A stretch of DNA of 64,000 nucleotides, taken from the NCBI GenBank assembly GCA_965198115.1, contig OZ240241.1, positions 192,001-256,000 of the forward strand. Direction: 5' to 3'. Shown here piece by piece: positions 1 through 64,000 of this stretch (the first letter of the stretch is position 1; each line of letters starts with the position of its first letter). The notes below the pieces were generated by a model. That model ran no database searches, had not been told where the DNA came from, and was given only the letters and a program-made list of their open reading frames with translations. Origin of the DNA: Candidatus Latescibacterota bacterium (GTDB taxonomy: Bacteria; Latescibacterota; UBA2968). The position numbers and the translations under genes are program-made.

Positions 1-236
1 TCTTCGATGGGGAGGTCGTCATCGTCTTGCTGGTCTTCGATCAGACTGAGCGCCCGTGTGCGGGCAAGCTTCTGCGCTAATTCCTGCATCTGCTTCCGAT
101 CGTGGACGTGCTGGCGGATGACTTTGCCGCAGACTTCGACGAATCGGTCGAGGTCTGCCCGAATCTCTTCTTCCGACAGCCCGAGGAGATAGGATTCCTC
201 GATGAGCTGGTCGATCGTTTCGCTGGCTTCTGGCAT
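1..236 (-). CDS. Hypothetical protein, runs off the left edge
   Basis: ATG at 236 just downstream of the nnr stop; open to the window edge (MPEASETIDQLIEESYLLGLSEEEIRADLDRFVEVCGKVIRQ...); host-like codons. Read manually, not in the ORF track. Confidence 0.6.
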   Translation of the reverse strand, partial: MPEASETIDQLIEESYLLGLSEEEIRADLDRFVEVCGKVIRQHVHDRKQMQELAQKLARTRALSLIEDQQDDDDLPIE

Positions 237-248
237 GTTCGTCTCGAG

Positions 249-1835
249 TCAGTGCAGCGCGTCGAGGAAATTCGACGGTGGCCGAACCGACTGTACGTAG
301 CGATTCAATCCTGCTGTGATTTCTGCGTCCGCGGCGGGCAAAGCATCGACGATATCGCCGGCGATCAACCCTCGTTGCCCGGTGCGCGTTGCCGAAACAT
401 CACCCGACAGCCCGTGCAGGTAGACGGCCAGGCAAGCCGCGCGGTCGGCGTCGCATCCCTGGGCGATCAGGCCCGCGATCGTGCCGGTCAAGACATCGCC
501 GGATCCGCCCGTGGCCATGCCGGCGTTGCCACTGGGGTTAATATACATCCATCCGTCGCCAGAGGCGATGACGGATGGGGCACCCTTGAGAACGACGGTC
601 GCCCCTGTCGCGTCGGCCAGCGACCTCGCGTCAGCCACGGGATCGTCCACCGAGCGTCCCATCAGCCGGGCGAATTCGCCGGGATGGGGCGTCAGGACAC
701 GTGGGTAGTCCGACGCGAGCTGTTCGGGTCGACCCGTGTGCGCGTTCAGCGCGTCTGCGTCGACGACGGCCGGCATCTTTGCCGTCGCGAGCGTGCGACG
801 GCAAAGATCGACCGTTTCGTGGTGCGTTCCGAGGCCGGGACCGATGGCCAAGACGTCGGCTTTGGCAAGCAGGCGGTCGATCTCGCCCGTCGCCCGACGT
901 GCCAGGCACCGTGCTTTTCGCAACTCCGGCAGGGGGTGCGTCATCGACTCGGTCGAGTGGGCCTCGATCAGATCGAGTGTCGAACTTGGGGCGCCCACCG
1001 TAACCAAACCCGCGCCGACTCGAAGCGAGGCCCGAGCGGCCAGCGCTGCCGCACCCGTCGTGCCTGCAGCCCCAGCGATGAGGATGACGCGGCCGGCATC
1101 GCCTTTGTGTGCGCGAGGGTCTCTGTCCGGCAGCGCGGCTCCCAGCGCGTGATTCAAGAAGATCGGAGGCTGTGCCTCGATCGCCCCGGGCGAAAGACCG
1201 ATGTCGACGAGATGGAGCCGACCGCACGCCGCCCTGCCGGGGTAGAGAAAATGTCCGAATTTGGGCTGGCCGAACGTGATCGTATCGCCGGCGGCTGCGA
1301 CGCACCCGGCGCCCGTGTCGGCGTCCATTCCCGAGGGGACATCGATGGCAAAGATCGGTGGAGCGACCTCACGGAGGCACTCGATGACGTGGGCGACCGG
1401 GCCTTTCGGGGGCCCATTCAGGCCGGTTCCGAGCAGTGCATCGACAACGGCATCGGCTCCAGCGAGTTCGGCCTTCAAATCGCCCGGGACGGCGTCGTGA
1501 AACGTGACGTCCACGCCTTCACGCTCGGCACGGTCGAGGTGCGTTCGGGCATCACCGGCGACACGCTCTCGATCGGCGAACAACAGACACCGCACGTTCG
1601 AACCGAATCGACGGGCGAGACGTGAAATGACGAACCCGTCGCCGCCGTTGTTTCCCTTTCCGCAGAGGGCGATGATACGTCGCCCCCCGAATCCGCCGAG
1701 CGCGTCCCGGATGACTGTGGCCGCGCCGGCTCCAGCCCTTGCCATAAGAAGATGGCCGGGAGTACCTGCCTGGATGGTCTCGGCGTCGATCCCGGCCATC
1801 TGCTGGCCGGTGACGAGCCGAAGATGCTGGGTCAT
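249..1835 (-). CDS. nnr: Bifunctional NAD(P)H-hydrate epimerase/dehydratase (NnrE-NnrD, YjeF)
   Basis: YjeF-N motifs CGKGNNGGDG, DALLGTG, IDVPSG; ribokinase-like C-terminus HKGDAG, VVDADAL, TPHPGEF, MATGGSGDVL; follows acpS. Confidence 0.95.
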   Translation of the reverse strand: MTQHLRLVTGQQMAGIDAETIQAGTPGHLLMARAGAGAATVIRDALGGFGGRRIIALCGKGNNGGDGFVISRLARRFGSNVRCLLFADRERVAGDARTHLDRAEREGVDVTFHDAVPGDLKAELAGADAVVDALLGTGLNGPPKGPVAHVIECLREVAPPIFAIDVPSGMDADTGAGCVAAAGDTITFGQPKFGHFLYPGRAACGRLHLVDIGLSPGAIEAQPPIFLNHALGAALPDRDPRAHKGDAGRVILIAGAAGTTGAAALAARASLRVGAGLVTVGAPSSTLDLIEAHSTESMTHPLPELRKARCLARRATGEIDRLLAKADVLAIGPGLGTHHETVDLCRRTLATAKMPAVVDADALNAHTGRPEQLASDYPRVLTPHPGEFARLMGRSVDDPVADARSLADATGATVVLKGAPSVIASGDGWMYINPSGNAGMATGGSGDVLTGTIAGLIAQGCDADRAACLAVYLHGLSGDVSATRTGQRGLIAGDIVDALPAADAEITAGLNRYVQSVRPPSNFLDALH

Positions 1836-2212
1836 GAAGACGTGGCGCTCTCGGCGACGACCACCGCGATGGCTTGTGTGTCGGTGTGGGTCAGGCTGAC
1901 GAGGAAACGCCGGTCTCCGGCTAGTTCACCCGAGCGCCCGTGCAACGTCATTTGGGGTGCGGCCCCCGGGGCGCGGGTCACCTCGAGGTCGACCCACCGG
2001 ACACCCTTCTTCCACCCGGTACCGAGCGCTTTCATGGCTGCCTCTTTTGCGGCGAATCGGGCAGCCAGAGATCGATGGTTTTCGCCCTTGCGAAAGCAGT
2101 AGGCCTGCTCTTTGGGGGTATAGACTCGGTTCAGAAACCGATCGCCCCACCGGGCGACAGCGGCCTCGATTCGCGCGACGTCGACGAGGTCGATACCGAT
2201 CGAATGGATCAC
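1832..2212 (-). CDS. acpS: Holo-[acyl-carrier-protein] synthase
   Basis: GIDLVDVARI, LAARFAAKEAAMKALGTG, VSLTH motifs; 126 aa. Confidence 0.96.
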   Translation of the reverse strand: MIHSIGIDLVDVARIEAAVARWGDRFLNRVYTPKEQAYCFRKGENHRSLAARFAAKEAAMKALGTGWKKGVRWVDLEVTRAPGAAPQMTLHGRSGELAGDRRFLVSLTHTDTQAIAVVVAESATSS

Positions 2213-2311
2213 GGGACAGGCTTATCTCGACCCGATTGGGAAACCGTCGAAATAATACAGGAAGGGCCGGTGCCAGGCAACAACTTTGCCTTTCAACAGG
2301 GCGTTTTAAGG

Positions 2312-2806
2312 CTATTGGGTGAGGGTATCTACCGTTCCGTCGGGGTGACGGATCTCGAGCAGGTCTTCCTCGAAAACCATGGTCAATCCTTCTCCGTCCG
2401 ACCACGTCCACTTTTCGCCCTCTTCTGTGATCGTACCGGACGTCGATCTGTACTCTGTACTCACTCCCTCGGTGTAGTGCTGCGACAGGCCACCATTGAT
2501 TTTCATGTAGGTTAGCCTATCGTAGGAATCGGTGCCGTGGATGGCAATGTGGTCACCCTGAACCTGAACCGATTCAGGATCGTACGTTGTGAGAAAACTG
2601 AGGTGTGCGTGCGACGGGTCGGTCGGGAACCATTCCATTCGCCCACTGATCTGTGGAGGTCTGATCTCCCGGCCGTCGGGTAGCACGCGTGATTCCAGAA
2701 CCCAGATTTCTTTGAACGGGTCTTGCCATTCATCATCAGCCGTGCAACCGAAAGTCCCAGCGAGAAGAGGACAGAGAACGAGGGCAAAACGCCAGAAGAT
2801 CCGCAT
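2312..2806 (-). CDS. Hypothetical exported protein/lipoprotein
   Basis: Basic then hydrophobic N-terminus ending TFGC (lipobox-like); acidic, beta-rich body. Confidence 0.6.
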   Translation of the reverse strand: MRIFWRFALVLCPLLAGTFGCTADDEWQDPFKEIWVLESRVLPDGREIRPPQISGRMEWFPTDPSHAHLSFLTTYDPESVQVQGDHIAIHGTDSYDRLTYMKINGGLSQHYTEGVSTEYRSTSGTITEEGEKWTWSDGEGLTMVFEEDLLEIRHPDGTVDTLTQ

Positions 2807-3066
2807 GGAGGCCTCAGATTTTCAGTTCGGGTCAAGTCAAATCGCCGCGAAATAAATGCCGGCCGTTGTCTTGTGTCAACTCGAATCCGGGATCGGTAGC
2901 TGCGGTAGCGCCCATCGAACGAGGGTCGTGTTATTGAAGCCCTCGCTCATCCGGGGCTGCTAAGCCGGTTTGCGGACATAGCGCTTGCTGCCCGAGACGG
3001 GAAAGAGGATATTTCGACGTCGTCCGGGAAGATCGTACCGTCGACATTTCAGTTTTTGGTTTGACA

Positions 3067-3154
3067 GGTGGGGTGTCCGAGTGGTTTAAGGAGCTGGTCT
3101 TGAAAACCAGTGACCTTCACGGGTCCGTGGGTTCGAATCCCACCCCCACCGCCA
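3067..3154 (+). tRNA. tRNA-Ser (anticodon TGA)
   Basis: Acceptor GGTGGGG/CCCCACC, anticodon arm CTGGT-CT TGA AA-ACCAG, long variable arm, GTTCGAATC T-loop, encoded CCA. Confidence 0.96.
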
Positions 3155-3245
3155 AGCCGACCCTTCGAAACCCTCCCAAGCTTGCGATAGTCCCTTGTTT
3201 TAGTTAATCTTGAAGTCTGAATTTTCCGATGTTAGATAAACTCAA

Positions 3246-3337
3246 GGAGAGGTGCTGGAGTGGTTGAACAGGGCGGCCTGCTAAGCCGTTGCAGGGGTAC
3301 TCCCTTGCCGAGGGTTCGAATCCCTCCCTCTCCGCCA
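3246..3337 (+). tRNA. tRNA-Ser (anticodon GCT)
   Basis: Acceptor GGAGAGG/CCTCTCC, anticodon arm GCGGC-CT GCT AA-GCCGT, long variable arm, T-loop, CCA. Confidence 0.96.
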
Positions 3338-3347
3338 AAAATCTCGT

Positions 3348-3477
3348 GGGTCGTGGGCGGTTTGCGGTCGGTGGTAGCTGATTTCCGCCCATCCTGATGT
3401 GCCACCGAGCAGGGCCACATCCTGAATGACAAGGTCGGGCGGTGCCCACGACCGCCCACCGCTCACCACCGACGACC
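3348..3477. repeat. Inverted pair of degenerate 7-mer tandem arrays
   Basis: G-rich array at 3348-3378 (ggtcgtg ggcggtt tgcggtc ggtggta) and complementary C-rich array at 3445-3477 (cccacgaccgcccaccgctcaccaccgacgacc), ending 2 nt before the gltX ATG. Confidence 0.65.
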
Positions 3478-3479
3478 TC

Positions 3480-4913
3480 ATGTCCACGGAAGTTCTCCGA
3501 TTCGCCCCCTCGCCGACCGGCGGATTCCACGTCGGCAACGCACGAACGGCCATCTTCAATCATCTCTACGCGAAGCACTACGGAGCATCCCTTCGACTTC
3601 GTGTTGAAGATACGGATCGCGATCGATCGACGGACGCATCGCTGGAGACCATCGAGCAGGGGCTTGCGTGGCTCGGTGTCGATTTCGATGGCGAGCCCGT
3701 CTATCAGTCCAGGAACGAGACCGCCCATCGGCTTGCGGTCGAACAGTTGCTTGCCTCTGGCGTGGCGTACCGATGCTACGCCGAGGCGGACGAGTTAGAG
3801 GCGATTCGGAAGCAGGCGCAGAAGGACAAGCGCGGTGCCAGGTTCCCCGTCGCTGCGCCTGAAGAAATCGAGGCGCTCGAGGCGGCCGGTCGTTCTCCCG
3901 TCATCTATTTTCGCATCCCCAGTGGCGAAACTACGTGGGACGACGTGATCCGGGGCGAGAGTCGATGGGAGAACGAGGTGATCGGCGACTTTGTCATCCA
4001 GCGCTCGGATGGCACGCCGACCTACAATCTGGCTGTTGCGGTCGACGACCACGACATGGGTGTCACGCTCGTGCTTCGAGGCGCCGATCACATCTCCAAC
4101 ACCCCCAAACAGATCATGTTGTGCGAAGGGCTCGCGTGGACCGTCCCTCGATATGGCCATTCGACGTTGATTCTCGGTTCGGACGGGAGCAAGCTGGGTA
4201 AACGTCACGGCGCCACGACCGTGACGGAGTATCGCGAGCAGGGACTTCTGGCAGCGGCCCTCTACAATTTTCTGGCTTTGCTGGGATGGGCACCGGGTGA
4301 CGGCAGGGAGGTCTTTACGGCGACCGAACTGGCGGATGCGTTCACGGTCGAAGGCCTGCTCAAGAAGGACGCGATCTTCGACGAAACAAAGCTTCTGTGG
4401 TTGAACGGCGAGCACGTAAGAGCTATGACGGGTGACGCCCTCCTGCCGCTGGCTGTGCGCGAGTGGGTCGACGCCGGTTTCCTGTCGGAGCCGGAGGTCG
4501 ATGCGCGTCGATCCGAGCTCCTCAGGATCGTTGCCATGATGCAGCCGCGCGTTGAACGTCTTTCGGATTTTAGACACGCGCACTACTTTTTCGCCGAGCC
4601 CGAAGGATACGATGAGAAGGCGCTCAAGAAGCACTGGAAGACCGACACACCCGATCGTCTGACACGATTCTCCGAACGTCTGCGCGCGCTCGGCGCGTTC
4701 GACGAGGGCGCTGTCGAGGGCGCAACACGGACCCTCGCCGGCGAGTTGGGGCTCTCGGCCTCGAAGCTGATCCACCCGACGCGTCTGGCCCTGTGCGGGG
4801 TGAGTTTCGGGCCTGGACTTTTCGAACTGATGGAGGTCATGGGCAAAGAAACGTGCCTGCGCCGGATGGACTGGGCGCTGGCCGTGCTCGCCCCAGAGCA
4901 ACGCGTGTCCTGA
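3480..4913 (+). CDS. gltX: Glutamate--tRNA ligase
   Basis: RFAPSPTG, HIGH-like HVGN, LRVEDTD, VLRGADHISNT, KMSKS-like KLGKR; start placed at MSTEVLRF. Confidence 0.96.
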   Translation: MSTEVLRFAPSPTGGFHVGNARTAIFNHLYAKHYGASLRLRVEDTDRDRSTDASLETIEQGLAWLGVDFDGEPVYQSRNETAHRLAVEQLLASGVAYRCYAEADELEAIRKQAQKDKRGARFPVAAPEEIEALEAAGRSPVIYFRIPSGETTWDDVIRGESRWENEVIGDFVIQRSDGTPTYNLAVAVDDHDMGVTLVLRGADHISNTPKQIMLCEGLAWTVPRYGHSTLILGSDGSKLGKRHGATTVTEYREQGLLAAALYNFLALLGWAPGDGREVFTATELADAFTVEGLLKKDAIFDETKLLWLNGEHVRAMTGDALLPLAVREWVDAGFLSEPEVDARRSELLRIVAMMQPRVERLSDFRHAHYFFAEPEGYDEKALKKHWKTDTPDRLTRFSERLRALGAFDEGAVEGATRTLAGELGLSASKLIHPTRLALCGVSFGPGLFELMEVMGKETCLRRMDWALAVLAPEQRVS

Positions 4914-4921
4914 ATCTGCGC

Positions 4922-4995
4922 TGCCCCCTCGTCTAATGGCAAGACGCCTGACTCTGGATCAGGTAATCGGGGTTCGAATCCCTGGGGGGCAGCCA
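4922..4995 (+). tRNA. tRNA-Gln (anticodon CTG)
   Basis: Acceptor TGCCCCC/GGGGGCA, anticodon arm CCTGA-CT CTG GA-TCAGG, T-loop, CCA. Confidence 0.96.
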
Positions 4996-5050
4996 TTTTT
5001 ATGCCCACGCAAGAGCGTTCGGTAGCACACGTGATACATAGGTGGACGAT

Positions 5051-6751
5051 ATGGCAGAAGAAAAACGGACCGAAGACAAGAACGAGGGTCGGAACACACT
5101 CGGCTTCATTCGCGAGGAAGTTGAAGCGGATACGGCGAGCGGCCGATTCGACGGCAAGGTAATGACGCGTTTTCCGCCGGAACCGAACGGCTACCTCCAC
5201 ATCGGTCACGCGATGGCCTTCGCACTGGACTTTCGTGTGGCCGAAGAATTCGGGGGGGTTTGCAATCTGCGCTTCGACGATACCAACCCCGCCCGCGAAG
5301 AGACCGAGTATGTCGATGCGATCCTGGAGGACATCAGGTGGTTGGGATTCGACTGGGGGGACCGTCTCTACTTCGCGTCGGACTATTTCTCGACACTTTA
5401 CGAGTATGCCGTCCGGCTGATCGAGAAGGGCAAGGCGTATGTGTGCGATCTCTCGCCCGATGAGATGCGCGAATATCGTGGGACGTTGACCGAGCCGGGC
5501 AAGGATAGCCCCTACCGGGAACGAAGCGTCGAGGAGAATCTGGATCTGTTCGAACAGATGGTGGCCGGCGCATTCGAGGAGGGGGAAAAGACGCTTCGTG
5601 CGAAGATCGACATGGCTTCGCCCAACATGAACTTGAGGGATCCAGTGATGTATCGGATCCTGAAAACACCGCATCACCGAACCGGCACACGATGGAAGAT
5701 CTACCCGATGTACGACTTCGCACACGGTCAGTCGGATTCGATCGAAGGGGTGACGCACTCGCTGTGTTCTCACGAGTACGTCGATCACCGACCGCTCTAC
5801 GACTGGTATATTGAGGAACTGGAGATCTTTCCGTCCCGTCAGATCGAATTTGCCCGAATCAATGTCACACACTGTGTGACGAGCAAACGAAAGCTGTTGC
5901 CGCTGATCGAGCAGAGCGTCGTGAGTGGATGGGACGATCCTCGGATGAACACGCTACGGGGCATGCGGCGACGGGGTTACACGCCGGAGGCCATTCGCGC
6001 CTTCATCGATCGAATCGGCGTGACGCGTAGGCAGACCACGGCCGAGATCGAGTTACTCGAGGCGATGCTCAGGGAGGACCTCAACAGGAGAGCGCCGCGT
6101 CGATTGGGTGTGATGCGCCCGCTCAAGGTGATCATCGAGAATTATCCAGAGGGTGAAGAAGAGACGTTCGATGCGGTCAACAATCCCGAGGACGAGGGCG
6201 CCGGGACACGACCGATTCCGTTTTCGCGTGAGATCTACATCGAGCGCGACGACTTTATGGAGGATCCGCCGCGCAGGTTCCAGCGGCTGGCCCCAGGTCG
6301 CGAAGTTCGGCTGCGTTACGCCTGCTACGTGACGTGTAAGAATGTCGTGAAGGATGAGCAGGGAGAAGTCGTGGAGCTACGGTGCACGTTCGATCCCGAA
6401 AGCCGAGGTGGAAGCACGCCGGATGGCAGAAAGGTGCGAGGGACGATTCACTGGGTGTCTGTCCAACACGCCCTCACGGTCGAAGCACGGCTCTACGACC
6501 GCCTGTTCACGGTTCCCGATCCGGAGGATCACGAAGAGGACTTCGCCGAGGTGCTGAATCCGGATTCGCTGGAGGTGATTCCTGAAGCCTACGTAGAGCC
6601 GAGTCTGGCGAGGGCAGAGTCAGGGTTTCAGTTTCAGTTCGAACGACTGGGGTACTTTTGCGTGGATCAGGATTCAACGGACGATCGGCTGGTGATCAAC
6701 CGCACGATCAGCCTTCGTGATTCGTGGGCGAAGATCGCAGCGAAGAAGTAG
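5051..6751 (+). CDS. glnS: Glutamine--tRNA ligase
   Basis: [55 protein letters not shown]. Confidence 0.97.
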
Positions 6752-6816
6752 GCGTAACTGCCCGTTGCTGAAAAATGGAGATGCGGCCCCGTCGCGTGGT
6801 GGTGATGGGCCGCTTG

Positions 6817-7956
6817 CTAGTTGGGAAGACCTGCTTCGAGGAGGGCTGAACGCAACTGGGGCTCCGTTCGATACCCCACGAGGTGTTTGCGGACGGTACC
6901 CTCCGGGCCGAGAATCAGCGTCGTGGGAATGCCAGTGATGCCGTAACTGCGACTCACGGTGTAGTTCTGATCGATCAACGTTGTGAACGTGTAAGCGTTT
7001 TCGTTCAGAAACTGCTGCGCGACGACCGGCGCATCGGTGCTGATGGTGAGGACCACCAGGTCGGTGCGCTCTTGCGACAGCTTTTGAATGTGCGGGAGAG
7101 CTTTACGACACGGCGCGCACCAGGTCGCCCAGAAGTCGATCAGTACGTGCTTGCCGCGCAGTGACGCCAGCGAAACCGTCCAACCTTCGAGCGAGGGGAG
7201 TGAGAACAGGGGCGCCTCGCGTCCCTCGAGTCCTGAGCGCGACGGGGCACGCTCGCGCGCCGTGAGTTCGGCCGCACGTATCGTGAGATCGCCTTCTTTC
7301 TGGACGTATACGAAGTCGTTCGGATTGGCCGGACTCCCGAAACGGATGTTTTCGATCGTCAACAGTGCACGGGGTTCCCCGTCGGGCCCGAAGACTCGCA
7401 TCTGACGGAGAAACAGGTCCGATCTTCCCAGATCGAATTCCGCACCACCCTCGCCCGGATCGGCGCTGCGGAGTTCGACCAGGAGCGAGGGAGCTTCGCC
7501 GGTGACCGAGGCTACGCGAAGTCGATCACCAGCCAGTTCGATGAACGTCTGCGTGCCGATACCGCCGAGCGCTAACAGAGGGTCTACGGCCGCCTCCCGG
7601 TCTTGAGCTGTGGCGAGGTCGTATTCGACAACCCGGCGGCGCACGGAGTCGTCGGTTTCAACGATATGCCAAAGGTGCTGTCCGTCTGTCTGTAGGACGG
7701 TTTCAATTCGGCCGTTCGGTGTGTCGATGTTGAGGTCCACCTTGGCTCCGGGGGCCTGGTAGACGCCGCGGCCCTGACCCACGAGTGGACCGTCGGTCCC
7801 GATCGTACGGTGCGTGAAGTCGAATCGTACAGTCCGTTGCTTCGCCGCTTCGACGATCTGGTCCATCAGCGCATCGATCTGCTCGGCGCAGAGCGTGACC
7901 TGACCACTCAGAAGACTGACGACGAGGAGCGTCGCGGTGTAAAGGCGTGTGTTCAC
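6817..7956 (-). CDS. Exported LolA-like domain fused to a TlpA-family thiol:disulfide oxidoreductase
   Basis: Signal peptide; LolA-like motifs LQTDGQHLWH and IENIRFG..NPNDFVY; C-terminal DFWATWCAPC and YGITGIPT. Confidence 0.8.
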   Translation of the reverse strand: MNTRLYTATLLVVSLLSGQVTLCAEQIDALMDQIVEAAKQRTVRFDFTHRTIGTDGPLVGQGRGVYQAPGAKVDLNIDTPNGRIETVLQTDGQHLWHIVETDDSVRRRVVEYDLATAQDREAAVDPLLALGGIGTQTFIELAGDRLRVASVTGEAPSLLVELRSADPGEGGAEFDLGRSDLFLRQMRVFGPDGEPRALLTIENIRFGSPANPNDFVYVQKEGDLTIRAAELTARERAPSRSGLEGREAPLFSLPSLEGWTVSLASLRGKHVLIDFWATWCAPCRKALPHIQKLSQERTDLVVLTISTDAPVVAQQFLNENAYTFTTLIDQNYTVSRSYGITGIPTTLILGPEGTVRKHLVGYRTEPQLRSALLEAGLPN

Positions 7957-8106
7957 GGGATTCCTGTGGCCTGTTGCCTACCCGTAGAGACCGGGGTTCG
8001 GTGTAACCTACGTGATTCATTGAATATACGTTTGTGAAGGGTTGGGTCACCGGCTATTTTACGCGCGATCTTGCCAAACGTGAACACAGAGGACGGAGGA
8101 ACGCAC

Positions 8107-9699
8107 GTGGAACCTCACGGAAACAATCTGATCGGTTACGGTTCGTCGGGGGAGGGAACGACGATGTTCAAGTCGTACGCACCGGCAACTGGTACGGAGA
8201 TGGACCCTCTATTTCGCGGTGCGACGGCGGCTGAGGTCGATCGTGCTGTGGCACTGGCCGCTGAGGCTTTTCCCGCATTCAGGAAGCTGTCGGGGGATAC
8301 GCGCGCAACCTTCCTGGAGACGATTGCCGACGAAATCGAGGCGATCGGTGATCCGCTGCTCGAACGGTGTGACGCAGAGACGGGTCTGGGTATCCCACGT
8401 CTGACGGGTGAGCGGGGGCGTACGACCGGCCAGCTGAGGCTCTTTGCCTCGCTGATTCGCGAGGGCTCCTGGGTCGACGCACGAATCGATCACGCCATCA
8501 CCGACCGGGAGCCGCTTCCGAAGCCCGACGCACGACTGATGTTGATGCCGGTCGGTCCGGTCGTCGTCTTCGGCGCCAGTAATTTTCCGTTGGCGTTCTC
8601 GACGGCCGGTGGCGATACCGCATCGGCCCTGGCGGCAGGATGTCCGGTGATCGTGAAGGCACACCGCTCCCACGCCGGGACGGGCGAGCTCGTGGGCCAG
8701 GCGATTCAGCGCGCGGCCCAGACGTGCGGCATGCCGAACGGTGTGTTTTCGCTGATTCACGGGGCGGGCGCGCAGGTCGGATCCGCCCTGGTTGAACAGC
8801 CCCAGATCAGGGCCGTGGGGTTCACGGGTTCTCTGTCCGGTGGCCGGGCCCTGTTCGATCTTGCCTCGCGACGCCCCGAGCCGATTCCAGTTTACGCGGA
8901 GATGGGCAGTCTGAACCCTGTCTTTGTGCTGCCGGGTGCGCTGTCTGAACGTGGAAGTGAATTTGCCGAGGGGCTGCGTGGGTCGGTCACATTGGGTGTT
9001 GGACAGTTCTGCACGAATCCAGGGCTGGTGCTGGGGATCGAGGACGAAGCCATGGACGGGTTCATCGAGACTGCGGAGACGTTGTTCGAGGAGGCATCGC
9101 CGGCGACGATGCTCAACCCGGGGATTCGCGATGCTTTCGAGAATGGATTGGCGACGATGGAAGGGGCAGCGAACGTTTCGCTGATTGCCCGATCGGATCA
9201 GTCTCCCGATGCCACGAAGACGGAGGCCAGCCCACACGTCTGGGTGACAGACGTGACATCCTTCCTCGACAACCCGGACCTGAGTCACGAAGTGTTCGGT
9301 CCGTCCAGTTTGGTTGTGAAGTGCAAGACCAGAGAGGAGATGATCGATGTGGCGAATCGGCTGGAAGGTCACCTGACCGCGACGATTCACGGCACCAACA
9401 AGGATCTGACCGAACACGCCGATCTGGTCGAAGTCCTGGAGCGCAAGGTCGGGCGTGTCATTTTCAATGGATTCCCGACGGGTGTCGAGGTATGCCACTC
9501 GATGCACCACGGGGGACCCTACCCTGCGACGACGGATGGCCGGTCGACTTCCGTTGGGACGGCGGCCATATTCAGGTTCACGCGACTGGTTTGCTACCAG
9601 GGTTTTCCGAGCGCGGCGCTACCGGATGAGCTGAAAGACGGAAATCCCCTTGGCATCTGGCGCACGGTGGATGGGACGGTGACGAGGGATCCTTCGTAA
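8107..9699 (+). CDS. NADP-dependent aldehyde dehydrogenase (alpha-ketoglutaric semialdehyde dehydrogenase type)
   Basis: FGASNFPLAFSTAGGDTASALAAGCPV, GFTGS, AEMGSLNP, GQFCTNPG, HGGPYPAT; GGAGGA RBS before GTG 8107. Confidence 0.92.
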   Translation: MEPHGNNLIGYGSSGEGTTMFKSYAPATGTEMDPLFRGATAAEVDRAVALAAEAFPAFRKLSGDTRATFLETIADEIEAIGDPLLERCDAETGLGIPRLTGERGRTTGQLRLFASLIREGSWVDARIDHAITDREPLPKPDARLMLMPVGPVVVFGASNFPLAFSTAGGDTASALAAGCPVIVKAHRSHAGTGELVGQAIQRAAQTCGMPNGVFSLIHGAGAQVGSALVEQPQIRAVGFTGSLSGGRALFDLASRRPEPIPVYAEMGSLNPVFVLPGALSERGSEFAEGLRGSVTLGVGQFCTNPGLVLGIEDEAMDGFIETAETLFEEASPATMLNPGIRDAFENGLATMEGAANVSLIARSDQSPDATKTEASPHVWVTDVTSFLDNPDLSHEVFGPSSLVVKCKTREEMIDVANRLEGHLTATIHGTNKDLTEHADLVEVLERKVGRVIFNGFPTGVEVCHSMHHGGPYPATTDGRSTSVGTAAIFRFTRLVCYQGFPSAALPDELKDGNPLGIWRTVDGTVTRDPS

Positions 9700-9730
9700 G
9701 GAACTGGAGCAGGGAAACCGGGTAAAAATC

Positions 9731-9764
9731 AGGGCCACTCGATCGTGCGATCGGGTGGCCTTCT
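9731..9764. terminator. Hairpin between convergent genes (probable bidirectional terminator)
   Basis: agggccactcgatc-gtgc-gatcgggtggcctt stem-loop. Confidence 0.65.
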
Positions 9765-9784
9765 GCGTATGGGCTTCGCAGTTA

Positions 9785-10741
9785 TCAGACGGGGACGGAT
9801 GCCACGAGGTATTCGCAGTCAGTGTGAGGGTCGACGGTGACTCCGCGCCCGGCCGGTACGAGAAACGTGTCGCCCCCGGTGGCTGCGGCGGTTTCCGGAT
9901 CGGTGCGGAGGCTGGCGCTGCCGCTGACGAAGGTGAGCGCCGTGAATGAGGCGCTAGAATGATGGTCGCGAGACTGTGTCGGGCAGTGGCGATCGAGTGT
10001 GAAGTGATCGGTCGTCACCTGGCGGGTCTCTCGAATTCGATGGGGAGACGTATCGATGTCGGTACGAGCGACGGCGAGACCCCGATCGATGTGTAATTCC
10101 CGCGGTTGCCCGTCGGGCCCCGGACGGTTGTAGTCGTAGAGTCGAAACGTGATGTCGCTGGATTGCTGGACTTCGTAGACCATCACTCCCCCGCAGAGTG
10201 CGTGGACTGTTCCGGGGGGGATGGTCACCACATCGCCAGGTTTCACGTCGTGGTAGATGACAGCGTCTTCCACACGTCCCACCTCGATCGCGGCTCGCAG
10301 GTCCTCGACATCCACACCCTCGTGGAGACCCGCAGCAACCCGCCCGTTGTCCGAAGCCACGACATACCAGGCTTCGTTCTTTCCATAGCGACCGAGTCCC
10401 TGGTCCCGAACGTATCCATCGCCGGGATGGACTTGGATGGACAGGTCATCCTGAGCGTCGAGCCATTTGATCAACAGGGGGAAGTCGGCGCCGTATCGGT
10501 CGATGACGTCCTTTCCGATCAGTTCGTCGCCGAACGTGTCGAGCAGGCCTGGCAGGGGTGTGCCAGCCAACGGACCGTCTGCGACGACGCTCTCCATACC
10601 CGTCACACACGACAATTCAAGCGACTCGCCAACGCGTTTCCCGGGGGGGAGGGGTTTTCTGAATTCGGTTTCGAGACGTCGTCCCCCCCAGATGACTTCG
10701 CGTAGGTAGGGAGCCATTTTGAGGATCGAAGGGAGTGACAA
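9785..10741 (-). CDS. manA: Type I mannose-6-phosphate isomerase (cupin)
   Basis: IWGGRRL, FPLLIKWLDA, LSIQVHP, GKNEAWY, PGTVHA, EVQQSSDITFRLYDY. Start is uncertain. Confidence 0.85.
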   Translation of the reverse strand: MSLPSILKMAPYLREVIWGGRRLETEFRKPLPPGKRVGESLELSCVTGMESVVADGPLAGTPLPGLLDTFGDELIGKDVIDRYGADFPLLIKWLDAQDDLSIQVHPGDGYVRDQGLGRYGKNEAWYVVASDNGRVAAGLHEGVDVEDLRAAIEVGRVEDAVIYHDVKPGDVVTIPPGTVHALCGGVMVYEVQQSSDITFRLYDYNRPGPDGQPRELHIDRGLAVARTDIDTSPHRIRETRQVTTDHFTLDRHCPTQSRDHHSSASFTALTFVSGSASLRTDPETAAATGGDTFLVPAGRGVTVDPHTDCEYLVASVPV

Positions 10742-10930
10742 AGAGGTTCCAAAGATAGAGATGGAGTCAGGCTGCGACCTCGTGACGCTCACGGCACGAA
10801 GCAAAGGTACGGCCCCGCGTTGAGGAGTCAAACCGACCGTCCCGACAGGGAATCCGCTTGCATCGAGGGGGTCCCTGCCGTTACGTTAGCCCCCCAAAGT
10901 TCTGGTATCTGGCGGCAGGAAGGAGCAGGC

Positions 10931-11743
10931 ATGGTCAAGCTCAGCACGATGACGAGCGTCTGTCCCGATTGGACGGTAGACGAGATCGTAGAAGGGATGC
11001 AGCGGCACGGGTACGAGGGTCTGGAACCACGTGTCGGTTGGAATCATAAAGCGGGTCTCGAACTCGATACACCACTCAAGGAAAGGGACGCGGCGCGCGT
11101 CAAACTTGAAGACGCCGGTTTCCGCGTTTGCTGTGTGGCGACCGGAGCCCGGTTTGCGACGGAGGATCGATCGGAGCTCGCGAATTACATCGACGAAGCG
11201 CGGAAGGGCATCGATCTGGCCGCGGATCTGGGGGCCCCCGTCGTTCGGACCTTTGGTGGCGCTCGTGGGAAGGGCGAGCTCCTGGGAATCGTCAACCGAA
11301 CCGCTGAGGCTTACAAACAGGTGATGGACAAGGCGGCTGAACGGGGTGTTACGGTGATGCTCGAGACGCACGATGAATGGTGCGTCTCTGCCCAGGTTCG
11401 GGCTGTGGTCGAGCGCGTGAGTCATCCGAACATGGCCGTCCTGTGGGATTTCATGCACACCCAGCGAGTTCAGGAACGTACCGAGGAAACGATGGTCACG
11501 ATCGGGTCGCTCACCCGTCACATCCACGCGCACGATGGAAACTATCGGGATAACGGAGCCAAACTGGATACGGTCGATCTCGGGCAAGGGGAACTCGACC
11601 ACGGCACGCCTTTGAAACTGTTGGACGAGATCGGCTACGACGGCCACTTCTCGGTCGAGGTGATCCATAAACCGGGAAGCGACCACGATGCGGATGGGAC
11701 GCTGAAGAACTACGCCGAGGGGTTCGCCAGGATAAAGCCTTGA
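10931..11743 (+). CDS. Sugar phosphate isomerase/epimerase (xylose isomerase-like TIM barrel)
   Basis: GYEGLE, LETHD, WDFMH, HIHAHD, SVE metal ligands; AGGAG RBS. Confidence 0.88.
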   Translation: MVKLSTMTSVCPDWTVDEIVEGMQRHGYEGLEPRVGWNHKAGLELDTPLKERDAARVKLEDAGFRVCCVATGARFATEDRSELANYIDEARKGIDLAADLGAPVVRTFGGARGKGELLGIVNRTAEAYKQVMDKAAERGVTVMLETHDEWCVSAQVRAVVERVSHPNMAVLWDFMHTQRVQERTEETMVTIGSLTRHIHAHDGNYRDNGAKLDTVDLGQGELDHGTPLKLLDEIGYDGHFSVEVIHKPGSDHDADGTLKNYAEGFARIKP

Positions 11744-11750
11744 AAGGCGC

Positions 11751-11777
11751 CACTGAGGGCACTGAGATCGCTGAGGT
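11751..11777. repeat. 9-mer tandem triad just after a stop codon
   Basis: CACTGAGGG CACTGAGAT CGCTGAGGT, 7 nt after the stop at 11743. Confidence 0.7.
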
Positions 11778-11935
11778 CAGCAGGAGGGATAGGAGGATGT
11801 CACCCCGGCAGTGTGTTGAGCCGAGGCCCACTTTCGATTCTCTGCCGCGCGATCGCAACAATAGCGCGAGGCGGAAAACGGATCCCGGCCCAGAAGCATA
11901 CCGGGATGACATTCACTTGTTGCAATAGATCAATT

Positions 11936-12496
11936 CTACTCACCAGGTCGAACAGTCAGAAAGCCCTGCAGTGGAACGTCGCCTTTGTTGCGAAAGCCGT
12001 GGGTGAGGTCGGCCTGGTAGGTGATAGAGTCGCCCTGATTGAGGGTCGTGACGTTGTCGCCCGAGACGACATCGCACGTACCCTGGCTGATGTAGAGGAT
12101 TTCGATCGTTTCGGACGTATGTGGTGGGGAAACCACTTCTCCGCCGACTTCGATTTCCATGAAGTAAGTTTCGACTTCCCGGACGGTTAGTGGGCTGACG
12201 ATGCGAAAGGTCCCCTGACCATTTTCGCTCTGTACGATGGTCACCTGATCGGCGTGGACGGGATCGAACAGCGATGGTCCTGGCGCGTCGAACAGCTCTT
12301 CGAGAGGAATGCCCAAGCCGTTCGCGATCTTCCAGATTGTGGCGAGAGTCGGGTTCGTCCGGTCGCCCTCGATCTGGGATAGCATGCCCTTGGATACACC
12401 GCATCGGTTGGATAGCTGATCCAGGCTGTAGTCCATGCGCTTACGGAGACGCTGGACGTTCTTCCCGATTTTGGGAGGATGGGGGATACCAGGCAT
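11936..12496 (-). CDS. XRE-family HTH regulator with cupin sensor domain
   Basis: SLDQLSNRCGVSKGMLSQIEGDRTNPTLATIWKIA HTH; cupin motifs PHTSETIE and GDSITYQADLTH. Confidence 0.9.
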   Translation of the reverse strand: MPGIPHPPKIGKNVQRLRKRMDYSLDQLSNRCGVSKGMLSQIEGDRTNPTLATIWKIANGLGIPLEELFDAPGPSLFDPVHADQVTIVQSENGQGTFRIVSPLTVREVETYFMEIEVGGEVVSPPHTSETIEILYISQGTCDVVSGDNVTTLNQGDSITYQADLTHGFRNKGDVPLQGFLTVRPGE

Positions 12497-12502
12497 TTAA
12501 AC

Positions 12503-13922
12503 GGCTATATCCGGATCTCTCAACGAGATGAAGTGGGTGAAGGTGCCGTGGTTCCTGGCATGGGGGCGCGGTTAGAGTGTGCGGAACCTCTTCGGAATCT
12601 GCTCAGGGATGTTTATGTCTCCGACGGTAAGGAAGATCATATCGTTGAATGCGTCGAGTGTGCGGAATCCGCTGGCTCGGTTCTTGACGATTTGGACGAT
12701 TCGGTTGAGGCCTTCGGCGATGGCGTTGGTAAGACGCGTGTTCACGAATGCGAGGACGCCGAAGAAGTGCTGTCGCAGGGTCCTGACGAACTTTCGCAGG
12801 GGTTCAAGTCGACTTCTGAGTGCGGACGTCGTCCAGCATTTCAGGAAGCGTTCGGCAGCCCAGGGCGCTTTGTATTCCCAGAACTGCTCGAACTCGTCCT
12901 TGAGTCTCCAGGCTCTATAGATTCGGTAGTTCGCCTTCTCCAGTGCTTTGAGTGTCCGAGTATCCCCTCTGGAGCGTGTCGCTGAGTGCCGGTAGAGGAG
13001 CCATCGGAGGCCCTTCATGGCTTTGCGCTCATCCGGGGCAGCTTTACGCCACTGGTCCTTACGGACCTCGTCAACGGCGGCATTGAGAGCCTTGACGATG
13101 TGAAAGCGATCGAGGACCAGCTTGGCATTCGGACAGTGTTCCTGGATGGCTCCGATGTAAGCTTCGCTCATGTCGCAGCAGGCCCACTCGATCTTGGATC
13201 TCCGGTAGGGACTGAGAGCCTCTGTGAAGAACCGATCGATCGTTTTACGCGCCCTGCCGCGGCCAACCCACACCACGCAGGAGCGGTCCAGATCGTAAAC
13301 GAGCGTGGCGTACCTGTGACGCTTGGCGTAGGAGATCTCGTCGATCCCGATGGTTTTGAGCCCTCGGATACGATGACCTTCACGAAGCCGCGTGATGGAT
13401 CGGTGAAGGAGATCCGACAGCGTCGAGGCAGAGATGCGCAGTAACTCGGACGCCGCCTTCTGCGTCATGGTCTGGCAGTAGCGCAGCATGGCATACTCGA
13501 AGCGATACGTCACCCGAGAGAACCGCTCCGCCCACGGAATCTCCTCGACCACACGACCGTGGGTAGGACACCGAATCTCCCGAGGATGGTAGAGAAGCCA
13601 GACCCTCCACCCGCACACCGGAATGTCACGCCACCGACGCGGATGGGGCATTGTGCGGACGATTTTACCTCGACGGCCGCACTCCGGACAACAACAACCA
13701 TTCTTATGTGGCTTTACGGCGATGACGAAACAGCTTCTCCCCTCAAACCACCAGCTGACAACACGGAACCCCTTGAATCTCAGCAGTTTCGATAGTAATC
13801 TGCTCCCGGTCATAGGTCGCACCCCCTTCGCTTTGATTGTCCTACACACACAACCAAGCGTAGGGAACGATCTATGACCTTGTCATTCTATAGTTTCACC
13901 GTTGAGAAACCCGGATAGAGCC
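12503..13922 (-). mobile_element. ISL3-family insertion sequence, copy 1 (1420 bp)
   Basis: Imperfect TIRs GGCTATATCCGGATCTCTCAACG / CGTTGAGAAACCCGGATAGAGCC; flanks ATTTAAAC / ATTTAAAA (7 of 8 TSD match). Confidence 0.93.
12572..13849 (-). CDS. ISL3-family transposase
   Basis: Zn-finger CPECG...CPTHG, IGIDE, CDMSEAY, DRFHIV, TNAIAEGLN, ASGFR. Confidence 0.93.
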   Translation of the reverse strand: MCRTIKAKGVRPMTGSRLLSKLLRFKGFRVVSWWFEGRSCFVIAVKPHKNGCCCPECGRRGKIVRTMPHPRRWRDIPVCGWRVWLLYHPREIRCPTHGRVVEEIPWAERFSRVTYRFEYAMLRYCQTMTQKAASELLRISASTLSDLLHRSITRLREGHRIRGLKTIGIDEISYAKRHRYATLVYDLDRSCVVWVGRGRARKTIDRFFTEALSPYRRSKIEWACCDMSEAYIGAIQEHCPNAKLVLDRFHIVKALNAAVDEVRKDQWRKAAPDERKAMKGLRWLLYRHSATRSRGDTRTLKALEKANYRIYRAWRLKDEFEQFWEYKAPWAAERFLKCWTTSALRSRLEPLRKFVRTLRQHFFGVLAFVNTRLTNAIAEGLNRIVQIVKNRASGFRTLDAFNDMIFLTVGDINIPEQIPKRFRTL

Positions 13923-13935
13923 ATTTAAAAAGACC

Positions 13936-13966
13936 GTGTTCAGTGGTTCAGTGTTCGGTGTTCAGG
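13936..13966. repeat. 7/8-mer GTTCAGT-type tandem array (near-identical copy at 17593-17621)
   Basis: gttcagtggttcagtgttcggtgttcagg vs gttcagtagttcagtgttcggtgttcagg, 28 of 29 identical. Confidence 0.8.
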
Positions 13967-14044
13967 GAAGACGCTTCGCTCAATGATCGATCGTGTTTTG
14001 TAGCAGTCGTTTGAAGTACGCGGAATATACCTGAAGGGGATGTG

Positions 14045-15475
14045 ATGGCCAAACGGAAGCGCAATCTGATCCTGTTGGGGGTGGACAGTCTGTGGGCAGA
14101 TCGCATGAGTTGCTATGGATATCGCCACCAGACTTCCCCCCATATGGACAAGCTGGCCTCACAAGGTGTTCTGTTCGAAAACACCTACAGCCCGCACATT
14201 CCGACGACGTCAGCCTATGCCTCGATGCTCACTGGCAAGGATTGCTTTTCAACTGAAGTCGTCGCGCTGCGTCACCGGGGAGGGTTGACGAAGAAGGTCA
14301 GGACGTTACCTGAAATCCTTCGAAAAGCAGGCTACAACACGACGTGCGTGGGCTTTACTGGCAACCCGAGCTCGCGGGGATTCGATACGTATCACGAGTA
14401 TGCGGCGTGGGGGAGCTGGGAGCAGCGTCCCTTGCGAAAAGCCGAACTGTTGAACGACGAAACGATCCCAGAGTTGGAGCGGCTCTCGCGCAGCAAGAAG
14501 CCGTTCTTTCTGTTTCTGCGTCACATGGATCCGCACGCGCCCTACCTCCCGCCTGCACCGTATGACACGATGTTCTACAGCGCCGACCCGTGCGATCCCA
14601 AGAAGAAGAGCATGGAGGTGCCCCGGGCATTCAAGCCATTTCGAGACTTCCATTTGAGCTGGATGCCGCCGGGGATCACCGACGCGGACTACGTGAACGC
14701 ACAATACGATGGCGAAATCGCCTACATGGACGCGTGCATTCAGCGTCTGCTGCAGCGGGTCGACGAACTCGGTCTTGCTGAGGACACGCTGGTTGTTCTG
14801 AACGGAGACCACGGGGAGACGTTGGACGAGCACGAATGTTACTGGGACCATCACGGGTTGTACGAGTGTACGCTCCACGTCCCGCTGATGTTGCGTTTGC
14901 CCGGCGTACTGCCTGAAGGGAAGCGAATCGCGGGATACAACACGCACCAAGATCTCGTTCCGACTTTGATGGAGCTGCTGGGGGTGCGTCCGGGGATCAA
15001 GTTCGATGGCCGGAGTCTGTTGGGCATGGTCAGAGGTAAACGTCGGACGCATTCACCCGAATTCTACATCACCGAAGCGACCTGGATGCGGAAGCACGGT
15101 TGGCGTACGCCGGAATGGAAGCTGATCGTTGCTCTGGAGCCGGATTTCCACTTCAAGCCGGAGGTCGAGCTCTACAATCTGATCGAGGATCCAGGCGAGA
15201 CCAGGAATCTTGCCAAGAAGGAAAAGGCAGTGGTCGAGTTGCTGCGTGGGCGGATGGAGGCGTGGGTTGTGAAGCGCGAGAGGGAAACGGGCAATGTCAA
15301 TCCGATGTATACAAACCTGGACTGGCACGGGAAGACCGGCCACGGGCCGTTCAAGTCGTCGCAAGAGGCCTACGACATGACGCATATCGGATCGGCGGAG
15401 CGCGCACGGCGGCTTCAGGCGGGAGACAAAAGCAGGGGACCACGGAAGACACGGAAAACACGGAAGAAGGGCTGA
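14045..15475 (+). CDS. Sulfatase-like (alkaline phosphatase superfamily) hydrolase with Thr at the nucleophile position
   Basis: NLILLGVDSL, TTSAYASMLTG (aligns to CxPxRASxLTG), DPHAPY, GDHGE, HVPL, ELYNL..DPGE. The 3' end contains the 9-mer triad CACGGAAGA CACGGAAAA CACGGAAGA (15441-15467). Confidence 0.88.
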   Translation: MAKRKRNLILLGVDSLWADRMSCYGYRHQTSPHMDKLASQGVLFENTYSPHIPTTSAYASMLTGKDCFSTEVVALRHRGGLTKKVRTLPEILRKAGYNTTCVGFTGNPSSRGFDTYHEYAAWGSWEQRPLRKAELLNDETIPELERLSRSKKPFFLFLRHMDPHAPYLPPAPYDTMFYSADPCDPKKKSMEVPRAFKPFRDFHLSWMPPGITDADYVNAQYDGEIAYMDACIQRLLQRVDELGLAEDTLVVLNGDHGETLDEHECYWDHHGLYECTLHVPLMLRLPGVLPEGKRIAGYNTHQDLVPTLMELLGVRPGIKFDGRSLLGMVRGKRRTHSPEFYITEATWMRKHGWRTPEWKLIVALEPDFHFKPEVELYNLIEDPGETRNLAKKEKAVVELLRGRMEAWVVKRERETGNVNPMYTNLDWHGKTGHGPFKSSQEAYDMTHIGSAERARRLQAGDKSRGPRKTRKTRKKG

Positions 15476-15507
15476 ACGGATAAGGACCCATTCCGCGGAG
15501 GAACACA

Positions 15508-16392
15508 ATGGCTTTGGGCGAAGGCGATTATCAGTATGAATTGGTAGATGGCTGGCCGAAGACTCCCGAGGGATGGGAGCTAAGTCTCGTTTCCGATGCG
15601 GCGGTCGACGGGCAGGGACGGGTCTACGCATTCACGCGGGGTAAGCATCCACTGATCGTTTTCGACAAGGACGGCCGCTTCATCACCTCCTGGGGATACG
15701 GTGAGTTCGGAATCTCACCCCACCTGGTAAGCCAGTCGCACGGGATCTTCATCGGGCCGGACGACCAGGTCTATCTGACAGATGCCTACCAACACATCGT
15801 GCGAAGGTATTCCAAGCTCGGGGAGAAGAACCGCGAGTGGGGCGTGCTAGGGGTGGCCGGCGTCACGTACCACCGCCGTGAATACAACATGCCGACTGGC
15901 GTCACGTTCTCGTCCGACGGGCATATGTTCGTATCCGATGGGTACGGCAATCGATGTATCCACAAGTACACCTCGGAAGGTGAGCACATCACGTCGTGGG
16001 GAGAGGGTGGTTCGGGCCCCGGACAATTCGCGGTGGTCCACAACATCGGATGCGATAAAGAGGACCGGCTCCTCGTGTGCGACCGGGAGAACAACCGGAT
16101 TCAGTTGTTCGACCTGGACGGCGAGTACATCGAAGAATGGACCGGCGTGTCCAGCCCGGGTGACGTCTGGATCACAGACGACGGGATGATCTACGTCGTG
16201 GAGCAGGGCACCGGCGGCCACGTGAGCGTGTGGACACCGAAGGGTGAGTGCATCAGCCGATTCTCCGGCGCGAATGGCGGTATCGTGGAAGCCCCCCACG
16301 GTCTGGCGGTGGACGACGAGGGCAGCATCTACGTCGCCGAGATTGGTCAGGGTGACAGAGGCCAGCGGATTCTGAAATTTGCGCGAGTCTGA
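15508..16392 (+). CDS. NHL-repeat protein (peptidyl-alpha-hydroxyglycine alpha-amidating lyase-like)
   Basis: Repeated NHL blades; FVSDGYGNRCIHKY, GPGQFAVVHNI, VCDRENNRIQLF, PHGLAVD. Confidence 0.88.
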   Translation: MALGEGDYQYELVDGWPKTPEGWELSLVSDAAVDGQGRVYAFTRGKHPLIVFDKDGRFITSWGYGEFGISPHLVSQSHGIFIGPDDQVYLTDAYQHIVRRYSKLGEKNREWGVLGVAGVTYHRREYNMPTGVTFSSDGHMFVSDGYGNRCIHKYTSEGEHITSWGEGGSGPGQFAVVHNIGCDKEDRLLVCDRENNRIQLFDLDGEYIEEWTGVSSPGDVWITDDGMIYVVEQGTGGHVSVWTPKGECISRFSGANGGIVEAPHGLAVDDEGSIYVAEIGQGDRGQRILKFARV

Positions 16393-16466
16393 AAAGCAGA
16401 ACCAAGAAGACACGAAGGTGAGAAGCGGGGAGAGACTCCTCGATAGTGTGTTTCAGGGGGTACTCG

Positions 16467-17555
16467 ATGACTGATGAACTGCCGGTTCTGACCGTGAGCG
16501 GATCGCCCCTAGAGCGCGGACGGGCGCACGGAGAGACGTTCAAGGACCTGATTCAGGACCTCATTCCCGCCTACTTCGACGACCTCGAGAAGACCAGCCT
16601 GAGCCACGGGATCGAGGCGATCACGAGGAATCGGGCACTCGAGATCGCCGTACCCTATTCGGAACCCTGTAGCGTGTACGCGCCGGAGCTCTTCGAGGAG
16701 CTCGAAGGGATTTCCGAAGGATCGGGGATTCCCGTGGACGAGGTGCTGTGTCTGAATGCTTTTCTCGAACTTCACGATTACCTGTCTGACGCTTTCGTCG
16801 TGCCGGGTTGCACGTCGTTGATGGTTCCGGGCGACACGAAAGGCGAAGGCGCGTTGATCGCTCAGAACTACGATCTGTCGTCGATTTACGCCGAGGCGGC
16901 AGTGCTGATCAAGGTGGAACAGGATGACGCGCCCGATGTGCTTTTCTACACGTCGGCGGGAATGCTCGGGTGCGCGGGGCTGAACGATGCGGGGATCGGT
17001 GTGGTCATCAACAATCTTGTCCCTTCGGATTCGGGAGCGGGGGTGATCTATCCCTTCATCATTCGACGCATCCTCTCCTCTATACGAATTGGGGATGCCA
17101 TCGACGCGGTGATCTCGAGGCCCAGGGCATCGGGTATGAATTACGTGCTGTGCGATGAGAACGGTGAGATCTACGATCTGGAGACATCGGCGCGTGACTA
17201 CGAGGTGATCTGTCCGTTCGATGGTCCGATGGCGCACTCGAATCACTATCTGCAGGACAGGCTGAAACACCTGGAACGGCGTCACTGGGGTGCGCGCGGG
17301 TCAAGTATCCTGCGATGGGGTCGCGCGAATCGGCTTCTCAAGTCGATGGGTGCTTTCGATCCGGATGTGTTGAAGGATTGTCTATCCGATCGCGTGAACG
17401 CACCGATTGGAATCTGTCGTCACAACGAGCTCGTTGGCGGTGAACCGTGCGGGCAGACGATCGCGGGAATCGTGTTGGATCCTCCGGGCCGGAAGGCGTG
17501 GTTTACGAGGGGCCCGACGGGAGAGCACGCGTGGACGGAGCACGAGCTCCTATGA
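16467..17555 (+). CDS. C45-family autoproteolytic acyltransferase/hydrolase
   Basis: GSPLERGRAHG, GCTS (N-terminal nucleophile Cys), AQNYD, GLNDAGIGVVIN, HSNHY. Confidence 0.87.
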   Translation: MTDELPVLTVSGSPLERGRAHGETFKDLIQDLIPAYFDDLEKTSLSHGIEAITRNRALEIAVPYSEPCSVYAPELFEELEGISEGSGIPVDEVLCLNAFLELHDYLSDAFVVPGCTSLMVPGDTKGEGALIAQNYDLSSIYAEAAVLIKVEQDDAPDVLFYTSAGMLGCAGLNDAGIGVVINNLVPSDSGAGVIYPFIIRRILSSIRIGDAIDAVISRPRASGMNYVLCDENGEIYDLETSARDYEVICPFDGPMAHSNHYLQDRLKHLERRHWGARGSSILRWGRANRLLKSMGAFDPDVLKDCLSDRVNAPIGICRHNELVGGEPCGQTIAGIVLDPPGRKAWFTRGPTGEHAWTEHELL

Positions 17556-17592
17556 TCGTGTCGAAGGTGGATCGCACGGCTGGGAAGAGGGG

Positions 17593-17621
17593 GTTCAGTA
17601 GTTCAGTGTTCGGTGTTCAGG
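17593..17621. repeat. GTTCAGT-type tandem array, second copy
   Basis: Matches 13938-13966 at 28 of 29 positions. Confidence 0.8.
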
Positions 17622-17707
17622 AAAGCGGCTGTAGCCTATCCGCGTTCCCTTTAGCATCAGATATCTTCAGAATCCGATTTCCCCCACTTGTAGGAAAGGA
17701 ATCCAAG

Positions 17708-18412
17708 ATGAAAGTGGAGATCAGGAACTTGTTTCGTTCGTCGTATGGCGTACCTAACGGTCTGCAGATGACTAACGATGGATTGTGGATTGCCGACCAG
17801 GTGACCGATCGGTGTTCGTTGATGGATGTCCAAGAGACGGACGATTACTACGGTGTTGCGAAGCAGATCCGCGAGATTCCCTCCGAATCGTCGAACACTA
17901 GTGGTCTGACTTATGGCGATGGCCTGTTGTGGTTCGCGGCCAACGGTGCTGGTGGCAGGTGGCGAACAGCGCGCGATACCGATGCCCCGACCGGGGAAGC
18001 CCACGGTGTGGATCCTGCGACAGGAGAGACGAAGCGGCGCGAGAAGATCCCCGATGGCGGGGGAACACACGGTATCGAGCACGACAAGTTCGAACCCGAG
18101 ACCCTGTGGTTGACTACGCTCAAATCACAGACGGCTACGCAAGTGAAGATTTCTGACTGGTCGATTCAACGGACCGTCAACCTGCCGCTCAAGCGAGCGC
18201 ACGGGATGGTTCGCGTCGATGACGGACTCTGGGTCACGCACACGGGTGACCGCGTCATCGTCAAACTGGATATCGAGACGAGCGAGGAAATGGATCGCAT
18301 CGAGATTCCCGAGCCGCATCCTGAGCCCCACGGGCTTTCGCCCTATAAAGAGGGTTCCTGGGTTTACTGCGACGCGACCTCGGGGTGGATCGCGGAGATC
18401 CAGCTCAGCTGA
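17708..18412 (+). CDS. Hypothetical small beta-propeller protein (glutaminyl cyclase/Vgb-like blades)
   Basis: Repeated GL/HG..DGLW blades (PNGLQMTNDGLW, SGLTYGDGLLW, HGMVRVDDGLW); AAGGA RBS; TGATG coupling to the next gene. Confidence 0.75.
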   Translation: MKVEIRNLFRSSYGVPNGLQMTNDGLWIADQVTDRCSLMDVQETDDYYGVAKQIREIPSESSNTSGLTYGDGLLWFAANGAGGRWRTARDTDAPTGEAHGVDPATGETKRREKIPDGGGTHGIEHDKFEPETLWLTTLKSQTATQVKISDWSIQRTVNLPLKRAHGMVRVDDGLWVTHTGDRVIVKLDIETSEEMDRIEIPEPHPEPHGLSPYKEGSWVYCDATSGWIAEIQLS

Positions 18413-20577
18413 TGATTCACGGGCATATCCGCGTTCAGTCGGGTGACCGCGTGCCTCGCGTACAGGTGTCCAACAGCCGCGAAGTGGTGTCTGCGGATGT
18501 ACGCGATAGCTACCGACTCCCACGACGGGAAGAAGATCGATTCGTTTTTCTGACGGTGCCCTCGGGTTACGAGTGCGTGGGTCCTTCGTATCAGAGGCTA
18601 GGGGCACCGGAGAAGTACGATTTCGAGCTTCGACCGAGCCTCGCGCGATCGGTCGAGACCTTCTCGTTTGTCCACATTGCCGACGTCCACGTCTCTTCCA
18701 CGCAAAGAGGAGACAACGCGACCGACGTCGACCTGCGTCACGATCTGGACAGGATCTGGAAGGATGTGGGCGACGAAGCCTCGTTTGTTCTGACGACGGG
18801 TGACCTGACGGATCTCGGGACGCGCGACGAGTTCGAGGCGTTTCTCCGTGCCACCGAAGATTTTCCGATCCCGATCTACCCCTGTATCGGGAATCACGAC
18901 GACGGGGATCCAGAAGCGTTACTCGATCATTTCCACGACGCGTTCGGTCCAACCTATTACTCGTTCGATTTCGGCCCAGTTCACTTCGTGGTCTATGACG
19001 GGGTCGGCCACCACTGGCGGGATCCCGATCACCAGGACGCCTGGGTTCGTGCGGACCTCGATGCAATTCCGGCCGGGACCCCCGTGATCTTTGCGCTGCA
19101 TTATCCCTGGGGTCGGTCCTTCTTCGATCGCTTCAGCCAGGACAGGGTGGTCGCCTCCCTTTCGGGCCACTGGCACTGTACACGTATCTTTCGGGATGGC
19201 CCGACCGTTCATTATAACACCCCGACGCTGTGTTTCGGTGGCGTCGACCAGAGCCCGAGGGGCTATCGATTCTGCACCTATCGCGAAGGCTCGGTGACCT
19301 CAGAGATTCGCACACTCGATCCGAATGTCTTCTCGGGCACGAGCTTTCGTCCCGAGCACGACAGGACGGGTGGGCCCGTTGGTTTGTCAGACGACAAGCC
19401 GTGTCCCGATCGGGCGTGGCCGTTGTTCAGGGGTGGGCCGAGACGAACCGGGGAGTCGGAATCCGGACCACGACCCCCGCTCGTTCCCTCGTGGAAGGCT
19501 GGGACTGGCGGCGGGTTGCACATCGGTTCTCCGATTCTCGTCGACCGAACGCTCGTAATCGGTACGCAGAACGAAGACCGGCCCGAGGCGGCGTCCGTCG
19601 TCGCGCTGGACGCGGTCGAAGGCGATACGCTCTGGTCACGACCGATGGAGAATTCGGTCAAACTGTCACCAGCTGCGTACGATGATCTCTGCTTCGCGGT
19701 TTCGGTTACGGGAGAAGTTGTCGGCTTAAAGCTAGCGGATGGCGAACCAGTGTGGTCTTACCGCCTCGGCGATGCGTCCGAGCGGTGGGTCTACAGTTCG
19801 CCTCTCGTTTCGGATGGGCGCTTATACCTCGGAATGAGCCCTCACTTCGTGTCGCTCGATCCGGCAACCGGGGAGGTCCTCTGGCTGAAGGATGATATCG
19901 GGACGAGGGATTGGGTCGCCTCCTACCCCTCGCCCGCTGGCTACGCTGGCTTCGTTGTCATCGCGTTCCACGGTCCGGAGACGAATCTTCTCGTTGTGGA
20001 GAGGGATACGGGTCGGACCGTTTGGAGGAACGAGGAGCACAAGCGTTTTCGGATAAGTTCTACGCCGGTCATCTCTTCGGACGGCTCGATCTACGTGGTG
20101 AGCGCTGCATTGAGCGGTGCGACGTCGCTGGTTCGATCTTTCGATGTTCACACGGGCAACGTTCGATGGAAGTCAAATCTCGGCCGGACACGCTGTATGG
20201 CGTCGCCTGCCCTGTCGAACGGGTTACTGCTGGTACCGACCGGCGATGGCACGCTTCACGCGCTGGACGCAGTGACGGGTCAGGAGGTCTGGTGCTGGCA
20301 AGCCAAGGACGGACTGGCATCGTTTACCCCGTACATTCGGGGTGGCAAAGGGCAAGTTTCGTCGCCGGTCGTTGTGAGTGGCACTGTGTTTTTCGGGTGC
20401 GCTGACGGCTTTATCTACGCCCTGGACATTCGGACAGGCGAAGCGCTCTGGTCTTTCGATCTGGGGGTTCCGACGCTGTCTTCGCCTGTCGTATCAGGGT
20501 CCGGGTTGTGGATCGGCTCGTGCAATGGGATGGTTCACGCGTTCTGTGGACACGCGAATGAGGTGAGTGGTGACTAA
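18412..20577 (+). CDS. Calcineurin-like metallophosphoesterase fused to a PQQ-like/BamB beta-propeller
   Basis: ADVH, TGDL, GNHD, HYP, SGHWH; then WPLFRGGPRRTG and many SSP..../ALD..TG..LW repeats. Confidence 0.88.
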   Translation: MIHGHIRVQSGDRVPRVQVSNSREVVSADVRDSYRLPRREEDRFVFLTVPSGYECVGPSYQRLGAPEKYDFELRPSLARSVETFSFVHIADVHVSSTQRGDNATDVDLRHDLDRIWKDVGDEASFVLTTGDLTDLGTRDEFEAFLRATEDFPIPIYPCIGNHDDGDPEALLDHFHDAFGPTYYSFDFGPVHFVVYDGVGHHWRDPDHQDAWVRADLDAIPAGTPVIFALHYPWGRSFFDRFSQDRVVASLSGHWHCTRIFRDGPTVHYNTPTLCFGGVDQSPRGYRFCTYREGSVTSEIRTLDPNVFSGTSFRPEHDRTGGPVGLSDDKPCPDRAWPLFRGGPRRTGESESGPRPPLVPSWKAGTGGGLHIGSPILVDRTLVIGTQNEDRPEAASVVALDAVEGDTLWSRPMENSVKLSPAAYDDLCFAVSVTGEVVGLKLADGEPVWSYRLGDASERWVYSSPLVSDGRLYLGMSPHFVSLDPATGEVLWLKDDIGTRDWVASYPSPAGYAGFVVIAFHGPETNLLVVERDTGRTVWRNEEHKRFRISSTPVISSDGSIYVVSAALSGATSLVRSFDVHTGNVRWKSNLGRTRCMASPALSNGLLLVPTGDGTLHALDAVTGQEVWCWQAKDGLASFTPYIRGGKGQVSSPVVVSGTVFFGCADGFIYALDIRTGEALWSFDLGVPTLSSPVVSGSGLWIGSCNGMVHAFCGHANEVSGD

Positions 20578-21811
20578 GATCAGGATCGCGCTCGTCGGGT
20601 GTGGTGGCATGGGTACGCGACACCTTTACGGGCTCACAGAGTTGACGAAGACGCCATTCTGTCGCGTGGAACTGGCGGGCCTTTGCGATATCAATCCGGA
20701 AAACGGAGAACGGGCGGCCGGTGAAGTGGAAGGGTTGCTGGGGTTTCGCCCACCAGTGTTTACCGACCTGGCTACGATGGCGAAGGATCTCGGGGATCTG
20801 GACGCTGTCGATGTCGTTACAGATCCGTCGTTTCATCACGAGGTCGTGTGCCAGGCGCTCGACCTGGGTCTGCACGTGATGGTCGAGAAGCCGTTCGGCG
20901 TGAGCGTGCGCACGTGCCGGATGATGATGGAGGCCGCCGAGCGAAACGACCGTCTCATTTCCGTTGCCGAGAACTATCGGCGCGATCCTTCTGCGCGGCT
21001 GCTACGATATCTGATCGACCAGGAGGTAGTCGGCAAGCCCTACGGCGCGGTTTTCCACTCGGTTCGCGCGGGGCGAGACATCTTCATTACCCCGTGGCGC
21101 CACCTCAAGGAGCGGGCGGGACCACTCCTCGATCTGGGCGTGCACTTCACCGACCTGATTCGTTACCAACTTGGTGAAGTGGGCGAGATCTATTCCGATG
21201 CCCGGCTGATCGAGACGGAGCGCGAAAAGCCTTTGTCACTCAATTCACCATACGAGTTTTATCGCGCCCGACACGATGCGATGGATAAAACGGTTCCAGC
21301 GACCGCTGAAGATTCGTCTTCGGCTCTGTTTCGAATGGAGAGCGGCATTGGCGTGAACTGGTTTCTCCAGTTGGCGGGGCCGGTGAGCTTTGGCCGCCAA
21401 CTGATCTTGGGGGAGAGAGGCGCCTTCGAGGGATTCGGTAACAGAGGGGGTCGCATCCGTTTGATCGAACCGGACGGCACGACAGTCGAGCAAGAGGACT
21501 TGATCACCCAGTTCAGCGATTTTACGATAGAACCCCTGGCCGAACACTTCTTCCCGACAAAGGTGACAGTCGGCGACGACGCCGTGGACTGGAAGATTAT
21601 TGCCCTCGAGTATCACGAGTTGTCAGAAGCGATTCTGGATGGACGAAAGTTGGAAGTAGACGGTGAAGAAGGGACGCGTGATGTGGCTGTTGCCCACGCC
21701 CTGTGCGAGTCGGCGGTAGCAGGGCGTGCGGTAACGTTGGAGGAGATGATGGGGATGGAGGTTTATGAGTACCAGAGAGAAATCGATGGCTTGTTAGGGA
21801 TCGAACATTGA
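20567..21811 (+). CDS. Gfo/Idh/MocA-family oxidoreductase
   Basis: IALVGCGGMG, HVMVEKP, LDLGVHFTD. Confidence 0.9.
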   Translation: MVTKIRIALVGCGGMGTRHLYGLTELTKTPFCRVELAGLCDINPENGERAAGEVEGLLGFRPPVFTDLATMAKDLGDLDAVDVVTDPSFHHEVVCQALDLGLHVMVEKPFGVSVRTCRMMMEAAERNDRLISVAENYRRDPSARLLRYLIDQEVVGKPYGAVFHSVRAGRDIFITPWRHLKERAGPLLDLGVHFTDLIRYQLGEVGEIYSDARLIETEREKPLSLNSPYEFYRARHDAMDKTVPATAEDSSSALFRMESGIGVNWFLQLAGPVSFGRQLILGERGAFEGFGNRGGRIRLIEPDGTTVEQEDLITQFSDFTIEPLAEHFFPTKVTVGDDAVDWKIIALEYHELSEAILDGRKLEVDGEEGTRDVAVAHALCESAVAGRAVTLEEMMGMEVYEYQREIDGLLGIEH

Positions 21812-21843
21812 CAGGCAGCCGGTCACATTCGATTCCGATCCCA

Positions 21844-21923
21844 CTCATCCCGAGTAGACCACCTCACAGAGCCTTTTGACTATTCCGGTGCATAGCAACT
21901 AAACCTGGTGGTATCGAGGGAGA
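21844..21923 (+). repeat. REP-like repeat, copy A (51-nt insert)
   Basis: CTCATCCCGAGTAGAC (21844-21859), insert 21860-21910, GTATCGAGGGAGA (21911-21923). Confidence 0.85.
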
Positions 21924-22004
21924 CGGGATCCTACCGAAGGTCGGGACTTTCAACTCGAACGACGGATCTGGCGCGTAATCGAAGTCAATGTATCGCCTGA
22001 AGGC

Positions 22005-22083
22005 TCTCCCTCGATACGACCAGGCATCTGTTTGACCTGACAGAAGAGCGATTGAATCCACGAATTCGTCTACTCGGGATGCG
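22005..22083 (-). repeat. REP-like repeat, copy B (50-nt insert)
   Basis: TCTCCCTCGATAC (22005-22017), insert 22018-22067, GTCTACTCGGGATG (from 22068); reverse complement of the copy A arms. Confidence 0.85.
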
Positions 22084-22158
22084 GATGGGTCTTCGCAGTG
22101 GCTTGATTCCGAATGTGTTCTGTGCTCCAATGTAGTAGCCAGGAGCGAGGAAGACGGG

Positions 22159-22467
22159 ATCGATTACTACTGTTACATGCTTCGGTGCGCTGACAAGTCG
22201 ATCTACGTTGGCCACACGGATGAACTCGAAACACGCATCGCAGAACATCATCAGGGCATCGCGTCAACTTACACAGCCGCACGGCGACCCTTGGTTCTGA
22301 TCTGGACGGAAATGTTTCCCAGCCGCGACCGGGCTTTCGTTGCAGAGCGCAGGATCAAGAAGTGGAGCCGCGCGAAGAAACTCGCACTGGCTGATGGTGA
22401 TTATGAACTGTTGAGTGTGCTGGGCAAGAAGAAAACGTGGAAGGAACACAGGGAAGGGCGACTATAA
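22159..22467 (+). CDS. Stand-alone GIY-YIG nuclease-family protein (about 100 aa)
   Basis: YYCYMLRCADKSIYVGHT..LETRIAEH..G..STYTAARRP..L..E....R..A...ERRIKKWSRAKK. The first ATG (22177) lies inside the GIY strand; the natural start position (22159) is ATC. Confidence 0.88.
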   Translation: MDYYCYMLRCADKSIYVGHTDELETRIAEHHQGIASTYTAARRPLVLIWTEMFPSRDRAFVAERRIKKWSRAKKLALADGDYELLSVLGKKKTWKEHREGRL

Positions 22468-22491
22468 GGTCACGCTGACTAAGCGGTGGGC

Positions 22492-22575
22492 TCTCCCTCG
22501 ATACGACGAGTATCTGGCTTCTATATCGCCGCCCATTGACACTTCTGATTTCGTCTACTCGGGATGAGCGGATGG
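22492..22575 (-). repeat. REP-like repeat, copy C (48-nt insert)
   Basis: TCTCCCTCGATAC (22492-22504), insert 22505-22552, GTCTACTCGGGATGAG (22553-22568), then CGGATGG as in copy B. Confidence 0.85.
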
Positions 22576-22739
22576 TGTTGCACAAGATGTCTTGTCAGAT
22601 TTTAACGCGGTCTGAGCGGAGTGGGTTAGCCATTCCGGATTCATTGCCTTCCTCCAAAAGTATTGTGAGTATGTAGCGCGATCATAGTCAGGATGGACGT
22701 TCACAACAATGTTCTATCTACAAGGTTCTATGTTCCATG

Positions 22740-24182
22740 GAGCTCAGGTCAATAGGTGTGTAAAAGAAATCAGGCGGCCATCTTCCCGGCTTCGACCTGC
22801 GGTCCGGTTGAGTGTTTCTGATCGTAGACTTGTTGTAGCAAGTGTGGCGCGGTGAGTTTCCTGAATCGGCTCTCTGCGACCTTGAGCGTACGCCAGATGA
22901 GAGTCGTGGCGTTCCTGACTTTCTTGAATCGCCTGGCGGCGTTTGTGCGAAGCCGAACGGAAGCAAAGGGGCTCTCGACGACGTTCGTGGTTCTCAGGTG
23001 TTTCCAGTGTTCCTTCGGGAAGTCGTAGAACGTGACCATCCGATCCCAGTTTCTTTCGAGCGTCTCCACGGCGGCAGGGAACTGTGAGCGATACCGTGCG
23101 GCAAAGCGTTTCCGGAGCTTCTCGGCCTCCTTTTTCGTGCCGGCATAGGGGATCTGGACGAGCAGTGCGCGGGCTTCAGCCTGTGCACGCTTGGCGACCT
23201 TGTCGAGCACGTTGAGGATCTTGTGGTTCCAGCACCGTTGTTGCCGGCTCTCTGGCCAGACCTGATCAACGGCCGCCCAGATGCCCATATTCCCGTCCGC
23301 GGCGATCAGGACAGGATGTTCGAGCCCGCGATCCCGGAGATCCCGGAGCACCGTGAGCCAGGATTCTGTAGACTCTCGATAACCGGGTTCTATCGCCAGG
23401 ATCTCCTTGCTGCCGTCGCTCATCGCGCCGATCACGACCAGCAGACACGCCTTCTCGCGCTCGAGCCCGGCTTTGACGTAGATGCCATCAGCCCAGGCGT
23501 AGACCAGTTCGCGATTATCCAGACGCCTTTCTTTCCAGTCCTGGAAGTCGACCTCCCACTTCCCTCGAAGACGAGCGATCGAGGTCGGCGAAAGCGGCGC
23601 GCCATCACCGAGCAGCGCACGCAAAGACAACTCGAAGTCGCCCTGGGAGAGACCGTGGAGATAAAGGTCGGGAAGCAGATCTCCAATGGCCCTGGTTCTC
23701 CGGGCGAACAGGGGGAGGATGCGGCTTTCAAACCGCTCTTCCAGACCACGAACCCGGGGACGCCGGACCTTGATCGTTCCGCAGCTCGTCGAGAGACGCC
23801 GGGGCTTGCCGTAGCCGTTCCTGTAGCCCCTGGAGCTATCGACCTCGGCTCGGCGCTCATACCACGACCGGCCCAAGAACGCGGTCGCCTCCTCCTCCAG
23901 AATGGACTGGAACCGGCCCTGGATCTCTTCACGGATCCAATCGTCAACCGTCTCCCACGTCGGCATGGACTTCAATGGGGCTCTATGCGTATGTTCCTTC
24001 ACGGCGATCCTCCTTCCCAACCGGGCCTCTCACCCGGTTTTGTGTGAATCAACTATCTCACGGGACTCACCGCGCCACACTTGCTACAACAAGTCTACGA
24101 TCAGAAACACTCAACCGGACCGCAGGTCGAAACCGGGAAGATGGCCGCCTGATTTCTTTTACACACCTATTGACCTGAGCTC
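22740..24182 (-). mobile_element. IS256-family element with 118-bp terminal inverted repeats
   Basis: 22740-22857 is the reverse complement of 24065-24182 (one mismatch seen); no clear TSD. Confidence 0.88.
22770..24002 (-). CDS. IS256-family (Mutator-like) transposase
   Basis: GYRNGY, PRVR, YLHGLS, WADG, RESTESW, ADG, QRCWNHK, RTTNVVES; GTG start after AAGGAGG. Confidence 0.93.
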   Translation of the reverse strand: MKEHTHRAPLKSMPTWETVDDWIREEIQGRFQSILEEEATAFLGRSWYERRAEVDSSRGYRNGYGKPRRLSTSCGTIKVRRPRVRGLEERFESRILPLFARRTRAIGDLLPDLYLHGLSQGDFELSLRALLGDGAPLSPTSIARLRGKWEVDFQDWKERRLDNRELVYAWADGIYVKAGLEREKACLLVVIGAMSDGSKEILAIEPGYRESTESWLTVLRDLRDRGLEHPVLIAADGNMGIWAAVDQVWPESRQQRCWNHKILNVLDKVAKRAQAEARALLVQIPYAGTKKEAEKLRKRFAARYRSQFPAAVETLERNWDRMVTFYDFPKEHWKHLRTTNVVESPFASVRLRTNAARRFKKVRNATTLIWRTLKVAESRFRKLTAPHLLQQVYDQKHSTGPQVEAGKMAA

Positions 24183-24183
24183 C

Positions 24184-25092
24184 GGTGAGGCCGAACTCGT
24201 CTACGTGGTGGACGTTCACGGGCCGTCGGCGAAGTCGCTAGCGGAAGAGTACGGGTCCAAGGTCACCGATTCCGCTGGGGCACTGGGGGATCCAAGCGTG
24301 GACGCTGTTGTCATTGCGTCGTCGACGGACACGCACCTCGATCTGATTCTGGCTGCGATAGAGGCCGGGAAGCCGATTTTCTGTGAGAAGCCGGTCGATC
24401 TCAGCCTCGAGCGGGTGGATGAACAGATGGACGCGATCGAGGCGGCTCCTGTTCCCGTCCTGATCGGGTTCCAACGGAGATACGACAGACATATCAGCGG
24501 TGTCAAAGCAGCGATCGACGAAGGCCGACTGGGCGATGTTGAAGTTGTGAAGATCACGAGCCGCGATCCTTCCCCGCCACCGATCGAGTACATCAACGTC
24601 TCGGGCGGGCTGTTCCGTGATATGATGATCCACGATTTCGATCTGGCACGATGGCTTCTGGGTGAGGAGCCGGTCGAGGTGTGTGCGTTGGGAAGCTGCC
24701 TTGTGGAGGAAACCATCGGTGACGCTGGGGACATCGACACGGCAGCCGTGACGATGAAGACGTCATCGGGCAAGCTCGCGCAGATCGACAACAGCCGGCG
24801 CGCCACCTACGGCTACGATCAGCGTGTCGAGGCGTTCGGATCGAAAGGGATGGCGCGAGCGGAGAACGTGCCGACGACGACGGTTGAAGTCTGGGATGCC
24901 GTCGACGTGGCGCGAGAGAAGCCGCCCTACTTTTTCCTTGAGCGATACGCCGATGCCTATCGAGCCGAGTTCGATCACTTTGTCGACGTGGTGAAGGGAG
25001 TCGCAGAGCCCGCCGTGACCGTTCGTGATGGGCGGCAGGCCCTGGCGTTGGCCGGTGCAGCGCTAACCTCGTCGAGTCGGGGCGAACCGTGA
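24184..25092 (+). pseudogene. iolG: Inositol 2-dehydrogenase-like Gfo/Idh/MocA oxidoreductase, 5'-truncated at the IS256 end
   Basis: FCEKP, GFQRRYD, ITSRDP, SGGLFRDMMIHDFD, YGYDQRVE, FFLERY; the start codon and N-terminal GxGxxG are missing. Confidence 0.8.
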
Positions 25093-25118
25093 CCCCTTCG
25101 ACGATCGGATGACGTCAC

Positions 25119-26708
25119 TTGAGCGAATCCGAACAACGACTCGACCCCAAGATTGTCGAGGCCCTCGGCCAGCTTCTCGACCTAGCGCCGGAAGACGAGT
25201 GCTTCGAGGCATTTGCGAAGCTTGTGCACACCTACCATTTCGAAGCCGACTCGCTCTACGACGATCGTCTTGACTACAGACTTCCCCCTGCACTCAGCTA
25301 CCATCCACCTATCCCGCCCGGGACAGAACCCGAAAGTCGATTCACCTTCCGCGAGTCTGACGTTGTTCGTCCGAGTGGTGACGAGGCTCTCGCCTTTGCG
25401 CCCGTCCGTGTCCTATCGAATCTGATTGCGACGAAGCAGGTTTCCCCCGTGGAGCTCACGCAGCTCTACCTCGATCGGCTGGAACGCTACGGCAGCTCAC
25501 TGCATTGCGTGGTGACGCTGACGCCCGAACTTGCGTTGGAGCAAGCGCACGCCGCAGAGGAGGAGATCGGTAGAGGTGAGGTTCGCGGCCCACTGCACGG
25601 GATCCCTTGGGGGGCGAAGGATCTGCTCGCGACAGCAGGTGTTCCGACGACGTGGGGGGCCACGCCCTATCGGGACCAGGTTTTCCCCTACAACGCGGCA
25701 GTTGTCGAGAGGCTGACACAGGCAGGTGCTGTTCTGGTGGCGAAGCTGTCGATGGGATCGCTGGCGATGGGGGCGTACTGGTTCGGGGGGATGACGAGAA
25801 ACCCGTGGGATCCGGATTCGGGATCGAGTGGATCTTCGGCCGGCTCTGGTGCGTCGACTGCCGCGGGTATGGTGGGCTTCAGCATCGGGACAGAGACACA
25901 CGGGTCGATTACGTCACCGAGTCACACCTGTGGGGTTGTGGGGCTACGGCCGACGTTCGGACGTGTGAGCCGCTACGGGGCGATGGCCCTGGGCTATTCG
26001 CTCGACAAAATCGGCCCCATGTGCCGGTCGGTCGAGGATTGCGCGGCTGTGTTCGCCACGATTGCCGGCCGCGACGATCGTGATGCGTGTACGGTGGACG
26101 CTGGATTCGGGTGGCCGGTTGACCGTGACGTGCGAGGTCTGCGCATCGGATATGTCGCATCCGAATACGAACAGGTGGAGGAGGATGACGCCTCCGTTTA
26201 CGAAGACGCGCTCGATGTGCTCAGACAGCTCGGATGCGACGTTCGGCCGATCGCGCTTCCGGATTGTCCGAAAGGGTTAATGATGACCGTCTGGGTGGAG
26301 GCGGCGACGGCCTTTGGAGATCTGGCGAAGACCGATGCGCTCGATACGGTGACGGAGAACGATAGCAGCAAATGGGCCTCCGTTTTCCGTGCGGCACAGA
26401 CCATTCCCGCACCGGCCTACCTGAGAGCGCAGAGGCTCCGCACGAAACTGATTGATGATTTCTCCCAGCTGATGAGCGATTGGGATCTGATCGTTGTCCC
26501 GGGGCCCGGCAAGACGAGTATGACGATCGGCAATCTGACGGGTACTCCGGCGCTGACCATTCCGTGTGGATTCGTCGATGGCAAACCCCGCGGCATGACG
26601 TTCATCGGCTCGTTTTACGACGAGGCCGGTCTGCTGGCAGCGGGACTGGCGTACGAATCAGCGACAGACTGGCACTCGCGTCATCCTGATCTGTCGGGGC
26701 TCGGGTGA
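25119..26708 (+). CDS. Amidase signature (GatA-like) family enzyme
   Basis: GPLHGIPWGAKDL, TRNPW, GSSGSSAGS, IGTETHGSI. Confidence 0.92.
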   Translation: MSESEQRLDPKIVEALGQLLDLAPEDECFEAFAKLVHTYHFEADSLYDDRLDYRLPPALSYHPPIPPGTEPESRFTFRESDVVRPSGDEALAFAPVRVLSNLIATKQVSPVELTQLYLDRLERYGSSLHCVVTLTPELALEQAHAAEEEIGRGEVRGPLHGIPWGAKDLLATAGVPTTWGATPYRDQVFPYNAAVVERLTQAGAVLVAKLSMGSLAMGAYWFGGMTRNPWDPDSGSSGSSAGSGASTAAGMVGFSIGTETHGSITSPSHTCGVVGLRPTFGRVSRYGAMALGYSLDKIGPMCRSVEDCAAVFATIAGRDDRDACTVDAGFGWPVDRDVRGLRIGYVASEYEQVEEDDASVYEDALDVLRQLGCDVRPIALPDCPKGLMMTVWVEAATAFGDLAKTDALDTVTENDSSKWASVFRAAQTIPAPAYLRAQRLRTKLIDDFSQLMSDWDLIVVPGPGKTSMTIGNLTGTPALTIPCGFVDGKPRGMTFIGSFYDEAGLLAAGLAYESATDWHSRHPDLSGLG

Positions 26709-27407
26709 TTCCGTCTCGTTCGGCGTGTCGAACTGCCGATTCCGACACTGGCTGGGTGGACTGTCATCGCTGCGTGTGTGGGAATGGCATCGATCGTGTT
26801 CATCGGAACGATCTATCCATTCTTGGCCGTGAACCAGCCGATCGGGTCGGGTTCGTTGGTCGTCGAAGGTTGGATGAACCGGACAGACGTGCTCGAAACG
26901 ATCGCATTGTTTCAGCGGGGAGACTACGAGGGGATCTATACCACGGGTGGCCCGGTTTCTGACGGATCCTATCTTTCGCTTCTCTACCCGACACATAAGA
27001 CTCTGGCTGAGATTGCTGCTCATCAGTTTGTGGTGGCAGGGGTCGCCGACGACAGAGTCACGGCTGTTCCCCGGGGTTCTGTCACCCGGAATCGCACTTA
27101 TTCCTCAGCGCTAGCCCTGCGATTTCGGCTGGTGGCTGATGGACTCGACGGTTACCGGCTCGATGTTCTATCGAGCGGTCCTCACGCGAGGAGATCCTGG
27201 CTTTTGTATCAAGCAGCGCTTAGGGATATCGCTGACGTGGGAGTTAAGTCTCTCCCTCCGACCTCCTACGACTCGAATCGGTGGTGGATGACGAGTTCGG
27301 GATTCCGGACCGTGATCTCCGAATGCATCGCGTACTGTTACGCGAAGTTCCTGTTCTATCCGGATGTAGAAGGGGACATTGCCAAATTGCGGCGTAACCC
27401 AAATTGA
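26705..27407 (+). CDS. YdcF/DUF218 (ElyC/SanA-like) membrane protein; apparent +1 indel near the start
   Basis: LVVEGW, TTGGP, RNRTYSSA, GPHARRS, RWW.SSGFRTVISE. A hydrophobic N-terminal extension is in frame from 26712, but the coupled GTG at 26705 is off by one base. Confidence 0.75.
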
Positions 27408-27495
27408 GGACCACTTATGGACAAGGGATATGCCAACCCGCAGCTGCTCTGGTCCGCAGAGCAACTTAGCGATCGGCTGGGGGACGAGCATCTTA

Positions 27496-28757
27496 GTGCA
27501 TGGGTTCATAAATATTATTACGTATGTTCTGAACATTATTTGTAGCTTATGTTCTCCTTCAAAAGGAGGAGAACAATGCCAAGACGTTCGCCTTATGTGG
27601 TGCTACTGTCTGAGAAGGAACGGGTCGACCTCGAGCGAATGGCTGGACAATATACGTTACCGTATTATCAAGTGATCCGATCGAAAATCGTGCTTCTCGC
27701 CGCCGAGGGATTATCCAACAAGATTATCGCCCAACGGTTGGATGTCCCGCGTCCGATCGTAAGCAAATGGCGTAAGCGCTTTTTCGAAGAGCGTCTTTCG
27801 GGACTCGAAGATAGATCTCGTCCCGGGCGCCCGCCCGGTTTTCCCCCCTCAGGTGGTCGTTCAGATCAAGGCGCTGGCGTGTGAACTACCGAGCGAGAGC
27901 GGGATACCGCTCTCGCGGTTCAGCTGTTCCGAGATTGCCGCCGAGGCAGTGCAAAGGGGCTTCGTTGCCAAGATCAGCGGCGCCACTGTCTGGCGCTGGT
28001 TGAACGAGGACGCGATTCGTCCTTGGTATCATCGTTCCTGGATTTTCCCACGGGACCCGGACTTCCAAACCAAAGCAGGTAGAGTCCTTGATCTGTATCA
28101 CCGCCAATGGCAAGGAAAGCCTTTAGGGCCGAGGGAATATGTACTTTCTGCCGACGAAAAGACCAGTATTCAAGCACGAGCTCGCAAGCACGTTACCCTA
28201 CCGCCAGCCTCGAACAGAGCGGCACGCGTTGAAACACGAATACGAGCGGAAAGGAGCCCTGGCCTATCTGGCTGCTCTCGACGTGCACAATGGTCGAATC
28301 TTCGGTCTCTGTGAGTCTTCTTCGGGTATCGAGCCCTTCAACCGGCTCCTGAGCCTGATCATGAGCCGGAAACCCTATTGCTCGGCAAAGAAAGTCTACC
28401 TCATCGTGGATAATGGCTCCTCGCACCGAGGGCAAACATGCATCGACCGTATCCAGGGGAAGTGGCCAAACATCCACCCCGTTCACCTTCCGATCCACGC
28501 AAGCTGGCTCAATCAGATCGAGATCTACTTCTCGATCCTCAAACGCAAGGCTCTGACACCTATCGAATTTGCATCGCTCGAAGAGCTTGAGGCAAGAATC
28601 CTCGGTTTTCAGGAACGCTACGGACGTATCGCCACACCCTTCAAATGGAAGTTCACACGAACAGATCTCGCGGAGATGATCGACAAACTCAGGTTCTACG
28701 ATACGCCCTTGGCAAAGTCTGCTTAGAATACGTCACCGTATTTGCGAACAGGAGTAC
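27496..28757 (+). mobile_element. IS630-family insertion sequence
   Basis: Imperfect TIRs gtgcatgggttcataaatat / gtatttgcgaacaggagtac; TTA duplicated at 27493-95 and 28758-60. Confidence 0.9.
27576..28726 (+). CDS. IS630 transposase (HTH orfA + DDE orfB, slippery TTTTCCCCCC at about 27840; extra frameshift near 28232)
   Basis: IRSKIVLLAAEG..N..IA..KWRKRF..GL.DR.RPGRP; ADEKTSIQ, HEYERKG, VDNGSSH, PIHASWLNQIEIYF. Confidence 0.88.
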
Positions 28758-29736
28758 TTAGGATCGTGGACGCGCGTCCGCTTCAGGATTATGTCGAGGG
28801 CCATATTCCCGGCGCGATCCACCTGGACGTCTATGGCATCAGCCTCAACGATACGTCGGACGAACCGTTCAACGCGTTCATGTGGATGTATGCCTATCTG
28901 TTTGGCAGCCGAGGGATCGGATCGGACCAGACGATCGTCTTTTATGGCCAGAATTCCGATATGCGGGCCGCTCGGGCGTTCTGGGTTTGCGAGTACCACG
29001 GGCACGGAGATGTGCACGTGCTCGATGGCGGCTATGGTGCGTGGATGGCCGATGGGTATGAAACGTCGACGGTGTGCGAGAACGCAGAGAGTACTGTGTT
29101 CGAAAGCCAGGCAGAACCAACCTGCGCGATCGGCTATCAGGAACTGTTGGACTCGCTGAGTCGTGACCACTTCGTTCCACTCGACACGAGAAGCGAAGGT
29201 GAATACACGGGGGAAACGGTTCGGGCGGCACGAGGTGGGGCGATTCCGGGTGCAGTGCACATCGAGTATGTGAACAATCTCGATGATAACGGTTTCTTCA
29301 AACCCGCGGACGAACTCCGGATGATGTATGAGCGTGCGGGTGTGATGCCGGAACAGACCGTCGCCTGCTACTGACAGGGCGGCTACCGCTCTTCCCACAG
29401 CTACCTGGCGTTGCGGCTGATCGGTTACGAGAAAGTTCGCAACTACATCGGCTCGTGGAAGGAGTGGGGGGATAGACTGGAGTTGCCAGTCGAGAAACCG
29501 AGAGGCTGAAGGCACCAAGAAAACATTCCACACGAAGGCGCGAAGAGATTGTGGGGGAGCAGTCTCTGACTGAACTTCTGTCGGTCGACGAAAGATCAGT
29601 CGGCGGTCGGCGGTGCGCTGTGGGCGGAAGAGACGGCTTCGCCCCTGTGAATTTTTGCCAATTGCGTGTCCAAAAGAGGAGTGGCAGGTCGTCTTAGTGT
29701 ACTGGCTGAGCATATCCGGATGAAGATGGGCTGACA

Positions 29737-30006
29737 ATGCCGACGGTTTCCTTTACCCAGAATATTCAGCGTCACATCGCCTGCCCGACGATGGAAGTTA
29801 GTGGATCGACGGTGGGGGAGGCCCTGTCAGCCGTTTTTGAGCAGATTCCGAAAGCGAAGGGGTACGTACTCGACGAGCGAAGCGCGGTACGTCGGCATAT
29901 GGTGATTTTTGTGGATGGGGAAGGCATTTCGGATCGAAACGGGTTGAGCGATCCGGTGCGGGCGGATTCGGAGATTTATGTGATGCAGGCTCTTTCTGGA
30001 GGTTGA
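29737..30006 (+). CDS. MoaD/ThiS-family ubiquitin-like protein
   Basis: 89-aa beta-grasp pattern (TVGEAL, IFVDGE), C-terminal ALSGG. Confidence 0.9.
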   Translation: MPTVSFTQNIQRHIACPTMEVSGSTVGEALSAVFEQIPKAKGYVLDERSAVRRHMVIFVDGEGISDRNGLSDPVRADSEIYVMQALSGG

Positions 30007-30008
30007 GT

Positions 30009-31124
30009 ATGAGTGATCGACTACTCGTGGGGACGCGTAAGGGTTTGTTTCAGATAAAGCGATCGAGTTCCGGTTCGTGGGAAATCGTTGACAGAGACTT
30101 CCTGGGCGACAACGTGAACATCGTCGCGGCTGATCCACGCGAGGGGCAGGTTTTCGCCAGTCTGGATCACGGGCATTTTGGAACGAAGCTGCATCGATCG
30201 AGGGACGATGGGAAGTCGTGGGAAGAGATTGAGGTTCCCGAGTATCCGGAGCAGCCTGATGGATGGGAAGAGATTCCGAATCCGTTCACGGGGAAAGTGG
30301 CGCCGTGGAGTCTCCATATGATTTGGTCCATCGTTCCGGGATTGTCGACCCAAGCGGGCCGTGTCTGGTGCAGGACGATTCCCGGGGGACTGTTTCAGAG
30401 CGATGACGCCGGGGACAGTTGGACGTTCGTGCGATCGCTTTGGGACCTCGATGAACGAAAGTCGTGGATGGGGGCGGGAACGGACTACGCTGGGATCCAT
30501 TCGATTCTGGTGGATCCGCGAGACGAGGATCACGTGACGGTGGGTGTCAGCGTCGGGGGAGTCTACGACAGCGCTGATGGCGGCGCGTCGTGGCGAGCCA
30601 GGTGCGACGGGATGAGGGCGGAGTACGTGCCGCCCGAACAATCGGAAAACCCAGAGGTCCAGGACCCCCATTACGTCGCCCAATGTCAGGACGATCCGGA
30701 TACACTTTGGGCGCAGCACCATAACGGGGTTTTCGTGACACAGAACGGGGGCGATCAATGGAGCGAGATCGAGAAAATCGATCCTTCAACTTTCGGCTTC
30801 GCGGTGGCAGTTCATCCACGGGACGGCAATACCGCGTGGCTCGTTCCGGGTGTGAAAGACGAACACCGAATTCCGGTCGATGGGAAGCTGGTGGTGACGC
30901 GCACACGAGATGGAGGGAAGACGTGGGAGAAGCTCTGGAAGGGGTTACCGCAGGAAGACGCCTACGACCTGGTGTTTCGGCACGCGCTCGACGTGGACGA
31001 ATCGGGCGATCGTGTTGCGTTCGGGTCGACGACGGGGAATCTATGGATTTCGGAAAACCAGGGAGATGACTGGTCTCAGGTCTCCGGGACGCTGCCGCCG
31101 GTCTATTGTGTACAATGGGGATGA
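30009..31124 (+). CDS. BNR/Asp-box repeat beta-propeller protein (sialidase-like)
   Basis: LLVGTRKGLF; Asp-boxes SRDDGKSW, SDDAGDSW, SADGGASW, TQNGGDQW, TRDGGKTW, SENQGDDW. Confidence 0.9.
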   Translation: MSDRLLVGTRKGLFQIKRSSSGSWEIVDRDFLGDNVNIVAADPREGQVFASLDHGHFGTKLHRSRDDGKSWEEIEVPEYPEQPDGWEEIPNPFTGKVAPWSLHMIWSIVPGLSTQAGRVWCRTIPGGLFQSDDAGDSWTFVRSLWDLDERKSWMGAGTDYAGIHSILVDPRDEDHVTVGVSVGGVYDSADGGASWRARCDGMRAEYVPPEQSENPEVQDPHYVAQCQDDPDTLWAQHHNGVFVTQNGGDQWSEIEKIDPSTFGFAVAVHPRDGNTAWLVPGVKDEHRIPVDGKLVVTRTRDGGKTWEKLWKGLPQEDAYDLVFRHALDVDESGDRVAFGSTTGNLWISENQGDDWSQVSGTLPPVYCVQWG

Positions 31125-31137
31125 ACATCTGAACCAC

Positions 31138-31176
31138 CCCTTCGATACGCGGCCTTCGGACGCTACTCAGGGCAGG
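31138..31176 (-). repeat. REP-like repeat, short copy F, followed by an 8-mer triad (31174-31197)
   Basis: CCCTTCGATACGC-ggccttcggac-GCTACTCAGGG; then AGGCAAGA CGCCAAGA CACCAAGA. Confidence 0.75.
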
Positions 31177-31215
31177 CAAGACGCCAAGACACCAAGAAAG
31201 ACGATACAGATTCTT

Positions 31216-31250
31216 AGGGGTGCCTCGGTGAACCGGGGTGCCCCTTTGTT
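31216..31250 (+). terminator. Intrinsic terminator-like hairpin
   Basis: aggggtgcctcgg-tgaa-ccggggtgcccct followed by ttgtt. Confidence 0.65.
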
Positions 31251-31264
31251 CGTTGGAGACCTCG

Positions 31265-31714
31265 TTGATTTACGAAGGTAACGATGTCAGTGCGGGTGAA
31301 GTGCGGATTGGTCGTCCGGCGGGTGCTCCGGAGAGCGATGACAAAGAGTGGCTTCGTTGGTGGTCAGAGGCACAAGCGCGCGAGGACATCATCTACTTCG
31401 GGATCTGGGAGGGCGAACGAGAGGTGGGGCAGATCTTTCTTCACGACATCGATCGGGCGACATCGAGCGGGATGATCGGGTATCACATTTTTCGAGAGGG
31501 TGACAGGGGAAGGGGAATCGGTAGTAGCGCATTCAGGCTTCTGGGGGACTATGCCTGGCGAGAGGCTGGGTTGAACGAGCTGGTCATCATTACCGGGAAG
31601 GACAACGAGGCGTCTCGCCGTCTGGCTGAAGGGGCGGGATTCAGGCTTTCGGGTGTAGCTAGGGAGCATCCAGAGCGAGATGTCGTCTATCGACTAAGTC
31701 TATCTTCTGGGTGA
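31265..31714 (+). CDS. GNAT (RimJ/RimL-type) N-acetyltransferase
   Basis: IGYHIF...RGRGIGS, N.ASRRLAE.AGF; TTG start after GGAG (start uncertain). Confidence 0.8.
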   Translation: MIYEGNDVSAGEVRIGRPAGAPESDDKEWLRWWSEAQAREDIIYFGIWEGEREVGQIFLHDIDRATSSGMIGYHIFREGDRGRGIGSSAFRLLGDYAWREAGLNELVIITGKDNEASRRLAEGAGFRLSGVAREHPERDVVYRLSLSSG

Positions 31715-31738
31715 GAGAAAAAGCTTGCAATCCGATCG

Positions 31739-31815
31739 TCCCTCGATTCGACTGTCGTCTGGCAGCGCGTAATTGAGATCAATGGCACGTCCTGAATACG
31801 TCTACTCGGGATGAT
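31739..31815 (-). repeat. REP-like repeat, copy D (50-nt insert)
   Basis: TCCCTCGATTC (31739-31749), insert 31750-31799, GTCTACTCGGGATGA. Confidence 0.85.
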
Positions 31816-31820
31816 CGGGT

Positions 31821-33164
31821 CTATATCAGGCCGTCGGCTTTCATCCAGTCGAGGGTGGTTTCGAACGCAGATAGCGTCTGCTGGATATCCTCGGCGGAGT
31901 GGGAGGCCATTGTGATAGGCGTCCCTGGAAGGTCGATGCCATTCAACAGCATTCCGCACCGCAGGTTCCGAGCGAGGTCCGGGCGGGACTGCGACTTGAG
32001 TTTGTTGAAGTCATAGGTGTAAGGGTCGAACTCCTGCGCTTTGATTCTCGAGATCCCGTGATCGATCAAGATTTTGAAGCCTGAAAATTCGCCGTAGACG
32101 CCCCAGCCCAGATTCCTGTCATCGATGATCTTGCCCAGGCCGTGACGCAATGTCGCGGCCGTTTCGCTGGCGTGTGCCTGCGGCTCTCCCGTCGACGCGA
32201 TTTTGAGCGTCGCGATTCCGGCGGATGCCGACAGGGGGTTCGCGTTGAAGGTTCCGGGATGGGGCATCTTCTTTTCGACGTCGGTTTTCTTGATGGAGAT
32301 CAGGTCCATGATGTCCACGCGTCCTGCGACGGCTCCGCCCGGTAACCCTCCCGCCAATATCTTAGCCATAGTCGTCATATCGGGCGTGATTCCGTAATAG
32401 GCCTGGGCCCCTCCTGGCGCTACGCGAAACCCCGTGATGACTTCGTCGAAGAGCAGAATGACACCGTGTTCTTTCGTGACCTGCCGAAGGTCGCCGAGGA
32501 ATTCACCGGTGCAAGGGACCGCGCCCCATCCCCCTCCCGTGGGTTCGATCAGCAGGATGGCGACATCCGGATCCGCGGCGAGGTGACTGCGAACTGCGTC
32601 GATATCGTTTGGCGGGAGGACGATCGTTCCGTCGAGGACGGAATCGGGAATCCCCGGGACCTGCACATCTAGGGGCGGACGCGCGGCGGGAATGACCGAG
32701 TCGTGCCAACCGTGGAAGTGACCGGCAAACTTGATGATGTTGTTCTTGCCGGTGAATGTTCGTGCGAGCCGGATTGCCATCAGCGTGGCTTCCGTTCCGG
32801 AGTTCACGAATCGGACGCGTTCGGCCGACGGAATGAGGTCTTTGACCCACTGACCCCATTCCATCTCGAGCGCGTGCGACCCGCCCAGATGCGTACCCTG
32901 GCCTATCCGGGCGGAGACCGCCTTCACAACCTCGGGGGGGTTGTGGCTGAGAAGCAGGGAGCCGTGGCCGCTCCAGTAATCGATCAGCTCGTGACCGCTG
33001 ATCGTGTACTTCTTTGACCCGTCGGCGTGGCTGATGTAGACCGGGAACGGGTCGGCGTGCCGGTTGTCGTGCGTGACGCCGTCGGGGAAGATGTCCTGCG
33101 CTTGTTCAGACAGCTCACGGTCTTTGGCGAATGTTGATTCGTAGCGTTCGAGAATGGTAGGCAT
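31821..33164 (-). CDS. Class III PLP aminotransferase (glutamate-1-semialdehyde aminomutase-like)
   Basis: RFVNSGTEATLMAIRLAR, GHFHGWHD, FDEVITGFR, AKILAGGLPG, GTFNANP. Confidence 0.9.
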   Translation of the reverse strand: MPTILERYESTFAKDRELSEQAQDIFPDGVTHDNRHADPFPVYISHADGSKKYTISGHELIDYWSGHGSLLLSHNPPEVVKAVSARIGQGTHLGGSHALEMEWGQWVKDLIPSAERVRFVNSGTEATLMAIRLARTFTGKNNIIKFAGHFHGWHDSVIPAARPPLDVQVPGIPDSVLDGTIVLPPNDIDAVRSHLAADPDVAILLIEPTGGGWGAVPCTGEFLGDLRQVTKEHGVILLFDEVITGFRVAPGGAQAYYGITPDMTTMAKILAGGLPGGAVAGRVDIMDLISIKKTDVEKKMPHPGTFNANPLSASAGIATLKIASTGEPQAHASETAATLRHGLGKIIDDRNLGWGVYGEFSGFKILIDHGISRIKAQEFDPYTYDFNKLKSQSRPDLARNLRCGMLLNGIDLPGTPITMASHSAEDIQQTLSAFETTLDWMKADGLI

Positions 33165-33299
33165 GGGAACCTTGATTGGGATTGATGTGGGGGCCCGTTC
33201 GTGCTTCGATATATGGTGACCATTGAGATTCGTGCAGTGCTGGGTATCAACTTATGTGAGACACCTACTCAGCATGAACGGGTTCTCGCCGCTTTGCAA

Positions 33300-33383
33300 C
33301 CGTTCATCCTGAGTAGCGAAATCGCGCGAATCAGAGCATGTCGCTCGGCCATCCGGTTGAGTCGCTTATCGAAGGGCGAACGG
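33300..33383 (+). repeat. REP-like repeat, copy E (46-nt insert)
   Basis: TTCATCCTGAGTAGC (33303-33317), insert 33318-33363, GCTTATCGAAGGG; closed by ccgttc/gaacgg. Confidence 0.8.
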
Positions 33384-33393
33384 TCCTTGCCTG

Positions 33394-33864
33394 TTACACA
33401 CCGCCCATTTTGCAGACTTCGTCGAATTCTTTCTTCGTAACAGGTTGGATAGATAGGCGCTGGCCGCGCTGAACGACTTTCATATCATTCAGCTTTTTGT
33501 TGCCTTTGAGGTCGGCGAGGTGGACGAATGACTTGAGTTTCTTCTTCCACTTTACGTCGAAGGAATACCAACGCGGCTCTTCCTTCTGTGACTTCTCATC
33601 ATAGTAGCGGTGCTTTTTGTCGAATTGCACAGGATCCGGGTAGCCGGCTTTGATGACCTCGACGATTCCGGCCACGCCGGGCTCCTCGCAGTTCGAGTGG
33701 TAGTAAAACGCAAGGTCGCCCTTCTGTATCTGGTCGCGGATGAAGTTGCGGGCCTGGTAGTTGCGGACGCCCCGCCAGTAGCCGGTACTCTTGGGGCGCT
33801 TCTTCAGTTCGTCGAAGGAGCACTCCTTCGGTTCGTTTTTTACGAGCCAGTATTTCTGCGGCAT
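33394..33864 (-). CDS. EVE domain protein (PUA/ASCH-like)
   Basis: YWLVKNEP, WRGVRNYQARN, GDLAFYYHSNC, YYDEKS, RLSIQPV. Confidence 0.93.
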   Translation of the reverse strand: MPQKYWLVKNEPKECSFDELKKRPKSTGYWRGVRNYQARNFIRDQIQKGDLAFYYHSNCEEPGVAGIVEVIKAGYPDPVQFDKKHRYYDEKSQKEEPRWYSFDVKWKKKLKSFVHLADLKGNKKLNDMKVVQRGQRLSIQPVTKKEFDEVCKMGGV

Positions 33865-33890
33865 TGAATCTCTCCACTCTTGAGAAACCT

Positions 33891-34040
33891 ACCACGAAGA
33901 ACATGAAATACACGAAACGGAGGACCGCGGACCACACGGGAATACACGGAAGAGAGATGGGGCCTGGATCCGAGGCCCTATCGGGGACAAGACCGAGCAG
34001 AACCAGAAAACTTACCACGAAAAACACGAAATACAAAAAA
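33891..34040. repeat. Cluster of 9/10-mer tandem triads
   Basis: ac-CACGAAGAA CATGAAATA CACGAAA (33891), ac-CACGAAAAA CACGAAATA CAAAAAA (34014), and cacacgggaa tacacggaa (about 33933). Confidence 0.75.
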
Positions 34041-34157
34041 GAACCTACGACTTGGCGGTGGTGCAACTGAGCAAGGCCCTTGGGTGGTGGTCAAGGGACC
34101 GCTCTACAATCTCGCGCCTCTATAGCCTGACTAGAGGAACCTTCGCACAATCGAGTC

Positions 34158-34187
34158 GTTCCCCGACAGGAGTCGGGTCCCACCGCA
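34158..34187 (-). repeat. GTAG/GTGG-type REP-like palindrome, copy 1
   Basis: Minus strand TGCG-GTGG-GA-CCCGAC-TCCT-GTCGGG-GAAC; 29 of 30 identical to 35779-35808. Confidence 0.8.
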
Positions 34188-34237
34188 AGGCGGCGCTACT
34201 CTGGCCACGACTGCTCGCCGTGTCGCCTGCTTGGGAA

Positions 34238-35692
34238 TCACCCCATCACTTCCAGGGCTCGTTGTTTCCATTTGTCGTAGTTGGGTGAGAGCTTGAGCGC
34301 ATCACTTTGTAGGACGAGTTGGCCGTTCTTCCCGCGGGGATCGCCGCGCTGTTCGTTCAGGTCGGCGAGTCGTTTCCTCCACACGACGACGCGATCGGCG
34401 CAGTCGGGATCTCGAGATCGTTCGCGGCATTCCAGCGGATCGTTTTCGAGGTCGAAGAACATCTCTTCACCGGTGTGATGATACCAGATGTATTTCTCGC
34501 GGCCATCTGTGACGTATTGCATGCCGTAGTCGTGGTCGTAGCAGGTCGTGTGCTCGCCCTGGACGAAGTCTCGCCACTCGGTGCTGCCTCTGGCAAGCTT
34601 CAGTAGACTTTCGCCGTCGACGGAGTCGGGAATGTCCACGCCGGTGGCGTCGAGGATCGTCGGCATGATGTCGCGCAATTCGATCGGCTGGTCGAGGACC
34701 TGGTCGCGGTCGATGTCCCAGGTAGATGGGAAACGCATCAGAAATGGCACGCGGGCAGAGCCCTCATAAGCGTAGGTCTTACGCCAGTGGTGGTGATCGC
34801 CCATCATATCGCCGTGATCGGAGGTGAAGATGACGAGGGTGTTCGCCCACGCGTCGGCGTCGTGGCGGCGAAGCTCGTAGAGGACGCGGCCGATCTGATG
34901 GTCGATGAAGGTGATATTACCGTAGTAACTCGCTCTGGCACGATGTGTTTCGGCGTCGGTGCGATGCGAAAAGGGGGCGTTGACGTCCGCCACCTTGCGG
35001 TCGAAGCGGTCGCACCAGTCGCCGATGGCCGCACTGGGAACCTCAGGGTTGCCGTTGTACACGTCGAAGTAGGACTGCGGCGCATCGTAGGGTGAATGGG
35101 GACGCGCAAATGACAGCCACATGAAGAAGGGCTTCGTCGGATCCCTATGCGTGAGGAATTTGATGCCTTCGCTTGCGGTCCAGTGCGTGGGGTGGAGATG
35201 CTCAGGGAGGTGCGACGGGCGGGCCATCCAGCTGTTCCAGTCCACGCTGTGATCGCGGTAGCCGTAAGCGCCCTCCTTATGCTCATCGAACCATTCGTGG
35301 TAGTCGCTGATGAAGTCGCCCGTACGTCTCCCGCTTTCGTCGAGCACCAAGTTATGGAACCCGTACAGGCGACGCTGGGGCGCGAAGTGCATCTTGCCGA
35401 CGGCCTGCGTGTGGTAGCCAGCCTTTGCGAGTTCTGCCGGTAGGGTCGCGGGATATTCGAGCGGATCGTTGCCGGTCATCGTGAGCCGGCCGTGGTTCCA
35501 TTGGTCCATGCCAGTCAGGATGCAGGCTCTGGCGGGCGTGCACGAGGGGACGGAGGTGTAGGCGTGGCGGAAGCGGGCGCCTTCCTCGGCGAGCTGGTCA
35601 AGATATGGCGTTTCGACCACGGGATGGCCGTCGCAGCCGAGACAGTCGCCCCTTTGCTGGTCAGTTGTGATGAGGATGATGTTTGGTCTCAT
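34238..35692 (-). CDS. Arylsulfatase (formylglycine-dependent, Cys type)
   Basis: RPNIILITTDQQR, CTPARACILTG, GKMH, PHSPYD, SDHGD. Confidence 0.93.
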   Translation of the reverse strand: MRPNIILITTDQQRGDCLGCDGHPVVETPYLDQLAEEGARFRHAYTSVPSCTPARACILTGMDQWNHGRLTMTGNDPLEYPATLPAELAKAGYHTQAVGKMHFAPQRRLYGFHNLVLDESGRRTGDFISDYHEWFDEHKEGAYGYRDHSVDWNSWMARPSHLPEHLHPTHWTASEGIKFLTHRDPTKPFFMWLSFARPHSPYDAPQSYFDVYNGNPEVPSAAIGDWCDRFDRKVADVNAPFSHRTDAETHRARASYYGNITFIDHQIGRVLYELRRHDADAWANTLVIFTSDHGDMMGDHHHWRKTYAYEGSARVPFLMRFPSTWDIDRDQVLDQPIELRDIMPTILDATGVDIPDSVDGESLLKLARGSTEWRDFVQGEHTTCYDHDYGMQYVTDGREKYIWYHHTGEEMFFDLENDPLECRERSRDPDCADRVVVWRKRLADLNEQRGDPRGKNGQLVLQSDALKLSPNYDKWKQRALEVMG

Positions 35693-35703
35693 GAAAAGCG
35701 GTT

Positions 35704-35722
35704 CCAGTCGTCAGTCGTCAGG
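35704..35722. repeat. 7-mer tandem array beside a start codon
   Basis: CCAGTCG TCAGTCG TCAGG, 11 nt from the sulfatase ATG. Confidence 0.55.
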
Positions 35723-35778
35723 AAACAGAGTGATGTCCGTGTGCGTTGAGCCGACGCCACGGAATTACTTACAGGTCT

Positions 35779-35808
35779 GTTCCCCGACTGGAGTCGGGTC
35801 CCACCGCA
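35779..35808 (-). repeat. GTAG/GTGG-type REP-like palindrome, copy 2
   Basis: Direct repeat of 34158-34187; the single mismatch is in the loop. Confidence 0.8.
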
Positions 35809-35836
35809 TTGGGGCACGGAGGCACTGGTCGGCCAC

Positions 35837-36913
35837 TCAGCTGGTCCAGCATTCTTTGAGGAAGCGGATCCAATTGCCGTGGAGGATGTTGTCGATGTCC
35901 TCGCTCGAGTAGCCGCGGTTGCTCATGATTTCTGGAAGGCGCTGGAGATCGGCGATGGTGTTGAGGTCGCGCGGAGACTGTTCCTGGCCGAAGCCGCCGT
36001 CCAGGTCTGTTCCGATACCCGAATGTCGACAATTGCCGAGTAGCTGCGAGATGTGATCGATGTGATTGACGACGGTTTCGAGCGTGGCTTTGGTTGTTTG
36101 CTCGTAGCAGGGGCGCTGGCGGTCCCACGTGGGGTCGAGCATCCACGCGTCGAATGCTGCCCCAATGACGCCGCCGCGTTCGGCGATGGCCCTGATCATG
36201 TGGTCGGTGAGTTGGCGCTGGCCCGGGGTGAGCTCACGGCAATTGTGATGCGAGGCGCAGATGGGACCATCGTAGACGTCGAGCGTTTCCCAGAAGCCCT
36301 GATCGGTCGTGTGCGTCGTGTCGACGATAATGCCAGCTTCCTTCAGCGCGTCGAACAACGGTTTGGCACGGGGTAGGAGACCACCCTCGGTGCCGGTACC
36401 GTGCGCGTAGGAGCTCGTTCCGTAGTGCTGGATGCTGACCATCCTGAGGCCGAGATCGTACCACATCGGTACCTGATCCGGATCCAGAATGGGGTCGGCG
36501 CTTTCCATCGCGAGCATCACACCGACGGGTTCGTTCGAGGCCGGATCCTTCCACGCCTCGAAAGATGCATCCAGATCTTCTGCACTTCTGATGAATCGGA
36601 TCTCGCCTTCGGCTTCCATTGCCTCGTAGAACGCGTAGTGGCCCATGCCCACGCCGTGACACTGGGACTGGGCATACATACCGGTCTTCGTCCATCGATC
36701 GTTGGGGTCGATCCGGGACATGACCGTTCCGAAGATGATCCTGACGTGTCCTTTGCGCAGTTCGGGGAAGGTGACCGTGCAACTGCCGAAGCTTTGCTTG
36801 ACAGCCGCGCTGTCGTGACCCCGAACGGTCGCCGCCGGCTGTGTCAGATCGCGATTGACCTGAATAGCGCTGTAGCCGAGGTCCAGGTGGCTATCGATGA
36901 TCAGAGTTTTCAT
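35837..36913 (-). CDS. Membrane dipeptidase (peptidase M19), paralog 1
   Basis: IDSHLD, MESADPI, VDTTH, ASHHNCR, GIGTDLDGGF, GNWIRF. Confidence 0.9.
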   Translation of the reverse strand: MKTLIIDSHLDLGYSAIQVNRDLTQPAATVRGHDSAAVKQSFGSCTVTFPELRKGHVRIIFGTVMSRIDPNDRWTKTGMYAQSQCHGVGMGHYAFYEAMEAEGEIRFIRSAEDLDASFEAWKDPASNEPVGVMLAMESADPILDPDQVPMWYDLGLRMVSIQHYGTSSYAHGTGTEGGLLPRAKPLFDALKEAGIIVDTTHTTDQGFWETLDVYDGPICASHHNCRELTPGQRQLTDHMIRAIAERGGVIGAAFDAWMLDPTWDRQRPCYEQTTKATLETVVNHIDHISQLLGNCRHSGIGTDLDGGFGQEQSPRDLNTIADLQRLPEIMSNRGYSSEDIDNILHGNWIRFLKECWTS

Positions 36914-36920
36914 AGAAAAC

Positions 36921-37036
36921 AACCACGGAGAGCACGGAGGTCACGGAGGAACCATAAACCCCAAGTCAGTGCTGGGCCCAGCATTCGGGTTCACCCGCCA
37001 ACCACTCATTTGAATTTCTCCGTGTTCTCCGTGGTT
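36921..37036. repeat. 116-bp mini-element bounded by inverted 9-mer arrays
   Basis: Left aacCACGGAGAG CACGGAGGT CACGGAG; right ctccgtg ttctccgtggtt; 11-bp perfect terminal IR AACCACGGAGA/TCTCCGTGGTT; fills nearly the whole gap between the two dipeptidase genes. Confidence 0.85.
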
Positions 37037-38175
37037 CAGTTCTTCCAGGTTTCGTGGAAAAAGCGAATGAGGTTGCCGTGGGCGACTTTGGAGACGTCGT
37101 TCTCGCTGTAGCCGGCATCGCGCAGGTTGTCGAGAAAGATCTGGAGGTCGTCGATCGTGTTGTAATCGACGGGCGAGAGCTCGCGGCCGAAGCCTCCGTC
37201 GAGGTCAGTGCCGAAGGCGACGTGATCGGTGTTGCCTGTGAGCTGACAGATATGGTCGATGTGCTCGACGCCCGCTCTCATGGTGCGTGTCGCGTTGGTA
37301 TAGTGCGTGTTGGGATCGTCCCAATCCCAGGTCGGGCTGAGCATCTGCTCGGCGAAGACGGTGCCGATGACGCCTCCGCGGTCGGTGATGGCCTTGATCA
37401 TGTCGTCGGACAGGTGGCGCTGACCTCGGGTGAGGGCGCGGCAGTTGCAGTGACTGGCGTGGACGGGGCCGTCCCAATAGTCGAGGATCTGCCAAAAGGC
37501 GAGGTCGGCTGCGTGGGAGAGGTCGATGGCGATGTCGGTCTCGCGCAGCGCGTCCATCAGTGGGAACGCGGGCGGATAGAGTCCACCGACGGTGCCTGTG
37601 CCATGCCCGTAGGTGTTCGCGCCGAAGTGCGTGAGTGAGACCGAGCGCAGCCCATGTTCGTACCAGAATGCGACGTTGTCGGGCCCCAAAATCGGATCGG
37701 CGCTCTCCATCGTGAGAATGAGACCGACGGGTGTGACGTCCGTTGGGTTGTGCCACGCCGCGGCGGATGTGTCGAGGTCGGCCTTGGATTTTATCCAGAA
37801 GATTTCGCCAGCCTGCTCGAGGGCTTGATAATAATGAAGGTGTGACCGTCCGCGGGCGTGGGCAACGGCTTGCGTCCGGACAGCGTTGTGCATCCCCTCA
37901 CCAGCCGGTGCCTGCACACGAGCCATGATAGTCGTGAGCATGATGCCGATCCGGCCCTTGCGCATTTCCGGCAGGCTGACGGTGACCGTCACGGTTTTGT
38001 CAGACCAGGGGCCTTTGCGTCTTTCCAGCGAGTCGGGATGCTGCGAGATGCCCGAACGCACGGCATCCTCTCGCGCCCGGAGAACGTGGATGGGTTGTGT
38101 CAGATCGCGGCGGTTGTAGAGCGCGTTGTAGGCCATGTCGAGATGGCCGTCGATGATGAGGATTGGGTTACTCAT
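37036..38175 (-). CDS. Membrane dipeptidase (peptidase M19), paralog 2
   Basis: IDGHLD, MESADPI, IDLSH, ASHCNCR, FGTDLDGGF, GNLIRF. Confidence 0.9.
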   Translation of the reverse strand: MSNPILIIDGHLDMAYNALYNRRDLTQPIHVLRAREDAVRSGISQHPDSLERRKGPWSDKTVTVTVSLPEMRKGRIGIMLTTIMARVQAPAGEGMHNAVRTQAVAHARGRSHLHYYQALEQAGEIFWIKSKADLDTSAAAWHNPTDVTPVGLILTMESADPILGPDNVAFWYEHGLRSVSLTHFGANTYGHGTGTVGGLYPPAFPLMDALRETDIAIDLSHAADLAFWQILDYWDGPVHASHCNCRALTRGQRHLSDDMIKAITDRGGVIGTVFAEQMLSPTWDWDDPNTHYTNATRTMRAGVEHIDHICQLTGNTDHVAFGTDLDGGFGRELSPVDYNTIDDLQIFLDNLRDAGYSENDVSKVAHGNLIRFFHETWKN

Positions 38176-38191
38176 ATGAGCTTAGAAACGA

Positions 38192-38385
38192 AACCACAAA
38201 TGAACACGAATGAACACGAATGTCGATACTCCTGCAGATCGAGGCCCGAATCGGGAAGCCCGTCGGTGGTGCGGCGCAGTTAAAACCTTTGGAACCACAG
38301 ATGAACACAGATGCACACGGATGCGTGGCACGACTGAACACCGTGGCCCGAATCGGGAAAACTGATCGAGATGAACCTTAACCTT
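38192..38385. repeat. Two ~101-bp tandem units of conserved blocks alternating with 18-22-nt variable segments
   Basis: Each unit is a 10-mer triad (CACARATGAA type), variable 20/21 nt, GGCCCGAATCGGGAA, variable 22/18 nt, TTAA(AA)CCTT. Confidence 0.8.
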
Positions 38386-38436
38386 CAGGATACCCTACGT
38401 CGATGAGATCGCCTCCGGAATGTTCTTGCTGTCTGT

Positions 38437-39213
38437 TTACGTTCGGCTCATTTGGGCCAGCACTTTGGAGACTTTGCCGGCGAGGTCGTCGGGGTCGAAC
38501 GGTTTGACGACGATACTGGAAACGCCGAGAGAAATCGCCTCTGTGACGGTGGCTCGATCGGACTTGCTGGTCATGATAATGACTGGAATCTCGGCGAGCG
38601 CATCGATCTCCAAAATCTTCCGGACCATGTCGAATCCTGACATCCCGGGCAGGCCTAGACCGAACAGGAACAGATGCGGCGGGTCTCGTTCGGCCGCCGC
38701 CAGTGCCGCTTCGGGATCAGGGTAAGTCAACAAGGTGATGGGGTGTCGCGATAACGCAGTCTCGACCAGCCGTAAGGTCACAGGGTCATCGTCGACGGCG
38801 ATAACGGAGCCTCCGATGGTCCTGCCTTCCGGAATCGGCTGGTCCGGGAGCAGGGCTGTCAGTGTCTCCTGGAGCTTCTGCAGCTTGACGGGTTTGACGA
38901 GGAAACCGTCCGCATCCCGATCCTGAAGCATTGCCGCGCCCTGGTCGTCAACGTAGCCGGTGAAGACGACGACCTTGATACGTTCATCGTTCTCTCGGAT
39001 CCATTCTAGCAGTTGCCAACCGTTCAGGCCAGGCATCATCAGGTCGGTGATGACGAGGTCGATGTGGGCCGACCCCAGCACTTCGATGGCGCTTTCGGCA
39101 GATGGGGCTTCGAGGACCTGGTAGCCACTCCGCCGGATCATTTCGCCGACAGCTGCCCGGACCTCGAGTTCGTCGTCGACAACGAGGACGACTTTCGACG
39201 CGACGTCGCTCAT
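38437..39213 (-). CDS. Response regulator with two receiver domains and no output domain
   Basis: REC1 LVVDDE..LVITDLMMP..FTG..KP; REC2 AVDDD..LFLFGLGLP (phospho-Asp replaced by Gly)..MTS..KPF. Confidence 0.88.
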   Translation of the reverse strand: MSDVASKVVLVVDDELEVRAAVGEMIRRSGYQVLEAPSAESAIEVLGSAHIDLVITDLMMPGLNGWQLLEWIRENDERIKVVVFTGYVDDQGAAMLQDRDADGFLVKPVKLQKLQETLTALLPDQPIPEGRTIGGSVIAVDDDPVTLRLVETALSRHPITLLTYPDPEAALAAAERDPPHLFLFGLGLPGMSGFDMVRKILEIDALAEIPVIIMTSKSDRATVTEAISLGVSSIVVKPFDPDDLAGKVSKVLAQMSRT

Positions 39214-40040
39214 CAGCCGTAAGCGCCCTTTTTGTGTCGACCCAGCAATCGTTGGAGGCGTTCGTCGGCTCCCTCCCACACGTGCGCGGGCATCTGATAG
39301 TCTATAAAGGGGTAGAATCGCTGGGCGATGTAACGCTTGCTGTAGGTTACGCCGGCCAGTAGTCGCAGTTGATCCATCGTGTTGACGGACCCGCGATGCC
39401 AAACCTGGTTGTCGAACATGTAAGCGTCACCGGCCTTGGCGAAGATTGAAACGGGCCCTCGTCCTCGAAATGTCGGCTCGTCGATGTTCCTTTCAGGTCC
39501 GCGGCCGGCATAGTGGCTACCCGGAACGACTTGTGTCGGCGCCTTGTCGGGTGTGTCCATGTCCATCACGGCGGTGAAAATCTGCAGAACGTTGCACGGC
39601 GGTGGGATATCGGTCGGGTGCCCGTCGCATTCTTCCGGGACCGGGTGTTGAACGAGGTCATCAAGATGCCACCCGCCGCCGACGCCTGGCTCGTTCACGA
39701 GGGCATTCTGGGCCATCACGTGACAATTCTCACCCAGCACGGTTTCGGCGATCGTTGGGAACGGCTCTCGGACGATCAGGTCCCTGAACGCGCGGTCGTA
39801 TTCGAACATCCTCATCATACTTCGGCCACGGATGTGATCCCCAGCCTCGTCCTGTCGGATCGCTGGGTCCGACCACTTCCGTTCCATCCCCTCTTTCAAC
39901 GCCGCGACCTCGTCGTCGTCCAGCACCGGGCCCAGACAGTAGTAGCCATCTTTGTTGAGCGCGTTCTGGATGTCTCGGAGGGTGGCGGTGTCGGGTGGCG
40001 TTCCAGCTTTGATGGCGGGTGATGCTGTAGAAAGGGCCAT
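39213..40040 (-). CDS. Phytanoyl-CoA dioxygenase (PhyH) family 2OG/Fe(II) oxygenase
   Basis: KDGYY, WHLD (HxD), VVPGSH, WHRGS.N. Confidence 0.88.
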   Translation of the reverse strand: MALSTASPAIKAGTPPDTATLRDIQNALNKDGYYCLGPVLDDDEVAALKEGMERKWSDPAIRQDEAGDHIRGRSMMRMFEYDRAFRDLIVREPFPTIAETVLGENCHVMAQNALVNEPGVGGGWHLDDLVQHPVPEECDGHPTDIPPPCNVLQIFTAVMDMDTPDKAPTQVVPGSHYAGRGPERNIDEPTFRGRGPVSIFAKAGDAYMFDNQVWHRGSVNTMDQLRLLAGVTYSKRYIAQRFYPFIDYQMPAHVWEGADERLQRLLGRHKKGAYG

Positions 40041-40175
40041 GGCGTGCTCTGGTTGTGACGGGTTCGGGGGGGCAGCGTATCTTAGTCGGCAAACCTTTTG
40101 CCGAACAGGCGGAAGAGTACGAGCGGGATTCCGTGAACTCAAGCAGATTCTGCAACCTTGATGCGGGAGACGGGA

Positions 40176-40919
40176 ATGGATCTGGACGGAAAAGTCGCCA
40201 TCGTGACGGGTGGAAACGGTGGGCTCGGGAGACGGATCTGTCTCGCATTGGACCGGGCAGGATGCCGCGTGGCTGTACTCTACAATCAGGACGATGAAGA
40301 GTCCGGGGCCGTGGCGTTTGCCTCGGGTCTCCGTGACGCACGGTCGTTTCAGGTCGAGCTGAGGGATGTCGAGAGCGTCAACAGCATGGTCACCACGGTT
40401 CACAAGGCATTCGAACGGGTCGATATCCTGATCAACGATGCCGCCTTCAACCAGTGGATTCCGTTCGATGATATCGACGCGATGACCTACGAAATCTGGG
40501 ACAAGATTCTGGACATCAACTTGAACGGTCCGATGCGGTGCATCAAGGCGGTGGCGCCGCTGATGAAGGAGGTGGGGGGCGGTCGGATCGTGAACATTTC
40601 CTCAACCGCCGGTTTCGGCCCCACCGGGTCGTCGGTTCCCTACGCCACGTCGAAGGCCGGCCTGAACCATCTCACGAAATGTTTTGCCGTCGGACTCGCT
40701 CCGACGATTCTGGTCAACGGTGTGGCGCCCGGGTATATCGAGGGCACGCACACGACGGAACAACTAGATCCAGCCTATCGGGCAATTGCGAAGGACATCG
40801 TTGCGCTCAAGCGAGCGGCGGACAAGGACGACATTGCCAAGCAGGTGGTGCTGTTCTGCGAGACGGAGAGTGCGACGGGACAGACGGTGGTGATTGATGG
40901 GGGCAGATACTTCAGGTAA
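40176..40919 (+). CDS. Short-chain dehydrogenase/reductase
   Basis: TGGNGGLG, INDAA, NISS, YATSK, VNGVAPG. Confidence 0.92.
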   Translation: MDLDGKVAIVTGGNGGLGRRICLALDRAGCRVAVLYNQDDEESGAVAFASGLRDARSFQVELRDVESVNSMVTTVHKAFERVDILINDAAFNQWIPFDDIDAMTYEIWDKILDINLNGPMRCIKAVAPLMKEVGGGRIVNISSTAGFGPTGSSVPYATSKAGLNHLTKCFAVGLAPTILVNGVAPGYIEGTHTTEQLDPAYRAIAKDIVALKRAADKDDIAKQVVLFCETESATGQTVVIDGGRYFR

Positions 40920-40928
40920 AAGTGCAAA

Positions 40929-42314
40929 ATGAGTAATAAACCCAACATTCTGTTCATTTTTGACGATCAGCATCGGTACGACTACCTGGGGGCTTCGGGG
41001 GCGACGTGGGTGAATACACCGAACCTCGATCGGATCGCTGCTCGCGGGATGAGGTTCACGCAGGCGACGACGAATGCGCCGGCGTGCGGTCCGTCGCGGA
41101 TGGCGCTGGCCACTGGGTTGCAGCCGCTGCGGGCGGGTGTGCTGAACAACGATTTCGGTCGGGCTCCTCACGGGTTGCCGACGCTCTATCAGCGGATGCG
41201 GGACCACGGATACCTGGTCGCGAGCTCGGGTAAGCTTCACCTGGGGCGAATCGGGGCGGCAGGGCCCAAGGGCGATCCACCAGGGACCTACGCCCTCGGA
41301 TTCACGCATCCGTTCGAGACCGAAGGCAAGATGTCGGCGGGGAAGGCCTCGGCCAGTGGCGCCGGTCCCTATACGCACTACCTGAAGGAAAAGGGATTGC
41401 TGGAGGCCTTTCTGGCCGACTACGGAAAGCGGATCGAGAATCAGTGGGCACGATCCAACTGGGATTCCGTCCTGCCGGCTGAAGATTTTCACGACGCCTT
41501 CATCGGACGGACAGCCACCGAGTGGATTCAGGACGTGCTGGAATCCCATCCCTGGATGATGTTCGTCAATTTCGTGGGGCCGCACAGCCCGTTCGATCCG
41601 CCTACAGAATACGCCGATCGATATCGAGACGCCGTCGTCCCGGACGTTATTCCGACGCGGATGGAGGGCAAGCCTGAATGGATCGAGACGCGCGACCACG
41701 GGCTGGCTCCTGACGCGGTAACCGAAGCCCAGCGTCAGTACTGCGGCGCCATCGAAGCGATCGACGATCAGGTGGGCGCGTTGCTGGATGTGCTCGAGGA
41801 ACGAGGGATGATGGATAACACCTACATCATCTTCTCGAGCGATCACGGCGAGATGCTGGGCGATTTTGGACTCTATGCCAAGTTTGTGGCCTACGAAGCC
41901 GCGCTGCGGGTGCCGCTGATCATCGCGGGGCCGGGGATCGAGGAGGGCACGGTTTCGGATTCGCTCATCGAACTGATCGACGTCAATCCGACGATTTGCG
42001 AGCTCGCAAGGTTAGATGCGCAGGAGCACATCGACGCGCGTTCGTTCGTCCCCATACTGAGAGGTGAGGCGACTTCGCATCGCAAAGAAGCCATCAGTAT
42101 GCTCGACAACTTCGTTTGCGTCCGAACGGGCGAACACAAGCTGATTCGGAACCACAACGACGTGCTCGAGCTGTACGATCTTCGGGAGGATCCCAGGGAG
42201 TTGCGCAACGTGGCGGGCGATCGACCGAGGATCGTGGAGGACATGCTTGGGAGACTCCAGGAGAGATCGCTCGGGTCGCGGAAGCTATCGGAAGGGATGC
42301 GGATTCGGATCTGA
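40929..42314 (+). CDS. Sulfatase (formylglycine-dependent, Cys type)
   Basis: KPNILFIFDDQHR, CGPSR, GKLH, GPHSPF, SDHGE. Confidence 0.92.
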   Translation: MSNKPNILFIFDDQHRYDYLGASGATWVNTPNLDRIAARGMRFTQATTNAPACGPSRMALATGLQPLRAGVLNNDFGRAPHGLPTLYQRMRDHGYLVASSGKLHLGRIGAAGPKGDPPGTYALGFTHPFETEGKMSAGKASASGAGPYTHYLKEKGLLEAFLADYGKRIENQWARSNWDSVLPAEDFHDAFIGRTATEWIQDVLESHPWMMFVNFVGPHSPFDPPTEYADRYRDAVVPDVIPTRMEGKPEWIETRDHGLAPDAVTEAQRQYCGAIEAIDDQVGALLDVLEERGMMDNTYIIFSSDHGEMLGDFGLYAKFVAYEAALRVPLIIAGPGIEEGTVSDSLIELIDVNPTICELARLDAQEHIDARSFVPILRGEATSHRKEAISMLDNFVCVRTGEHKLIRNHNDVLELYDLREDPRELRNVAGDRPRIVEDMLGRLQERSLGSRKLSEGMRIRI

Positions 42315-42315
42315 T

Positions 42316-42347
42316 TCAGTGACCAGTGAAATCTGACCAGTGACCAG
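42316..42347. repeat. 7-mer tandem array immediately after a stop codon
   Basis: TCAGTGA CCAGTGA ... CCAGTGA CCAG. Confidence 0.65.
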
Positions 42348-42361
42348 AAAGAGTCGGGTCT

Positions 42362-44327
42362 ATGGCAGAGCTACAACCTTCTGAGTTGACAGGTAGCGTG
42401 CGGGCCGAAACGCGGGCAGTGACGACGCGATCGGTCATCTGGGCGGTCTGCCTCATCGTGATCAGCGTGTGGTGGGACGAGTGGATGACCTACTACATGA
42501 GCGGCTCGAACATCAGCCGGAGCCACTTTCCCCTCGCCTTTCTCTTGCCGTTTCTCATCCTCTGTCTCCTGAACGCGATCGCACATCGATGTTGTCCTAG
42601 CAGAGCTTTGACGCGGCCAGAGCTGATGGTCGTGATGGTGACCGGTCTTGTCGCCATCTCAGTACCCTACGACGGCGTGACCGGCCACCTGATCAGTGTC
42701 ATCGCGGGGCCGTACTACTTCGCGACAGCGGAGAATCAGTGGGGCGCATACATCCACGATGCTATTCCGGTGGCTGGTGCCTTCGAACTCGCGTGGTGAG
42801 ATGGTTCTGTTTTTCGAGGGACTGCCGGCCGGTTACGCGATGCCTCTCGATGTCTGGCTGACACCGCTGCTATGGTGGTCGTGTTTGATCGCGGCGCTGG
42901 GCTTCACTGTTTTCTGCCTGGTCGTGATGCTCCGCAAGCAATGGATGCGGAACGAGCGACTTTCTTATCCCCTGATTGAAGCGGGCAGCCTTATCGCAGA
43001 TACGAGAATCGGCGGAGGACTGACAACCCAGCTGCGATCCCCGCTATTCTGGGTGGCCTTCGGAATCGTGATAGCCATCAAGCTGATGAACGTGGGTTCG
43101 TATTTCTCTCCCGCCTTTCCACGGCTGTCGATCGAGGGCGGCAACTTCCAGGCCCTTCCGGATTTCCCAAGACTGATCACGCGTGTCAGCTTTTACGCTA
43201 TCGGGTTCAGCTACTTCGCCAGACTGGATGTGCTTCTGAGCGTGTGGTTCTTCATCTTCATTACGGCGTGCGAGGTCTTTGTCTTCAACAAACTGGGTTA
43301 CAAGCTGGGCGCGGCTCCGAGTCAGTGGGGGAGTCAGGCACTGGGCTATCAGAGTCTGGGTGCTCTGATGTTCCTCGCGGGCTGGAGTTTGTGGATGGCA
43401 AGGCGTCACCTCGGGCAGGTCTGGGCGAAGGCGCTGCGAAACGACCCTGCCGTCGACGACAGCGAGGAACTTCTCTCGTATCGGACAACCGTTCTCGGAT
43501 TCGTATGTGCCTTCGTGTTCTGTGTCGGATGGCTGTTTGCGGCCGGTATGACGTGGTGGGTGATTTTCGTTTTTCTGACCGTTTCGTTGCTCGCTTTCAT
43601 CGGACTTTCCCGGGTCGTCGCCGAACTGGGTCTCGTCTACGTCTATTACCGTGTCCTGCCGACGCAATTCGTGCTTCAGACCTTCGGCGTTCAGATCCTG
43701 GGTGGAGCCAGCGTGGTTATCCTGGCCCTGACCCGCGGCATCGAGGGGATCGGAAAGGGCTTTATCATGCCCGCCTTTGCGCAGACGGTCAAAGCCGTCG
43801 ACGGTATCATCAAACCCCGCCGCGTGGCGCTCGTCCTGTTGCTCGCGATCGGGTTGGGCTACACGCTTTCGATCGCAGACACGCTCTACCTGGGCTATTC
43901 ACACGGGGCCTACAATCTGGGCAACATGGGTCTGAGGAAGGTCGGACCGCGTACTTTCAACGCGACGGTCAAAGAGGTGCTGAATCCGACGCCGTTCGGT
44001 GGGAAAGGAAGGATGCAGTGGGTCGGGGTCGGGATGTTTACGATGGCGATTCTGACGCTCGTGCGATATCGATTCCCCGCCTGGCCCCTGCACCCGATCG
44101 GGCTGGCGCTTCAGGGCAACTATGGTCTGACCAAGACGTGGATGTCGATTTTTATCGCTTGGTTCATCAAGGCGGTGTTGATGCGCATTGGGGGGGCCGC
44201 GCTCTACGAACGAGGAAAGCCCTTCTTCGTGGGGTTGATTGTAGCACAAGCCATCAGTACTGCGATGGTGTTTGTCGTGGATTGGATCTGGTTTCCGATG
44301 CAGGGACACAATGTGCACAACTATTGA
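42362..44327 (+). pseudogene. Large polytopic membrane protein (putative transporter, DUF6785/DUF6784-like) with one frameshift near 42768 (real or assembly indel)
   Basis: Many TM helices; YYFATAENQW, LRKQW...ERLSYPL, WPLHPIG, GGAALY...KPFFVGLI; two consecutive ORFs join at DAIP/RWLVP. Confidence 0.75.
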
Positions 44328-44356
44328 GAATCGAGGATCGAGAATCGAGTATTGAA
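44326..44356. repeat. 7-mer tandem array overlapping a stop codon
   Basis: GAGAATC GAGGATC GAGAATC GAGTATT GAA. Confidence 0.7.
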
Positions 44357-44410
44357 CAGCGCCACTGTGACGCTCGATCGTTGCTATGATGTGGTGTGTG
44401 TTGTTGTATC

Positions 44411-44439
44411 TTGCCCTGAAGGCGTGATTCTTGTAGAAT
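44411..44439 (+). promoter_or_regulatory. Sigma70-type promoter for tRNA-Pro
   Basis: TTGCCC-17 nt-TAGAAT, 14 nt upstream of the tRNA. Confidence 0.6.
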
Positions 44440-44453
44440 CAATCTACAATTGA

Positions 44454-44530
44454 CGGGGAGTGGCTCAGCCCGGTAGAGCACCTGCTTTGGGAGCAGGGGG
44501 CCGCAGGTTCAAATCCTGTCTCCCCGACCA
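44454..44530 (+). tRNA. tRNA-Pro (anticodon TGG)
   Basis: Acceptor CGGGGAG/CTCCCCG, anticodon arm CCTGC-TT TGG GA-GCAGG, GTTCAAATC, CCA. Confidence 0.96.
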
Positions 44531-44538
44531 GCAATTAC

Positions 44539-44573
44539 AACGGGTCGCGACGTGTTTGTCGTGACCCGTTTCT
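44539..44573 (+). terminator. Hairpin after tRNA-Pro
   Basis: aacgggtcgcgac-gtgttt-gtcgtgacccgtt followed by tct. Confidence 0.65.
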
Positions 44574-44739
44574 ATTCGGTCTAACGACTGCATAACGTAG
44601 GATGTCCGTGTTGGCTGAAGGACCCGGAGATGGGACTGAGTGGAGCGCATCCGGGTTGACACCGTTGATTCTTTATAGCCACATTCACCGTATCTGTTCT
44701 GCACGTATCCGACCAAACAGAAATCGTATACGAAGGAGA

Positions 44740-46079
44740 ATGGCCTTGGCATCTATTCCAAAGCACGTCGACTATTTAATGATCGGAGCGGGCGTTCACG
44801 GGTTGAGTACGGCGTGGCATCTGGCCAAAGATCTGAAAGCTGCGGGAAAGAGCGCGGATATTGCGGTTGTGGACAAGACGGGCGTTGCAGCGGGGGCGTC
44901 GGGGATCGCGTGTGGGGTCGTCCGCAATTTCTACTTCCAGCCGGCGATGGGTGCGGTGATGTTGGTTTCGTTCGACATCTGGGAAGCCGAGGCGGAGGCC
45001 CTGAATTTTCACAATTGTGAATACATCGCCGTCGTACCCGAACCACAGAACGCCGACATCGAGGCGATCTATGCCCGTCAGCAGGACGAGAATTCCCCTC
45101 GACGCTGGTCCAGGGTGAGCAGAAGGTCTTCGATCATATGCGAAAGATGTTTCCCGACTGGAAGGCGCGCGGTCTAACGTCACTTCTGCAGGAGCATCGC
45201 GGGGGGTTTGCCTTCAACAAGGAGGCGATCAACGGGCTCGCCGGACTGGCCCGTTCCGAAGGGGTGACCATCTATGATGGAGTTCAGATCATTGGATTCA
45301 AGTTTGGATCCGACAACACCGTGACACACGTGGAATCGACGGATGGAGACATCGAGGTCGGATGCGTCGTGAGCGGTGCGGGACCGTGGAGCGCTCGCGT
45401 CTGGGAGATGCTGGGTCTGTCCGATCGCGTCGATGTTCGAGACAATGATGGCGAGATGCACCTGGATCAGCCCCTGTGGACCTACTGGCGTCTGGAGGAG
45501 GGCGAGATCACGTTTCCCCTTTCCGACTACGCGACGTCAGACGGGAAAATGCCACCGGTTTTCCACTTCGACTCCCGCGAGACCCTGATCTCGGAGAAGA
45601 CTGGAGAGGTCCTGAGTGAGAAAGACGATCTTTGGGGCGTCTATTGGAAGAGTGACCGCGAGGGTGTACAGGGGGGTGCGGAGCCGATTCATCTCGGTGA
45701 AGAATGTAGTCTGGATCCATACGGGCCGGATAGCCCCGAACACGTCGTACGAGAGGACTTTGTCGAATTCTGGACCTCGGGGTTGGCCCACGCCATAGGA
45801 CGGTTCGAGGGGTCCTACCACAAGTACAATCGGATTCCCTCGGGAGGCGTCGGATGCTTCACGTTCGACAACTTTCCGATATTCGATTACGCACCAGGAA
45901 TCCCGAACGTCTATATGATTGCAGACAGCAACCACGGCTTTAAAATGATCGGTGTGGGGAAAGAGGTGGCGAAGGTGCTTGGGGGAGAATCGAGTTCGGT
46001 TTTGGATCCGTTTCGGTTCGCGCGGTTTGCGGAGGGGGATTTGCATCCGGTTTCGGGGAGTCCGTGGCCCTGGGGATGA
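44740..46079 (+). pseudogene. FAD-dependent oxidoreductase (DadA/sarcosine oxidase beta-like), frameshift near 45092 (real or assembly indel)
   Basis: IGAGVHGLSTAWHLA, GASGIACG, GAGPW, DSNHGFKM; one added base in aattcccc joins the two ORFs. Confidence 0.82.
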
Positions 46080-46092
46080 TGCCTGTTGGCGG

Positions 46093-46117
46093 TCCCCTCG
46101 CTTCGCTCGGGGCAGGC
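46093..46117 (-). repeat. Short REP-like palindrome related to copies A-F
   Basis: tCCCCTCGCTTCGCTCGGGGcaggc; shares the GGCAGGC tail with copy F. Confidence 0.6.
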
Positions 46118-46592
46118 TCCTGTCGGCGGTGGGGGGTAGAGGCTGCCACACCTCCTATCTCGCCCCAATGACGGTATCCTTTATCTCCTGCTAGACGCCT
46201 GTGGTAACTGCTCAGACTCTGTAAATCGTTGTTAATCAGGCTGTTGCGGTAGTCTCATCGCGATGGTTGGACGAGATTTCGGCCTGAGCTACTCTCAGAG
46301 AAACGGTGAGAGCGAACTTTGGTCAATAAAAACAAAGGGTTACGTCGATGTGGCGTGACTCTTCATTATTGAGGTGTCAATTTGGTGCAAGAATCGTCAA
46401 GGAGATGGTGTGATCAGGAGGAGGTTTTACCGATAGAATAGTAGACGATCATCGATATTCGCGGTCCCTCGCAGACTTTTGCCTCGAGTATCTACCTTTT
46501 TCTTTTTGGATAGGGTTGTATATTCAGAGGTGAGTTGCGAGTTCATTCTTCAACGTTGGGACCCGTTTCAGCCCTGAGGGAGGTGGTTCGTT

Positions 46593-47609
46593 GTGGCAGA
46601 AGAAGAAGAAGGTGATGAACTACCTGCACGAACCAAGGTTGCCATCCTGATGATCGCCCTCGGCCAGGAAACAACGGCCGAGGTTATGAAATATCTGACC
46701 GACTACGAAATTGAGCGCATCGCCGAGTCGATCAGCGAGCTCGAAGTTGTGACGACGGAGCAGGAGGACGAAGTCCTCGAAGAGTTCGAGCAAATGCTGA
46801 TCGCGGGCCAGTATGTCTCTCAGGGCGGTATGGACTTCGCCCGTGGCGCGTTGGAAAAGGCGATGGGTCCACGAAAGGCCCAATCGCTCCTCGACCGCGT
46901 CAGTTCCACGACGTCGAGCGGCTTCTACATGCTGCGAAACGTCGATCCCAACCAGATCATTCCGTTTATTGCCAAAGAACATCCCCAGACCATCGCGTTG
47001 ATTCTGTCACAGCTCGAAGCTGCGCAGGCGGCCGGTGTGTTGAACGGTCTGTCCGAGGAGTTGCAGGCCGACGTTTCCTTCCGTATCGCGCAGATGGAGA
47101 CGATTTCGCCACAGGTCCTCCGCGAACTGGAAGAGAGTCTTGCGCAGGAGCTGCAGACGATCCTGTCGGGTCAGGTCACGGAGATCGGTGGACCGAAGGC
47201 GGTGGCCGAGATTCTCAACCGCACGGATCGTTCGACCGAAAAGGCCGTGCTGGAACGCCTGGATGCCCAGGACCCGGAGCTCGCCGAAGACGTGCGCAAC
47301 CAGATGTTCGTGTTCGACGACATCGCCAACCTCACCGATCGCGAGATTCAGCTGATCTTGCGCGAGGTCGATTCTAAAGATCTGGCGACGGCACTCAAGG
47401 GCGCGAACGACGAGATGAAAGATCGGATCTTCGGGAACGTGTCCGAACGCGTGGGCACGATGATGAAAGAGGAAATGGACTTCTCCGGTCCTGTCCGAAT
47501 GAGCGACGTGGAGGAAGTGCAGCTGCGGGTTGTTCAGACCGTCCGCCAGCTCGAAGAGGCGGGACAGGTCACGATCGTCCGCGGCGACAGCAACGATCAG
47601 TTCGTGTAG
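46593..47609 (+). CDS. fliG: Flagellar motor switch protein FliG (stand-alone)
   Basis: KVAILMIALG, QGGMDFAR..LEKA.G, EHPQTIALILS, GGPKAVAEILN, MFVFDDI, LATALKGA, NVSER, GPVRMSDVEEVQ. Confidence 0.95.
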   Translation: MAEEEEGDELPARTKVAILMIALGQETTAEVMKYLTDYEIERIAESISELEVVTTEQEDEVLEEFEQMLIAGQYVSQGGMDFARGALEKAMGPRKAQSLLDRVSSTTSSGFYMLRNVDPNQIIPFIAKEHPQTIALILSQLEAAQAAGVLNGLSEELQADVSFRIAQMETISPQVLRELEESLAQELQTILSGQVTEIGGPKAVAEILNRTDRSTEKAVLERLDAQDPELAEDVRNQMFVFDDIANLTDREIQLILREVDSKDLATALKGANDEMKDRIFGNVSERVGTMMKEEMDFSGPVRMSDVEEVQLRVVQTVRQLEEAGQVTIVRGDSNDQFV

Positions 47610-47648
47610 TACCATCGCATTCAGCATCCGCCTTTCCTTACCCAAGTT

Positions 47649-47688
47649 AACGAACCCCCTTCTCATTCCTGAGAAGGGGGTTCGTTTT
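47649..47688 (+). terminator. Intrinsic terminator of fliG
   Basis: 17-bp perfect stem aacgaacccccttctca-ttcc-tgagaagggggttcgtt followed by tt. Confidence 0.85.
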
Positions 47689-47946
47689 CCACCGACCGCT
47701 TTTTGGGGCCGATCAGGGCAGGTAACGAAGTGGAGGTGGCCTTCAACCTGCTATGGAAACCGGGTTCGTTGTGGCGAGGTTCCTGCGAACATTGTAGCGA
47801 GTGTTTCCCCTGAGCATTGACCGTGTCGTGCTCAGCTTCGATCTGAAGGTCGACGCCGTGGTCGGTTTCGGACTTTATCCTGTTTGCACGGTGTTACCCG
47901 AGTCGTAGAGGAAAGTGTTTTAGGAGTGAGATTACGGGAGTCGCGA

Positions 47947-47979
47947 CCTCCATTCGAAACCGGATGGGGGCTTTTTTTT
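47947..47979 (+). terminator. Intrinsic terminator; its U-tract is the target of ISL3 copy 2
   Basis: cctccattcg-aaac-cggatggggg-c-T8. Confidence 0.75.
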
Positions 47980-49399
47980 GGCTATATCCGGATCTCTCAA
48001 CGAGATGAAGTGGGTGAAGGTGCCGTGGTTCCTGGCATGGGGGCGCGGTTAGCGTGTGCGGAACCTCTTCGGAATCTGCTCAGGGATGTTTATGTCTCCG
48101 ACGGTAAGGAAGATCATATCGTTGAATGCGTCGAGTGTGCGGAATCCGCTGGCTCGGTTCTTGACGATTTGGACGATTCGGTTGAGGCCTTCGGCGATGG
48201 CGTTGGTAAGACGCGTGTTCACGAATGCGAGGACGCCGAAGAAGTGCTGTCGCAGGGTCCTGACGAACTTTCGCAGGGGTTCAAGTCGACTTCTGAGTGC
48301 GGACGTCGTCCAGCATTTCAGGAAGCGTTCGGCAGCCCAGGGCGCTTTGTATTCCCAGAACTGCTCGAACTCGTCCTTGAGTCTCCAGGCTCTATAGATT
48401 CGGTAGTTCGCCTTCTCCAGTGCTTTGAGTGTCCGAGTATCCCCTCTGGAGCGTGTCGCTGAGTGCCGGTAGAGGAGCCATCGGAGGCCCTTCATGGCTT
48501 TGCGCTCATCCGGGGCAGCTTTACGCCACTGGTCCTTACGGACCTCGTCAACGGCGGCATTGAGAGCCTTGACGATGTGAAAGCGATCGAGGACCAGCTT
48601 GGCATTCGGACAGTGTTCCTGGATGGCTCCGATGTAAGCTTCGCTCATGTCGCAGCAGGCCCACTCGATCTTGGATCTCCGGTAGGGACTGAGAGCCTCT
48701 GTGAAGAACCGATCGATCGTTTTACGCGCCCTGCCGCGGCCAACCCACACCACGCAGGAGCGGTCCAGATCGTAAACGAGCGTGGCGTACCTGTGACGCT
48801 TGGCGTAGGAGATCTCGTCGATCCCGATGGTTTTGAGCCCTCGGATACGATGACCTTCACGAAGCCGCGTGATGGATCGGTGAAGGAGATCCGACAGCGT
48901 CGAGGCAGAGATGCGCAGTAACTCGGACGCCGCCTTCTGCGTCATGGTCTGGCAGTAGCGCAGCATGGCATACTCGAAGCGATACGTCACCCGAGAGAAC
49001 CGCTCCGCCCACGGAATCTCCTCGACCACACGACCGTGGGTAGGACACCGAATCTCCCGAGGATGGTAGAGAAGCCAGACCCTCCACCCGCACACCGGAA
49101 TGTCACGCCACCGACGCGGATGGGGCATTGTGCGGACGATTTTACCTCGACGGCCGCACTCCGGACAACAACAACCATTCTTATGTGGCTTTACGGCGAT
49201 GACGAAACAGCTTCTCCCCTCAAACCACCAGCTGACAACACGGAACCCCTTGAATCTCAGCAGTTTCGATAGTAATCTGCTCCCGGTCATAGGTCGCACC
49301 CCCTTCGCTTTGATTGTCCTACACACACAACCAAGCGTAGGGAACGATCTATGACCTTGTCATTCTATAGTTTCACCGTTGAGAAACCCGGATAGAGCC
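47980..49399 (-). mobile_element. ISL3-family insertion sequence, copy 2 (1420 bp)
   Basis: Same TIRs and length as copy 1; only one substitution seen (last codon L vs R); flanks TTTTTTTT / ATTTTTTT. Confidence 0.93.
48049..49326 (-). CDS. ISL3-family transposase
   Basis: Identical to 12572-13849 except the last residue. Confidence 0.93.
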   Translation of the reverse strand: MCRTIKAKGVRPMTGSRLLSKLLRFKGFRVVSWWFEGRSCFVIAVKPHKNGCCCPECGRRGKIVRTMPHPRRWRDIPVCGWRVWLLYHPREIRCPTHGRVVEEIPWAERFSRVTYRFEYAMLRYCQTMTQKAASELLRISASTLSDLLHRSITRLREGHRIRGLKTIGIDEISYAKRHRYATLVYDLDRSCVVWVGRGRARKTIDRFFTEALSPYRRSKIEWACCDMSEAYIGAIQEHCPNAKLVLDRFHIVKALNAAVDEVRKDQWRKAAPDERKAMKGLRWLLYRHSATRSRGDTRTLKALEKANYRIYRAWRLKDEFEQFWEYKAPWAAERFLKCWTTSALRSRLEPLRKFVRTLRQHFFGVLAFVNTRLTNAIAEGLNRIVQIVKNRASGFRTLDAFNDMIFLTVGDINIPEQIPKRFRTR

Positions 49400-49632
49400 A
49401 TTTTTTTGCCCGGTACCTGGGGCTCGAGCTTTTGGAAGAAGACTCGCAGAGAGTCCGTGTCGAGTGTTCTGAAAAGATGGCGGCTTTCAATCCGAGATAT
49501 CCTCTGCCCGACCACGCGGCAAGAGGATCTGAGCAGGTGGCAGAGGCGGTTGGCCGTCTGTGACCGTTTGTTGAAAGGACACAAGCTGGCGGGGTTTTAT
49601 CGTCCGTTGTCCGCTTTTCAAAGGACTCCACT

Positions 49633-50298
49633 ATGCAAAAACTCGTCCTGCTCGGCATTGGCGGCAACAACTCGGACATCCTCGACGCCATCTACGAAAT
49701 CAACGCAGTTGAGCCAACCTACCAGGTCCTCGGATACCTCTCTCCAAACGGTGAGCCCAAAGACACCGACGAACTCCCCTGCCTGGGTGTCTTCGCCTCC
49801 GCCCGATCTTTACCTGAAGACGTACAGCTCTCTGGTTTCACCTTCGGTCCCGGCAGCTTCCGCAAATGGCCTGACACCATCGCCTCCATCGGCCTGGCCT
49901 CCGAACGCTACGCCACCATCATCCACCCTCACGCCTACGTCTCTCCCCGCACAACCATCGGCTGCGGCTCTGTCATCTTAGCCGGCACAACCGTCGGCGC
50001 AGACGTCACCATTGGTAACCACGTCATCATCCTGCAAAACGTCGGCCTCTCCCACGACGACGTCATCGGAGACTACAGCAGCCTCACCGTCGGCGTCGGC
50101 TTTTCCGGCAGTGTCAAAATCGGCCGCAACTGCTTCCTCGGCACCCACTCCACCATCATCAGCGCAACCATTGGCGAAGGCAGCCTCATCGGCGCCGGAA
50201 CCCTCATTCGTCAAGACGTCCCTCCCAACCAGGTCTGGGTAGGCGTACCCGGCCGCTTCCTCCGAAATCCGACTGAACCGACAAGAAGGAGAGACGTC
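49633..50298 (+). CDS. NeuD/PglD-type sugar O-acetyltransferase (hexapeptide repeat); reads in frame into the next gene
   Basis: KLVLLGIGG, ATIIHPHAYVS, hexapeptide repeats, SHD, VWVGVPGR. Confidence 0.85.
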
Positions 50299-51507
50299 AT
50301 GGCGAAACAAGCCAAAAGAAAAAATGCTTCAAAAACACAAGACGGTGGGGATACAAAATCGCATACTCGCATTGCGCCTGAGCTTCGTATCGTCGAATGG
50401 CGCAACGAGTGGATCGTTAAAAGCGCTTTTCCCTTTCGCTACCAGGCTCCTGACGGAATGCTCCGGGAGCTCAGGCAGCGATACAACCTGGATGGGATCA
50501 TTGCTCCGGCATCCACGGAGATACAGCAGATGATGCTCCTTCGCGAGTGGGTCCATACCCGCTGGAAGCACGGCTGGAACCACAAAACAGAGTGTAAGAA
50601 TGCGCTTGAGATCCTGGAGGCTGCCGAGAAGGGAGCAGATTTCAACTGCGGCTACTTTGCAACCACGCTCATGCAGTGCTTTCTTGCCCTTGGCTTTGTA
50701 GCCCGGACTGTCGGAGCGTCGAAAACGGCCAGTGAATGGACGGCGGAAGACGAAGGGAACATCGGGCACTCACTCACGGAAGTCTGGTCTCACCAGTTTC
50801 ACAAGTGGGTGCTGCACGATGCGGACATGAACGTCCACTACGAACGGGACGGGATACCCCTGAATGCGCTTGAGATACACCGTGCCTGGGTGACACGAAG
50901 ATGGAACGAGGTCACCATGGTACAGGGACCCACGCCTTATCATGTGACGGAGAGCAAGAAATCAGGATCCGCGATCACCTTTAAGAATCCGGACAACGAA
51001 GCCGCTGAATTGTGGATATTTTCACAGCACAACGCCGGCGACTATTACGCCCATGTGAACTATCTGCTTGGGAATGACCGTCACTCCAGCGACGAGCTTC
51101 CTCCCAGAATCGAGTGGATCGACGAATGGACACCGCAAAGGCTGGTCAGAGGCAAACAGGTCAATGCCGTGAGCTTCACCGGCAATGAGCACGACGTCAA
51201 CTGGACAGTAGATCAAGTGCAGATCGATTTATGCTGCGACCCTTCGGCCTGGGAACAACGGGAAGCGGTCCTTCATGTGAAGCTGGAGCACAGCATGCCG
51301 AACCTGGACAGACGCCTCGTACGGATTGACGATGAGCCGTGGCGGCAAACGGAATCTGAGTTTACCTGGCGGTTGCGTCCGGGGAAAAACCAGATCATGG
51401 CAAAAGGAATAAATAGCTTCGGTAGAGAGGGACACATCAGCCGTATCCTCTTACGCTTCAACCCGCAAACAGCCTTCTGTCACGCTCATCTCCAACCGAC
51501 CGCGTAG
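50299..51507 (+). CDS. Transglutaminase-like domain protein
   Basis: Own RBS (AAGGAG) and ATG at 50299; Cys-His-Asp triad FNCGYFA, GHSLTEVW, KWVLHDAD. Confidence 0.8.
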   Translation: MAKQAKRKNASKTQDGGDTKSHTRIAPELRIVEWRNEWIVKSAFPFRYQAPDGMLRELRQRYNLDGIIAPASTEIQQMMLLREWVHTRWKHGWNHKTECKNALEILEAAEKGADFNCGYFATTLMQCFLALGFVARTVGASKTASEWTAEDEGNIGHSLTEVWSHQFHKWVLHDADMNVHYERDGIPLNALEIHRAWVTRRWNEVTMVQGPTPYHVTESKKSGSAITFKNPDNEAAELWIFSQHNAGDYYAHVNYLLGNDRHSSDELPPRIEWIDEWTPQRLVRGKQVNAVSFTGNEHDVNWTVDQVQIDLCCDPSAWEQREAVLHVKLEHSMPNLDRRLVRIDDEPWRQTESEFTWRLRPGKNQIMAKGINSFGREGHISRILLRFNPQTAFCHAHLQPTA

Positions 51508-53264
51508 TGACGGACCTCTTCCGCTATAAAATCTGTGCTGACCAGAACCTGCGAAAGCCCCTCCAGGGTCTCCGGTTTGCAATCGACCGGCTCGCCATCC
51601 AGCAGAACGCTAACCAGGTCGCGACCATTCCATCGAGCCGGCAGCGCCACTGTTGCACCGCTGATCGCCTGCTCAGCACGCAGATCGAACTCCAGTCGAC
51701 CTTCCGCAACGTCGTATTTTAGGCCCTCCAGCCGCATCGCCCGCCGGGCATCGTTGAACTGCACCCAGGCCTCGTCCGAAACACACGGCACGCTCAGCTC
51801 ACGGCAGTACCACAGCATCGCGGTCAGCCACGGTTGGGTGTGCATCCTATCGGGATCCGTTGCAGGCGGATGGAAAAGCGGGTGATAGACCGTGTGATAC
51901 TTGCCGGCGGCGTCTTCCAGCTGCTTACGGGATACCGCAATAGCCTCCTCAATCGAATACGCAGGCAGGAAGGTCTTATCGCTCAACGCGCAGTCGTCCA
52001 TCGAGATGGTACACTGCTCGTACACGTCTACAATTCGGCCTTCCTCGTCCATAAACTTCACCGGCAAGCCGCTGCCGTTCAGATATCCCTCCCGGAAAAA
52101 CCAAAAAGGTCCGAAGTTCGTATCGAGCCGAACGCCGTTCTCGGCAAGAAACTTGGCGTGCTCCGTCCACCCGACCCAGCGTATGCTGTGCCCGCGGCAG
52201 CTTACCGGTCGATGCCCGTATCGTTCGGCGAATGCCTCGTGGTCGTGACGCAGGATCTCCCGCATCTCCTCCAGACTCGGGCGCGGTGGCGCTATCGGAT
52301 GCGTCCCAAAGCCGTGCCCCCGCGCTCGCAATTCGGCTTCCCAGTCTGGATCCACCTCAGAATAGTAGTCGAGCATCAAGTACGTCGTAAAGGATGCGCC
52401 AAACCCTTCGACCTGCTCGATCACGTTGCGCAACTGCCGGGCCTCCATGTAATCCCCATCCCCGTCAAAGAGGGCGACCGCCCGAACACCTTCCGGGAAG
52501 TACCACAGCCGCGGCAGTGGTCTTCGTGTCTCTCCCAGCCAGTTGAGCAGGCGAACGAAAATGTCCTGGTGCACGTCGGCCTGTGGGATCGCCTTCAGTC
52601 GCTCGTCCAGATAGTCTACGAACAGCCAGTTTGCCCTGTACGCGCCGTCCCAACCCGGCCAATAACTACCGCTACCGCGGCCGAGACTGCTGTTTTCGCG
52701 TCTGCCCTGGTGGAAAAGCACCGTGGATCTCGCAAGATCGAAGGTAAAGAGTGCGATGCGGCCTTGCCCCCGGATCGTTGCGAGTATGGCCGGATGACAG
52801 GTCGGCTCGCCCAGGAAGGCCGCCAGCCATGCCACCACCGCCTCTTGCTCGCCCGACCAGGTGTACAGGTCGGCCGGCCCGTGGAACTGCAGATCCGCCG
52901 CAGCCACACCCTGGGCCAGCGGGCTGTCCGGGTTCAACTGAAGCCACCGGTCCGGCAGTGCCCCTTTGCGAAGATGCGGGCCCAGCCCCAACGCCTCGGC
53001 CATCTCCTGCGGCGGTCGCAGCGCGAGCAAACGACCGCCTTGCTCCACGTAGCGCAGCAACGTAGTGCATTCTTCTGAGGAAATCTGGATATTGCAGAGG
53101 ATGGTCACGTCAGCTCCGGCCAGCATCTCTGGGGTAAGCGACGTGTGTGCCAGATCCACCCGGCGAAACCAGGGATACCCCTCGGTGAGAAGCACCTCCT
53201 CTATATAAGTGTGAAACCGGTTCGGGTCGTCATCGCGGGTCAGAACAGCGATCGGCATCTCCAT
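51486..53264 (-). CDS. Hypothetical protein (GATase-like N-terminal region plus polysaccharide deacetylase-like domain)
   Basis: LRYVEQGGRLL; DGDGD, RGHGFGTH, RGH..W, LDTN, FHP motifs. Confidence 0.7.
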   Translation of the reverse strand: MEMPIAVLTRDDDPNRFHTYIEEVLLTEGYPWFRRVDLAHTSLTPEMLAGADVTILCNIQISSEECTTLLRYVEQGGRLLALRPPQEMAEALGLGPHLRKGALPDRWLQLNPDSPLAQGVAAADLQFHGPADLYTWSGEQEAVVAWLAAFLGEPTCHPAILATIRGQGRIALFTFDLARSTVLFHQGRRENSSLGRGSGSYWPGWDGAYRANWLFVDYLDERLKAIPQADVHQDIFVRLLNWLGETRRPLPRLWYFPEGVRAVALFDGDGDYMEARQLRNVIEQVEGFGASFTTYLMLDYYSEVDPDWEAELRARGHGFGTHPIAPPRPSLEEMREILRHDHEAFAERYGHRPVSCRGHSIRWVGWTEHAKFLAENGVRLDTNFGPFWFFREGYLNGSGLPVKFMDEEGRIVDVYEQCTISMDDCALSDKTFLPAYSIEEAIAVSRKQLEDAAGKYHTVYHPLFHPPATDPDRMHTQPWLTAMLWYCRELSVPCVSDEAWVQFNDARRAMRLEGLKYDVAEGRLEFDLRAEQAISGATVALPARWNGRDLVSVLLDGEPVDCKPETLEGLSQVLVSTDFIAEEVRHYAVGWR

Positions 53265-53315
53265 ATCGATCTCCTGCGCTTTTTCAATCTGATGTGCGCG
53301 TGAGGTCCTTCGACC

Positions 53316-54494
53316 TCAAGCCGGCTGTTCCCCTGGTCCACGGTCCGGTCCCGGGCGAAAATCCGGCACCGCCATCGGCACAGATCCCTGATCCGCCGAC
53401 TGACCGGCCACAACCGCTGCACCTGCCAACTCGGCTGCCCTGTACACACCGACTGTTACCGGCGTGCCGTCCAGCACATGGTCGACGAACTCCTTCATCG
53501 GGTAGTAATCTTTGCCACCGTGTCCGGTGCTCATCGCCCGGGGGTCGCCCGGCTGCCACGTGGTGTACTCCCACTTCACCGGCATGCGTGCATACGTGTG
53601 GTGCTCCGCCAGCCACAGCAGGCCCTCACTCGCCTGATCCTGTCCGCTGCCCACTGCGCCCCGGCCGGTCTCCACCTCCCCCTTCGTTCCCATCAGGTGA
53701 TACCAGTGTTGAAGGTTCGGTGCGTTGAAGCCGGTCGCCAGCCGCAGAAGCGTATCCTTTGCCGTGCGCATCAGCGCCACCTCCACGTCCGGGTTCTGCA
53801 CCTCCTCCAGGTAATAGCTCTGGCGCCTCGTCGCCATGCAGGTCACCTCCACCACCCGGTCGTCCAGAATCTGGAGCAAAGGCCCCAGCGAATGCGGCGT
53901 GTACCAAATCGGGTGACAAATGTTCCAGTATCGAGTCTTTACGGCGTTGGGATTGCCTCGTGCCTCCTCCCAGCTCAGAGCCTGTGCGGTCCTGGCATCC
54001 CGCCACCATTTATCCAGAGGCTGGCCGTGGAAGTACTGGGCCTCGCCGTAGAGCGGCTTTCCGAGCAGTCCCTCATCAACCATCTTCCTCCAAGCCTGGA
54101 CCATGGGCGTCAGGCTCTGCTGCTCGGCCATAAGAAACTTCCGCCCGGACTGCTCGACTGCGAGGACAATGCGCCAGCAGTTCTCCAGACTGTAGGCGAG
54201 CGGTACTTCGCAGATGACGTGCTTGCCCGCCTTGAGAGCCTCCAGGATGATATCCGGCTGGACCTCCGTCGCCACCACCACCGCCACCGCGTCAATGTCG
54301 TCTCGAGCGAGCATATCGGAAAGGTTCTCGTAGGCATTTTCCTCCCCGATGCCTGTGATCTCCTGGCCTTCCTTGCGGCGTGACTCGAAACGGTCGCAAA
54401 TCGCCACAACCTCTGCTCTCGGTACCAATTTCAGGGTTCGCAACCACGCCCTCCCACGCCACATGCCAACAACCCCAAACCTCACCTTATTCAT
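53316..54494 (-). CDS. Gfo/Idh/MocA-family oxidoreductase
   Basis: VRFGVVG, AGKHVICEVP, Y.PHSLGP, GHGGKDY. Confidence 0.87.
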   Translation of the reverse strand: MNKVRFGVVGMWRGRAWLRTLKLVPRAEVVAICDRFESRRKEGQEITGIGEENAYENLSDMLARDDIDAVAVVVATEVQPDIILEALKAGKHVICEVPLAYSLENCWRIVLAVEQSGRKFLMAEQQSLTPMVQAWRKMVDEGLLGKPLYGEAQYFHGQPLDKWWRDARTAQALSWEEARGNPNAVKTRYWNICHPIWYTPHSLGPLLQILDDRVVEVTCMATRRQSYYLEEVQNPDVEVALMRTAKDTLLRLATGFNAPNLQHWYHLMGTKGEVETGRGAVGSGQDQASEGLLWLAEHHTYARMPVKWEYTTWQPGDPRAMSTGHGGKDYYPMKEFVDHVLDGTPVTVGVYRAAELAGAAVVAGQSADQGSVPMAVPDFRPGPDRGPGEQPA

Positions 54495-54542
54495 AAAATC
54501 ACCCTTTAAAGATCTAACACGCCCCACTCTCCCGCTCGACTT

Positions 54543-55118
54543 CTATAGCTCCAACCTTCTCCCGAGCTCCGCCGCTTTTTCTGCCACCAGCCTGCACGTC
54601 TCTTTCTCTTCCTCATTCGCCCACTCGGGTTTGAAGCCGAACCCGGCATACAGAAGAATCGCCCGAAATCGAACGCTGTTCGTCGTCAGGTAAGCATTCA
54701 CGTGACCCAGCTCTCTGAGGCGATTACACACGGCCGTCATGAGCGGCTTGCTTAAACCAACGCCCTGCTCTTCTCGGGTCGTGGCCACCCAGTGAATCCG
54801 ACCCCAGGTCTGCCCATCCCGATCACCGAACCAGGCCGCGTTCGTTGCCACTGGCAAGCCGTCTGAGCGGCAGATAAATGCGACGCGCTGCTTGAGGGCA
54901 TCCAGATCCGTGCCGAACTCGCCGGTGAACAGATCTTTCCCGATGTCTTCATATCCCTCGCACGCGATGTGGATCCGACGCCAATGTGCGTCATCTCCCT
55001 CCTCATACCAACGGATCGAATACGCCGACGGTAGCTCGTGCTGCGGAATCCCATCGAGCGTATCCCGGATCATCCGAATCGGAGCCTTCGGCAGCTCGTC
55101 CACCGGCTCATGTCGCAT
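54543..55118 (-). CDS. GNAT-family N-acetyltransferase
   Basis: GRIHWVAT..EQGVGLSK, YLTT...R.RAI.LY..FGF. Confidence 0.83.
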   Translation of the reverse strand: MRHEPVDELPKAPIRMIRDTLDGIPQHELPSAYSIRWYEEGDDAHWRRIHIACEGYEDIGKDLFTGEFGTDLDALKQRVAFICRSDGLPVATNAAWFGDRDGQTWGRIHWVATTREEQGVGLSKPLMTAVCNRLRELGHVNAYLTTNSVRFRAILLYAGFGFKPEWANEEEKETCRLVAEKAAELGRRLEL

Positions 55119-55147
55119 CGTTTGGTCTACTTAGTTGTTGTTCACTA

Positions 55148-56314
55148 GTGTCACGTCCCGCGTATAAGCTTCAAAAGTTTATGGACTTTCTCGAGGATTG
55201 AATCTGCCGTGGCGGTCCAGACGAAGGGTGTAGAATTCTCGTTGTAGTGATCAGTGAATTTCTTGATGCAGGCGATCAGGTCCTTGACGCTTCTGAAGGT
55301 GCCTCGTCGAATGGCTCTTTGGGTGATGATACCGAACCAGATCTCTACCTGGTTCAGCCAGGAGGCATATGTTGGTGTGTAGTGCACGTGATATCGTTTC
55401 CGTGAGGCGAGCCAACGCTTGACGTTCGGGTGCTTGTGCGTGCCGTAATTATCGACGACCAGATGGATGTCGAGATCCTTTGGGACGTTCTTGTCGATGT
55501 GCTTGAGGAACTGAAGGAACTCTTTGTTGCGGTGTCTGGGCTTGCACTGAGTCAGAACTTTGCCGGATGCGATGTTGAGCGCTGCAAAGAGGGTGGTCGT
55601 GCCGTTCCGGATATAGCTGTGAGTGACGCCCTCGACGTATCCGAGACCCAAAGGAAGAATCGGTTGTGTCCGTTCGAGTGCTTGAATCTGGCTCTTCTCG
55701 TCTACACAGAGCACCATCGCGTTGTCCGGTGGGTTCAGGTATAGACCGACGATATCCCTGACTTTCTCGACGAAGAAGGGATCGTTCGACAGTTTGAAGT
55801 GCTTCTGTCGATGCGGTTGCAGTCCAAAAGCTTTCCATACACGTTGAACCGAGGACTTGGAGAGCCCCGTCTCGTCGGCCATCGAACGACAGGTCCCAGT
55901 GGGTGGCACCCTTCGGTTGCTTCTTGAGCGTCTTGTAGATGAGGGAGGAGATCTCTTCGTCGCTGACCGACCGTGGCCCTCCAGGACGCAATTCGTCATA
56001 CAGTCCCATCAAGCCTTGCTCGCAGAAGCGACGACGCCACTTGCCGACAGACGCTCCGGACAACCCGACTCGTTCCGCGATCTCCTGATTGGTCAGACCG
56101 CAATCGCTCATCAAGACGATCTTCGCGCGACGCACCAAAGCGTGAGACATGCTACGCGAACGAGACAATGACTCGAGTTGATCGTGGACCTCATCACTGA
56201 TGTTCAGTGGCTGTAACGGACGACCTCTAGCCATCGGTTCCTCCCAAGAATGAGTGCTTGAGGAACCATACGACAGAATCGAATATTTTTCTAGTTATTC
56301 CTGGGACGTGACAC
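55148..56314 (-). mobile_element. IS630-family insertion sequence (unrelated to the 27.5-kb copy)
   Basis: Perfect 12-bp TIR GTGTCACGTCCC/GGGACGTGACAC; TA duplication at 55146-47 and 56315-16. Confidence 0.92.
55151..56234 (-). CDS. IS630 transposase, frameshifted near 55897 (extra G in the HWTCRSM codons)
   Basis: RRAKIVL..G..N..IA..KWRRRF; VDEKSQIQAL, VDNYGTHKH, PTYASWLNQVEIWF. Confidence 0.88.
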
Positions 56315-56317
56315 TAT

Positions 56318-56506
56318 TGGCCTGTTACGTTAATCGCCCTTTAAAATCAGAAGAGCAGGGTCACTTCGAGCCCTTCGTCAGGCTCAGGATAGACTCCGTC
56401 GAGAAGTCCCCATTCGCGATTCGTAATGGGCGTGTTCTCGACTACGCTCGAACTGACGCCGCTCAGTCTGGCAGTAAAAGTCCAGTACTACTTTCGTGAC
56501 AGGCCA
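56318..56506. mobile_element. MITE-like element carrying nested REP-like palindromes
   Basis: TIR TGGCCTGTTACG / CGTGACAGGCCA with cta/tag outside; internal gtcacttcgagc...gtcgagaa (56360-56405) and inverted ttctcgactacgctcgaactgac (56435-56457). Confidence 0.6.
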
Positions 56507-56578
56507 CTAGTCACTGATCTCTGTCAGTGAGGCAAATGAAGGGTGTCCGCGGCTAACGTTTTCCTGGTATCCGAGTGT

Positions 56579-57433
56579 CTACCCCTCTCCGTCGATCCAG
56601 GTCGTCATTCCTTGCTCTTGGAGTGCGGTCCGCACTGAAAGTTCACTGCGCGATCCGCATACCCCGGGATCCTGTGCTGTCAGGCCCCGATCAGCAATCA
56701 GATTATGTCCTGTCACCGCGGCCGATTCATCACTTGCCAAAAAGAGCATAGCGTTGGCCACTTGCTCCGGCGTACTGGGAGACCCTAGTGGATAGAAACA
56801 CGCTTGCCTGCGGTACTGGGCTGGATTGTTATCCAGCATGACATACTTCTTTTCTGTCAGCATCCGGGCGGGCGTCAAGACGTTTGCTCTGATGCCTTGC
56901 ATCCCGTATGTGATCGCCAGACTTTTGGTAAAGTTCATCATCCCCGCCTTTGCCGGCCCATAGGACGAAATCGATGAGCCGCCGACAAGTCCTGTATGGG
57001 AAGCCACATTGATGATGTTACCGCTTCCTTGCTCAATCATCGCAGGTATGACCTCTTTGCAGAAGAGCAGCGGTGCGGTCATGTGACAGAAGATGGTTTC
57101 TTCCCAGTCCTGCAATTTCACATCTTCGAGCTTTCCGCCCGGATTGTCGATGATCGCGTTGTTGACCATGATATCAATGCGACCGTATTTCTCTTTGGTA
57201 AAATCGCAGAGAGCGACAATGTCGGCCTCATCCATCACATCACATCGTTTATAAACGACCTCTCCAGCGAGCCCTTCCGCTTCCTCGAGTAATTTCTGTG
57301 CATTCTCAGGGGTTCTGCCCCGGTCACAGGTGACCACTTTGCAGCCCTCGCGGGCAAAGATCAATGCTGCGGCCTTTCCGAGACCCAGGGTTGACCCCGT
57401 GATTATGGCAACCTTTCCGTCTAGCCTTCCCAA
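56579..57433 (-). CDS. Short-chain dehydrogenase/reductase
   Basis: GKVAIITGSTLGLG, VNNA, YGPAK, IRANVLTP; TTG start after AGGAGG. Confidence 0.9.
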   Translation of the reverse strand: MGRLDGKVAIITGSTLGLGKAAALIFAREGCKVVTCDRGRTPENAQKLLEEAEGLAGEVVYKRCDVMDEADIVALCDFTKEKYGRIDIMVNNAIIDNPGGKLEDVKLQDWEETIFCHMTAPLLFCKEVIPAMIEQGSGNIINVASHTGLVGGSSISSYGPAKAGMMNFTKSLAITYGMQGIRANVLTPARMLTEKKYVMLDNNPAQYRRQACFYPLGSPSTPEQVANAMLFLASDESAAVTGHNLIADRGLTAQDPGVCGSRSELSVRTALQEQGMTTWIDGEG

Positions 57434-57498
57434 TTTAGTCCTCCTAGATTCTCCTTCAGTTTCGGTTCGACCTACATGGCTTGGAGTTTGTCGCATTA

Positions 57499-58791
57499 GG
57501 GTTCGGAATAAATAAACGGTCGATCTCAATGTTGAGCCATTGGCCGGATCGTGTAGTTCCAGTCGCCGTGGAAATCGTGCGGAGTGAGATCGATTTGGGT
57601 CATCTGTTCATCGGTCACCTTGACCCCGTTAGGGTAGGGTCGCTTGTCGATCTCGGAGCGTACTCGGAGACCGGCTTGAGTGGTCGTTCCGGCAATGAGA
57701 TTCACGGTTGCAGCCAGGCTGACCAGGGGCTTGCCTCGCCAGTTCATAGCGATGAAGGAGAACAGGCGATGTTCGATCTTGTTCCACTTACTAGTGCCAG
57801 GAGGGTAGTGGCATACGGTGATCGTCAGGCCAGTGCGATTCGCAAAGCGCTGCAGCTCCCACTTCCACAGCCGCGTCTTGGCGCCGTTGCTGCCGCCTGC
57901 GTCCGCCGTGATTAGCAGATGCGTCGAAGTGCCGTAGGCGGGCCGTCCCATGTTCTTCCACCAACTTCGGATCGCATTCACGGCGAAGCTGGCCGTGTCG
58001 TGATCGATACCGACACTTACCCAGCCTTCATCACGGCTCAGATCATACACTCCATAAGGGATCGCCTTGCCCTGAGCAGGCACTATGAAATCGTGTACCT
58101 TCACACGCTCCGGGTCTCCCTTGGGTCGCCATTCTCGGCCAGGATTCTTGAAGTCGCCGATCAACTCTTTCTTCTTGGTGTCCACCGAGATAACGGGAAG
58201 GCCCTGCTGCTGCTGCTGGCTAATCCGATCATCGAGGTAAACGAACTGAGCGTCCCGATCCGGGTGTGCAGATCCCTCCCTTGTCTTCCGATTCGCCTGC
58301 AGCGTGTAATCGTGTTCGTGCAGGAGATTGGCAACGATCCTGGGGCTCACCGAATGCCCCATCGCTTGCAACTCGGCGGCCAGTTTGCGAGTGCTCTTCG
58401 ATGTCCATCTCAGAGGATTGTCGTCAGGCGACCCCGCAGTCGTTGGCTCGACCAGATCATTCAGGTCCTGCCACAGCGTCGGGTCCGTGTCGGCCTTCCG
58501 CTTACGACCGCCGCCTGGACGCCGGATGCGAGCCGGGTCCAAAGGTTCGTCCGACCTCAACTCCTGAATGCCACGAAAGATCCGCTCTCTGGACATTCCT
58601 GTCGCCAGAGCCACAATCGCGATCCCACCGTGACCCAACGCTTCGGCTTCCGTGGCGGCCCACAGACGACGCGTGCGTTCCGTCAGCACCGGAGCCAAGG
58701 CTTCATACTTCGTTCGGAGAGTTTCGACGTCCACACTCCGAGCGTAAGATCATTACCTTGAAAAGTGCAGCACTTATTTCGTGGCAAACCC
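57499..58791 (-). mobile_element. ISAzo13-family insertion sequence
   Basis: Imperfect TIRs gggttcggaataaataa / ttatttcgtggcaaaccc; 3-bp TTA duplication (57496-98, 58792-94). Confidence 0.88.
57526..58734 (-). CDS. ISAzo13-family (Rhodopirellula-type) transposase
   Basis: RRPGGGRK, LRWTSKS, HPDRDAQF, ISVDTKKKE, ADAGGSN, PPGTSKWNKIEHRLFS. Confidence 0.94.
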   Translation of the reverse strand: MDVETLRTKYEALAPVLTERTRRLWAATEAEALGHGGIAIVALATGMSRERIFRGIQELRSDEPLDPARIRRPGGGRKRKADTDPTLWQDLNDLVEPTTAGSPDDNPLRWTSKSTRKLAAELQAMGHSVSPRIVANLLHEHDYTLQANRKTREGSAHPDRDAQFVYLDDRISQQQQQGLPVISVDTKKKELIGDFKNPGREWRPKGDPERVKVHDFIVPAQGKAIPYGVYDLSRDEGWVSVGIDHDTASFAVNAIRSWWKNMGRPAYGTSTHLLITADAGGSNGAKTRLWKWELQRFANRTGLTITVCHYPPGTSKWNKIEHRLFSFIAMNWRGKPLVSLAATVNLIAGTTTQAGLRVRSEIDKRPYPNGVKVTDEQMTQIDLTPHDFHGDWNYTIRPMAQH

Positions 58792-58849
58792 TTAGTGAAA
58801 AACATGGCATCCGGTTCTTTCCGCCCATGAGGGTACGGGGGCTCGTCAA

Positions 58850-60036
58850 TCAGCCGTCGCTGCGGATGCCACTCCGGACCCCGAGCGCGAGGCTCGACAT
58901 CCACACCAGGGGTGCTACCGCCGTGGCGGCCATGGCCCAGCGCAGTCCGACGAAATCCGCCGTCATGCCGAACGCAATCGGCCCAGTCAGGGCGCCCAGC
59001 AGGGCCACGCCATTGAAGGCGGCGAACATGGCGCTCCCCGCAGTGGGAAAACGGTCGCCGGCGTGGGCGTTGACCGAGGGATAGATGCCGGAGATCGCGA
59101 ACCCGAGTACGGAGAGCCACGCCACCACGGCGAGCGCGTGTTCGTGCCAGGCTGCTAGGGGTGCGCTGATCAGGCAGGCCAGGCCGGTGATGAATACGAC
59201 GGTCCGGAGTCCGAAGCGGTGCACCACGAGCGGCATGCTCAGCCGGCCGACCGCCATGACCATCGCGTAGACCATCAAACCGACAGCACCGAACGAACGG
59301 CTGCTGCCGATGCTTACTTCGAGATAGTATGGCATCCAGTGGGCGGCGGTCACTTCGGTGATCGACGAGAAGAACAGACCCAGGAGCAGAAGCCTAAAGC
59401 TCCAGTGGCTCGCTATTTCACGGAACGGGATGCGATCCCCGGACCTTTCGGAACGTGACGCCCGGCGCCCGGGCATGGACTTGAGGAAGGCGGCCGGTGC
59501 ATACATCAACACCAGCACGGTGAACAGCCCGAAGAGGCTGCGCCAACCCACACCGATCTCGAAGGCCGCCAGTACGAGCAGCAGAATGACGCACACCCCG
59601 ATGTACCAGCTGGAGTGGTGGATGCAGGCGACGCGGACTCGGTTCTCGGCATAGAGATCGCAGACCAGGGCCGTCATGGGCGCCGACACGATGCCGCGGC
59701 CCAGACCCGTGATCGTGCCCCCCGCCAGGGCGTGAAAGGGCTCTGTCGCCGAGGCGACGACGAGCAGACCCGCCGCCTGCAGCAGCGAGCTGATCAGAAT
59801 CTGTAGGCGGTAGCCGAGCCGATCGACGAGCCACGCCGAGCAGATGCTGGTGAGGGCCGAGCTCCAGATTGGCGAGCTCAGAAACAGACCCTTGGACAGC
59901 TCGGAGTCCATGCCGAGGTCGGCGGCGATGACGCTGAGACACGAGGCGGCGCCCAGCATCATCGTGCTGCCGGCAGCCATCGCGTACAGGCGACGGCCAG
60001 GATGATTCTGCGCGAGCCGGGCGCGCCTTCTGTCAT
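58850..60036 (-). CDS. MFS transporter (probable 1-base indel near 59990)
   Basis: About 12 TM helices, motif A WLVDRLGYR; the ATG at 60036 (MTEGAPGSRRIILAVA) is one base out of frame with 59980. Confidence 0.82.
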
Positions 60037-60124
60037 TCTTCCCAGTCCCTACACCGAAATCGAATGCGCCTCCGCGTCGACGTGCTAGTAGACATCGGGT
60101 CTGAGCTCTGACGACGATGTCGAA

Positions 60125-61091
60125 TCAATACCATCGACCTTTGTCCACGATGTTTTTAAGCGGTTGCCCCGCGGAAAAACAACGAGCGTTTTCGAGCAGG
60201 ATCTGGAATCGACGTTCGGGCAGGTTCTCGGCTTCTCGTACTGCGATGTGCGGGGTGAGCAACACGTTGGGCAAGGTCCAGAGTTTGTGGTCGGAAGGCA
60301 GAGGTTCGATTTCGTATACGTCCAGACCACAGCCTCCGATTTCGCCGCTTTCGATCGCGTCGGCAAGGTCATCGATGCGGGTTGTCTTTGCCGCGCGCGA
60401 TGTTGATGAAATAGGCGGCATTTTTCATGCGCTTAAATCGACCCTGGTGCCACATGCCGGCTGTTTCAGGTGTGTGTGGCGTGGTGACGATCACAAAGTC
60501 GGCCCGGGGAAGCAGGTCGTCCAATTCTTCGGAAGCGTGCATTTCAACGTAGGACTGGCTGTGTTCCGGACGGGGATCGACACCGATGACCGTCATGCCG
60601 AATTCGTGGCACAATCTGGCCGTTTCGTGTCCGACGCCGCCGACACCGACAATGAGTGCCGTCGCATCCGCCAGATAGATATACGGGCTCTTTCGGGCTT
60701 CTTTATCCCATACCTTGCGGGATTGGGCTTCAACGTACCAGGGAAGGCCGCGAGACAGCGCGATCAAAAACATCATGATGTGGTGGCTGATGTGATCGTA
60801 ATAGATGCCTCGTGGATTGGCGATGATGACGGGGTGGTCGATGAGTTCCTGGTAGAAGTATCCCTCGAAGGGACCGGAGTCGGGATTTTGCAGCCACCGG
60901 AGTTTTTGCGCCGCAGGAAGTGTGTCCGGCGGAATCCAGCCGAAAGCGGCGTCTGCATCGATGATTTCCCGTTTGGCATCTGCGTCGGTTTCAGGAGAGA
61001 CGACCGTGTATTCGGGAAGGGCTTCGGGTAGGCGCCTGGCGAACTCTTTTTTTAGGTCATCCTGAGGGGGCATTATGACGAACTTGAACAT
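60125..61091 (-). pseudogene. D-2-hydroxyacid dehydrogenase, frameshift near 60388 (real or assembly indel)
   Basis: IVGVGGVG, TPHTPET, INIARG|K, GLDVYEIEPLP, LLTPH. Confidence 0.85.
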
Positions 61092-61280
61092 AAGTGTTTC
61101 TCCAACTGATGTTTTGGCGTGCCACGCGACTCAGTGGTCAGGAAGACTTCCCGTCAGGGCGAGCACCGGCACGAGGCGGCGCCTATCATCATCGTGCTGC
61201 CGGCTGCCACCGCGTAGCAGGTGGCGGCCAGGATGACTTTGCGTGCGCCGCCGGGCGCGCATTGTGTTTGCTGAACTCCC

Positions 61281-62322
61281 CTAAACATCGTAAGCCGTCC
61301 AGGTGCCCGTACAGCCGTGGCCCTTCCGGACGTGGAGAACGCGGTCTGTCGCGTCGGCGATATAGCCTGAAACGGAAATCATGTCGACTCCGCCGTGACG
61401 GCAGATGGCCGCGGGATCGCCCTGGTGATCGGCCAGGATCGACTTCATCGTGTCGACTGTGACGTTGCCGTACGCTCCGTCCACCAGCTCACGCATTCGC
61501 TCGGCCCGAGGACACGAGTCCGCCAACGAATTCGTCTCGTGATGACCGTAATCCGGGGTGAGGTAGTGATTTGCGTGAATGATGGAGTCCTCAACGTCGC
61601 CGTAGTAGCGCGCCGGGCCCTCTGGACGAATCTCGTAGTCGGCCACCTCCCCACCTCCCGTGCAGATCACCATATTCCCCGCCGAACACGTCGAGTTGTC
61701 GGTCAAAACACGATCGATCCCGGCCAGGTCCTTCTGTTCCAGACAAACGCGCTTGATGGGATAGTGCGGCAGGCCCACTCGCCAGGGGCAGTCGTAGAGC
61801 GCGTTCGCGAAGTGCGCGATGCCGTGCTCGTTCATGCCTGAGTAGCCGAGCTGTCCCGCAAACGTGAACATCAGTGCCCGGGGTCGTTCGTCCGCCGGGT
61901 CGACGCGGAAGAATCGCGAAGTCGCCATACTCGGGCGGGAGATCCTGATTCTGTCCCGCCAGCGTCACGCCATCCTTCGTCGCTTTGCCCGTTAGCGCGA
62001 ATGCGGTGCACGCCTCGTCCTGCACCTGCGCGGCCTCACCCCTCGCCTGACAGAGCAGCGCCTCCTCGACCGAGAGATCCGCGCCGTCAGCCAGCCCACG
62101 CACTTCTTCGACGAAGCGCGGACTCAACTTCTCCATAAACGGCAGGAACCTGAAGGCAGATGCGCAGAGCGCGTTACGCGACTTCCCTGTCATCCGCTCG
62201 ATCCAGATCAGGTACTTCTGGATCAGGTCGGCAGCGATCGCTCCGTGCTGGTAGCCCATCTCGTAGGACGAGCCCGCCACGCTCACCATCGGAAAACCGA
62301 CTTGCAGTGAGGTATCGTTCAT
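61281..62322 (-). pseudogene. C45-family acyltransferase/hydrolase, frameshift near 61910 (real or assembly indel)
   Basis: GSSYEMGYQHG, ACTAFA, GQNQD | GMNEHG, HANHY, ICRHG. Confidence 0.83.
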
Positions 62323-62346
62323 CTTCCCTCAAATGCTTCCAACGTA

Positions 62347-63696
62347 TTAGTGCACACCTCCATCGTCTCCCGAGCTTTCGATCTCTTTGAACCTGTGTAC
62401 GAGAATCACGGAGAAGGGCACGCAGCAGAGGGCGATCAAAAAGACGCCTCGATAGCCGATCAAGGTTGCCGCTATGCCGGCAAGTATCGGGAAGGCCCCC
62501 TGAAGTACACCAAGGGTATTCATGAAGCTCGTATAAGTGGGTCTGCGATCCGGTGGCGAAATATCCAGGACGAGCGCCGTGCGCCCTGTGTAATTACTGC
62601 TTGAGGCAAACGCGTCGAATACGAACGTCAAGGTGAAGAAAAGCACATCTGTCCGGATGGCGGATTCGATACCAAACAGTGTCAGAGGACGGACGTACTC
62701 TACAGGCAGGTAAGGCGTTAGAATCGGAATCGAAACTGAAAGAGCCAGCATATAGGTCCCATAGATCAGGAGAGAACGATTGCCTCGGCGGGGGGCCACC
62801 CAGGCCCAAAGCGCGTTCGACAGAAGCGAGCTAGCCTGTGAAATGGACACGAATATGCCTACAAAAACCGCCGCGATTCCAAGGGTCGAGATGGCATATG
62901 GCACGTAGAAAGACCTACCCACCTCAGCGGCCGCCCACGTGTAGCGAAGCGCGAAGAGTCTTCGATAGTTGGCGTCATCCTTCAGCAGTCTCAGGCCGCT
63001 CGCCATATACGCACGGAAGGGCTCTCGCTTCCGCCTATTCTTTTCGATCGGTTCGCGAATCAGAGAGAAAATGAGCGAAGAGACACCTGTGACCGTACCG
63101 CCTATCATAAACAACACACCATATGAACCTGGAAATCCAAAGCCGCTTTTCTCACTCAACACATAGGAGATGACGCCGCCGGTTCCGATGGCAAGGCCCC
63201 CACCCACGAGACGTGTCATCGCGAATACACGGGCGCGCTGTCTACTGGGTATGGTTTTCCCAACTACATCCATCCGCGGTACGTTCGTGGCCCCCATCAT
63301 CGATGTGGTCACGGCATACATCGCGAGAAACACGACAAACAAACTGGTGGCTTCGACGCCTGCCGCGAACCACAGAACAATTCCGATCCCTACCGTGACC
63401 GCGCCTCGAATGAGCTGCACATAAACAAGAAACGGCAACTTCCGGGGACGCTCTTCAATGAGGTGGGAAATGAAGATCTGAGGCCAGGCCCATCCTACCC
63501 GCATCAGGGCCCTGGCGAGGCCCACCATTACACTTGAACCGGTTAAGGTCTGGATGAATGCGGGGATGACCGTCTCGGAACTGGCAAACCGGTAGCCGGA
63601 CTCGCTTAGGCCACCGTTCAGAATAACCAGACGGGAGTTGCGTTTCACTTCCGCCGCATCTCTATCGTGCTCAACCTTGGACGCGTCTGGTTCCAT
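62347..63696 (-). CDS. MFS transporter
   Basis: About 12 hydrophobic helices; GKTIPSRQRARVF, LKDDANYR, PPDRRPTY. Confidence 0.85.
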   Translation of the reverse strand: MEPDASKVEHDRDAAEVKRNSRLVILNGGLSESGYRFASSETVIPAFIQTLTGSSVMVGLARALMRVGWAWPQIFISHLIEERPRKLPFLVYVQLIRGAVTVGIGIVLWFAAGVEATSLFVVFLAMYAVTTSMMGATNVPRMDVVGKTIPSRQRARVFAMTRLVGGGLAIGTGGVISYVLSEKSGFGFPGSYGVLFMIGGTVTGVSSLIFSLIREPIEKNRRKREPFRAYMASGLRLLKDDANYRRLFALRYTWAAAEVGRSFYVPYAISTLGIAAVFVGIFVSISQASSLLSNALWAWVAPRRGNRSLLIYGTYMLALSVSIPILTPYLPVEYVRPLTLFGIESAIRTDVLFFTLTFVFDAFASSSNYTGRTALVLDISPPDRRPTYTSFMNTLGVLQGAFPILAGIAATLIGYRGVFLIALCCVPFSVILVHRFKEIESSGDDGGVH

Positions 63697-63700
63697 GGGT

Positions 63701-64000
63701 TCAGTTGCAGGCTTCAAATTTCAAGTTCCAAGTGGTTGCCTGGATCACGATGTAACCCTCATACGAACTTGGAACTGCATTCCAAGTGCGGAGCCGTCGC
63801 ATCTCGTGTCCGCGAGCCCGAAGCCCCGCTGCGGACCTCCTCGTCATCGACGGCAGCCACGGCCACCGCTCCTTGATCTCCCCGTAGATGTCCACAGTCG
63901 CAGCGTGGACGTTGTCTCCCACGTCATCGAAGCCGAAGATGTGAGCCATGTCCGCCATTCCCACCGCCTCGAATCGGGGCAGAGCCACCGCCAGCGTGTC
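63701..64000 (-). CDS. 3' part of a hypothetical protein entering from the right edge (C-terminus may be degenerate)
   Basis: Open frame with host-like codons (AHIFGFDDVG...IKERWPWLPSMT) that then runs through the 7-mer element. Confidence 0.45.
   Translation of the reverse strand, partial: DTLAVALPRFEAVGMADMAHIFGFDDVGDNVHAATVDIYGEIKERWPWLPSMTRRSAAGLRARGHEMRRLRTWNAVPSSYEGYIVIQATTWNLKFEACN
63713..63776. repeat. Inverted 7-mer arrays
   Basis: TTCAAAT TTCAAGT TCCAAGT ... GAACTTGGAACT; 10-bp perfect IR AGTTCCAAGT/ACTTGGAACT. Confidence 0.65.

Follow-up and report, generated by a model that had tools for sequence, protein, structure and literature searches.

The 64,000-nucleotide stretch of DNA analyzed here (the window) comprises positions 192001-256000 of C1, the single contig of an 8.43-Mb genome with 59% GC (G000). 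It harbors a stand-alone gene for a GIY-YIG nuclease that is bracketed by two hairpin repeats, copy A upstream on the forward strand and copy C downstream on the reverse strand. The features are, by position in the window:

21841-21923, forward: copy A, long-loop hairpin with the C-G stem variant; left arm 21849-21859, right arm 21911-21920, insert 51 nt; outer member of the cassette
22005-22086, reverse: copy B, long-loop hairpin with the C-G stem variant; arms 22068-22078 and 22008-22017, insert 50 nt; convergent doublet with A
22159-22467, forward: stand-alone GIY-YIG nuclease gene, UPF0213-like, about 102 amino acids; PF01541; 1ywl/1zg2 by sequence and fold; probable start at ATC 22159
22492-22571, reverse: copy C, long-loop hairpin with the C-G stem variant; arms 22553-22563 and 22495-22504, insert 48 nt
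31138-31172, reverse: short-loop form of the long-loop repeat; arms 14 nt apart, tip GAA
31732-31818, reverse: copy D, long-loop hairpin with the C-G variant; arms 31800-31810 and 31740-31749, insert 50 nt
33195-33281, reverse: copy E1, long-loop hairpin whose outer stem has a compensated change
33300-33383, forward: copy E2, long-loop hairpin, divergent partner of E1; insert about 47 nt when counted in the manner of the original prediction
56434-56453, reverse: mini hairpin whose stem differs (TTC); this type is found beside the second small GIY-YIG gene of the genome

The original prediction placed A, B and C around the gene, A and B as an inverted doublet upstream and C downstream, with inserts of 51, 50 and 48 nt and an insert of 50 nt in the distant copy D. 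The coordinates agree on every point, and C starts 24 nt past the stop codon of the nuclease gene (22467). Copy E is present but is itself a divergent doublet. An IS256-family element (22739-24065, reverse strand) lies 170 bp downstream of copy C. The matches listed include more than 40 copies in the genome with 99.7-100% identity, which indicates recent activity. Judging by the ORF list, an inverted partial copy of one of its ends may follow just beyond 24065. Another IS256 copy interrupts the second UPF0213-like GIY-YIG gene (C1:509000-510650), which has a TTC-stem mini hairpin upstream and a CCT-stem mini hairpin downstream.

The copies in the window belong to a dispersed family. The genome contains 73 long-loop copies with inserts of 40-56 nt, no two of which are alike. 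Their arms are nearly invariant, as predicted, with 20 mismatches at 1387 sites, a count biased downward in that the copies were ascertained on their arms. The predicted fixed length of the inserts is true only in the looser sense of similar lengths (mean 50.8, sd 3.3, for the first set of 76 copies, from which four weak-arm hits were removed and to which B was added); the inserts of the 73 copies have modes of 49, 52 and 52-54 nt by subtype. An excess of certain remainders when insert length is divided by three (36/22/18) was considered as a reading-frame bias and is explained by these subtype modes. Counted singly, arms are no more frequent in the window than chance predicts, whereas paired arms number 58 in the genome and 0 and 0 in two shuffles. 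A profile search (E up to 10) recovered all 73 copies and 28 further matches, about 10 of which resemble decayed or composite copies by eye. Doublets account for 36 of the 76 copies first collected, in 18 pairs, 15 of them convergent, with two recurring subtype pairings. The same arms close loops of three sizes: mini (3-6 nt), short (12-14 nt) and long. There are 167 mini hairpins in the genome compared with 9-10 in shuffles, and about 21 copies of the short form. Among mini hairpins the written strand favors the C-rich strand (82:43, P 0.0006).

The nuclease consists of one small domain of 96-102 amino acids, below 150 amino acids and with no second domain by Pfam. The ORF matches the Pfam GIY-YIG model PF01541 (E 2.4e-15, 57 bits against a cut-off of 22.6) and has no NCBIfam match. 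The UPF0213 proteins 1ywl and 1zg2 are its best sequence matches in the PDB (E 2e-13 and 5e-13) and rank first and second by Foldseek with the predicted structure (pLDDT 91.9); the fold also matches Slx1 and UvrC. The domain has the Tyr, Tyr-x-Gly, Arg, His and Glu of the GIY-YIG superfamily, and among 62 aligned rows G18, R26, H30 and E63 are invariant and Y16 nearly so. The first Tyr requires a start upstream of the ATG at 22177, which excludes the first beta-strand. The in-frame ATC at 22159-22161 aligns with the Met of homologues; any other in-frame start would either lose the first catalytic strand or add a long extension. Translation probably starts at this ATC, as a non-canonical or damaged start. 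The gene call of a relative (P0003, 79% identical) likewise begins at the downstream Met, and this protein carries a short deletion ahead of the Glu helix. A quick tree of 79 rows places the nuclease in a 68-row clade apart from 11 proteins that we take to be SsnA-like by the general look of that family (SH-aLRT 99, with few columns and a long query branch). The nuclease is probably outside the Ssn (cd10448) clade.

The predicted tie between the repeats and the GIY-YIG family extends well beyond this genome. Eighty homologous loci from several phyla were fetched; 71 had full flanks and were counted, and 9 were dropped. When the architecture was defined without reference to stem sequence, this generalized hairpin was found within 250 bp of 68 of the 71 genes (shuffles 1-7) and on both sides of the gene in 53 (shuffles 0). 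Orientation is also kept: a forward copy lies upstream in 60 loci and a reverse copy downstream in 53, as do A and C. The motif of this genome occurs at 42 of the 80 loci (shuffles 2-9), and the loci without it mostly have the same architecture with a different stem. All three long copies at the gene carry the C-G stem variant, which is rare in the genome (10 of 73 copies; P 0.002). The original prediction asked whether arm sequence co-varies with GIY-YIG phylogeny. Stem types follow clades of the tree, but the clades mostly follow host taxonomy, so co-evolution of stem type and nuclease is not established. A Deltaproteobacterial locus and a KSB1 locus are nested among Anaerolineae in the tree and share the Anaerolineae arm type, which hints at joint transfer of gene and repeat. 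At one locus of a further genome (G026), a close homologue of the nuclease is surrounded by three nearly identical, directly oriented units, each about 130 nt long with a loop of 54 nt; it is a young long-loop form.

The long-loop form was found in 5 of 41 relatives and in 7 of 168 genomes of the phylum, some of the latter being nested copies, and in at least 122 metagenome stretches. The metagenomes include an AT-rich family of long-loop copies with loops of 43-49 nt. Its host appears Bacteroidota-like because a flanking sigma factor matches TIGR02985; the AT-rich pattern was present in 0 of 401 sampled genomes of the class suggested by TIGR02985, and the nuclease of this family was not found. 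Across the flanks examined, a homologous gene lies near 4 of the 122 metagenome loci listed, and the loops there are structured or nested. Random long loops beside a nuclease gene were seen only in the window. Searches of viral contigs returned one nested copy and, by two peptide patterns, no homologous gene.

The arms were proposed to pair as a stem with a GA-rich internal loop. Covariation supports the pairing, although the copies A-D fold no better than shuffles. The stem consists of a 4-bp helix, tandem GA.GA, a bulged T and an inner 4-bp helix. Across the 73 copies the stem shows compensation (T-A in 63, C-G in 9, a mismatch in 1), and the inner stem has several sequences, with its four positions still paired in 59, 51, 64 and 66 copies. 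Folding of whole copies A-D is at the level of shuffles (z -0.3 to +0.6) in a nearest-neighbor DNA model, which is without terms for sheared GA pairs. The case for pairing therefore rests on covariation and not on computed energy, and the long hairpin may need a protein to form. The triloops of mini hairpins are GNA in 119 of 125, with all four bases at N; the GNA triloop is described as a signature of DNA mini-hairpins (PMC13037366). Together, the stem covariation and the GNA triloops suggest that the hairpin is recognized as single-stranded DNA and not as RNA. A role as RNA was considered and rejected: there is no Rfam match, no terminator and no bias to transcription. The cores of the 73 loops have no hidden structure with either DNA or RNA parameters (z about -0.1).

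Captured sequence, one of the two roles first suggested for the inserts, is not supported. The 73 cores match the genome (mean raw score of the best match 13.9, compared with 13.7-13.8 for shuffled cores) and their own flanks (7.4 compared with 7.5) no better than shuffled cores, and phage and plasmid searches with cores A and B, 2 of the 73, gave matches only at E 9-10. The contrary view named in the original prediction, that the loops are diverged descendants of one ancestral loop, is correct for related families, but the cores of A-D cannot be aligned above chance (z -0.3 to 2.4). In a subfamily of a relative (G002) that was found through its loop motif, the loops are plainly homologous, with intact arms in 8 of 11 copies and decayed arms in 3. 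In the AT-rich family, 15 loops of 44 nt align without gaps at a mean core identity of 56%. The TGA subtype of this genome scores -6.0, compared with -10.8 for the null, and about 13 of its 18 copies retain CGNAG at the center of the loop; other subtypes of this genome are barely above the null. From the related families we infer common descent for the cores of A-D as well. At an orthologous site in G002 and a second relative (G010), all 23 of 23 arm positions match, third codon positions differ at 50%, and the loop, whose length has gone from 54 to 42 nt, is still recognizable; the site is empty in this genome. Copies at orthologous sites are thus passed on vertically.

Intact short copies nested in the loop are a plausible origin of the insert length. 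In other genomes such nested copies give inserts of 42-56 nt, and 14 inverted and 3 clear direct cases were seen among 235 inserts. Remnants of nested arms were not detectable in the cores of this genome (z -3.1 to +1.1). In the AT-rich family, 17 of 20 inserts are 44 nt long, a narrower spread than expected from drift. Divergent copies of that family (L178, L147, L160 and L219) are separated by a spacer of about 85 nt that varies but can still be aligned, and in the 44-nt loop of the family conserved columns recur at steps of about 10 nt.

The original prediction drew an analogy to RAYT transposases among their REP repeats. Inverted doublets as a unit are indeed shared with REP dimers, REPINs and BIMEs (here the 18 pairs), and REP dimers are described with variable spacers of like length between conserved arms (Di Nocera et al. 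2013, PMC3733652). However, the partner of REP is an HUH tyrosine transposase, whereas the bracketed gene here encodes a GIY-YIG hydrolase. The REP loops described in that source are at most about 27 nt, and the short form reported here may be one of its CGTC families (PMC3733652). The neisserial NIMEs, in which dRS3 repeats flank RS elements, likewise have conserved arms that enclose variable segments and are dynamic at syntenic sites. More than 100 families of variable 50-150-bp segments are described for NIMEs, and recombination was proposed (Bentley et al. 2007, PMC1797815). As described there, each RS element is located between complete hairpins, and the elements make up multi-copy families in arrays, whereas here a single hairpin holds the variable segment as its loop and no copy recurs.

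The better analogue is the Ssn system and its NTS/SRM hairpins. SsnA (cd10448) is described as a single-domain GIY-YIG protein of about 100 amino acids, and Ssn genes as bracketed by their hairpin repeats (Chenal et al. 2025, PMC11893778), which are oriented and also dispersed genome-wide, as here. Tyr, Tyr and Glu are at matching positions. According to the same source, SsnA cuts single-stranded DNA just 5' of its hairpin and still cuts when the loop is removed or arbitrarily extended (PMC11893778). The differences are that the protein here is UPF0213-like and probably outside the SsnA-like clade, and that the stem here has tandem GA.GA with a GNA tip or a 40-56-nt loop, the elements described for Ssn being 20-50 nt (PMC11893778). 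The published SRM pattern does not occur within 5 kb of the gene, numbers 74 genome-wide compared with 103 and 106 in shuffles, and has any occurrence at only 2 of the 80 homologous loci. By layout and anatomy the locus likely works like Ssn/SRM; it is not classed as Ssn because it lacks the SRM pattern and probably lies outside the clade. The UPF0213 proteins 1ywl and 1zg2 remain the closest relatives by sequence and fold. No repeat association of UPF0213 proteins was found in print, nor a description of a UPF0213-like clade with this hairpin or of such long loops, in literature mostly other than subscription journals.

On balance, the hairpin is probably bound and cut as single-stranded DNA by the nuclease, and the inserts of about 50 nt are likely inherited loop filler, not guides. 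The enzyme would read the stem and ignore the loop, by analogy with SsnA. The long form likely arose through entry of additional sequence, plausibly another short copy, into the loop, and then spread as singles and doublets. Selection would keep the arms while the loops drift, and occasionally a loop would be replaced wholesale by the loop of another copy through recombination at the arms. Swapping within the genome should leave near-identical pairs of loops, and the best nearest-neighbor identity among cores of this genome is 69%, which counts against that last step.

Comparisons of strains indicate how the loops change. In one strain pair, 0 of 70 core positions changed where third positions differ at 23 of 290; in another, 1 of 33 changed; and in the next, pooled core changes are 17 of 70 compared with 35 of 137. 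Steady hypermutation of the loops is ruled out by these pairs. Between L178 and L224, one core differs at 15 of 37 positions without gaps while the neighboring core differs at 2 of 33 (Fisher P 0.0008). The strongly changed core and its orthologue are no more alike than paralogues are (57% mean). L178 and L237 have different subtypes at the same site. We read the history of the loops as stasis broken by rare wholesale replacement, on the strength of two strain comparisons in a different lineage. In this genome, three doublets share 79-85% of their linkers but only 38-49% of their cores, and no core has a neighbor above 69%. Replacement from outside the cell or rewriting fits these figures better than simple copying within the genome. 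No variant was listed over copies A-E in runs X1-X3, all from a single study; the assembly may itself derive from X1 and X2, and X3 covers the copies partly.

These patterns leave some room for a bolder interpretation, which we consider unlikely. The doublets would be gene-less mobile elements served by a single-stranded DNA nuclease of the UPF0213 clade and no transposase, and the loops would be fixed-length cassettes that are exchanged in blocks or rewritten upon cutting. If true, this would be a nuclease-driven, arm-bounded system of DNA swapping, present in several phyla and subject to a length rule for which current REP biology has no explanation. A related proposal, for which we see only a slim chance, is that the doublets are live, REPIN-like non-autonomous elements copied by the nuclease itself, the loop being rewritten by an error-prone step at each copying or repair. 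This would account for the absence of any core pair above 69% among 73 copies when short forms have many identical copies, for the doublets with shared linkers and dissimilar cores, for the common non-consensus flanks of B and C around unrelated cores, and for doublet gain and loss at syntenic sites. The stasis in strain pairs opposes it, as does the fact that orthologous cores are recognizable across species. GIY-YIG enzymes hydrolyze DNA, and no joining step is known for them.

It is also doubtful, to our judgment, that the long copies are old relics kept by an unrelated host function, such as a site for a host protein or a structure in transcripts, with the nuclease cassette sharing ancestry only. 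The survival of arms at orthologous sites over about 50% third-position divergence fits such a function. Long copies also persist where a clear intact cognate gene is missing from the assembly: G010 (91% complete) has 9-10 long copies and only a distant, stop-interrupted GIY-YIG match, and G007 (84% complete) has long copies and no GIY-YIG match. Loops are more conserved than third positions in 3 of 4 strain-pair copies, and 68 of the 73 copies of this genome lie between crude ORF calls. However, by the same crude calls the copies have no orientation bias to transcription (24:21), sites are not common to this genome and a congener at the two places checked, and the rare arm variant clusters at the nuclease gene. 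The remaining alternative is a dispersed non-CRISPR repeat-spacer system in which the inserts would be captured sequence or serve as guide-like determinants, perhaps in the form of RNA. It is suggested by unique cores of similar length between near-invariant arms and by a conserved center that, in some subtypes, separates two variable parts of the loop, but is very improbable given cores that match neither genome nor flanks (nor, for A and B, phages or plasmids), column-wise common descent in two other families, DNA-type GNA loops, the lack of an Rfam match, and a protein of one small domain.

If the nuclease does cut its hairpins, the Ssn concept of tiny site-specific single-stranded DNA nucleases with their own hairpins would extend to a second, UPF0213-like branch with a lineage-variable stem. 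This would provide a candidate function for the uncharacterized UPF0213 family and possibly new specificities for cutting single-stranded DNA. The natural, random loops of 50 nt already offer a way to test whether the arms alone are read. Should loop replacement prove to be driven by the nuclease, it would also explain how repeats promote the recombination that has long been suspected for NIME-like elements.

Finally, the mini hairpins of this genome fall into four main stem classes (CCT 74, CCC 45, TTC 42 and ACT 27), which outnumber the two small GIY-YIG genes found in the genome. Composite copies, in which a mini hairpin lies within the outer stem of a long-loop copy, occur at C1 positions 2577156, 3057394, 3066718, 5390390, 5730757, 5779383 and 5382414.

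Follow-up and report, generated by a model that had tools for sequence, protein, structure and literature searches.

Tandem 7-10-bp arrays at gene junctions of a Candidatus Latescibacterota genome: probable arms of decayed IVS-like cassettes, with solo arms oriented along the inferred direction of replication

We know of no agreed origin for the excess of 7-10-bp intergenic repeats found in bacteria. Two described systems come close to the arrays analyzed here. The ORF-bearing 23S rRNA IVS of Coxiella, in the passages of (Warrier 2016, PMC4990558) used here, carries tandem heptamers upstream of a four-helix-bundle ORF. In Xanthomonas and Nostoc, heptamers of the types GGGAATC and GGGGA(C/T)T form short heterogeneous intergenic arrays no more than ~50 bp from start or stop codons, often as inverted pairs (Rehm 2015, PMC4692102). 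The parts of that paper considered here describe one G-rich unit type per genome, interpreted as G-quadruplex and lacking cargo genes; they report no leading or lagging preference in Xanthomonas and leave the role of the repeats open.

We have analyzed a window of 64,000 nucleotides (positions 192001-256000 of the genome, called G000 below, which is one contig of 8.43 Mb), for which 17 short tandem arrays had been predicted, one of them within a complete 116-bp element at 36921-37036. All 17 were present at the predicted positions, as were the reverse-complement right edges at 37016-37036, ~3445-3477 and 63765-63776. The element and its surroundings consist of the following features:

35837..36913, minus strand: host gene for a membrane dipeptidase (PF01244), outside the element
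36914..36923, plus strand: A-rich leader, outside the left arm and directly 5' of the downstream dipeptidase gene's start codon
36924..36949, plus strand: left arm of three 9-mers, origin-side by local GC skew
36950..37015, no strand: interior of 66 nt, without a gene, which folds as an inner hairpin
36975..36989, plus strand: internal box, probably in a variant form, located 25 nt in from the left arm, recognized by eye and below the profile cut-off
37016..37036, minus strand: right arm, composed of two inverted 9-mers and adjoining the stop codon where the upstream gene ends
37036..38175, minus strand: host gene for a membrane dipeptidase (PF01244), next to its paralogue in relatives

The other arrays of the window are:

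3348..3477, plus strand: 7-mers in a degenerate inverted pair, located between a tRNA gene and the ORF that follows
11751..11777, plus strand: solo 9-mer arm, 8 nt past a stop codon
13936..13965, plus strand: solo 7-mer arm beside an ISL3 end
15441..15467, plus strand: solo 9-mer arm within the last codons of a sulfatase ORF
16403..16420, plus strand: degenerate solo 8-mer arm, 11 nt past a stop codon
17593..17620, plus strand: solo 7-mer arm
29531..29547, plus strand: solo 8-mer arm
31174..31197, plus strand: solo 8-mer arm
33893..34035, plus strand: stacked solo 9-mer arms with a box at 33973; 34016 is the second array in the gap
35704..35721, plus strand: solo 7-mer arm with a start codon 12 nt away
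38195..38255, plus strand: solo 10-mer arm (38195-38222) with a box at 38243
38296..38357, plus strand: solo 10-mer arm (38296-38324) with a box at 38345, the second array in its gap
42317..42347, plus strand: solo 7-mer arm, 3 nt past a stop codon
44326..44349, plus strand: solo 7-mer arm overlapping a stop codon
63713..63776, plus strand: short inverted 7-mer pair

The 116-bp element is squeezed in between two paralogous dipeptidase genes, at the stop codon of one and the start of the other, and it folds strongly (-56.8 kcal/mol, z -4.76, with none of 200 shuffles as good). Its A-rich leader is a family trait of CAC-type arms. A sequencing contig was identical over 35978-39500, from a run that may be the source sample. 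The only Rfam matches in the window were tRNAs, a 23S probe run over the whole genome gave no match, and neither the element nor the window contains a PF05635 ORF, the two arm-bearing loci of this type being elsewhere in the genome. When the same junction was compared in 11 relatives, the genes nearly touched or overlapped in 6, a gap free of arrays was found in 2, and the remaining 3 had other arm pairs (a 10-mer, a different 9-mer and a 7-mer pair). The next junction along carries 10-, 8- or 7-mer arms depending on the species. We searched for an excision joint in read contigs at two loci and found none; such contigs drop rare variants. An RNA run gave hardly any coverage of the locus of the element.

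According to the original prediction, most arrays begin within about 40 nt of a stop or start codon. This holds for 11 of the 17, but the array at 3348 follows a tRNA gene, 13936 adjoins an ISL3 end, the arrays at 34016 and 38296 each come second in their gaps, and 15441 is inside an ORF. The rule that the purine-rich form is on the + strand at the left edge is valid in the window but fails genome-wide, where both strands are equally used (9-mers, 70 on + and 74 on -). Over this window the + strand is the G>C one, and since solo arms favour the inferred leading strand (see below) this would account for all arrays here being on it. Besides, the window contains two copies (12572-13849 and 48049-49326) of an ISL3 element that has ~245 near-identical copies genome-wide. 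High-copy DNA makes up ~14% of the genome, in which we counted 678 IS-size segments. At 42398-44327 and 44779-46079 there are a DUF6785 gene and a FAD-dependent oxidoreductase gene, each split so that two ORFs cover consecutive parts of one domain.

The whole genome was examined over 4,449 intergenic gaps, delimited by our own gene calls (with approximate starts) after masking high-copy DNA. Arrays of period 7, 8, 9 and 10 numbered 292, 111, 172 and 76, against ~21, 15, 19 and 19 in dinucleotide shuffles, i.e. they were ~4-14 times commoner than the shuffled expectation. Periods 4-6 and 11 were at most weakly enriched, and periods 12 and 13 showed a smaller excess (50 and 38 versus ~18 and 22). 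Purine-rich arrays were nearer the left edge of the gap (184:53) and pyrimidine-rich ones nearer the right (66:203; p 5e-34), in all four classes of gene orientation, and 46-51% of arrays were found within 40 nt of a gap edge, with 28% expected. Both the boundary enrichment and the polarity for which the original prediction had proposed a comparison with shuffled controls are found genome-wide. Thirteen unit families, defined by hand, gave 471 strict arms, mostly of 2-3 units. The units are non-palindromic tandem 7-10-mers, most without G-tracts. Same-family pairs faced inward in 16 cases and outward in none, as expected from the inward-facing ends that had been proposed. A same-family partner within 700 nt was found for only 61 of 466 arms, 87% of the arms being solo, and a search for an eroded partner beside solo arms gave little trace. 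Paired elements, taken as single-stranded DNA, had strong folds (z < -2 in 35 of 43).

The original prediction linked such arrays to GxxExxY and four-helix-bundle genes of other genomes, and the link holds within this genome and in its relatives. There are five GxxExxY loci, all with at least one CAC-type arm, and two four-helix-bundle (PF05635) loci, both with a degenerate 8-mer arm. Of the GxxExxY genes, two are full length with 9-mer or 8-mer arms on both sides, another, flanked by two 10-mer arms, carries an internal deletion, and the other two are broken and retain one arm. Intact cassettes consist of an arm, a small gene and an inverted arm, co-directional with the operon. The internally deleted cassette is intact at the orthologous junction of G001, a genome of the same genus, and one cassette is common to both genomes by descent. 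Intact or broken cargo genes had no fork orientation (4:3). A search for other cargo, covering facing arms separated by 250-1,600 nt, recovered GxxExxY loci alone, the rest being ordinary genes between independent arms.

The same arrangement was found far beyond this genus. For the 9-mer cassette protein we had 384 relatives, and of the best 80 (at 62-80% identity, from ~15 phyla judging by record titles) 68 had inverted flanks, with period 9 dominant, against 2 of 59 control flanks. A period-7 array was found on at least one side at 20 of 30 four-helix-bundle loci. On a tree of 43 proteins (from 27 of the 30 kin loci and one in five of the 80 relatives) the arm class changed 3 times, which is the minimum, versus 17.5 when shuffled, the classes (8, 9, 10 and other) having been set after the flanks had been seen. 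The arm period tracks the clade of the cargo protein across phyla. Since there are ~470 arms and 7 cargo loci, and cargo remnants within 450 nt accompany only 8 arms (at 5 of the 7 loci), for the other arms a cassette origin is something that we only infer. Still, the arrays are very probably cassette arms or their relics. This origin is testable because one genome holds the full series, i.e. intact, internally deleted, empty pair, solo arm and empty site.

Two side observations concern the cassettes of other genomes. In G018 (L020) and G023 (L021) GxxExxY cassettes that differ in clade and in arm unit lie behind one and the same host gene end, which suggests that one junction has been used repeatedly. 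In G011 (L160:1106-1891, 1860-3284), and similarly in G014 (L161), a four-helix-bundle cassette with 7-mer arms is located within an apparent DNA methyltransferase gene, and in G011 a second frame runs open all the way through the cassette and on into the C-terminal part. If the number of 7-mer copies changed, the methyltransferase gene might be fused or split, a possible case of phase variation.

We have examined the cargo protein itself as a candidate nuclease. It belongs to the GxxExxY family (TIGR04256, 136.5 bits with a cut-off of 35; PF13366, E 7.5e-40), which comprises 35,690 clusters at 50% identity. Residues E30, D70, E80, K82, Q94 and Y98 were invariant in 49 GxxExxY sequences, and the structure model reached a pLDDT of 96. 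The best fold match (Foldseek) was Cas4 SSO0001 (PDB 4ic1; E 1.7e-4, Z 9.8, rmsd 4.2, 100 aligned); Hjc (Z 7.4, rmsd 3.1, 85 aligned) was in the range of common arrangements, and the best PDB match by sequence was a weak one to T7 endonuclease I (E 0.035). The model predicts a restriction-endonuclease-like PD-(D/E)xK fold with the catalytic residues kept. The predicted fold and the E..D..ExK..QxxxY residues are shared with Cas4 and with the RecB/AddB/lambda-exonuclease-type PD-(D/E)xK nucleases. Unlike them, the cargo is a stand-alone protein of ~125 aa whose role as a nuclease is predicted. Many family representatives of ~260-280 aa contain two copies of the domain. In the full-text literature (PMC open set and bioRxiv) the name GxxExxY turned up in only two papers, once in each, and the passage considered was unrelated to arrays. 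We put forward tentatively that the GxxExxY protein may mobilise the arms or cassettes; if it cuts its own arms, it would be a very small mobilising nuclease.

The gain and loss of arms could be followed at 609 orthologous junctions shared with G001 (1.58 of its ~5.6 Mb), a genome too distant for the exact boundaries of elements to be read. With strict arms, 539 junctions had none, 56 had an arm in G000 only, 7 in G001 only and 7 in both. When two substitutions were allowed, 15 of 63 arms were common to G001 and 47 were specific to G000; the junctions of these 47 had a median of 77 nt extra, versus 3 nt at arm-free junctions. Empty-site alleles, which the original prediction had suggested looking for in sister genomes, are thus present, both at the junction of the 116-bp element (8 of 11 relatives) and at the G001 junctions that lack the G000 arms. 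The density of arms was 2-4 times that of G001 for most families. Two other genomes showed peculiarities of their own. G033 (L300, L303, L305, L311, L314) has nested arm pairs, the outer of CACGGAA type and the inner of CACGAAA type, with very AT-rich interiors of 210-380 bp in a genome of 59% GC, and two near-identical copies 1.46 kb apart. In G004, running the 9-mer pattern backwards as a control gave 152 matches, which points to a different, abundant family of 9-mer repeats.

Arms that are mostly solo and have 2-3 units might be slippage repeats arising locally, their likeness to cassette flanks being incidental; slippage has been proposed for bacterial heptamers in the passages considered of PMC4692102. 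We regard this as most improbable for the arrays described here. Slippage would not give the inward polarity, the A-rich leader, the limits of period 7-10 or the 16:0 ratio of inward pairs, nor would it match units with clades or lengthen orthologous junctions, and it is already contradicted by the inverted flanks of the cassettes and by the tree of arm classes.

The solo arms were oriented with respect to replication. We took as leading the strand with G>C in a 100-kb window, an assignment derived from GC skew alone. On this basis 340 of 410 solo arms have their inward reading direction on the leading strand, and so do 298 of 349, ~85%, under a stricter rule (only outermost arms, and only where no arm of whatever family faced them). 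The bias was found whatever the neighbouring genes, with leading to lagging ratios of 130:34 where both were lagging, 112:12 where both were leading and 98:24 where they were mixed, and C-rich units were leading-biased too (35:1 and 32:7). Strand composition was rejected as the cause of polarity, as a strand-specific model predicts only 50-53%. Among the controls, 53% of genes, 112 of 244 ISL3 copies, 22 of 48 copies of another IS and 34 of 62 arrays of other periods were on the leading strand. The replichores are unequal (~3.3 and 5.1 Mb), and at ~4.8-5.1, 5.6-5.9 and 7.6-8.0 Mb of G000 the GC skew opposes them; these segments would be recent inversions or assembly mis-joins at IS copies. Solo arms located there follow the local skew (37 of 46).

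The pattern was reproduced in G001 (32 of 37 solo arms leading) and, with 30 of 36, in G010, a genome from a different genus of which we used 20 stretches picked around arm hits. It was not seen in G033 (3 leading versus 5 lagging), where the skew is weak, and the 7-mer arms of G021, G024 and G027, three genomes of another family, appear strand-mixed. An unrelated REP-like hairpin repeat with 150 copies in G000 has a weaker leading bias (100 of 150). In 27 cases a CAC-type arm unit lies within the 30 nt after this hairpin, which often interrupts a 10-mer arm behind its first bases (examples are at 8310.8 kb and 8287.8 kb).

About ten unrelated units, most of them without the box described below, have one and the same polarity. 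As the bias is common to unrelated units, it points to a geometric cause, that is, a hairpin at the fork and not a sequence. We lean, though not by much, towards an origin of solo arms by fork-polarised loss. The reading that we prefer for the whole is that the arrays are probably decayed IVS-like selfish cassettes, with solo arms left where replication deleted the terminus-side arm of the hairpin. The series would begin with the intact cassettes observed here, whose arm period goes with the cargo clade. These would insert into stop/start junctions, where one and the same junction is found empty or differently armed between species. Internal deletion of the cargo with both arms kept, of which we have one observed case, would produce gene-less pairs of 50-230 bp such as 36921-37036. 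On the lagging-strand template, where it is single-stranded, such a pair would form a fold-back, and the polymerase would reach the terminus-side arm first, stall and re-anneal in the loop, so that the origin-side arm would remain, reading inward along the leading strand as the solo arms do. Finally, the GxxExxY protein, a predicted minimal nuclease of Cas4/RecB type with an intact active site, might cut the arms or the fold-back and drive spread.

Polymerase pausing at the base of a hairpin, together with slippage, has been described in vitro (PMC13465473); in the portion of that work considered here, direct repeats flanked the hairpin and both arms were removed. Re-annealing within the loop is what we infer beyond it. 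No movement was observed: target duplications, young copies and, in contigs, excision joints were all sought without a signal. The polarity of solo arms lends itself to a direct laboratory test, and it could possibly serve as a marker of fork direction in some lineages.

Other evidence bears on whether gene-less elements have copied themselves. The longest direct repeat around 30 paired elements was 4.37 nt, versus 4.31 nt when permuted, so that no target-site duplication was detected in copies that are old and have inexact boundaries. Among 438 interiors there was one identical pair, and six further pairs shared 49-83 nt at 75-86% identity; the near-identical copies typical of MITEs, or other signs of recent copying, were not found in this set, and spacers of the box family were at most 69% identical. 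The non-autonomous elements of the original prediction hence stand as regards inward ends, border enrichment and empty sites, but self-copying of gene-less elements is unsupported, because there is no excess of target duplications, a single identical pair of interiors and few partnered arms. Two candidate associations were rejected. An insertion preference of IS at arms was seen in only 4 outer and 4 inner cases of 471, and a RAYT/TIRYT link was discarded because Y1 transposase (PF01797) loci were near an arm in 2 of 56 cases, with 4.2 expected (the 56 loci were drawn from 75 genome matches). The terms 'TIR' and 'tandem' are absent from the text of PMC5581495.

Inside 9- and 10-mer arms, at ~21 nt, we found a 13-bp box, GGCCCTATTCGGG, in 89 elements (3 of them in the window), with no occurrence in a shuffled genome. 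Core box hits without an arm were 3 of 73, one of these having a degenerate arm. Pairwise identity among the 89 was 75% in the box region and 38% in the spacers, and the elements share a weak common consensus (spacer identity ~33% versus 25% at random). The exact box occurs 33 times in this genome and at most once in each of 30 relatives. G001 has 5 arm-box combinations in 1.58 Mb, and of 28 metagenome hits 9 had the combination, of which seven came from close kin and two matched a G001 locus. We found no support for the box as an IS end (the ISL3 end matches 11 of 13 bases, with different flanks, and no high-copy element has the wider motif), nor as a relic of the 5' coding end of GxxExxY (register 6th of 8,136, with a negative score). 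Beside a GxxExxY gene at L194:200-750 the box appears as a degenerate unit of an inverted arm, hinting that it may derive from an arm unit.

The box is the best evidence for readings other than ours. One of them is that gene-less elements, some single-armed or asymmetric, are or were non-autonomous mobile units copied in trans, with a fixed orientation at the lagging-strand template as in IS200/IS605; polarity would then stem from insertion and not from loss. The 89 arm-box elements, with fixed spacing and one consensus across 9- and 10-mer arms, fit past gene-less copying; 72 of them are on the leading strand, and 22 have a third conserved box ~37 nt further in that resembles a diverged right arm. 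The higher arm density relative to G001 in most families, the 75 PF01797 matches of the genome and the lagging-template targeting described for IS200/IS605 in the passages considered of 10.1101/279083 go in the same direction. Even so we find copying in trans rather unlikely, given that target duplications and young copies are missing, that about ten unrelated units, most of them boxless, are equally polarised, that Y1 loci lie away from the arms and that the cargo genes have no fork orientation.

Selection could instead have kept the arms and box as domesticated sites, for binding of a host protein, for RNA regulation or as fork-oriented signals of the chromosome. At three orthologous sites of G000 and G001 arm and box persist while the spacer has turned over (the 38296 arm also has a box variant at its G001 site), the box is dyad-symmetric, 58 of the 89 elements have the arm facing a start codon, and G001 shares the 15 of 63 arms mentioned above. 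Against this, 47 of the 63 arms are missing in G001, families are exchanged at one junction, the exact box is seen no more than once in any of the 30 relatives, and a single host factor would hardly orient ten units that are unrelated. An RNA structure in the region of the box was also rejected, with no covariation and the elements' own folds better in 34 of 89 (p 0.12). Domestication seems to us distinctly improbable.

Fork-polarised decay of cassettes is the reading that we favour. A bolder proposal, to which we give rather less than even weight, is that these are undescribed mobile elements of ~500 bp, in which a stand-alone Cas4/RecB-like nuclease or a four-helix-bundle protein would recognize period-coded arms and insert at stop/start junctions across phyla, seeding hundreds of gene-less derivatives, including a single-armed box subfamily, whose orientation is set by the fork. 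If true, 7-10-bp intergenic repeats would have one source, and a 125-residue protein would be a candidate site-directed nuclease. In the open full-text literature (PMC open set and bioRxiv) we found no account of the replication polarity of such arms or of the 13-bp box, nor 'four helix bundle' together with 'GxxExxY'. We consider the polarity and the internal box new features.

Several known systems share part of this pattern. REP/REPIN-RAYT and TIR/TIRYT (Di Nocera 2013, PMC3733652; 10.1101/279083) likewise have, in the passages considered, many gene-less inverted doublets at gene borders beside few gene-bearing copies, and a link to lagging-strand ssDNA has been described for the related IS200/IS605 family (Quentin 2018, 10.1101/279083). 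However, those are palindromes of 20-40 bp with a GTAG or CGTC tag, whereas here the units are non-palindromic 7-10-mers and the cargo is not an HUH transposase. The TAACTGA direct repeats of Beggiatoaceae (MacGregor 2015, PMC4679880) are also intergenic heptamers, mostly unpaired and suspected of a mobile origin, but they are oriented to start codons, unlike the arms described here, and the portion of that paper considered does not contain 'four helix', 'intervening' or 'endonuclease'. The Xanthomonas and Nostoc heptamers (PMC4692102, as far as its passages used here go) resemble our arrays in being intergenic, near codons and often in inverted pairs; they differ from the ~ten units of period 7-10, the cargo genes and the 83-85% leading bias found here. 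The S23p/PF05635 IVS (PMC4990558, in the same partial sense) come close, with a small four-helix-bundle gene between stem-forming terminal inverted repeats, a patchy distribution, horizontal acquisition and a decaying ORF. Their stable terminal stem is found in our paired elements (z -4.76 for the 116-bp element, and z < -2 in 35 of 43) and is inapplicable to solo arms. Unlike those IVS, the elements described here are found by the hundreds, with protein or tRNA genes as neighbours, are mostly without cargo and a second arm, and often go with GxxExxY. The system works like ORF-bearing IVS moved to gene junctions and, being outside rRNA, is not a member of that class.
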